In this document: positions 1-25,547 of the stretch, piece by piece | How the letters are laid out: every line of letters starts with the position of its first letter | Numbering within the stretch: position 1 is the stretch's first letter | DNA from: an uncultured virus (IMG/VR IMGVR_UViG_3300022217_000140) | Strand: one strand, 5' to 3' | Length of the DNA: 25,547 nt | IMG/VR virus record: IMGVR_UViG_3300022217_000140 | Location: 1 to 25,547 of that record | Program-made: the position numbers and the translations under genes | The notes under the pieces: generated by a model | Database searches by the model: none | Told to the model about the DNA's origin: nothing | What the model saw: only the letters and a program-made list of their open reading frames with translations

Positions 1-3000
1 CTCTATTAGAGGAGAATTCTGCGACACCCATATAGCCTTTTTCCTGCCCTGTCTCCAATTGTCCAACAGTATCCCCGCAATTTCGCGGCCCTTGCCAACG
101 CCAGTGCCATCACCAATAAAGTAACCTTTACGTTCTCCCGAAGGCAAGAGGGTAGTATGTGCCTGTCCAGCATAAACAACGGATTCTAACTGCGACAGGC
201 TTAATTTATTTTTCTCTATTACTTCTTTGGGAAGGTTCGGTGTGTAGGTTGGGTCAGGGGGGGCAACGGCAGACATGGCCGCTGATTCGACTAAAACGCC
301 AGGATGTTTTCCTGCGCCGACGATACTTACTTTTTGTGGTTGGTAATCTTCATAGATAGAATCGGAAAATTCTGCCTTTACTCGCTTCTGTCCGGTTCTC
401 TTGCTAATCCCAACGCCGGACTCCAAAGGTCTTTCAATCTGTCCAACACCGACCACGCCAAGTCTATCGGGGAGTCGTTGTTCTCCAACAGGTTTACCCA
501 GTCGCTGTTCTTCTGGTATCCCGATTCCAACGCCTTCATCAACTCCGATGGGTTCTCGTTCAACGACCCCTTCAACGTCTCCTCTATCTGGTAAGGTACT
601 TCTAACTCCCCTTCTTCTAGCCCCCACAGGGCCAGTTGGAGGCAATGTAGTATCGATGGGTTCAGCGCCTGTTTCTCTTGCCGCAGGAAGTCCCTCGCCT
701 TCTGGTTTAGCGGGTGCTGGTTCTCTTGTAATTCTTTCATTTCTAACTCCTTCTAAGAGGTTTACCGCCTCTTCGATATTGGCGACATCTCCGGTAATTC
801 TCTCCTGTCCGGTATCGGCAACCTTGTCAATTACTAATAACTGGTTCCCGTATGACGTGCCGTACTTTTTGTACTCAGAACCGGGGATACCAATATCTAC
901 TCTAATTATACCAAGGTTTTGCTGTTTTCGCCACCATGCTTTGAATTGGTTGGTATCTGTGACACCTTTACCAAGGATAGCGACTAACCTGCCGTTTGGT
1001 TCCAATCGTCGTAATGCTTGCTCTACATGCTTGAATCCTTCTGTTGAGCGTGTCTTTGATACTCTGCCGGCGGTTGCCGAAAAAGGCGGATTCATAACTA
1101 CAACGGTTGGCTTAATATCCTTTGATAGTATGTTGTGTAGTTGCTCGGCATTCTCTTTGAGGATTTCACCGAAATTAAGATGTTTAAGAATCGCCCTTCT
1201 TCTACCCGACAATTCATTCACGATCACATCGGCACCGGCTGTTTTTCCGAATACTGCTAACCCGCCGATCCCCGCCGAGGGCTCAAGATAAACCTCCCCT
1301 TTTTGGATATTTGCAACCCAATTAGCAAGATAAGCCAAATGCGGGGGCGTGGAGAACTGTTGGAACTGCTGAGATTCTTCTGTTCGCCGGGTTTGGGTCG
1401 GCAAGCGGTTGACAAGATTCCTAAACCAAGTAACTATACCTTTGGCCTGTGCCGCAGATTTAGTAGTGGGCGCATCCCGCCGCTTATTTATAATTAGATT
1501 AACTGCCAACTCCATAGCATCATAGGCATCCTTTGGCGTGTACTTTCCTTGCGCCTGGGTGCCACCGTATTCTTCGTCGGCAATAGCAAAAAGGTTTCTT
1601 GAGTTGTAGGCCCTGTCCGGGTCTTTTTCTAATAATACTACTAACCGTTCAGCGATTCTTATTTCAGGATCAACCGCCGTGGGTGGGGGTGTAGTTGGGG
1701 GTGTAGGCTGCGCTTCCGGGGGTACAGGCTTTTCACCAATCAAAGTAACTTGGCCTGTGCGCTTCTTTTCGCTTAACTCCGTAGCGTCAACCGATTGTTT
1801 TATCTTCCCGTCTACTATTAACTCTCCCTCGTCACCGGGCTCTCTCCCGGCTTCCTCTGGCTGTTGAATATCCGGGCGGCCTTCTTCTGGGCGTTCTGGT
1901 ATAGCTGCCTCTTCTTCAACGGCGGGAGTGACCGGTTGTTCCGCTTCTTCCAATCGATCTTCTTCTCCTGGAAGAACTTCTCCCTCAATGTCTCGTATTT
2001 GTGGGGCACGTTTTGTCTCCTCGTATTTTAAGGGAAGCTTAGTTTTCTTTTTATCGCTGGCCCATTCCTTAAATTCCTCAATTGGAATCTTGGTGATAGC
2101 ACCAAGTCCCTTCCATCCCCTCTCGTAATTCTCCCGATAACCCTTCCGGGCTGCTCTCATATTATCGTAACCGATAAGGACTTTATGTTCATCAAACTCC
2201 CCGGTATCCGGTTTAACTTGGTCAACAACATAGACATTATCTTTTTTCGGGCTATCCCCAACAAAGATATCTATGTGGTCTTTGTCCTTGCCAACAGTCC
2301 CTTTGATATAACCATAATGGGATTTCATTGTAATTTCCCAAGTTTCGCCATCGCTGTCTTTCCCTGTGCGCTTTGATCCCTTGGGATTCTCAATTGAGAT
2401 ATCAAGCCCTTGAATTTTTACATGACCCTTCTTGTACGTCCCCGCCTCCTTCTGTGCTTGTGTCGGCTGAGGAACGGCGTTTAGCGGAGATGTTGCCGCT
2501 TCGTTTGCGGCCTTGTCAATTTCTTTAGGTTCCGGGATTAATTTTTCTTTCTCCGCTAAGGCCGTTGGTGCAGGTGGGGACGGGACTGGAGATGGGATAG
2601 GGAGTTCTTCTTCAAAAACTCTCGCGGCCTCCTTGGCTGGTTTGATTTCTGGAACTCTTAAACCCAATCTTTCAATTTGTTCGCGGTCAATTTCTTCCGG
2701 GACCGGTAACCCTTCCCTTTCAATTCTCTCGCGTTCAAGTTCTTCTTGAACAGCTTCCGAGCCCAATAATGTCTCAGCAGCCTCCCTCGCTGTCGGTGGT
2801 GGGCCAATAGGCGGCTCAACTGGTGGACGTTCCTCAAAGACTCTCGCTGCTTCCTCGGCAGATTTATACTCCGGAACTCTTAATCCGAGCCTTTCTAATT
2901 GTGCAATATCTCGGTCTTCTTTAAGCCACAATACCTGAGCCGCTTCTTCTGCCGTTGAAGGCGGCCCCGTTACCTCTTCCCTGAATTCTTTTAACTTCCT

Positions 3001-4287
3001 CTTTATGAGATTGACATTGACGACTTCTTTTTCCGGGGTTATTTCTTCTTTGGTTTCCTGCAAAATATCAATACTATCTGTCGGCTCCCGTGCTACATCA
3101 ATCGCCCCAGACAAACCACCAGTCAATAATGTCATAAATACTGTCGGCCCGACAACATCTAATGCCTCTGCAATGGGGTCAGCTTCCGGCCGGATGCCGG
3201 TTATCTGCTCTATCCCGGCTTGCCCAGCTTGCTGTAATACTTCGGTAGTTACCTCCACGCCAAGAGTTTCTTTGATGAACTGTTTAACAATATTTTTGGC
3301 TCCACGCTTAGCCACCCCAGCAGCATCAAGACCAAATAGTTTTCCTAAGTATTTTGTTCCATAATACTCACCAGCGGCTTCTATGGTACCCGTAGCAATA
3401 GGAGCCAAACCCTGGCCGGATGCCCGGACCTTTTTAGCCTCTTCATATTTTCCTTGCGATTCCAAGTGTATCGCTTGTTCTTCTGCTGTATCGCGGGTTT
3501 GTTGCGCCTGGGATAATCCGAACATTGAGGCGGTTGCAACAGAGGCGATGTTATTAGCCATATTAGCCGCCTTATTTGCCTTGTCCATCAGTTCAGCGGC
3601 CCTAGCAGCATTACCAGCTATACTGGCTGCTTTAGATGCCTTAACAAGCTTCCCGACACCAGACAACACCCTGATACCTTTTCCCACAATTGCACCGGGA
3701 AGTACCGAAGGTGGGAGCATTTTTGCACCTTCATAAACAATACGCTCTAAACCCTTTCGTTTTTTCGGCGGTCCAAACCATTGAAGTTTTTTCGCATCTG
3801 CCCAATCTCCTAAATCTCTTCCTACTTCTTCAAGAACACCCCAAGAGAAATCTGGTACCCTGGTTGGATCACCACCCAATTCAGCAGTTGTCTCACGCAT
3901 AGTTTCTGTGATATCACCAGGCAAGCCAGCCCCAACAAATTCCATTGCTCTTCCGGCCATGCTAGGCAATTCAGTGGTCAAGCCTTCGACTCCGCCTCTT
4001 ATGGCTTCGGCAGCTATTTCACCCGTTATGGCTCCCCACCGACCAATTTGTTCTCGCATCGTTTTTTCTTGTTGGGGAGGTTGCTCAATTGTAGTAGGTG
4101 GGGGCATGTAGTAGGATGTGAAATTGTTCCTTATTTCCGATCTCTCACTTTCATGCAAATTGTAGAAATCACTATCAGCAAGATTCTTATCAAAGTAATT
4201 CTCTAAGATTGCCTGTTTCTCAGGGGCGGGCAACGCAAAATACTCAGGATCTTCATTCCACCTATCTATTTCATGAAAACGTGGCAT
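1..4287 (-). CDS. Large polyvalent virion/ejection protein, partial (at least 1429 aa): InPase + N6-adenine DNA methyltransferase + Strawberry-notch-type SF2 helicase
   Basis: Hand translation from the ATG at 4287 (MPRFHEIDRWNEDPEYF...) has no stop down to base 1. InPase motifs YKKGHVKIQGLDISIENPKGSKR, HYGYIKGTVGKDKDHIDIFVG and FDEHKVLIG (~2030-2520). MTase motifs QQFSTPP, LEPSAGIGGLA (~1255-1287) and VVMNPPFS (NPPF at 1081-1092). SNO motifs LSLSQLESVVYAGQAH and GYFIGDGTGVGKGREIAG (Walker A at 88-114). Confidence 0.92.
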   Translation of the reverse strand, partial: MPRFHEIDRWNEDPEYFALPAPEKQAILENYFDKNLADSDFYNLHESERSEIRNNFTSYYMPPPTTIEQPPQQEKTMREQIGRWGAITGEIAAEAIRGGVEGLTTELPSMAGRAMEFVGAGLPGDITETMRETTAELGGDPTRVPDFSWGVLEEVGRDLGDWADAKKLQWFGPPKKRKGLERIVYEGAKMLPPSVLPGAIVGKGIRVLSGVGKLVKASKAASIAGNAARAAELMDKANKAANMANNIASVATASMFGLSQAQQTRDTAEEQAIHLESQGKYEEAKKVRASGQGLAPIATGTIEAAGEYYGTKYLGKLFGLDAAGVAKRGAKNIVKQFIKETLGVEVTTEVLQQAGQAGIEQITGIRPEADPIAEALDVVGPTVFMTLLTGGLSGAIDVAREPTDSIDILQETKEEITPEKEVVNVNLIKRKLKEFREEVTGPPSTAEEAAQVLWLKEDRDIAQLERLGLRVPEYKSAEEAARVFEERPPVEPPIGPPPTAREAAETLLGSEAVQEELERERIEREGLPVPEEIDREQIERLGLRVPEIKPAKEAARVFEEELPIPSPVPSPPAPTALAEKEKLIPEPKEIDKAANEAATSPLNAVPQPTQAQKEAGTYKKGHVKIQGLDISIENPKGSKRTGKDSDGETWEITMKSHYGYIKGTVGKDKDHIDIFVGDSPKKDNVYVVDQVKPDTGEFDEHKVLIGYDNMRAARKGYRENYERGWKGLGAITKIPIEEFKEWASDKKKTKLPLKYEETKRAPQIRDIEGEVLPGEEDRLEEAEQPVTPAVEEEAAIPERPEEGRPDIQQPEEAGREPGDEGELIVDGKIKQSVDATELSEKKRTGQVTLIGEKPVPPEAQPTPPTTPPPTAVDPEIRIAERLVVLLEKDPDRAYNSRNLFAIADEEYGGTQAQGKYTPKDAYDAMELAVNLIINKRRDAPTTKSAAQAKGIVTWFRNLVNRLPTQTRRTEESQQFQQFSTPPHLAYLANWVANIQKGEVYLEPSAGIGGLAVFGKTAGADVIVNELSGRRRAILKHLNFGEILKENAEQLHNILSKDIKPTVVVMNPPFSATAGRVSKTRSTEGFKHVEQALRRLEPNGRLVAILGKGVTDTNQFKAWWRKQQNLGIIRVDIGIPGSEYKKYGTSYGNQLLVIDKVADTGQERITGDVANIEEAVNLLEGVRNERITREPAPAKPEGEGLPAARETGAEPIDTTLPPTGPVGARRRGVRSTLPDRGDVEGVVEREPIGVDEGVGIGIPEEQRLGKPVGEQRLPDRLGVVGVGQIERPLESGVGISKRTGQKRVKAEFSDSIYEDYQPQKVSIVGAGKHPGVLVESAAMSAVAPPDPTYTPNLPKEVIEKNKLSLSQLESVVYAGQAHTTLLPSGERKGYFIGDGTGVGKGREIAGILLDNWRQGRKKAIWVSQNSPLIE
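378..740 (-). CDS. Nested +1-frame gene (120 aa, acidic, predicted helical) inside the MTase-helicase linker
   Basis: AAGGAG Shine-Dalgarno 6 nt before ATG (gaaggagttagaaATG). ORF limits coincide with the low-complexity linker of the host protein. Globular-like composition (Leu/Glu/Asn, three Trp). Confidence 0.65.
   Translation of the reverse strand: MKELQENQHPLNQKARDFLRQEKQALNPSILHCLQLALWGLEEGELEVPYQIEETLKGSLNENPSELMKALESGYQKNSDWVNLLENNDSPIDLAWSVLDRLKDLWSPALGLAREPDRSE
1818..2009 (-). CDS. Nested +1-frame gene (63 aa, very basic) inside the InPase-MTase linker
   Basis: GAGGAG 7 nt before GTG (acgaggagacaaaacGTG). Ends in three tandem stops TAA TAG TAG (1812-1820). Starts immediately after the InPase domain. 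Confidence 0.65.
   Translation of the reverse strand: MPHKYETLREKFFQEKKIDWKKRNNRSLPPLKKRQLYQNAQKKAARIFNSQRKPGESPVTRES
2608..2898 (-). repeat. Imperfect internal duplication in the polyvalent gene (two ~69-nt copies, 222 nt apart)
   Basis: LERLGLRVPEYKSAEEAARVFEE (2830-2898) versus IERLGLRVPEIKPAKEAARVFEE (2608-2676). Also GPPSTAEEAA versus GPPPTAREAA nearby. Confidence 0.85.
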
Positions 4288-4290
4288 GTT

Positions 4291-5841
4291 TTACCTTTGC
4301 AAAGGAACGGCAGGTCGAATGCCCAATCTTGGTTGTTGATATGGTGCACTGGAAATCGTATCAACTCCATTTACAAATCGGTTCGGATGATCCAAATCTT
4401 TATGAACAGAGGGCCAATGATATTCCCCATCACGTGGATCTATTTCTGGCTCCATGCCTTGTTGGTAGGCAGCTCTATAATCATATTTCTGCCTTGGATC
4501 ATCGGGATCTGGGTTTATTCTTGTTTTATTTGCCCAAAAGGAATACCATTCCTGAAACTTTTGCTCTTCTCCTGGAGGAAGTTTTGTCCTTGACCTAGTC
4601 CTTCCACCGGGACTCGTCGGCCTTGTCCGATATTGCTGCCATGTTGGCTTTTCTTCTTCTGGCTCTATTCCAGGCGATATAAACTCAGACATATCATCAA
4701 ACACTTTCCTTGCACGACGAGCATAATTGAGATTCTCGCGTTCTTTTGCCGTTAAAGATTTCGGGTCTTTCCTCGCCTTTGCAATAAGATCCCAAGCAAC
4801 ATCAAAAGCACTTTTGGATTCCTCAATAAGATCACCAAATTCATCATACAAACTTTCTTTTTTATGGAATGGTCTCATAAGAAGATCAAGCTTCTTTTTG
4901 TATTCATCCAACGTAGCACTTTTTTTTATCTCGTAGCCTAGTTTTTTTCTTTTCTGTGCTGGAGTCAATTCTTCTCCAATTATCTTTTCGTGCTCTTTTA
5001 TATCTAAACCAAGCTGTTGCGCCTTTGTCATCGGCATTTTTCCTTTATATGGCCTTGCCGGCCCCCTGACAGGATTACCATCTGGACCCATTATCCATGT
5101 GTTTATAAAAGTACCTTCCCTGGTTCTAAATGGTATCTCTTGAGCATTCTTTTTCGCCACAGCTGCTTCGGATTCTTTGGAAGCTTTCAGATAGTTTTCC
5201 GGGGTCATTGTCATTTTCACAAATCTCTTGAAATTCTCAATGGATTTGAAAGTGAGTAAACCTTTCCCTTTTCCTTCTTCTTCAAGAAAAAGAGCTATTT
5301 CCTTACCCGCCAACCCTGGTTTACTATCCCATTCCGCTAATGATGGAGCATCTGGTTTATCCGAGCGAAAAGCAAGTATTGCTTTTCTCCTGTCGGGCCA
5401 TTTCTTATTGAAAGCATTTACATATCTTGCCGCCCCCTCCCTTATATTTCCCGATTCTATGAGAGCAGTTCCTAAATCAAATTCACTTTTCATTACATCA
5501 TAATTTTTTTTCTTCTGATAATCTTCTTTTGCCCAATCAAATCTTTCTTGCTGCCTTGTTTCTTGTCTTTTTTTATACTTACGCTCTTCTGCCCGGATTT
5601 CCTCTCTTTCCTTTCTCTTTCGTGTTTCTTGTTTTTCTTTATACTTACGCTCTTCTGCCCAGATTTCCTCTCTTTCCTTTCTCTTTCGTGTTTCTTGTTT
5701 TTCTTTATACTTACGCTCTTCTGCCCGGATTTCCTCTCTTTCCTTTCTCTTTCGTTCTTCTCTCTCAGATTCAGCCCAAAGAGATAAACCTGTTCTTATT
5801 CCCCTATCCAATCTTTCAAATGATCTATCTGAAATTGGCAT
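4291..5841 (-). CDS. Probable internal virion/ejection protein (516 aa) with charged N-terminal repeats and an extra C-terminal domain
   Basis: Lies between the small pilot-like gene and the giant polyvalent gene. GAGGGA SD upstream. Helical, charged composition. Confidence 0.6.
   Translation of the reverse strand: MPISDRSFERLDRGIRTGLSLWAESEREERKRKEREEIRAEERKYKEKQETRKRKEREEIWAEERKYKEKQETRKRKEREEIRAEERKYKKRQETRQQERFDWAKEDYQKKKNYDVMKSEFDLGTALIESGNIREGAARYVNAFNKKWPDRRKAILAFRSDKPDAPSLAEWDSKPGLAGKEIALFLEEEGKGKGLLTFKSIENFKRFVKMTMTPENYLKASKESEAAVAKKNAQEIPFRTREGTFINTWIMGPDGNPVRGPARPYKGKMPMTKAQQLGLDIKEHEKIIGEELTPAQKRKKLGYEIKKSATLDEYKKKLDLLMRPFHKKESLYDEFGDLIEESKSAFDVAWDLIAKARKDPKSLTAKERENLNYARRARKVFDDMSEFISPGIEPEEEKPTWQQYRTRPTSPGGRTRSRTKLPPGEEQKFQEWYSFWANKTRINPDPDDPRQKYDYRAAYQQGMEPEIDPRDGEYHWPSVHKDLDHPNRFVNGVDTISSAPYQQPRLGIRPAVPLQR
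5557..5754. repeat. 3 x 66-bp near-perfect tandem repeat (RKRKEREEIRAEERKYKEKQET)
   Basis: atacttacgctcttctgccc recurs at 5575, 5641 and 5707. Confidence 0.97.
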
Positions 5842-5859
5842 ATTTTTCCCTCATTTATT

Positions 5860-6747
5860 TTATACCATACCGCCAATGCCGCTACCGATACTGTAACCTG
5901 CCATTGCTTCTTGCGGACCATAAAAAGCCCCAAGACCAGTACCTGCAATGCCACCCAACAAAGATCCCTTTTTATTAAAATCGTCCATAACCCTGCTAGC
6001 AAGGGGAGCATATGTCGATGCAGCCCCACTATAAGAAGTTGCCGCTCGTGCGTAGGGATCAACACTAGGGCCTACCCTAGTTTGATAAACTCCCCTCCCA
6101 AGGCCAAAGCCCAACCTTGCAAATTTCTCTTCTTCCGCCTTTGTCCTTGCTGCTCTTCGAGCCCCTGCAACATTTCTTGCAGTTTCTAAAGCTGCTTGAT
6201 TTGCCAAGTTTGCAAAAGTTGAAGAACTTGGATCAATGCCATATCGTGAAATTTCCCTCCGACGCTTACCTTCTCCAAGTCTTGTGGCACTAATAACATC
6301 TGCTTGCGCCTCAGATACTCTTTCTCCGACATCAATCCCTTCAAGGGCTTGTCTATAAAATTCTTTTGTTGCTGGTGCTTGTTGTTCTAATGTTACTTTC
6401 GAGGCCTCTGATATTATGGGCAATAATTCTCTGTTCGCTTTGGCGGCTTCTATCTCATACGGCAAGAAAAATTCTTTGTAAAGTTCCCATTGTTGCTGTG
6501 CCATTTTCTTTTGTTGACTGGCGACTCCCCTTATAGCCGCTCTTGTTTCATCATATTCAGTATCGCCACTATCACCAACGGAAGTTTGACCAAGAATTTT
6601 TTTGGGAAAATATCCACCAGGATCTTGCACCCAATCACCCCAGGTCGTTGTTATGCCACCTGCCCCTGGCTCATCCCATATGTCTTCTGTGAAGAACTCC
6701 CCAACATCGCTGACAGCGCCACTAATAGCTTCCCCAATATCGCCCAT
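5860..6747 (-). CDS. Probable DNA ejection/pilot protein (295 aa)
   Basis: Ala/Gln/Arg-rich helical middle and Gly-rich hydrophobic C-terminus (LLGGIAGTGLGAFYG...IGSGIGGMV), typical of the smallest podoviral ejection protein. GAGGA SD. Confidence 0.6.
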   Translation of the reverse strand: MGDIGEAISGAVSDVGEFFTEDIWDEPGAGGITTTWGDWVQDPGGYFPKKILGQTSVGDSGDTEYDETRAAIRGVASQQKKMAQQQWELYKEFFLPYEIEAAKANRELLPIISEASKVTLEQQAPATKEFYRQALEGIDVGERVSEAQADVISATRLGEGKRRREISRYGIDPSSSTFANLANQAALETARNVAGARRAARTKAEEEKFARLGFGLGRGVYQTRVGPSVDPYARAATSYSGAASTYAPLASRVMDDFNKKGSLLGGIAGTGLGAFYGPQEAMAGYSIGSGIGGMV

Positions 6748-6748
6748 T

Positions 6749-7153
6749 TTATATCCTCACCAAATATAATATTTTATTGTTTTCATGTTTAATGCATAAA
6801 ATTCTTTTTTTAAAATACTTAATGATAATATTGTTAGCTTTTAATCTTTTTTTATCAGCATCAATAACAAACTTATCAAATCCTAATATAATCACATCTT
6901 CTTCTATTTTCTTAATTAAACCGTGAAAGACTCTACCTGCAATAAGATTATTCGCATTGATAATAAAATGTTGAAGTATGGGTAATGTGCGTATAAATCT
7001 TAACGTCGCCATTCCGAGCAACGTATCTTTTCCAACAGCAATCATTGTTTCGCTATCTTCAAATAAAACAGCATGTTTTTTAACTCCCTTTTTCTGAAGA
7101 AGTTTTAAAACCTCTTTATAATCAGTATCCATATTCATGGATCTAATAAACAT
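6749..7153 (-). CDS. GNAT-fold acetyltransferase-like protein (134 aa)
   Basis: Pattern IAVGKDTLLGMATL...LQHFII...GRVFHGLIKKIEED...GFDKFVI. Its position just before the ejection genes matches T7 gp13/P22 gp14-type genes. Confidence 0.45.
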   Translation of the reverse strand: MFIRSMNMDTDYKEVLKLLQKKGVKKHAVLFEDSETMIAVGKDTLLGMATLRFIRTLPILQHFIINANNLIAGRVFHGLIKKIEEDVIILGFDKFVIDADKKRLKANNIIIKYFKKRILCIKHENNKILYLVRI

Positions 7154-7211
7154 AATTTATTCCTATCTTGTCATCAACACTACTATTGATTATTTATTCT
7201 ATGCGATCCCA

Positions 7212-7532
7212 TTATGTAATGACAATTCCGCTAATAAAAATGTCAACAACACTTCCGGTATCATCGCCACCATCGATCACTTCATTTGATTCTAGAATCG
7301 TCGATGTCGAAATTATTTTCGTCTCACCAGCCTGTAGATTTTTAGCATCAAATATTGCTATCTCGCTGCCAGAAACCCCATATTTCAGTGTCACAGGCAC
7401 AACACCAGCGCTGGTATTACAAAGAATAATTTCTTTTATTATTACCTTTGAAGGGGCTATATACAGATTTGTCGTTAATACAGCAGTGAGAGTTCCTTTA
7501 TATAATTGAATGGGAGTGTATAATACAGACAT
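7212..7532 (-). CDS. Small beta-rich virion structural protein (106 aa)
   Basis: LYIAP...IIKEIILCNTS...VTL...L.AGET...ISG pattern common in phage tail-associated genes. GGAG SD, TAATG coupling. Confidence 0.6.
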   Translation of the reverse strand: MSVLYTPIQLYKGTLTAVLTTNLYIAPSKVIIKEIILCNTSAGVVPVTLKYGVSGSEIAIFDAKNLQAGETKIISTSTILESNEVIDGGDDTGSVVDIFISGIVIT

Positions 7533-7726
7533 TATTTTTCTCCTGGAAGTCTTGACGAATCATCCGCTATTTGTTCCTTGCGATCTGTTTTTTCAAAAGG
7601 AGCGCCTAACTTATCAGCAATTGGTACTAATCTTTTACCCGTTGGTAGTCCGCCCTTTTGTATAGCGACGTGGATAGCTTGGAATATATCCGCAACTTCT
7701 TTTTTTGTTAATTCATACTTAGGCAT
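7532..7726 (-). CDS. Hypothetical protein (64 aa), possible fibre chaperone
   Basis: Coupled to both neighbours by overlaps. Function not recognised. Confidence 0.55.
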   Translation of the reverse strand: MPKYELTKKEVADIFQAIHVAIQKGGLPTGKRLVPIADKLGAPFEKTDRKEQIADDSSRLPGEK

Positions 7727-7946
7727 TTATAACTTTTATCTCTAAATCATTGACTTGAGTTTTAGCCAAAGTTATGCGCTCCATACGAGTTGATTGAGGT
7801 TCTTGCGCTCTTTTAGAAATATATAGCTTAGAAATTAACTCAAAAATAACTTTCTGCATAATTTCTTCGTTTGAACCAGGCAGCCCATCGTAAGAGGCTA
7901 TTAAACTGCCGATCATTATCTCTGGAATTACTATCTCTATTGTCAT
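7719..7946 (-). CDS. Hypothetical protein (75 aa)
   Basis: GAGGGG SD, abuts the upstream stop codon. Confidence 0.55.
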   Translation of the reverse strand: MTIEIVIPEIMIGSLIASYDGLPGSNEEIMQKVIFELISKLYISKRAQEPQSTRMERITLAKTQVNDLEIKVINA

Positions 7947-8756
7947 TTACCCCTCGACATGTCCTTGTGCTTTGATTTGAAAGTCGTCAAGAGCTGTAAG
8001 ATCATCCTGTACAAGAATCTCTATATGATCATTTGTACTCCCGACTAACTTTATATACGATTCAGCTTTAGAAAAGCTCCACCGAACTTTCATACCATAC
8101 TCGTTAGATGGAGAAGTGATATCAGGGTCCCAGTCAAAAGCATCCTCTATAAAATCAGCATTAACTTTCCAGTTAGTTAGAGTATGATGAACACCGTTAT
8201 TATCTCGTCTAACTACAACTCCGTTTGTTAATGCCGCAATATTACCGAACACTGCATAAGTCATAGCGGTAGGGGTATCATCCGTAATCGTGACTAACAG
8301 CCGTAAAATATGCCATGTCTCATTTGATGGAGGTTGTATTTTGTAACTTATTGGTGCCGCTAATGTTCCTAGTGTAGTTGCTAAATTAACAACGACTATT
8401 TCTACCACCGCCGGAGTAACTGTAGTATATGCGTTATCTATAGGTCTGTCTAAAGTGAGAACATTGCCCCCAGGTTTATCCGTAACTCGTAAAAAATTCG
8501 GTTCTTCTGTTGTGCCTTCGGTTATATTTATCCAGTCACCTACAGTAAAAGCAGCGTCGCTAACGACCGTAAGAGACGTGTCGCCTGCTGAGGCGTTCGC
8601 ATTAAGGTTAGATGTTGTTCCGGTAAAATTAGCTAGATAACGATTTACCAAATTATCGTGAACATCGGTAATATGTACATTAAGTGCGTTGTTTAAAACA
8701 TTCACTACATTACCGGAAGTATCTCTTATTACACCAAACTTACTCACGCTATCCAC
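7947..8756 (-). CDS. Beta-rich virion structural protein (269 aa)
   Basis: Thr/Val/Asp-rich. Contains the L.A.ASAGDTSLTV....F.VGD.I.I module seen in phage structural proteins. Lies in the tail region. Confidence 0.6.
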   Translation of the reverse strand: MDSVSKFGVIRDTSGNVVNVLNNALNVHITDVHDNLVNRYLANFTGTTSNLNANASAGDTSLTVVSDAAFTVGDWINITEGTTEEPNFLRVTDKPGGNVLTLDRPIDNAYTTVTPAVVEIVVVNLATTLGTLAAPISYKIQPPSNETWHILRLLVTITDDTPTAMTYAVFGNIAALTNGVVVRRDNNGVHHTLTNWKVNADFIEDAFDWDPDITSPSNEYGMKVRWSFSKAESYIKLVGSTNDHIEILVQDDLTALDDFQIKAQGHVEG

Positions 8757-10234
8757 TCATTATCGGTAGAGTTAAACTTAATTATAGCTGTTTCTCCGTC
8801 ATATAGAACTATGGATGCCCCGCCTTCAATTGTATCAGATGCATCTGCTGCTAATGTTAGCGCATTTCCGGAAGTCCCCGTATTACTAACAGTATATCTT
8901 TCACCCCCCGCACCATCCGGAAGAGTCAAAGTAAAGCCGCCTCCATCAGTATCCCCCCAAATCACATCATCCGTAGCGGCTATTGTAGCTACCCCGGTAT
9001 ATCTTATTTCATTTAATACCCTACCAAAAAGGGTCTTTACAACTCCAGTATCAGTAATCCGCATCCTATCAGTATTAGTGGTTTTGAAAGTCATGTCCAA
9101 TCCGGCATCAATGGTGCCTATTCTAAACCTAGGATCGCTAGCATCTCCACTCCCATCCAAAATGAAGTTAGCATCAAAAGTTCCCGCGGTAAAACGTAAC
9201 TGAGCTTTTGCACTGGCTCCCGTATTCGGATTATTTATTTTCATAGTTGTTGTCGAGTTTTGGTCTCGGTAAAAATCCAATAAAGCGGATGGCGTAGAAG
9301 TACCAAAGCCAATTCTGTCATTACTGGCATCTATAAAGAACAGCGCAGACTCACCAGTTCCCTCCCACCTGAAATCAATATTAGCGCCCTGTTCGTTTCC
9401 TACAAATTCACTTCCTGCTAAACCATCACCTGAATCGATAAAGATATTGTCTGAATCGTCAGTAAGTAACAACAAAGAACCTGATTGCGAAGCACTACCT
9501 TTAATTTTCAAGCCCTCTTCTGTATTTGAGTTTGTTACTATTTCAAGCATCGCTTCAGGACTGGATTCGTTTATCCCAATTAGACCAGAAGCCCCTTTTA
9601 CAATGAACATATCGGTCTCAATAATAAAATTATTAGTCGCGCCGGAATTTAGAGTTAATTCTATAGGGCCATTAGCATCCACTGTTAAAGTTTGGGGAGC
9701 TGCACCTATTGTAATTACACCACTATTATGCAAGATGTTATTGAGGTAAATACTGTTTACAGAAAAAATACTGTTATTAGTATGCGATATATCTCCAGTA
9801 AACGCCCTTGAACCGTCAACAAGAATGTACTGCTCATGATCGTCATCATCTAAACCGGATATTGAACCATGGTCTATTGAATCATCTCCACCGAAATGCC
9901 TCATCATTGCCATTTCTGCGTTTATATTATCAAATAAATCCTTTTCTTCATCTGAAAGCAATTCTGGATAATTCATTATTGATAATTGAGCATCAAGAGC
10001 GTTTATCCTATCAATAAGACTTATATTGTCAATCTCATCATTAACATTAGATCCAATAGATAAATCATCAAATGTGACAGCTTGACTACCAGGGGGATCG
10101 TCTGTATCATCTTGGGACATTACTGCCCCTGTTAAGATTTCAATATTATCCTTTAAACTGTGTAAGAATTCCCTGTGATGGTTATTTAATCCGAGAGGGA
10201 CATCACCAATACGTTTTGGTCTAAGTGTGCTCAT
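8744..10234 (-). CDS. Tail fibre/spike-like protein (496 aa)
   Basis: DHGSISGLDDDDHEQY motif, repeated IG(I/F)xxxxPxAxL units, RMRIT unit, and a C-terminal GDT.GGGFTLTLP...TI.G domain typical of tail fibres. Confidence 0.7.
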   Translation of the reverse strand: MSTLRPKRIGDVPLGLNNHHREFLHSLKDNIEILTGAVMSQDDTDDPPGSQAVTFDDLSIGSNVNDEIDNISLIDRINALDAQLSIMNYPELLSDEEKDLFDNINAEMAMMRHFGGDDSIDHGSISGLDDDDHEQYILVDGSRAFTGDISHTNNSIFSVNSIYLNNILHNSGVITIGAAPQTLTVDANGPIELTLNSGATNNFIIETDMFIVKGASGLIGINESSPEAMLEIVTNSNTEEGLKIKGSASQSGSLLLLTDDSDNIFIDSGDGLAGSEFVGNEQGANIDFRWEGTGESALFFIDASNDRIGFGTSTPSALLDFYRDQNSTTTMKINNPNTGASAKAQLRFTAGTFDANFILDGSGDASDPRFRIGTIDAGLDMTFKTTNTDRMRITDTGVVKTLFGRVLNEIRYTGVATIAATDDVIWGDTDGGGFTLTLPDGAGGERYTVSNTGTSGNALTLAADASDTIEGGASIVLYDGETAIIKFNSTDNEWIA

Positions 10235-11994
10235 TATGAAACCAACTCATCCATAGATGTAGCTATAATTACCATTGTAATTGGCAGGTCTCCTGTCAAT
10301 TCATAATAACATCTTTTATATAATACATCAGCTGGCAGTCTAAATGTATCAGTACCAGTTATTGTTTTCGTAAACAAAAGTTCTCTGTCTCCATAGAATT
10401 TAAACACAACACTGTAAGTTTTTACAAGCGCATCATAATTAGGTACTGCTCCCCCGGCGTTTACAACGAATTCATTTACAGCACCACCCATAGAACTACC
10501 AGAAAAGATAGCAGCATTGGCGGCTATATTGGCAACATTATTAATAGCATCTGGAGCTATAACAATCTTACATGAGGACAGGTTGATCTCGTGTGCGAAT
10601 ATATAATCCTTTGATCTATATGTATACTGTAAGAATGTACCGTCTTTGTTCCCTTGAAATTTCCATAACGCATTTGGAGTGCTATCGTCACCAAAAGCGA
10701 TAAAGTAAAGTTCATTATCAACAAGTGAATAATGAATAGCCGAGGACAACAAAGGATCGGTAATCCCTGATAACGTCTTTTCACGCACATCTAATATAAA
10801 TCCTCCACCTCCATGATAGGCGAAATACTTATTATTAAAATACTGCGCTCGGACAGAACTTGGCGAATAATTACTTTCATATTGATCCCTGTTTATATAT
10901 TCATATGAATACAAGGAAACCCCATCATAGGTAACCAACGCAATACCTTCATCTGCCGGAAAAAAAACGCCTTTCTCGCAAGACACTATCCCCCGACTTG
11001 ACACACATGGATAACGAGCGGGAAATTTTTGTTGTGATATGGCCTCTGGCTGTCCCTCCATAAGATAGACTTTTTCGTCTGTAAGGACTACGATAGTTGA
11101 TCCAATCAGTCCCAACCCGCGAATATCGGCATCGATGGCGTATGAGTAAGGCCATGCATGAGGCAAAAAGGGTTCTGAAAAATAAACACGTCTACCAGCG
11201 TAACCGGCAAGAGAGCCATTTTTTAGGGCAATTATGCTCTTCAATGTATCAGGAGGTACGGAGAATGTGCTTGTTGACAGCACTTCCCCAAGATCATCTT
11301 CGCCCACATTATCGGTAAATGTCTTGGTTGTGAAATCTACTCCATCCGTATCAAATTCACCGACATATCGAAAATCAGCTGCACCCGATGAAGATGAACT
11401 TGTACGATAAATTCTTATTTTCCCGATTGATCTTTGTGTTGGAGGTTCTTCAAAACTAGACAAAACAACGTTTCCCGAACCATAATCACTAATGTTTACT
11501 ATCGCAGAATTGATACCTTCCTCTGCATCAATGGTGCCGAGTTTTACAACATACGTATATAAATAAGCTCTATAACTGGCCCCAGTGGCATAACCAGAGT
11601 TAATTGTAGGTGCCGAAGTAGGAGCAGGAACACCAAGTTTATAATAATCACTCGTAAAATCAAACGGATAACTTATTATTGATGTTGTCAATACTCTTGG
11701 CTCTGTCATGCCGGTTACATAAACACGGGAATGTTGTTCGGCTGGAATGGGACTTCTGGCAAAATGTAATTCTTCTGTACTGGAAATCCAGTAATCACTT
11801 ACAGATGTCTTCCAGTTATAGAGACTCCTTAACTCCCCTGCTCCAAGGTTTTGTATTTTGGTGTGCGATCGGAAAGGTCGTAAATCTCCCCTGCTCAGAT
11901 CACAATTTTTTGCTAATTGTGCCTCGTAATCTTTTATCATGTGTTCGGCAAGTCGTGGCCGTTCACCAGAAAAAAAACTTTGCCCGATCTTCAT
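10234..11994 (-). CDS. Tail nozzle / DNA stabilisation protein (586 aa; P22 gp10/933W tail-spike-like)
   Basis: F.GE.PR...A.N..L..G.LRP N-terminus, LGVPAP, IRIYRT, VYFSEPFLPHAWP and Y.YRSK motifs. Follows the adaptor genes. Confidence 0.75.
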   Translation of the reverse strand: MKIGQSFFSGERPRLAEHMIKDYEAQLAKNCDLSRGDLRPFRSHTKIQNLGAGELRSLYNWKTSVSDYWISSTEELHFARSPIPAEQHSRVYVTGMTEPRVLTTSIISYPFDFTSDYYKLGVPAPTSAPTINSGYATGASYRAYLYTYVVKLGTIDAEEGINSAIVNISDYGSGNVVLSSFEEPPTQRSIGKIRIYRTSSSSSGAADFRYVGEFDTDGVDFTTKTFTDNVGEDDLGEVLSTSTFSVPPDTLKSIIALKNGSLAGYAGRRVYFSEPFLPHAWPYSYAIDADIRGLGLIGSTIVVLTDEKVYLMEGQPEAISQQKFPARYPCVSSRGIVSCEKGVFFPADEGIALVTYDGVSLYSYEYINRDQYESNYSPSSVRAQYFNNKYFAYHGGGGFILDVREKTLSGITDPLLSSAIHYSLVDNELYFIAFGDDSTPNALWKFQGNKDGTFLQYTYRSKDYIFAHEINLSSCKIVIAPDAINNVANIAANAAIFSGSSMGGAVNEFVVNAGGAVPNYDALVKTYSVVFKFYGDRELLFTKTITGTDTFRLPADVLYKRCYYELTGDLPITMVIIATSMDELVS

Positions 11995-11995
11995 A

Positions 11996-12649
11996 TTAAA
12001 AAAACCTTTGCGTTTTTACTGTTCTATTGCCACGATTGTGCCCCAAGGCTGCCTTTGCCTCAGCGATTCCGTCTCTGTAAAGACTTAGATTATATTCTGC
12101 CAATCCAGCATTGCTCCAATCCTTACCGGGCATCGACATCAACTCCCACTTTGCCTTGGCTTCTATAGCTTTATGGTAACGGTCATAAATCCAATCATCT
12201 ATTGTGGTAATCGTGGTAAGTGGTGCATAAACTTGTTTTATATAAAATCTTTGATCTTTTACATCAATACCGTAAAATTTTACATGTGTTCTATCAGGAT
12301 AGTTAAATAATTTCGCACGGGGAACTTCAATTTCGCTCAAATCGTCGAGATCGTTCAGTAATTCTATGTATTCGGTTTCCCATATCGCTCCGTCAATCCT
12401 GAATTCTGTCATCACAACCGGTCTTAAAGTAGCACTGACATAAGTTGTTAACAAAACATTCACTGAGTCATTATCAGCGGCGGTGATATCGCCAGAAACC
12501 ACGTCATGCTCGAAACCCTGCTCAATAATGTGGGTTTCTTCACAAAACTTTATTATGGCATCGATTACGGCATTGTTTACCACCGGTCGAGGACATCCTA
12601 TAACATCTGGTTGCACCCTACTGGATAAAACAGTTATATTAGTTGCCAT
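11996..12649 (-). CDS. Head-tail adaptor-like protein (217 aa)
   Basis: P.V.GCP...A.I.FCE.T and LMSMPGKDWSN motifs of the 933W/BPP-1-type second adaptor. Confidence 0.7.
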   Translation of the reverse strand: MATNITVLSSRVQPDVIGCPRPVVNNAVIDAIIKFCEETHIIEQGFEHDVVSGDITAADNDSVNVLLTTYVSATLRPVVMTEFRIDGAIWETEYIELLNDLDDLSEIEVPRAKLFNYPDRTHVKFYGIDVKDQRFYIKQVYAPLTTITTIDDWIYDRYHKAIEAKAKWELMSMPGKDWSNAGLAEYNLSLYRDGIAEAKAALGHNRGNRTVKTQRFF

Positions 12650-13374
12650 TATTGAATAACCTTATCGGTTGATGGATTTCTTTTGGGCATATTAGGACTG
12701 ATAACCCTTCTAACAAGATCCATTCTGCCAAGAGCGCTAACAAATAAATTGAATTTTTGAATAGACCTATTTACGTTTAATGGTGATAACGCGGCATCTT
12801 TATCATAGCAACGAAATAATACATAGTCCCTAAGAGCGTCCCTATATACATTTCGTAACGTTATTGCTGTATTTACCGTTGCAACATCAATGGGAACAGC
12901 CGAATAAGCAACCTCTACATATCCGGTTCCATCATTAGGTGGGGTTACATAGAATCTGGTAGGATCATAATCGTCAAATAAATAATTATTTACCGTTGCA
13001 ACTTGTGACTCGGTATGCCAATCAGGATTATAATTATCAAGAAAATCAGCACCAACCGGGCTTATAACTGCCCCTGGTGTAAGACCGTCAGTCCCCATAT
13101 TTCGGATAACTCTAATTAGTGCGACGCCTTCATCCAATGTTGTTGGGGTGGGATTTTGAAAAGCATTAGTGCCATCAGGAATATTTTGTTTGGTGCCAGC
13201 TACAAGGGAATAGGCGTCATTCACGACAAAAGCATCAGGTTTGTATATCACAAGTTGGCGTTGGCCGTCGTTTAAGTATTCAAGCTTTTCTGTGTCCGGC
13301 CACCTGGTTTTAGCAGTATCCAGTAGGACGGTATCGACTTGGGCCAAAATGGCACTTGCAAGAACGGTACCCAT
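12649..13374 (-). CDS. Head-tail adaptor protein (DUF6682-like, 241 aa)
   Basis: L.D....RW...L.YLNDGQR....KPDA, LVAGTKQ.IP, FYVTPP and YVLFRCYDKD motifs. Confidence 0.8.
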   Translation of the reverse strand: MGTVLASAILAQVDTVLLDTAKTRWPDTEKLEYLNDGQRQLVIYKPDAFVVNDAYSLVAGTKQNIPDGTNAFQNPTPTTLDEGVALIRVIRNMGTDGLTPGAVISPVGADFLDNYNPDWHTESQVATVNNYLFDDYDPTRFYVTPPNDGTGYVEVAYSAVPIDVATVNTAITLRNVYRDALRDYVLFRCYDKDAALSPLNVNRSIQKFNLFVSALGRMDLVRRVISPNMPKRNPSTDKVIQ

Positions 13375-13403
13375 TATTTGCTATTTCTCCATAATTAAAG
13401 AGA

Positions 13404-13814
13404 TTAATTTCTCGGTTTGGGTCCTGGTTTCTTTCTCGGTTTGGGCTGTGTCTTGGATGGATCAGAAGACACTTCTATCTTGTCCTTCGACCGTTTGTTT
13501 TCTGACAAGAGTTTCTCATTCAGTGGATGAGTATAAACACCTTGTTTCAAATCTTCATTCTCAGCCTTCAACAATCCAACATAATCCAACAATCCTATGA
13601 GTGTTTCGTAAAGCTCTTCATCAACAAAAAAAGTCTTGCCTTGTAATTCGATTGGCATCTTGGATGTTACGGGAGTTGCGAGGTCGTTGATCTTCTCCTT
13701 AATGACAGGATCATAAGATTTCATGTCTTTTCTTTTTGCCAAAACTTTCGACCATGAATATATCTGGTTAGAATCATCTTGTATGAGATATTTCCTTTTT
13801 GGATCTAGTGGCAT
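13404..13814 (-). CDS. Hypothetical virion-module protein (136 aa)
   Basis: AAGGAG SD. N-terminal YL......IY.W...LAKRKDM motif and basic tail. Confidence 0.65.
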   Translation of the reverse strand: MPLDPKRKYLIQDDSNQIYSWSKVLAKRKDMKSYDPVIKEKINDLATPVTSKMPIELQGKTFFVDEELYETLIGLLDYVGLLKAENEDLKQGVYTHPLNEKLLSENKRSKDKIEVSSDPSKTQPKPRKKPGPKPRN

Positions 13815-13838
13815 AATTCGTTCTCCTTTAAATGATAT

Positions 13839-13864
13839 TCCCCCCTGCCTTTCGGCAGGGGGGA
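13839..13864 (-). terminator. Strong GC hairpin after the capsid/decoration genes (no U-tract)
   Basis: tcccccctgcc-tttc-ggcagggggga: perfect 11-bp stem with a GAAA tetraloop on the minus strand. Confidence 0.6.
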
Positions 13865-13875
13865 TATGTTAAAGA

Positions 13876-14337
13876 TTAAGAAGTCTCGTATCCCGGAAGC
13901 CACAAAATCCATGATCCAATGATTTCATCGGCAACAAAAGTGAAATCCAAGGTGTCAGTTGCGGTAAAAGATACACCAGTCACATTATCCGGCCCCCAAT
14001 CATCACTTACAAGATTGACTTGCATGGTGCCAACAGCAGCATCAAGGGCGACACCATCAAACAACTCGTCACCTCCAGCAATTCCGATATCCAGGGTGTT
14101 GGCCGCCGTTCCCGAAATAACGGTTTCAAGGCAGGCACCGGTAGATAACAACACGACATCGGCCGGGATATCAAACAACTGAATAACATCGGCCGCCGTG
14201 ATCTTTCCATTGGCGGTCAATGTGGCGTTACCGGCAATGATGTCGGCGGTGACGATAGGGATTCCGACTACAAACAGTTTCCTGCGCTCTATATCCGGTA
14301 TCCTGTTCGCACCTTTTGTAAGATTATAAGTAGGCAT
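13876..14337 (-). CDS. Capsid cement/decoration protein (153 aa)
   Basis: Directly after the MCP with AAGGAG SD. Jelly-roll-like pattern AADVIQLFDIPA...TLDIG...TDTLD. Confidence 0.65.
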   Translation of the reverse strand: MPTYNLTKGANRIPDIERRKLFVVGIPIVTADIIAGNATLTANGKITAADVIQLFDIPADVVLLSTGACLETVISGTAANTLDIGIAGGDELFDGVALDAAVGTMQVNLVSDDWGPDNVTGVSFTATDTLDFTFVADEIIGSWILWLPGYETS

Positions 14338-14394
14338 AATTCAAATTACTCCTTTCATGTTTTAAATAATTAATAGTATAAAAACGCTATCTAA

Positions 14395-15318
14395 TTATCC
14401 TTTTACAGCGTAGAAATGCCCCATGGCTTCGGTTTTTATGGTTTCATAACCGAAAACCTGGAGACCTCTTAAAAGATCCCCAAAATCATTTGGATTTTTG
14501 AGCATCTCATTCTTGACCAATTGTGATGCAAATGTAAGTGCAGTAGGATGACCAAAAATAGAGTTGTAAGCTGTAGAAACACCATCGGAAGTTGTGGCGA
14601 TCTGATTAGATGCATAAATAGTAAATCTGTCAATTGTTCCGATGCGACCATTACGCATAATAGATGTACCATCACCAGTCAAGGAAGCATCCTTTAAATC
14701 GGATTTCTTGATCATTCCACAGAAAAGATGGGGGAAGACAATCCACCGTTGGGTGAATGGTACATCCTGCTCATCAAGAACAGTACCCATATCCACGATA
14801 TAATCGAGGATATTTGCTTTATCGACAGAAACAAAAGCTCCGGTTGTTCCCAGGGTAAAACTACTCGTAATAGCCCCGGCTGTGTTCCCCTTGTTACTTG
14901 CATGGGCATCCGCATATACATCAGCCAGAATGTCAGAGTCAACAGCAATCTTCATCTGTTCGCCCGCATCGTCAGTCCATTTCTCCATGTAATTGAGATC
15001 ACTCTGAACAACCTCAACATCATTGATGGACATACAATAATACTTGCCTTTATCGATGAGAAGATCTACCACTCCAGGGACTGGACGCTCTTGTTGCAAA
15101 GACTGTCCGATAGTGTAATCCCGAATGGTAATATCGGGAATCGTCCGAATATGGACAGTATCTCCTTTCTGTTTGATTTCACCTTCATAATCAGTGTTAC
15201 TGATAGCCGCAAACACAGTCGCGGTGTAAAACTTTACAAGTGTTTTCCCAGACCAAATCTCCGGGGTATATGTGGCATTATGGGTTGTTAGTAAACTAGC
15301 TACTGGATATCCTGCCAT
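14395..15318 (-). CDS. Major capsid protein (307 aa, HK97 fold, P22/T7-coat-like)
   Basis: PEIWSGK, NTDYEGEIKQKGDTVHI, LLIDK.KY, LDEQDVP...RW, NGRIG.I..F.IY.SN and RGLQVFG motifs. AAGGGAG SD. Confidence 0.92.
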   Translation of the reverse strand: MAGYPVASLLTTHNATYTPEIWSGKTLVKFYTATVFAAISNTDYEGEIKQKGDTVHIRTIPDITIRDYTIGQSLQQERPVPGVVDLLIDKGKYYCMSINDVEVVQSDLNYMEKWTDDAGEQMKIAVDSDILADVYADAHASNKGNTAGAITSSFTLGTTGAFVSVDKANILDYIVDMGTVLDEQDVPFTQRWIVFPHLFCGMIKKSDLKDASLTGDGTSIMRNGRIGTIDRFTIYASNQIATTSDGVSTAYNSIFGHPTALTFASQLVKNEMLKNPNDFGDLLRGLQVFGYETIKTEAMGHFYAVKG

Positions 15319-15389
15319 TGTGAAACTCCCTTAAAATGTGAATCCAAAGCAGCAAGAGGATTAGTCATACCCACTATATACTGCCCCGG

Positions 15390-16424
15390 TTAGTTTATTA
15401 TTCTTCCTTCTTTGTTAGCCTTCATTATATCGGCATCAATGCGTTCTATGTCTTGAGATGTATATTTTTTGCTCGTGCCAATGGCAACATTTGCCGCATC
15501 TTTGTAAAAATCCTTCACTTCTTGCCGAGTATAAATTTTACCTTTTGGTTTGACTTCCGTTGTTTCTACATGCCCAACCGTACTTGTCGGTTCCAAATGC
15601 TCCTCTGGGTTGATATGAAGTTTTTGTGGCTCTTCTTTTGGGGTTTGCGATTTCTTAAATCCGTCAAAGATTTCGATCACTTTTTTATGATCAAGTTGTT
15701 CTTGTGCTGATTTAATCGCATCACGTCTAGTTATTGTCGTATATGGAATAAAATCATCCAGCCAATTATTAAATTCGACTGAACTGTTTATTTCTTCCCA
15801 ATCAACTACTTTGGCGCTTAACTCATTCCAAAAAGCAGCCACACGATTCTGCTTATTTAACTTCACTTCTCGCTTAATCTCTTCAAGGTCAACAGATTGA
15901 GTCTTATCGGGTGTATTTATTGACGATATTTTGGTTATCAGTCTTCCGATAATCTCCATTGATTTGTTGTCAAAACCCTCTTCATTCATGTGAGAACGTT
16001 CATCTTCTGTCAGAAATGACATTATGGATTCTGGCACATCCACTTTCTTTGGAGTTGGCACATTTTCTTTCTGCGCTAATTTATCCTGAAGATGTATAAG
16101 CTGGGAATCACCCTCATTTATACGTAAGGTTAAATTCCTTACTTGTGATTTCAATGGTGAAATTGCTTCTTTGAGTTGCTTGACTTCTTTGTTGTATTTC
16201 CCCTGGAGAACCTTATATTTATGTTCCCAGGTTGATTCCGTCTCCGTTTTAACGGGCGGGTCTTGGTTTTCAGGTTCTTTGACAGTGGGTTTAATCTCGA
16301 TTTTGTCTTTGGTCTCTTCCACTGTCTTTTCTTTGTCAGATTTTCCATGTTCATTAATTTCTTTGATTAAAGAATCTGACTTATCTGACATTTTTTGAAC
16401 CTGAGCCGGCAATTGAATTTTCAT
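15390..16424 (-). CDS. Capsid scaffolding protein (344 aa)
   Basis: WEHKYKVLQGKYNKEV coiled coil, W..IN....F..WL motif and C-terminal A.KEGRI. Start moved to MKIQLP (16424) because of the SD aaggaaggga. Confidence 0.85.
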   Translation of the reverse strand: MKIQLPAQVQKMSDKSDSLIKEINEHGKSDKEKTVEETKDKIEIKPTVKEPENQDPPVKTETESTWEHKYKVLQGKYNKEVKQLKEAISPLKSQVRNLTLRINEGDSQLIHLQDKLAQKENVPTPKKVDVPESIMSFLTEDERSHMNEEGFDNKSMEIIGRLITKISSINTPDKTQSVDLEEIKREVKLNKQNRVAAFWNELSAKVVDWEEINSSVEFNNWLDDFIPYTTITRRDAIKSAQEQLDHKKVIEIFDGFKKSQTPKEEPQKLHINPEEHLEPTSTVGHVETTEVKPKGKIYTRQEVKDFYKDAANVAIGTSKKYTSQDIERIDADIMKANKEGRIIN

Positions 16425-16508
16425 TTTGGTTCCCTTCCTTTGGAGCGAATTAATCGTATTCCTTTGAATTGATGCCATCAAGCATATTTGTCTTTGGTAA
16501 CATATTGA

Positions 16509-17516
16509 TTATACGGACGGGGTACCTGCTAATATTCCAGTCTCACCATCATTATTAACACCATAGTTCTCAAATAACGATGAATTGCCGGGTGTATTAA
16601 TCCAAGTAACCTGACCATCAGTAGCGATACGTAGTGAGTTGAAGGATATCCACCCTGTCATAGCAGCAAAACCCTCAATATTCACATCCACAGCATTAGC
16701 ATTTTCCAAGTGATTTTTCGTGATTAGCAAGTCAGTACATGCAGCAGTAATGTTTTCAATGTTGGCTGCTGAGAAATCGCCATTTGATCGGCAACCGATA
16801 ATCTCTACCCCATCAGCACCATTGAGCGTAATCCATGCTGTAGCACCCGCAGTATCAGAACCCCTGTTATTGCAACCGATTAGGGTCATATTGTCTGCAT
16901 TGGCATCACCGAGAATCCACCTTATAGTCTGCTTGGCGGCGGTATCATCCCGCATATCGCAATCTATCATGGTGAAGTAAGCAGCATCGACATCAATAGG
17001 CGCGGCCAAGGAATCAATGTCATTGATAAAAACACAATTTGCAATCGTAATATTGGCTGCATCAATCTCAATATCAGCCGTGGTAGCGGTGCTTAAAGTA
17101 AATGCCGGCCGGCTGGAACCTTCTCCCAATCCGATAACAGTGATACCCGCAACATCAAAATCAATTCCATCCGCTGCGATGATCGATTCTGCATGTCCTG
17201 GCATAACGATTATAAAATCACCATTATTGGCGACACACCGGCCAATGGCATAGTCCAACGTTGCAAGTGGTTTGGAACTACTCTTGCCCCTACCTATGGC
17301 ATTTATTCCCGGTGCACCAGAATCGACATAGTAAACCGTGCCTGTAGTATTGGCAGCGGCTTGTAACAACCCCTGAACAGACAAAGAGCTTTCAATGGTC
17401 AAATGACCAACGTTCAAGTTTTCGTATCGAGCCGCGGAGGATGTATTCGCGCAAAACAACAATGTGAATACGCACAACCCAGCAAGAAACGATTTAATAT
17501 AATTTCCTTTTCTCAT
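16509..17516 (-). CDS. Right-handed beta-helix (pectin-lyase-like) protein with N-terminal signal peptide (335 aa)
   Basis: VYYVDSG...G.S...PLATLDYAI......GD.I.V.PGH.E cap followed by Ile/Asn/Cys beta-helix rungs. N-terminus MRKGNYIKSFLAGLCVFTLLFCANTSSA. Confidence 0.75.
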   Translation of the reverse strand: MRKGNYIKSFLAGLCVFTLLFCANTSSAARYENLNVGHLTIESSLSVQGLLQAAANTTGTVYYVDSGAPGINAIGRGKSSSKPLATLDYAIGRCVANNGDFIIVMPGHAESIIAADGIDFDVAGITVIGLGEGSSRPAFTLSTATTADIEIDAANITIANCVFINDIDSLAAPIDVDAAYFTMIDCDMRDDTAAKQTIRWILGDANADNMTLIGCNNRGSDTAGATAWITLNGADGVEIIGCRSNGDFSAANIENITAACTDLLITKNHLENANAVDVNIEGFAAMTGWISFNSLRIATDGQVTWINTPGNSSLFENYGVNNDGETGILAGTPSV

Positions 17517-17524
17517 ATTTTCTT

Positions 17525-17803
17525 CTACCTCCTTACGTTTGGTTTTTGGATAACCGCATCTAAAGCAGTCAATTTTTCAGGAGATGCGGATACCATTGAT
17601 AGTATTTTTTCTAAAACTTGGCAAGATCCTTGTTTTCGCTTAAACGCATCGTCAACCTCTTCATGACGGTTCGATTTGTCCAAACGTAATAACTCGGATT
17701 CCAACCACTCAACCATGGGCCGTGTTTCCGGTAAATTGCGGAAGTGGTTCATGGAGCTATATAGCCTTCTTGCCACCTTGGCGTCTTGAGGTTCATTAAC
17801 CAT
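17525..17803 (-). CDS. Small portal-associated protein (Bbp19-like, 92 aa)
   Basis: EWLE.EL...QG..Q.L..IL pattern of the small gene usually found between portal and scaffold. AAGGA SD. Confidence 0.6.
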   Translation of the reverse strand: MVNEPQDAKVARRLYSSMNHFRNLPETRPMVEWLESELLRLDKSNRHEEVDDAFKRKQGSCQVLEKILSMVSASPEKLTALDAVIQKPNVRR

Positions 17804-17812
17804 CAGCTATCC

Positions 17813-18358
17813 TTAATGCAGCAACTTAACGTTATTTTTCAATGAAGGTGGTATAAGACTTTCCACCTTTTTTATAGGATTTGGGGTATATATTCTTTTT
17901 ACGTTGTCAGTACGGGCATTTGTCACAACATAATATCCGACAGACTCTTTTAATAATCTCAATTTGTCTTTTGTAAGTCTTTCCTGACTGACCCGAATTA
18001 CATCAGATATGAATGCTACCAAGACATCATCTTGAGAGATATACAATCCATTTCGCCAAATTTCTTTTCCTACATATTTCTTCCTGTGCTCAATCTTGAT
18101 ATTTTTCTCTTCCAACTGTTTATCAAGAATATGTGCATACATTTTACGGGAAGACTTGTCTTTCGGGGGATTAACTGTGATCCCAAGGTGTTTTAGCGTA
18201 GTATCCAGGCAATGCTTGACAAATAAGACAGATTTCTTCATGTGAGAGCCGAAAGAATACTTGTTCGCATTCTTGATGGCATCCTTCGCCATTTCAAGAT
18301 CATTCTCGCCAATCTCATCCAATGTTAGGTTGTCGGTATAATTAGCCATAATTATCAC
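17813..18358 (-). CDS. Hypothetical protein (~180 aa; ATG at 18349 is an alternative start)
   Basis: Coupled to the upstream stop codon. No recognised motif. Confidence 0.65.
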   Translation of the reverse strand: MIIMANYTDNLTLDEIGENDLEMAKDAIKNANKYSFGSHMKKSVLFVKHCLDTTLKHLGITVNPPKDKSSRKMYAHILDKQLEEKNIKIEHRKKYVGKEIWRNGLYISQDDVLVAFISDVIRVSQERLTKDKLRLLKESVGYYVVTNARTDNVKRIYTPNPIKKVESLIPPSLKNNVKLLH

Positions 18359-18816
18359 CCTTTGTTTAATTTTTGTTCTGAATCACTTTTTGTATTCACA
18401 TAATCACATCCCCGACCGCAACCAGAAACATGTTTCGACGCTATTTCGACAGCTTTAACGGCATCGCCACCCATCTCCATCGCCCCAAGAGCCACTTCAC
18501 GGCCAATACCCCAAGCGCAGAAAGGGTCCATTACTTTAATCTGCACTGGTTGGCTGTCGTAATAAAAACACCCATCTTTTGAGGCGACTATAAGCTGGGC
18601 CCATTCATCCGTTTTCTGGCATTCAGGTAGTTCTTTTCGATTCGCTCCTGCTTCGTACCATTCTTTCACCAACAAACCAGTACTAATTGGTCCGACGACA
18701 GCAACCACTTCTCCATTACTCAGTTTCCATAATTTTTGGATCGTCCGGATAGTGTCAGAAAACATGCCCATCCTATCAGCGGCTAATATCTTTCCATCCC
18801 ATGCGACGACGCTCAT
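18355..18816 (-). CDS. Ntn-hydrolase / proteasome-beta (HslV)-like protein (153 aa)
   Basis: M-SVVAWDGKILAAD N-terminus, conserved Lys (QKL) and AWGIG..VALGAM..G..A..AVEIA......CG C-terminus. Confidence 0.75.
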   Translation of the reverse strand: MSVVAWDGKILAADRMGMFSDTIRTIQKLWKLSNGEVVAVVGPISTGLLVKEWYEAGANRKELPECQKTDEWAQLIVASKDGCFYYDSQPVQIKVMDPFCAWGIGREVALGAMEMGGDAVKAVEIASKHVSGCGRGCDYVNTKSDSEQKLNKG

Positions 18817-19088
18817 ATTGCCCCTTCTTTATCTGAATCCAAAGCGTACCCATCCTCGAATGCTTCTTTTGGTGAAAAAGATTCATATCCATCCTTGTAG
18901 AGAACATAATAACCGCCTATTTGCGGGTTGTGTTTTTTTAAATAATCATTATCAACAACAACAGAATAGCTGTTTGTACAATCACTTATAACAGATACAC
19001 TGCCACCCGTGCTAATATTAAGAATCTTGAACGCCTTGACTTTCTTGTGACACTTGAATTCAGGTATGCTTGTTTTTGAATAATCCAT
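18813..19088 (-). CDS. Conserved small phage protein (91 aa) with GGYYVLYKDGYESFSPKEAFEDGY motif
   Basis: KCHKKVKAFKI and GYYV.Y.DGY.S.SP...FE.GY motifs. GAGGGA SD, ATGA coupling to the Ntn gene. Confidence 0.75.
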   Translation of the reverse strand: MDYSKTSIPEFKCHKKVKAFKILNISTGGSVSVISDCTNSYSVVVDNDYLKKHNPQIGGYYVLYKDGYESFSPKEAFEDGYALDSDKEGAI

Positions 19089-19101
19089 TTAAGTTCCCTC
19101 A

Positions 19102-21309
19102 TCAATTAAACTGTCTCACCGCTTGACCGGCGATTGGATTCCCAGCAACATCCTGTTCACGAGTTCGTGGTTGTTGGCGGCCTCCCTGTTGCCCCTGACG
19201 TGGTGCTGGTGCTTGTAATGCTTGAACTATCTGTTCAGGCGGGATGTTAAGTATTTGGGATAGTTTGGTAACAATTTCCTGAACTTGTTGTTCGACCATG
19301 GTTGATATCATGTTCTCGCGGGAAGGCACTATCTTCTCAGGATTGATCTTCAAAGATTTTGCATTTTCTCTGAGCAATTCGGCTCTACCATCAATACCAA
19401 TAATCTGCATATCAATTTGATTTTCGGTCGCATTGAGGAATTCCGTTCTTCTCATTTGCAACGCCTCCTGTTGGATCAGATAATCAGAGGCCCTTGCTTG
19501 TATTTTTGTGTCTCCTTTTGCAAGGTCAGGACGACTGAGCATAAGCATCAACCAATGTTCTTCTATGGATGGGGATATAACACCGACATCAATGTTTTTA
19601 GCTGCATTTCTTAGCCCTTTCGCCGCTGCATTCATCAGCATTGAAAGCCCAGAGGCGGTTTGTCCTGCTCCGCCTATCTTCTGGTTTCCGTAAATATATG
19701 CTGGTATTCCTGTCACTTCGCTACCTTGTTGAAAAAATTCGTTGTACAAATTCATCAGTTGATGTGCTATCAATAGCGGTTGAAAGAACTCTATAGGCTT
19801 TTGACCAGCAGATTTTATTTTTTCCGATGAAAACTCCCATATTTTCCCAGGATAAATATCAGTTCTTGCACATTCAGGCGGTATCAAATCTACTAATTGG
19901 TAAACCTGAATTCCAGCAGCTAATGCAGCATTATTACAAATAGCGCGAGCCAAACTATTGCACATATTTTGTACGTCACGCATAAGTTCGGGAACCGCTT
20001 TTCCCCACACCGAATCATTTTTCTTTCGGAAACTTGCTGAATATATATTTCTCCTGCCTAACGGATGAGGATTTATTTTCGCTCCGAATACATAGTTTCC
20101 CACCATGTACGCAACAATAGGATATTCACGATATGGATCTGGAATCTTTTCTATGGATAACCCCCATTCTCGAAGCATCATTCCTTGGACATTTCCCCAA
20201 AATTTGACTCCATCGATATTTCCCTCTGGATCTATCGATTCTTGAGGACGATCGTGTAAATCCTCTATTTCTGTATCATATGCCAGGTATTCTCTGTACC
20301 CATTGGCGTATTTATCAAGGATGATATCGATAATGTCTGCATCATAACCTTCAACACCACGTAAAACCTCTAAATCTGAGCGACTAAACCGGCGACGAAC
20401 ACACAAATTACCATCTTGCAAAGATTTGGAGCTTGGAGAAGGATACACATAATAAGGACTTATGCGATCATATTCTGGTACTGTTTTCTCCACGACATTT
20501 AGTTCTGACCTCATTTCACCTTCAACAGGAACCCATTTCAGCACTTGTCGCCTTCTGTATATTGGCCCTTCCATGAAAGCGGTTGGATACGTAGCAAAAT
20601 CATAAAGAAACTCCGATAGTTTTGTATACCAACCGCCTTCGACAAGCTCATCATCAATATATAACTCAAGCTCGTCAGCATCTTCTTTGGCTTGCTCACG
20701 GATAAGATTCAGCAAGTCTTTCTCAAACCTATTCTTGGCTTCCTGAAAATCCTCTTGATCTATCATTGATAGATCAAATGGTACACCATCTTGTTGAGCT
20801 TGCATTTGCACTCGACCGAAATAGTCTTGTACAAACATGAACTTTGCTTTCGCTGCAATATTAGGAGGGATATCCGGGATCGGTGTGGGCTCAATTGAAT
20901 ATGGGCGTTCTCCTGATGGAATCATGATATCGTTTAGCCATGCCTCTAATGCTTGACATTTCGTATCAGTAAGGAGCATGTATATTTTCGTTCCATTCGC
21001 TTTTTCTATTAGATCGAGTATATCGGCCTCATATACTCCTTCCCGTTGTCTGAGACATTGAAGCATTCGTTCAGATACTATTGTTTTTGCATTTATGGCG
21101 ACAGTATAAGCCGACCTAATATGCCCTGCTAAACTTGATATCAATGGGCTGTTGTTGGATTCCTCAGCTTGCCTTCGGGCTTCTTCTTTTTCGGCTTCGG
21201 CCTTGTCCATCTCGTCATTCGATATTAGACGGATAAGAGGTCTTTCGTGGGCTGTGTTGCCAGACCTAACACCGGGACCATAATTAGTGTTGATTCCTTG
21301 TAGTGCCAT
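19102..21309 (-). other. Portal protein (~735 aa, 933W-like large portal)
   Basis: Follows TerL. SVWGKAVPELMRDVQ...N...RA..NNA, IYPGKIWEF, TGIPAYIYG and TASGLSMLMNAA motifs, Gln-rich tail. ATG at 21309 preferred over the track start at 21318. Confidence 0.92.
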
Positions 21310-21311
21310 TT

Positions 21312-22955
21312 TCACCAAGCGTATTTGACTTTTGTAATCGGCTTATAAACGAATGGTTGTGCTTGGTTTTTGACTCTAGCGTGAGTCATAGCCAAGCTCA
21401 TCATCCTGTCAGGAGAGCGATGCAATAATTCTTTAATCGTTTCTGTAGACATCACTTTTATTTTGCCATTCTTGATTTCGTATGTAAGTGTATGAATTTC
21501 TTCCAGAAGTTCATCATCAGGGGGGAGCATTGAACCTTCATCAGTTCTCAACCATTCCCGCATAGCCCATAGTAATTGATCTCTTTTTACACCAAAATCT
21601 CCCATTTCGGTAGTTTCTGTAACTGACTCCGATACCTTGATTCCATGGGCGTTGCAATGTAATCTCCGCATGTGCGGTGCAACTCCAGCCCCAACGCCAA
21701 TGGCATCAACCGCGATTGCATCTATTGGTCTCTTGTGGTACTCCAATGATGCCCTGTCTCCAGTCTCTAACATATCTACACCACCCCAACCAACAAGACG
21801 ATCAACCCAACCACCATATCGAAAACAACAGAAAGTCATATCATTTCCAAATTCGGCACAATCCAATCCCATAACCCCGACAGATCCACGTGGAGGAACT
21901 TCCCCAAATTTCGCAACGTAAAGATCCCATCTTGCCCTAGCCGATGCCGTCCATTCTTTCGATATAAGCTGATTTACAGCTTGGGCCGGGTATCTACCAA
22001 GCACCATGTAGGAAAAGGCTGGATCGTTGATCTTGTACCAGCCAGCCAAAAGAGGTGGAAATGGTTTTCCCTTATGATCTTTCGCTACTACACCTGTAAG
22101 GAATTCCGGGAGTTCAAAGCACTCCTCATCAACACTTTCCCCCTCTTGAATTTTCCGGCACCATTGGTTTGTTCTCCGTGCGGTTGTCTCCCTGTCTACC
22201 GCACCAAGTATAATATTCTGTCCAGTAATTACATTCGGATGAGAAAAAGCCGATAGGGTGATTACGTTCGCCAAGCCATCCCGTTCCATCCGGTAGACTG
22301 GCCCAGACTCAGCGCGGGGATTGAACATTATCAATAACCGAATATGCCCACCTGACATGCATGATTCAATCCCTTTATAGACTTCGTCCGGAACTCCATC
22401 ACCTTCATCAATGATAAATAATATGTGAGGTGCGTGTTTCCCGGAAAATTTAGCTTGTCTTTCTGCTTCTGTTCCAGATGACGGAATAGTGACTCCTGTT
22501 AAAAATGACTTCGGATTTCTTTCCAAATTGAGTATATTGCTTTTGTATCGGGAAAAAACCTTTGGATATCGTAAAACAAGATCTCCGATCTCTCCCCATA
22601 AAACTCTTTTTAAATTTGCTTCTGGTGGAGCTGCGCCGGTGTAAACCTGTGAATCCTGAAAAACATTAAAAAACCAACTAGCTACCCTAGCCGCTCCATG
22701 AGTTTTCCCGGTTTGATTGGCTGATTTTGCAACAGTAATAATATTATCCCTCACGGACTCCATCATCGCCTTCACATCATCAGTATACTTCTCCCTAAAA
22801 ATATCCTCACCGAATCCAACCGGATCATCTTGGTATTCTTCGTAGGACACGTTAGAATCCAGAACGTTTTCAATTACGTTTTCTGGAAAGCGACTCTCTA
22901 AGTCCACCAATAACTTCTTTACGTAGCTCTTCGGGAAGACTTCTAAGGATTGCAT
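21312..22955 (-). CDS. terL: Terminase large subunit (547 aa)
   Basis: Walker A SANQTGKT, Walker B ILFIIDE, coupling motif MFNP, and RNase-H nuclease motifs GLDCAEFGND, VDAIGVGAGV and SPDR. Confidence 0.93.
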   Translation of the reverse strand: MQSLEVFPKSYVKKLLVDLESRFPENVIENVLDSNVSYEEYQDDPVGFGEDIFREKYTDDVKAMMESVRDNIITVAKSANQTGKTHGAARVASWFFNVFQDSQVYTGAAPPEANLKRVLWGEIGDLVLRYPKVFSRYKSNILNLERNPKSFLTGVTIPSSGTEAERQAKFSGKHAPHILFIIDEGDGVPDEVYKGIESCMSGGHIRLLIMFNPRAESGPVYRMERDGLANVITLSAFSHPNVITGQNIILGAVDRETTARRTNQWCRKIQEGESVDEECFELPEFLTGVVAKDHKGKPFPPLLAGWYKINDPAFSYMVLGRYPAQAVNQLISKEWTASARARWDLYVAKFGEVPPRGSVGVMGLDCAEFGNDMTFCCFRYGGWVDRLVGWGGVDMLETGDRASLEYHKRPIDAIAVDAIGVGAGVAPHMRRLHCNAHGIKVSESVTETTEMGDFGVKRDQLLWAMREWLRTDEGSMLPPDDELLEEIHTLTYEIKNGKIKVMSTETIKELLHRSPDRMMSLAMTHARVKNQAQPFVYKPITKVKYAW

Positions 22956-23364
22956 TTAGCGTTTCCTCATTTAACTTAACATCTACCGATTTTGTATCCC
23001 GCCATCGTCCAGGATTGCGGTTTTTTAGCCAGAATATAGCTGCTGTTGTTTCAGGTGGATAATGTTTTATTTGTTGGTGGGTTATTATTTCACCGTCTTG
23101 GCAAAAAACTTTTTCTTCTGGATGTTCATATCCACATGCTCGCTCTAGCAATGAAACTTCAACATGTTCCGTGTCAAAGATGTCCTTACCTTTTTTTATG
23201 GAGGCTAAAAACTTAGGATAATCCCTCTTCCAGTTTGTAATTGTTGCCTTGCAAGCTCCGAAAAATTCAGCAAGTTTCTTGTCATCAGCCCCAAATATAG
23301 TACAAGCCTTTTCCGCCTGTTCGTTATATTCTTCTTTATATTTTTTGGGACGTCCACCAGCCAT
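22870..23364 (-). CDS. terS: Terminase small subunit (164 aa)
   Basis: GRP.KY, HTH (GADDKKLAEFFG....TI.NW...YP.F), SL..RA.GY and PPETTAAIFWLKNR.P..WRD motifs. TGATG coupling gives the start at 23364. Confidence 0.92.
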   Translation of the reverse strand: MAGGRPKKYKEEYNEQAEKACTIFGADDKKLAEFFGACKATITNWKRDYPKFLASIKKGKDIFDTEHVEVSLLERACGYEHPEEKVFCQDGEIITHQQIKHYPPETTAAIFWLKNRNPGRWRDTKSVDVKLNEETLNAILRSLPEELRKEVIGGLRESLSRKRN

Positions 23365-23567
23365 CAAGACACCTCTTGCGTTTTTGTCCCATTCCCGGAC
23401 AGCGCCGCTTTAACCCCAAAATAACCACCAAGAACAAACATAAGAACCTCTTTCAGGGCTTGGGCAGAAACTTTCCCAACTATTGAAAGATAACAGAAAG
23501 TTGCCGCTACCATGAGTGTAATCACTGACATTACGAGTTCTTTAGGTTTTTGGAATAGGTTTTTCAT
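23364..23567 (-). CDS. Holin-like two-TM membrane protein (67 aa)
   Basis: Two hydrophobic segments, the second ending in VLGGYFG. Lies upstream of terS. Confidence 0.6.
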   Translation of the reverse strand: MKNLFQKPKELVMSVITLMVAATFCYLSIVGKVSAQALKEVLMFVLGGYFGVKAALSGNGTKTQEVS

Positions 23568-23721
23568 TTTTTTCTAAAGATTTTACCTTAACTCGTTGTA
23601 TCATCTTATCTGTTTTTATGGGGACTTCATCATAATTCATAATCATTGTTCCTATAGATCTTCCCCCGAAACCACCAATTTTATTCCCTAAGAATATTTC
23701 CATTTTAATTTTCATATCCAT
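23542..23721 (-). CDS. Hypothetical 59-aa protein (not in the ORF track)
   Basis: MDMKIKMEIFLGNKIGGFGGRS...KPIPKT, translated by hand. AAGGGG SD. Confidence 0.45.
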   Translation of the reverse strand: MDMKIKMEIFLGNKIGGFGGRSIGTMIMNYDEVPIKTDKMIQRVKVKSLEKNEKPIPKT

Positions 23722-23801
23722 ATTCCCCTTAAATTAAAACTGGTTTTTCATAAAAGCGTTCAATCATCCGAATGTGATCAAATGTTTAGTTTTATTGTCA
23801 C

Positions 23802-23849
23802 AAAACAAAAAAAGGCCGCATTGGGGTTTAAATCCCAAATACGGCCTTT
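23802..23849 (-). terminator. Intrinsic terminator upstream of the late operon
   Basis: Minus strand: AAAGGCCGTA-TTTGGGA-TTTAAA-CCCCAA-TGCGGCCTTTTTTTGTTTTG, a long stem followed by a U-tract. Confidence 0.8.
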
Positions 23850-23954
23850 GTCCTTCAAGATTACGGAAGGTGTAAGCTATGATTGATTAACTAATGTTGG
23901 AAATAATCTTCTTTCTTTTGTATGGGCAGAAATTTAAGCCTGTAAAAACATGTA

Positions 23955-24143
23955 TCATGTATTTGATTCCTGATTCGCATTTTGCGTATCCTTAATTACA
24001 AATGTTGGTTTGATCGTTGACTCCTTCAAACAATCATTTGAGCATATTTCATCTCCACTTTTATAGGCGGAGTCAGCATTAGGACATTTATAGGACCTTC
24101 CTTTGTACCAAATAAAATAGTTTCCAAAGCATTTTGGTTTCAT
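23955..24143 (-). CDS. Small Cys-containing hypothetical protein (62 aa)
   Basis: ORF track entry with four Cys. Weak SD. Confidence 0.4.
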   Translation of the reverse strand: MKPKCFGNYFIWYKGRSYKCPNADSAYKSGDEICSNDCLKESTIKPTFVIKDTQNANQESNT

Positions 24144-24149
24144 TTTTTA

Positions 24150-24242
24150 TCATGCTGAATTAACTACTTGTTGCAATAGGAAAATTCCCTTCCTGAAAAG
24201 TTTCAAAACTTCGATTAATATATTTTTCTGTTTTTCGGTCAT
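24150..24242 (-). CDS. Candidate 30-aa leader peptide MTEKQKNILIEVLKLFRKGIFLLQQVVNSA
   Basis: Short ORF ~25 nt after the promoter -10, GAGAG upstream, amphipathic helix pattern. An alternative frame from the ATG at 24255 also exists. Confidence 0.35.
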   Translation of the reverse strand: MTEKQKNILIEVLKLFRKGIFLLQQVVNSA

Positions 24243-24266
24243 ATATTTCTCTCATATTATATATAT

Positions 24267-24295
24267 AATATACCAATTGATTTCATAAAAGTCAA
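24267..24295 (-). promoter_or_regulatory. Sigma70-type promoter facing the late operon
   Basis: TTGACT (24295-24290), 17-nt spacer, TATATT (24272-24267) with an extended -10 TG. Confidence 0.65.
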
Positions 24296-24296
24296 A

Positions 24297-24536
24297 AAAT
24301 CAACATTCGCCAAATATCGAGGAGACTTATTACTTGGAAATAATAATGTAGACTGCTATGCTTTGGATAATGGAGAGAGAGTTATAAGTCTGAGAGCTAC
24401 TTTAAAAGCTATAGCTGATAGAGACAGTAGCGCCCTGGCAGAATATATTAGCATACAGGCGCTAAAGCCATACATTAACAAGGAGTTAGTCCTGGCAGAA
24501 ACAAATGTATGGAGTTTTCTAAGGAAAAAGCTGTAA
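24297..24536 (+). pseudogene. Start-less fragment resembling the N-terminus of P63C-domain phage proteins
   Basis: Hand translation: FAKYRGDLLLGNNNVDCYALDNGERVISLRATLKAIA...LKPYINKELVLAE, then stop at 24534-24536. No ATG/GTG/TTG between the upstream stop (24216) and the motif. Confidence 0.6.
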
Positions 24537-24576
24537 AATGATCAAATTGCAAGTTTTTCTTGTCTTAAAAAGAGAA

Positions 24577-24744
24577 TCAATATGGACGTCTAGTCCCCAT
24601 ATTGAGGACTCGGCATTTTTCGCAGAAGAAATATACAGTTCTTCCATTTTCCATGGTAGTAGAGAATGTCTTGTCACAGCGATTGCACTTTCTTTTCGCC
24701 TTGTAGTTTTTCTTCTTCAATCTCGGTTGGGAGTACTTCGGCAT
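24577..24744 (-). CDS. 55-aa basic zinc-ribbon protein (not in the ORF track)
   Basis: MPKYSQPRLKKKNYKAKRKCNRCDKTFSTTMENGRTVYFFCEKCRVLNMGTRRPY, with CxxC-x17-CxxC. AGGAGG SD. Confidence 0.8.
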   Translation of the reverse strand: MPKYSQPRLKKKNYKAKRKCNRCDKTFSTTMENGRTVYFFCEKCRVLNMGTRRPY

Positions 24745-24794
24745 GGCTACGCCTCCTATGTGGTTCTTGTATCAACCTTGTGCGCTTCGCTTAT

Positions 24795-24822
24795 ATTATA
24801 TTGGGGTAAATTTTCTTTTCAA
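24795..24822 (-). promoter_or_regulatory. Sigma70-type promoter of the zinc-ribbon gene
   Basis: TTGAAA (24822-24817), 16-nt spacer, TATAAT (24800-24795). Confidence 0.65.
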
Positions 24823-24850
24823 GAGCGATATGGGGCGATATGGGGCGATT
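24821..24850. repeat. Three 10-bp direct repeats abutting the -35 box (candidate operator)
   Basis: aagagcgata tggggcgata tggggcgatt. Confidence 0.75.
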
Positions 24851-25038
24851 TCCCTTCGATTTCCTACACCCGCATCGGGGGGGGTGGTGTTCTCCGTTTT
24901 TCACACCTTTTTGAAATGAAATTCTCATCTGGACAGTTTAGAAACGATTATGAGCCATTTAGCATTGATTTCCTCTTATTGCCTCCCATTATCTTCTATT
25001 TCCTTTTGTAATACCGGAAAAGCAGCGGAGGCAGATCA

Positions 25039-25392
25039 TTATTTTGAGATTATAATATCAACAATAATTCTCATTTCTTTAGCAGTCTCGCATGTCCTCA
25101 TATGACGTTCAATACTATCTCTGACAACCTCTATGGATTCCTCATTCCAACCCCATGCATCTCTGTTAATGTGCGAAAATAATTCTTCTGAATCAATGAC
25201 ATGATCATCTGGATATGTATTAAGTAACGCGCTTATCTTCTCTAACAATCTTTTTGTGCGTCTTAACATACGGCGAGAGGGTAATGTGATTTCTGAGAAA
25301 ATGTTTAAGGCGATTATTTCATTTTTACTGTTTTTCACGCTGCAACCAATTGTCAGAAAGATTGTTAATAATATGCTTAAAAAATATCTCAT
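25039..25392 (-). CDS. Putative lipoprotein (117 aa)
   Basis: MRYFLSILLTIFLTIG-C signal with a near-canonical lipobox. Confidence 0.55.
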   Translation of the reverse strand: MRYFLSILLTIFLTIGCSVKNSKNEIIALNIFSEITLPSRRMLRRTKRLLEKISALLNTYPDDHVIDSEELFSHINRDAWGWNEESIEVVRDSIERHMRTCETAKEMRIIVDIIISK

Positions 25393-25395
25393 GAT

Positions 25396-25476
25396 TTATC
25401 CATTTGCTTTTATATTTCTATCATACATAACTATTGATCCAGTAGTTGCGACGTTTAAGCAGTACTTACTTGGTAA
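25396..25476 (-). pseudogene. Fragment resembling the SpoU/TrmH RNA methyltransferase C-terminus
   Basis: LPSKYCLNVATTGSIVMYDRNIK matches SPOUT motif 3 (LP...(S/C)LNVAxxGSIxxYD). An in-frame stop lies 9 codons upstream (25504-25506), with no start codon in between. Confidence 0.5.
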
Positions 25477-25547
25477 TGGAAAACCGGGATATGTGTATCC
25501 TATTTAAAAATCCTCTTTTAATTCACCGCTTAAAATGGCGTTGCCAG

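Follow-up and report, generated by a model that had tools for sequence, protein, structure and literature searches.

In phage lambda, Rz1 lies within Rz in the +1 frame. Embedded spanin genes of this kind are comparable to the locus described here, as in both cases a complete small phage gene with its own start is located inside a larger gene on the same strand but in another frame (as outlined in PMC6139136 and PMC5295617). The two products Rz and Rz1 are subunits of the same complex, with constraint on both frames, whereas at our locus the host frame encodes an unconstrained disordered tether between enzyme modules and the nested protein belongs to an unrelated, predicted soluble helical family, which is also found free-standing. 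Another likeness is to the polymerase spacer/preS region of hepatitis B virus, where a disordered and dispensable-looking interdomain spacer carries a second-frame gene (PMC9093120). Hepatitis B virus infects animals, and nearly everything overlaps in its very small genome. In contrast, the arrangement reported here occurs in large dsDNA phages (related contigs of about 13 to more than 100 kb) and on plasmids, compaction is no obvious driver, and the nested gene lies entirely within the linker.

The host gene itself is similar to the DarB-type dyad of phage P1, in which an N6-adenine-type methyltransferase (NPPF) is located upstream of an ATPase of the SWI2/SNF2 clade (Strawberry-notch-like; Iyer et al., 2017, PMC5512222), and it shares with DarB-type dyads that a giant multidomain phage protein is encoded beside virion genes. 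The main text of Iyer et al. (2017) neither uses the word "overlapping" nor refers to another reading frame within the dyad, and the nested gene is an addition to what this main text describes for it. ArdA, Ocr and KlcA/ArdB resemble the nested protein in context only, namely as small, mostly acidic proteins of phages and plasmids near restriction-evasion functions. No similarity to them in sequence or fold was detected with Pfam, NCBIfam, PADLOC, PDB profiles, Foldseek and VIA-align. Although the nested family is mostly acidic with a median pI of 4.8, the pI ranges up to 9.6, and obligate DNA mimicry can thus be discounted.

An open frame in the methyltransferase-helicase linker

The sequence analyzed is a stretch of 25,547 nucleotides from an uncultured virus (IMG/VR IMGVR_UViG_3300022217_000140), hereafter called the window. 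The giant polyvalent gene in this window follows the genes for terminase, portal/adaptor, major head protein, internal virion protein and tail fibre, and its features are listed in Table 1. Its helicase module is cut by the window end, and a relative (locus L002) carries the remainder in frame. As a single polypeptide combines an NPP[YF]-motif methyltransferase with a SWI2/SNF2-clade ATPase that follows towards the C terminus, the architecture is DarB-like.

Table 1. Coordinates of the host gene, its modules and the nested reading frame in the window.
Feature	Position	Strand	Evidence or remark
Giant polyvalent host ORF, first 1429 codons	1..4287	minus	runs off the window end
InPase domain of host, residues 610-743	2059-2460	minus	domain search
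Host methyltransferase module, residues 868-1182, MNPPFS motif, end ..LLEGVR	742..1686	minus	PHROG DNA-methyltransferase matches, residues 973-1115; alignment A5
Host-frame linker, residues 1183-1304, G/E/R/P/V-rich, predicted disordered	376..741	minus	AF2 control pLDDT 54
Start of Strawberry-notch-type helicase module, residues 1305-1429	1..375	minus	Pfam AAA_34, E 5e-41, residues 1327-1428
Nested ORF, 120 codons + TAA (P0001)	740..378 (378..740)	minus	ORF list; +1 frame of host gene
Shine-Dalgarno-like AAGGAG	747..752	minus	6 nt 5' of nested ATG, within host codons E-G

A sequence-only reading of the window had drawn attention to a 120-codon ORF in the +1 frame of this gene and on the same strand. 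The ORF is present, and the minus strand is the only detail that the reading omitted. It lies wholly inside the host gene (4287..1) at an offset of +1, as is the case for embedded genes. The reading had placed its start at the end of the methyltransferase domain and its stop just before the Strawberry-notch domain, and both borders agree with the domain analysis: the host module ends with ..LLEGVR at residue 1182, the nested ORF stops at host residue 1304, after which the host reads ..KRVKAEFSDSIYEDYQPQK, and the match to Pfam AAA_34 begins at residue 1327. The sequence 5' of the nested ATG, cctcttagaaggagttagaaATG, encodes the host residues L-E-G-V-R-N-E and contains the AAGGAG motif; the predicted pairing with the anti-Shine-Dalgarno sequence amounts to -8.3 kcal/mol, which belongs to the top 2.5% of positions across the locus and bears out the ribosome binding site and start codon that had been read within these codons. 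The low complexity ascribed to the host frame is likewise evident, as G, E, R, P and V make up 63% of the linker compared with 41% of the whole host protein. A scan for sigma-70-like promoters in window positions 1-1600 revealed no site, including none upstream of the nested ORF, and no RNA run was found to contain the sequence. Across window positions 1-1500 the sequence is identical to that of an independent assembly, which may stem from the source sample, and two pieces of 151 nt from a second study are identical to the window sequence.

The longest stop-free run in the +1 frame of the host gene (124 codons) is located at the nested ORF, and the next longest comprises 73 codons. Synonymous resampling with the gene-wide codon usage gave 5.6 expected stops in the +1 frame and a probability of 0.0016 for none, and if only the linker's own codons are permuted this probability is 0.0097. 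As the reading had chosen the longest ORF in a 25-kb window, this single-locus test is suggestive but not decisive, and it is the comparative evidence that decides whether the nested ORF is real. Each of the two frames stays open: across nine loci, the probability of an open host frame given the nested protein is at most 0.0064 in all nine, and that of an open +1 frame given the host protein extends from 0.0016 to 0.60. An antisense ORF of 296 amino acids (401..1291) was treated as a chance occurrence, because its length is not kept among relatives.

Conservation of the start site and of the nested frame

A phmmer search with P0001 against 1.84 billion representatives yielded 71 matches at E <= 1e-3, seven of them at E <= 1e-10, and nearly all of these relatives are 100-140 aa long and aligned end to end. 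Many representatives of the family are known from short contigs (0.5-1.5 kb); these members may themselves be nested ORFs, and therefore not all of them are independent evidence for stand-alone genes. Reference phages gave only one weak tblastn match to P0001 (E 0.2) and no match by blastn of the region or tblastn of the host piece. The ESM Atlas contained no usable match to P0001, and another search for homologous proteins returned a single relative. In locus L002, whose host protein is 55% identical, a +1 ORF of 119 aa is found at the equivalent place and shares 47% identity with P0001 (BLASTP E 5e-35).

For a broader survey we used the best 80 of 332 viral relatives, selected by similarity of the methyltransferase module only. 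A match to the family HMM was detected in 60 of these 80 loci, in every case nested, in the +1 frame and directly 3' of the methyltransferase, and a second-round profile raised the number to 65. An ATG within host R-[N/D]-x is present in 64 loci, from which a +1 ORF of 108-152 codons extends without exception, and in 49 of the 64 the Shine-Dalgarno energy is -8 kcal/mol or lower. In a smaller set, 11 of 12 nested loci reach -8.2 kcal/mol or lower; the site of Methylotuvimicrobium alcaliphilum is weak (-3.3 kcal/mol). The slot is occupied by an open run of at least 100 codons in the +1 frame in 78 of the 80 loci, compared with five for the +2 frame. Outside the slot, the same 80 loci contain 100 such runs in the +1 and 97 in the +2 frame. 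The sequence-only reading had proposed conservation of the ribosome binding site, the ATG and the open +1 frame as its check, and frequent +1 stops together with a lack of Shine-Dalgarno conservation as the outcome that would speak against it; the homologous linkers show the conservation at the sequence level and thus the opposite of that outcome. In 11 of the 80 loci the slot sequence is beyond recognition although the flanking domains stay about 50% identical, and nine distinct other slot ORFs reached hhalign probabilities of at most 7% against the family. In more distant alphaproteobacterial relatives the ORF is absent.

To which frame the conservation belongs was analyzed in 1540 pairs. 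The median shuffle-corrected z score is 4.14 for the nested frame, 1.31 for the host frame and 0.71 for the +2 frame, and the nested frame exceeds the host frame in 1276 of the 1540 pairs and in 907 of the 946 pairs within the family. This preference is visible in composition-corrected scores only, as raw BLOSUM scores are higher for the nested frame in just 618 of the 1540 pairs and in 532 of the 946 family pairs. A similar picture emerges from codon positions. In the flanks, differences at host codon positions 1/2/3 amount to.37/.24/.66, whereas in the overlap of the nine closest pairs the periodicity follows the nested frame (for example.48/.26/.56 for WIN-L007), with nested position 3 being the most variable in all nine, also in a frame-blind nucleotide alignment. 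For divergent pairs these counts depend on the frame that guides the alignment: the pooled host-guided alignment of the overlap gave.52/.48/.56 for the host positions, and 251 frame-blind pairs at 60-70% identity are flat (.39/.39/.37). After composition correction, positional conservation sits in the nested frame as judged from the aligned sequences, and this pattern points to purifying selection on that frame, a question on which raw scores and counts for divergent pairs are not decisive. The host-frame linker is kept open and its sequence is not conserved. Very likely, the host frame need only stay open as a flexible tether, and it is the sequence in the nested frame that is maintained by selection.

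Predicted fold, free-standing copies and plasmids

The AF2 model of the nested protein (pLDDT 87.3, pTM 0.81) comprises six helices, in line with the earlier impression that the nested frame reads like an ordinary helical protein. A control run with the host-frame linker resulted in a pLDDT of 54, a pTM of 0.11 and no secondary structure, and the two runs differ in alignment depth (43 rows for the nested protein and nine for the linker). P0001 matched no family in Pfam or PHROGs. The 43 members of A1 had no match in NCBIfam or PADLOC, only single-member matches in Pfam (E >= 0.0058) and one matching member in PHROGs (0.0011). The best Foldseek hits of the model had E values of 2.2 (PDB) and 0.29 (BFVD), a PDB profile search found no relative, and VIA-align against 48,161 chains gave a best Z of 3.9 and none of at least 5, where a missing match is no proof of a new fold. 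The models suggest an unnamed helical family of about 120 aa with a predicted fold that has no counterpart among solved structures. When the methyltransferase module (A5) and the nested protein (A1) were submitted to complex prediction, the score was 0.00, which speaks neither for nor against binding.

Free-standing homologues were identified at six loci representing about four lineages, each with its own Shine-Dalgarno sequence and without the giant ORF. Their neighbours encode RepA, an integrase, a transposase and a TIR protein, a WYL regulator or a Type ISP-like enzyme. Beyond about eight codons overlapping the Shine-Dalgarno sequence and start, no remnants of the host gene were found around them. 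The former host frame contains only 0-1 stops in all six loci, compared with 5.8-7.3 expected. In the family tree, nested and free-standing copies are interleaved, with at least two forced state changes. Because the free-standing copies are nearly stop-free in the former host frame and interleave with the nested ones, we tentatively suggest, as a scenario that is less probable than not, that the linker is a conserved slot for embedded genes in which the family was born by overprinting, diversified in an arms race so quickly that the 11 unrecognizable slot sequences now stand behind the same start codon, and repeatedly escaped to free-standing genes on plasmids and integrative elements.

Divergent nested homologues are also located on plasmids of Methylococcales and Chromatiales (hhalign probability 95%, E 2.9e-8). 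These were detected via the host protein and hhalign only, and a tblastn search of plasmids with P0001 remained without a match at E <= 0.01. Among the carriers of the arrangement are plasmids of Methylotuvimicrobium alcaliphilum 20Z, such as NC_016108.1, whose nested ORF is located at 3683-4027 of locus L024. For two Methylococcales plasmids of cultured methanotroph origin that carry the nested ORF, RefSeq annotates the giant CDS alone, just as the sequence-only reading had expected of standard gene callers.

Competing explanations and putative function

Taken together, we consider it very likely that 740..378 is a genuine protein-coding gene, located in the +1 frame within the disordered linker between the methyltransferase and the Strawberry-notch helicase of a giant phage polyvalent protein. 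The idea of a double-coding linker is supported by +1 homologues in 60 of 80 loci, the free-standing copies, the conservation of the nested frame and the confident fold. A G/E/R/P-rich linker has few L/I/V/M codons and thus offers few chances for a +1 stop, and the ORF could be a mere accident of composition from which nothing is translated; given the host protein, +1 openness is indeed not unusual in six of the first nine loci (P 0.23-0.60), long alternative-frame runs are common outside the slot, and the region is also overlapped by an antisense ORF of 296 codons. However, an accident would hardly preserve an amino-acid identity of 30-50% in just one frame, the same ATG in 64 loci with a strong Shine-Dalgarno sequence in 49, and a slot that is open in +1 but rarely in +2; together with matching free-standing genes and a fold at pLDDT 87 this makes it highly improbable. 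We regard as extremely improbable that the region acts as nucleic acid, be it as RNA structure, in packaging or as regulatory site, with the open frame as a by-product. Nothing specific points to such a role, which comes to mind only through the dual constraints in the region, and it is at odds with the codon periodicity in the nested frame, with protein-level conservation that reaches far beyond nucleotide similarity and with the retention of the ORF by free-standing copies in unrelated contexts. Phage structural genes often give rise to frameshift products, and the same-strand +1 geometry would also suit programmed ribosomal frameshifting, which would produce a truncated methyltransferase-X fusion and no separate small protein. 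The database protein P0008 (554 aa) contains the domain in frame as its C-terminal part, but its N-terminal part is without a methyltransferase domain. In seven of nine loci the +1 frame is closed by a stop 1-4 codons ahead of the ATG, a distance into which a shift site would hardly fit, and the conserved ATG with its strong Shine-Dalgarno sequence as well as the start of free-standing homologues at the same methionine further argue against a fusion, so that we assume frameshifting to be improbable.

The nested gene has a Shine-Dalgarno sequence and an ATG of its own, which are made from the host codons ..E-G-V-R-N-E where the methyltransferase ends. Because the nested gene has both, ribosomes probably initiate internally on the giant mRNA and would release a separate protein of about 14 kDa. 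With regard to its role, a real protein could still be a dedicated partner of the host protein, such as a chaperone, a packaging aid or an inhibitor of the methyltransferase-helicase, instead of an autonomous effector. It is strictly co-encoded and, lying inside the host gene, would be co-expressed from one mRNA; it begins exactly at the end of the methyltransferase, and a Type ISP-like methyltransferase protein is encoded 56 nt upstream of one free-standing copy. Some secretion chaperones are small, acidic and helical, as is the nested protein (median pI 4.8). The other free-standing copies, in contrast, have neither a methyltransferase nor a helicase as neighbour, and in the 11 loci mentioned above the slot has changed beyond recognition between flanks that are still about 50% identical. 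A dedicated chaperone or inhibitor is therefore rather unlikely and in our view less likely than a factor acting in trans. We favour the latter because there are free-standing copies without the giant gene and because the slot is strongly diversified, and our guess, for which the chances are somewhat below even, is that the nested gene encodes an accessory or counter-defence factor which is produced together with the DarB-like protein.

The nested gene occurs in most of the sampled relatives (60-76 of the best 80 among at least 332 viral relatives) and is left unannotated by standard pipelines. Being recurrent and yet missed, it means that a whole protein family of mobile elements has gone unseen. 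It also demonstrates that a linker between domains of a giant polyvalent protein can hold a second, better-conserved message, and it offers a clean natural system for the origin of overlapping genes and for the sharing of constraint between two frames. As the cultivable and well-studied methanotroph M. alcaliphilum 20Z carries the arrangement, it is directly testable. Should the protein turn out to act in counter-defence or as an accessory factor of DarB-like systems, it would be a new component of the establishment biology of phages and plasmids.

The nested reading frame and its giant host gene

The uncultured virus is represented by a 25.5-kb fragment of about 46% completeness, in which the minus strand is the direction of the genes (see table). 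Judged from its domains, the giant protein contains the methyltransferase-helicase dyad that Iyer et al. (2017, PMC5512222) described for polyvalent proteins of the DarB type, and from the gene order alone we infer that it would be packaged and ejected. Ahead of these modules, a motif some 30 residues long, ERLGLRVPE[YI]K.A.EAARVFEE, occurs twice with a Pro/Glu-rich stretch in between, as read from the translation, which looks like an internal repeat.

The sequence-only reading had proposed a gene hidden out of frame in the linker between both enzyme modules. A 120-codon ORF with a host-frame offset of +1 is indeed present there, and its ATG lies inside host residues LLEGVRNE as claimed, namely in the codons N-E with AAGGAG 6 nt upstream. 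The stop was correctly placed before the Strawberry-notch domain, at host residue 1304 and directly ahead of AEFSDSIYEDYQPQK, and the low complexity ascribed to the host frame was confirmed by a G/E/R/P/V content of 63% over the linker versus 41% in the whole host protein. No other +1 run of the host stays open for as long as the one harboring the nested ORF (124 codons; runner-up 73). Resampling the host residues with synonymous codons predicted 5.6 +1 stops (P = 0.0016 for none), and permutation of the linker's own codons alone gave P = 0.0097 for a stop-free +1 frame. By itself, this chance-openness test is only suggestive, because the sequence-only reading had chosen the longest such ORF in the window. 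An antisense ORF of 296 codons overlapping the methyltransferase and the linker was rejected as a gene; it looks like chance, because antisense runs vary widely in the relatives (93-409 codons).

Features of the window and of related loci (L, from viral contigs, plasmids and other mobile elements)
Feature	Location	Strand	Remarks
Terminase large subunit, portal/adaptor, major head protein, internal virion protein, tail-fibre-like protein	ahead of giant ORF	-	
Giant host ORF	4287..1	-	1429 codons, then leaves the window
InPase domain	host residues 610-743		
Methyltransferase module	host residues 973-1115		MNPPFS motif; location is that of the PHROG methyltransferase matches within the module
AAA_34 N-terminal domain of Strawberry-notch-type ATPases	from host residue 1327		Pfam
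Doubled host motif	host residues ~465-560 (~2610-2900)	-	
Nested ORF	740..378	-	120 codons, host +1 frame
Antisense ORF	401..1291	+	rejected as a gene
Non-family slot ORFs in L048, L053, L061/L062, L067, L070/L071, L079, L083, L084, L085	~2350-2800 per locus		+1 frame, 113-152 codons
L006, free-standing copy	3917-4303		
L006, 1162-aa protein	373-3861		N6_Mtase and Type_ISP_C domains
L031, giant host region	1845-6852		plasmid NC_019941.1
L005 and L016, small-gene copies	2375-2932 and 1-543		

Recurrence in viral and plasmid relatives

The first relative found via the host protein (L002, 55% identical) contains a 119-aa +1 ORF at the same place, which is 47% identical to the nested product of the window, P0001 (E 5e-35), and searches with the small protein revealed eight more loci nested in +1 within an ORF open across the whole locus. 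For a sample independent of the small protein, viral contigs were searched with the methyltransferase module only, and the best 80 of 332 relatives (44-57% identity) were analyzed. The profile of the P0001 family matched in 60 of these 80 loci (65 with a second-round profile), and all 60 matches were located in +1, inside the giant ORF and directly past the end of the methyltransferase; no other frame of the 80 loci gave a match. An ATG within the host codons R-[N/D]-x is present in 64 loci and in each of them opens a +1 ORF of 108-152 codons (median 123.5), with 56 distinct products; for 49 of the 64 ATGs the predicted pairing of the Shine-Dalgarno (SD) site is -8 kcal/mol or stronger. Only L060, L063, the truncated L078 and L090 have neither a family match nor such an ORF. 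The slot is spanned by an open run of 100 codons or more in 78/80 loci for +1 and in 5/80 for +2; outside the slot, runs of this length are not uncommon in these genes either (100 in +1 and 97 in +2 across the 80 loci). Sequence comparison thus indicates that the nested arrangement is conserved among the host relatives. In 11 of the 64 loci (9 distinct), the ORF behind the same ATG has no recognisable kinship to the family (hhalign probability at most 7%), and the slot may be home to several families or to one very fast-evolving family.

Relatives of the host protein were also detected in 589 plasmid records. The closest three plasmids, two of Methylomonas and one of Methylotuvimicrobium alcaliphilum 20Z (host identity 47-55%), and a Thioflavicoccus plasmid carry at the corresponding position either a divergent 114-codon ORF nested in +1 or an uninterrupted +1 frame, and the plasmid nested ORF matched the family with an hhalign probability of 95% (E 2.9e-8). 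For two of the plasmids with the nested ORF, RefSeq-derived gene tables list the giant CDS alone at this site. In four alphaproteobacterial relatives (35-49% identity), the linkers are P/A-rich and lack a nested ORF. On the Thioflavicoccus mobilis plasmid (L031), the giant host region is without a listed CDS and seems to fall into two ORFs, of 338 and 1311 codons, with a separately annotated Strawberry-notch C-terminal protein behind them; the +1 frame over the slot is still open, and the giant gene may be annotated as a pseudogene.

Selection on the two frames and the nested protein family

Both frames are being kept free of stops. With the nested protein fixed, 4.4-10.2 host-frame stops were expected and none was observed in 9/9 loci (P <= 0.0064 each). 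With the host protein fixed, openness of +1 had P values of 0.23-0.60 in six of these loci and of 0.0016, 0.0026 and 0.06 in the remaining three. Among the 36 pairs formed by the first nine loci, 34 score higher in the nested than in the host frame, and the nested frame has 15 invariant columns versus 6. Raw BLOSUM scores were higher for the nested frame in 618/1540 pairs of the larger sample (532/946 within the family) and do not separate the frames, because the Gly- and charge-rich host frame self-scores well in any register. Z-scores against shuffled sequences remove this composition effect: the medians are 4.14 for the nested, 1.31 for the host and 0.71 for the third frame, the nested frame exceeds the host frame in 1276/1540 pairs (907/946 family pairs), and z >= 5 is reached by 612, 43 and 34 pairs, respectively. 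The nested frame is the one that carries the positional sequence conservation.

Codon-position counts of close pairs point the same way. Differences at host positions 1/2/3 amount to.37/.24/.66 in the flanking domains, and over the overlap the nine closest pairs display nested-frame periodicity (e.g.,.48/.26/.56). The host third position, which is normally free, is the least variable in 8/9 of these pairs and nearly so in the ninth; the pattern persists in a frame-blind nucleotide alignment, which identified nested position 3 as the most variable in 9/9. Codon-position counts of divergent pairs are uninformative, as they track the frame that guided the alignment and are flat in a frame-blind alignment (.39/.39/.37 over 251 pairs).

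A phmmer search of P0001 against 1.84 billion representatives yielded 71 proteins at E <= 1e-3, including 7 at <= 1e-10, almost all 100-140 aa long and aligned end to end. They share the motifs N..PLNQ.AK..L, PDP..LYCLQLA.WGLE.G and P.DLAW.VLD.L, and the nested frame most probably codes for a member of a real protein family, which is mostly acidic (median pI 4.8, upper end 9.6). The AlphaFold2 model of P0001 comprises six helices (mean pLDDT 87.3, pTM 0.81), and that of the host-frame linker is without secondary structure (pLDDT 54, pTM 0.11), an inexact comparison as the alignments contained 43 family sequences and 9 homologous linkers. P0001 matched neither Pfam nor PHROG; the 43 family members had no match in NCBIfam or PADLOC, and only single-member matches in Pfam (E >= 0.0058) and PHROG (E 0.0011). 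A PDB profile search found nothing convincing, and no similar structure was retrieved for the model by Foldseek against PDB (best E 2.2) and BFVD (best E 0.29) or by VIA-align over 48,161 chains (best Z 3.9). In the 554-aa database protein P0008, the family domain lies in frame at the C terminus (residues 440-546), behind a low-complexity region and an N-terminal part without Pfam match; P0008 could be a genuine fusion, or its gene may have been miscalled. The copies in L005 and L016 depart from close relatives halfway in a frameshift-like manner and are either pseudogenes or errors of low-coverage assemblies.

Free-standing copies, expression and role

The searches with the small protein also revealed six loci, of about four lineages, at which its gene is free-standing, each copy having its own SD, and its neighbors are a plasmid RepA, an integrase, a transposase with a TIR protein, a WYL regulator, a beta-lactamase-family gene and a Type ISP-like methyltransferase enzyme. 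The latter 1162-aa protein ends 56 nt upstream of the copy in L006, which is the only one of the free-standing loci where the small gene again has a methyltransferase beside it. In L004, L006, L012, L019, L020 and L021, the former host (-1) frame contains 0-1 stops where local codon usage predicts 5.8-7.3 (P <= 0.009 in 6/6 loci), a deficit that is weaker when only the copies' own codons are permuted; it looks like a trace left by double coding in the past. In a tree of 18 sequences with an arbitrary root, the nested copies are intermixed with the free-standing ones, with four changes of state, at least two of them forced by well-supported branches. The flanks of the free-standing copies contain no host-domain remnants. 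Birth in the linker and later escape to free-standing genes would fit these sequences.

Translation of the nested ORF would most likely start internally, from the SD and ATG that belong to the ORF itself; no RNA data set containing the sequence was found. Entry into the +1 frame via frameshifting is unlikely, because a +1-frame stop lies 1-4 codons ahead of the ATG in 7/9 loci, the nested ATG and SD are conserved, and the same methionine begins the free-standing homologues. As to its role, our tentative guess is that the nested protein acts in trans as an accessory or counter-defence factor; that it is instead a chaperone dedicated to the host protein, or an inhibitor of it, seems less likely. 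We favor a trans-acting factor because of the acidity of the family, the occurrence of free-standing copies on mobile elements without the giant gene, and the slot sequence, which diversifies far faster than the flanking domains.

Embedded out-of-frame phage genes such as Rz/Rz1 (PMC6139136) and an overlap in a disordered spacer, that of the hepatitis B virus polymerase (PMC9093120), have already been described, and the window ORF resembles the former in being embedded out of frame in a phage gene and the latter in its position within a disordered spacer. The literature found on polyvalent proteins or DarB together with overlapping genes or alternative frames describes no nested gene in the methyltransferase-helicase dyad, and in Iyer et al. 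(2017) the main text contains neither the word "overlapping" nor a second frame. Therefore, within the known class of embedded genes, we rate as new an embedded gene in the dyad linker, built around a previously unnamed protein family. In such an arrangement the host side would merely need an open, flexible tether joining two enzyme modules, and the same DNA would, in the nested frame, specify a folded product of some 14 kDa.

Follow-up and report, generated by a model that had tools for sequence, protein, structure and literature searches.

A small basic phage protein family with a predicted dual-coding member in an inter-domain linker of a polyvalent gene

In an inter-domain linker of a viral polyvalent gene, a single segment of DNA almost certainly codes for two proteins, as judged from its sequence and those of its relatives. 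The linker lies in a stretch of 25,547 b from an uncultured virus (IMG/VR record IMGVR_UViG_3300022217_000140), which is the full length of the record and is called here the window. The 192 nt at 1818..2009 on the minus strand are very probably dual-coding, with a small protein arising from predicted internal initiation (Table 1). Frame 0 of this segment would specify an acidic low-complexity linker leading from the InPase to the methyltransferase (MTase) of a virion-type polyvalent (DarB-like) protein, and frame +1 a full-length small protein of 63 aa from a family of basic phage proteins. Ribosomes would most likely initiate independently on the mRNA of the polyvalent gene, at the GAGGAG, 7-nt spacer and GTG, and the small protein would then be released as a separate helical-hairpin polypeptide. 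The sequence constraint would be borne by the structured small gene, while the host linker would take any residues short of a stop. This reading is carried by computed results, namely family membership, recurrent nesting, retention of the Shine-Dalgarno (SD) sequence and start codon, and stronger conservation of the nested frame.

Table 1 Positions in the window of the host gene, the two nested frames and their sequence features
Feature	Position	Strand	Remarks
Host gene, polyvalent (DarB-like) protein	1..4287	(-)	1429 codons in the window; 3' end beyond the record
InPase domain of host, aa 610-743	2059..2460	(-)	PF18823, 196.7 bits, E 1.7e-58; upstream of the nested gene
Methyltransferase region of host, ~aa 900-1170	778..1590	(-)	PHROG DNA methyltransferase families; downstream of the nested gene
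Predicted nested gene	1818..2009	(-)	GTG start, 63 codons + TAA, +1 frame of host 1..4287
Shine-Dalgarno-like GAGGAG	2017..2022	(-)	7-nt spacer to start; Glu-Glu codons in host frame
GTG start codon of nested ORF	2007..2009	(-)	Reverse-complement read
Triple stop TAA/TAG/TAG of nested ORF	1812..1820	(-)	Reverse-complement read
Extra in-frame TAG TAG beyond TAA	1812..1817	(-)	By-product of host codons TTA ATA GTA (Leu-Ile-Val)
N-terminal family motif M-P-x-x-Y-E-x-x-R-x-K-F, helix 1	1974..2009	(-)	87-sequence alignment
C-terminal family motif A-Q-x-K-A-A-R-I-F-N-S, end of helix 2	1860..1892	(-)	Weak Pfam DUF7218 match in the region
Second predicted nested +1-frame gene	378..740	(-)	120 codons, ATG; MTase to AAA_34 linker

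The host gene and its second reading frame

The host gene encodes a polyvalent protein, in which an InPase domain, an MTase region and an AAA_34 domain (aa 1327-1428, Pfam, E 5.3e-41) are combined in a single ORF of more than 1429 aa. Its best PHROG is DarB-like antirestriction, and around aa 970-1165 the PHROGs matches comprise both DarB-like antirestriction and DNA methyltransferase families. The MTase is 56-60% identical to that of the best-matching relatives and gives HSPs in 67 of 69 loci; a blastn search of the host gene against GenBank phages returned zero matches. This gene and the other genes with nested copies carry hallmark domains known from the work on polyvalent proteins: InPase, ddrB-ParB, ART-PolyVal, LPD23, RadC and MTase (PMC5512222).

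The nested ORF lies between the InPase and methyltransferase domains, entirely inside the host ORF and with recognised frame-0 domains on both sides; the InPase ends at host aa 743, and the nested start stands opposite host aa 760. An earlier note on this DNA had described here, after the InPase, a 63-aa GTG ORF with GAGGAG 7 nt upstream and TAA TAG TAG at its end, sharing its frame with another ORF at 378..740. Read as the reverse complement, the sequence has these features, and both ORFs are in the +1 frame of the host. The note's contrast between an acidic host and a basic nested product also holds, with a pI of 4.05 and a net charge of -16.2 for the host segment versus 10.7 and +11.6 for the product. 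The peptide had been quoted with AARIFNS as its end, whereas 13 more residues follow and the C-terminus lies further on. The triple stop is a by-product of the host codons TTA, ATA and GTA, each of them common in the gene (0.32, 0.30 and 0.24 of their codon families).

Such a frame might have opened by accident. A Glu/Gly/Pro-rich linker without T at codon position 2 would leave the +1 frame open, its GAG and GGA codons would mimic an SD, and a conserved host linker motif would cast a shadow of similarity on the other frame. Among 5000 synonymous-codon shuffles of the host gene, 16.0% contained an ORF of 63 aa or longer overlapping the linker and 24.5% an uninterrupted frame of 69 codons or more there. 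In the real gene, six ORFs in the +1 frame reach 52 aa or more, and compositional bias lifts the alignment scores of each of the three frames (88, 124 and 108). ORF length and openness are thus unremarkable by themselves. When an ORF of this minimum length (63 aa) also had to carry a 5-mer SD at its first start, 0.68% of the shuffles qualified; this combination was chosen post hoc with the data already seen. The earlier note had asked whether codon-shuffled linkers yield such SD-ORF combinations at the same rate and whether the peptide lacks homologues; ORFs of this length are indeed common by chance, but the combination with an SD is not, and homologues exist. It is because of this homology, and not because of its openness, that the nested ORF stands far above chance. 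By contrast, no conserved hits or homologues were found for 7 other +1-frame ORFs of the host gene (38-59 aa).

A small-protein family with free-standing and nested members

A search of 1.84 billion representatives with a first profile (HMMER), built from the window ORF and one nested homologue (alignment A1), retrieved 42 proteins at E<=1e-3, of which 3 are at E<=1e-10. The 42 proteins are all 43-108 aa long, and the N-terminal motif, where present, begins at or near residue 1. The likeness to stand-alone small phage proteins that the earlier note had pointed out is therefore real, and the profile search for free-standing homologues that it had proposed did find them. The family is marked by an N-terminal MPxxYExMRDKF and a C-terminal AQxKAARIYNS...PV; pattern scans relied on alignment A4, A2 and A3 being too diverse. 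With a profile of 87 sequences, 864 cluster representatives were recovered at E<=1e-5 among 1829 candidates, all of them unnamed or given in their sources just as 'hypothetical' or 'uncharacterized'.

In the 87-sequence alignment M1, P2 and Y5 are invariant, and E6, R9, A40, A44, A45, I47 and N49 are nearly so. The window copy keeps every one of these residues. Its N-terminus, (GTG)M-P-H-K-Y-E-T-L-R-E-K-F, matches the family motif M-P-x-x-Y-E-x-(M/L/I)-R-(D/E/N)-K-F exactly at the initiator, and its C-terminal A-Q-K-K-A-A-R-I-F-N-S, followed by S-P-V-T, matches the motif A-(Q/K)-x-K-A-A-(R/K)-I-(Y/F/W)-N-S with its P-V tail. AlphaFold (AF2), run with the family alignment, predicts a helical hairpin with helices at residues 3-24 and 30-51 (pLDDT 90.8, pTM 0.71), a confidence that is partly owed to the family alignment and not solely to the window copy. 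The nested ORF is, by these sequence features, a member of a widespread and unnamed family of small basic phage proteins.

Searches of other collections returned little. A word-index search with the 63-aa peptide gave no candidate and was replaced by the full HMMER search; PHROGs yielded no consistent match (3 different families, each matching 1 of 45 members), and the ESM Atlas no usable match. Foldseek of the hairpin model against PDB and BFVD found nothing at E<=1e-3, nor did sequence profile searches of the PDB with the 63-aa and 120-aa families give anything significant. The family was not found in cultured phages by tblastn against 50,697 GenBank phage records, where the window peptide, P0023 and the 120-aa ORF were all without match. 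GTDB genome contigs contain only 6 loci, all from MAGs.

The family occurs both inside and outside giant genes. The 80 viral loci examined together with the window correspond to 65 unique peptides, and 42 of these are free-standing, meaning that no same-strand frame covers them, 18 are enclosed by giant polyvalent ORFs (nested) and the remaining 5 are ambiguous; as the 80 loci were drawn by family similarity, these counts describe a sample and not a census. All 18 nested copies lie in the +1 frame of their host. The nesting hosts are diverse polyvalent proteins with InPase, RadC, ddrB-ParB, ART-PolyVal, LPD23, HATPase_c_3 or MTase. Several free-standing copies occupy tight slots between same-strand genes, and their neighbours are mixed (terminase, portal, ParB-MTase, DNA polymerase A and unknowns), with no single context.

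An HMM made from the free-standing copies alone gives 24-95 bits to 18 of 18 nested copies. The window ORF reaches 41.8 bits (E 8e-13, in a small search set) and is the lowest-scoring and most divergent of the intact nested copies, while none of 122 decoy ORFs, taken from alternative frames of the same hosts, reaches 4 bits. Since this HMM separates nested copies from decoys, the match is not a mere shadow of the host frame. Together with the many copies that have no overlapping frame at all, and the seven other +1-frame ORFs of the gene that lack homologues, this leaves an accidental open frame with next to no probability.

In the frame equivalent to that of the host, free-standing copies have 3.8 stops on average, with zero stops in 5 of 47, and nested copies have 0 by definition; the host frame appears to be shaped for readthrough. 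When 39 host flanks of nested copies were compared with 63 free-standing loci, 0 HSPs reached E<=1e-2 (database verified); the flanks and loci compared included no case of two phages whose homologous flanks are fused in one and split in the other. On the best tree of 58 unique peptides, poorly resolved with its 48 columns, the nested/free label requires 8 changes, versus a mean of 14.8 with shuffled labels and 0 of 500 shuffles as low; the well-supported branches of this tree force only 1 change.

Selection on the nested frame and signals for its translation

Nested copies are on average 47.7% identical when compared in the nested frame and 29.8% when compared in that of the host, and of 120 pairs from 16 distinct copies, 119 have the nested frame as the more conserved, which is again at odds with a conserved host motif casting its shadow. 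Of the 73 sites at which one pair of loci (L131/L135) differs, 15 are synonymous when read in the nested frame and 0 when read in that of the host. The embedded frame is, by these comparisons, under purifying selection that is independent of the host frame. The sequencing runs that contain this DNA are the likely source sample and two runs with a small share of it, with no RNA run among them, and contigs compared with them showed no informative variants. With this conservation and the scores against decoys, the nested ORF is, as the earlier note had it, a real coding frame.

An SD precedes the start of every nested copy, as a 5-mer in 15 of 18 and as a 4-mer in 3 of 18, whereas a 5-mer is found at 87 of 1693 (5.1%) other +1-frame start codons in the same hosts (binomial 3e-17, the nested copies not all being independent). 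The start codon is ATG in 17 of the 18, and GTG in the window only. From these signals we infer that the nested ORF is translated. SD-like runs were also seen ahead of most of the 80 viral-locus copies, although no count was made.

It could be objected that the nested copy is a silent relic, that is, a free-standing gene swallowed when genes fused into the polyvalent gene, and still recognisable yet untranslated or unneeded. Two observations would fit. One otherwise conserved nested copy (L138) carries an in-frame TAG, which would mean that nested copies can decay, or that this phage recodes TAG; and the window copy is the most divergent intact one and has the GTG start. On the other hand, 17 of 18 distinct nested copies are intact despite a mean mutual identity of about 48%, a divergence at which a relic would have lost its start, SD and open frame. 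The SD is instead kept at 18 of 18 starts against a 5% background, the nested frame outdoes the host frame in nearly all pairs, and the window copy retains every invariant and nearly invariant residue of the family. We consider a relic quite unlikely.

Programmed ribosomal frameshifting into the +1 frame would offer another route to the hairpin, which would then form the end of a truncated polyvalent protein running from the N-terminus to the InPase. In phage structural genes, frameshifts often give rise to alternative C-termini, and a giant structural protein of Tenacibaculum phage Gundel_1 holds a weak in-frame hairpin match (17.7 bits to the free-standing HMM), which is insignificant against the whole phage collection (E=9). 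However, the start in the window is only 6 codons away from an upstream in-frame stop, and 6 is also the median distance in 19 nested copies, so there is little room for frameshift entry; moreover, the Met-Pro N-terminus of the family coincides with an SD-preceded start codon in 18 of 18 nested copies, as in free-standing genes. Frameshifting is accordingly very improbable in our view, and independent initiation at the internal GTG remains the preferred reading.

The small gene is probably older than the linker frame, the linker having been overprinted on a resident gene. As for its function, we would suggest, with considerable doubt, a nucleic-acid-binding or virion/packaging-associated accessory protein made late alongside the polyvalent protein.

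Other nested frames and comparison with known systems

From the two ORFs in successive linkers, the earlier note had proposed a systematic architecture, with one nested small gene after each enzymatic domain as an extra coding layer. The 378..740 ORF bears out part of this idea: it is found in 52 of 69 relatives, nested every time, and in 134 of 136 pairs conservation is higher in its +1 frame than in that of the host. The 120-aa all-helical family to which it belongs is locked behind a DarB-like methyltransferase. The 63-aa family is not tied to InPase, being present in just 4 of the 69 InPase/MTase relatives (within the flanks examined); it follows the InPase in the window and in L062 and precedes it in L070, L082 and L136, and some of its hosts have, in the stretch examined, no InPase but ddrB-ParB, ART-PolyVal, LPD23 or HATPase_c_3 instead. 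The seven further +1-frame ORFs in the recorded part of the host gene show no conservation either. The rule of one gene per domain finds no support as stated, and what is supported by the sequences is an extra coding layer in some linkers of polyvalent genes.

A broader reading is that polyvalent genes may be operons in disguise, whose linkers derive from resident small genes that were read through at fusion and whose embedded proteins are still functional partners; we hold this only tentatively. It is with the same reserve that we would extend it to at least two unrelated structured families in +1 linkers, the 63-aa hairpin, which also occurs free, and the 120-aa all-helical family. If true, the embedded proteins could be, for example, chaperones, inhibitors or regulators of the injected enzyme domains, and they would be expressed in step with the giant protein.

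Few phage counter-defence genes are as large or as much studied as those of polyvalent proteins, whose linkers have hitherto been taken as spacers. That linkers can hold complete, conserved genes with predicted initiation of their own would point to a hidden proteome dropped by standard gene callers, and calls for caution in annotation and engineering, as a second gene may be lost when a 'linker' is removed or recoded. Furthermore, a large unnamed family, with its 864 cluster representatives, gains a defined sequence signature.

The nearest named domain is Pfam DUF7218 (PF23855), which gives a weak local match over the AQxKAARIxNS helix (window 17.1 bits, E 0.0065). Across the family, 7 of 45 members match it at E<=0.01 (best 5.5e-6) and 38 of 45 do not. 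Membership was rejected, because 17.1 bits is below the 27-bit gathering cut-off and the match covers only residues 40-56, in the second helix; DUF7218 is a distant relative at most. Bacterial proteins of the DUF7218 type presumably carry a similar Y-E-x-L-R...K-A-A-R-I-A-N hairpin. A literature search found no paper mentioning DUF7218.

Alternative-frame genes within polyvalent genes are absent from the main text of Iyer et al. 2017 on polyvalent proteins, in which 'overlap' and 'frameshift' occur 0 times and 'nested' is used twice, both times for a hairpin fold (PMC5512222). Likewise, a literature search returned nothing relevant on overlapping, overprinted or nested genes within polyvalent genes.

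The closest known arrangement is that of the embedded spanins Rz/Rz1 of phage lambda, where a small gene lies wholly within a larger one, in its +1 frame and with its own SD and start, where one of the overlapping frames is a low-complexity or disordered stretch, and where gene callers usually overlook the embedded gene. Several differences are apparent. The host is here a giant multi-domain polyvalent protein and the overlap an inter-domain linker; the 63-aa protein, unlike Rz1, lacks a lipoprotein signal and is not known to act together with its host; and the embedded gene is the structured and older-looking partner. Moreover, a survey of 528 spanin systems counted 182 embedded, 228 overlapped and 118 separated pairs and, in the part of it available to us, reports no family that mixes the embedded with either other architecture (PMC6139136), whereas the 63-aa family has embedded and free-standing members in one sequence family. 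As in viral overprinting in general, two frames share a strand and residues that promote disorder abound in one of the products, a generalisation that the same source cites (PMC6139136). In textbook overprinting the embedded ORF is the novel one; here it belongs to a large family with free-standing relatives, and it is the enclosing linker frame that looks like the newcomer. The linker would thus represent an unusual case among overlapping genes, with one family both free and embedded and an enclosing frame that looks younger than the gene it encloses.

The embedded frame and its polyvalent host

The window covers a whole viral record of 25,547 b (estimated completeness 46%) with a capsid protein gene and SU10-like portal genes, and carries at its left end a giant ORF whose best PHROGs family is 'DarB-like antirestriction'. 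Together with its Pfam InPase and AAA_34 domains and the PHROGs methyltransferase (MTase) families, this places the host among the phage polyvalent proteins as defined by Iyer et al. 2017 (PMC5512222). Three tandem repeats of ~45 aa (L-G-L-R-V-P-E...E-A-A-R-V-F-E-E), seen in translation, lie between its N-terminal region and InPase. An earlier note had described an ORF nested in the InPase to MTase linker, with an SD-like sequence and a triple stop. The ORF is found there with the features described, in the +1 frame opposite host residues 760-823, and its product is basic (pI 10.7, charge +11.6) where the host segment is acidic (pI 4.05, charge -16.2), as had been claimed.

Features of the window discussed in the text
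Feature	Position	Strand	Details
Host giant ORF	1..4287	minus	first 1429 codons; at the record's left end, running off the record
Tandem repeats of host	aa about 440-600; 2490..2970	minus	three repeats
InPase domain of host	aa 610-743	minus	Pfam, E 1.7e-58
DNA methyltransferase families in host	about aa 970-1165	minus	PHROGs
AAA_34 domain of host	aa 1327-1428	minus	Pfam, E 5.3e-41
Nested ORF	1818..2009	minus	GTG start, 63 codons
SD-like GAGGAG	2022..2017	minus	7 nt ahead of GTG
TAA TAG TAG	1820..1812	minus	end of nested ORF
Second embedded gene	378..740	minus	120 aa, ATG, +1 frame, MTase to AAA_34 linker
ORF in repeat region	2658..2837		59 aa, +1 frame

The codon-shuffle control suggested when the ORF was first described shows that long ORFs in this linker can arise by chance. 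Because +1-frame stops require T at host codon position 2, a hydrophobic-poor linker remains open. Of 5000 shuffles with synonymous codons, 16.0% had an ORF of 63 aa or longer overlapping the linker and 24.5% had an uninterrupted run of 69 or more codons there; ORFs of 63 aa or longer that also had a 5-mer SD at the first start, a criterion set post hoc, occurred in 0.68%. Six ORFs of 52 aa or longer lie in the +1 frame of the host gene, and the triple stop is the other-frame reading of the host Leu-Ile-Val codons TTA ATA GTA, all common in this gene. The length of the ORF by itself shows no excess over chance.

A small-protein family, free-standing and nested

Judged by sequence comparison, it is homology, not length, that places the ORF above chance. 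Of the 69 viral relatives of the host gene, locus L062 carries after its InPase domain a 62-codon ATG ORF in the +1 frame, with AGGAG 7 nt upstream and 44% identity to the window ORF. A two-sequence profile of both, run against 1.84 billion representatives, matched 42 proteins at E<=1e-3 (3 at E<=1e-10), each of 43-108 aa, and free-standing homologues, for which the earlier note had proposed such a search, do exist. These 42 proteins share the motifs M-P-x-x-Y-E-x-M-R-D-K-F, located where present at or near the first residue, and A-Q-x-K-A-A-R-I-Y-N-S...P-V at the C-terminus. With an 87-sequence profile, 1829 candidates yielded 864 cluster representatives at E<=1e-5, every one unnamed or 'hypothetical' and with no precomputed Pfam domain. 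Pfam DUF7218 reaches 17.1 bits against the window ORF, below its 27-bit cut-off, and matches 7 of 45 family members at E<=0.01. The AF2 model obtained with the family alignment is a confident helical hairpin (pLDDT 90.8, pTM 0.71; helices at residues 3-24 and 30-51, then a tail); fold searches and PDB sequence searches gave nothing informative.

An IMG/VR scan with 12 short-form members matched 264 stretches, 163 of them encoding a relative; the best 80 of these 163 loci and the window provided 65 unique peptides, of which 42 are free-standing (no same-strand frame open across), 18 are nested in very long ORFs (573-1716 codons, limited by locus length) and 5 are ambiguous. One additional nested lineage (L162/L163) and six additional free loci came from a further scan. 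Many free copies fill tight slots between same-strand genes, and their neighbours are mixed, including terminase, portal, ParB-MTase and DNA polymerase A. Among 12 nested host ORFs, six have Pfam domains above cut-off (ddrB-ParB, ART-PolyVal, LPD23, InPase with RadC, HATPase_c_3), one has a methyltransferase match below it and five have no domain.

A few otherwise free-standing copies (IMG/VR loci L117, L118 and L143) are overlapped by long, putative opposite-strand ORFs of 352-909 aa. In a run of the likely source sample, contigs of 151-205 b are about 79-88% alike over window positions 1827-1897 and 1962-2031 alone, which encode the two family motifs, and continue into unlike sequence beyond; they probably stem from further family members in this community. 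A weak hairpin match in frame 0 was also seen in Gundel1_74, a giant gene annotated 'structural protein' of Tenacibaculum phage Gundel_1 (MT732474.1; L170:4001-4129), with 17.7 bits to the free-standing HMM and a tblastn E of only 9 against the whole phage set. The hairpin may thus also exist as an in-frame module.

Conservation, initiation and origin of the nested frame

With an HMM built from free-standing peptides alone, the 18 nested peptides score between 24 and 95 bits (41.8 for the window copy), and every one of 122 further alternative-frame ORFs (40 aa or longer) of these hosts scores below 4 bits. For seven further +1-frame ORFs of the window's host gene, a comparison with 159 loci gave no conserved match except a marginal HSP of 21 aa; the ORF in the repeat region shows no conservation. 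In pairwise comparisons of 16 distinct nested copies, identity averages 47.7% for the nested frame versus 29.8% for the host frame, the former being higher in 119 of 120 pairs. Of the 73 sites at which loci L131 and L135 differ, the nested frame has 15 synonymous ones and the host frame 0; for L082 and L092 the figures are 3/7 and 1/8. An apparent host motif, I-R-x-D-E-G-Q-V-L-P-G-E, is merely the other-frame reading of Y-E-x-M-R-D-K-F.

An SD-like run precedes 18/18 nested starts (5-mer in 15, 4-mer in 3), against 5-mers at 87 of 1693 (5.1%) other +1-frame start codons of the same hosts (binomial probability 3e-17, with copies not fully independent). Furthermore, counting back from the start, an in-frame stop is reached after a median of 6 codons in 19 nested copies (6 in the window), which argues for initiation and against entry by frameshift.

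In every nested copy the small gene occupies the host +1 frame. The host-equivalent frame of free-standing copies has on average 3.8 stops and is free of them in 5/47, which implies that nested copies have been cleared of host-frame stops, as would be expected of a region read in both frames. The third frame, with a mean of 1.7 stops, would be cheaper to keep open, yet it is never the host frame; it reads Arg/Cys-rich, as in locus L138, and we infer that the linker needs an acidic, Gly/Pro-rich reading. The nested copy of this IMG/VR locus (L138:2501-2650) carries one in-frame TAG, at codon 15, and is conserved elsewhere, and its host frame is intact; either the copy is decaying or the phage recodes TAG.

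That so many family members are free-standing suggests that the small gene came first and that the linker frame would later have been overprinted on this resident gene during gene fusion. No homologous flanks joining nested and free loci were detected (0 HSPs, 39 flank queries against 63 loci). The best short-alignment tree needs 8 transitions between nested and free states, but supported branches force only 1. Very probably the window ORF is an embedded, functional gene and belongs to a large phage family still uncharacterised.

A second embedded gene and comparison with known systems

The product of the second embedded gene reads like a globular protein, and its AF2 model is all-helical, with seven helices (pLDDT 83.7). 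Searched with an HMM of 17 copies, 52 of the 69 relatives show a +1 frame that is open for 115-171 codons immediately behind the MTase domain, in each case inside the giant ORF; no free-standing copies were seen. ATG or GTG starts and SD-like sequences were seen in 18 copies found by tblastn, and identity is 28.4% in this frame versus 18.4% in the host frame (higher in 134/136 pairs). A word-index search returned one 115-aa database protein (49% identity, genomic context not known), Pfam and PHROG gave no matches, and a PDB-profile search gave a marginal, non-significant match to a sigma-70 region (E 0.027).

Two host linkers therefore carry real-looking embedded genes of unrelated families, in keeping with one half of the systematic architecture that had been proposed. 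The other half, one nested gene per enzymatic domain, is not supported, since the 63-aa family lies before InPase, after it, or in hosts without InPase in the stretch examined, and, in the flanks examined, occurs in just 4 of the 69 relatives.

The basic charge, the frequent head-module context of free copies and the nesting in virion-type proteins allow a tentative guess at the role of the 63-aa protein: an accessory protein that binds nucleic acid or is associated with packaging or the virion, and that is made late, along with the polyvalent protein. The literature searched, consisting of main texts outside subscription journals, yielded no description of this family or of alternative-frame genes in polyvalent-protein genes, nor did a term search of Iyer et al. 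(PMC5512222) for the latter. Embedded +1-frame genes are known in phages, as in the spanin pair Rz/Rz1 (PMC6139136), where 528 spanin systems comprise 182 embedded, 228 overlapped and 118 separated.
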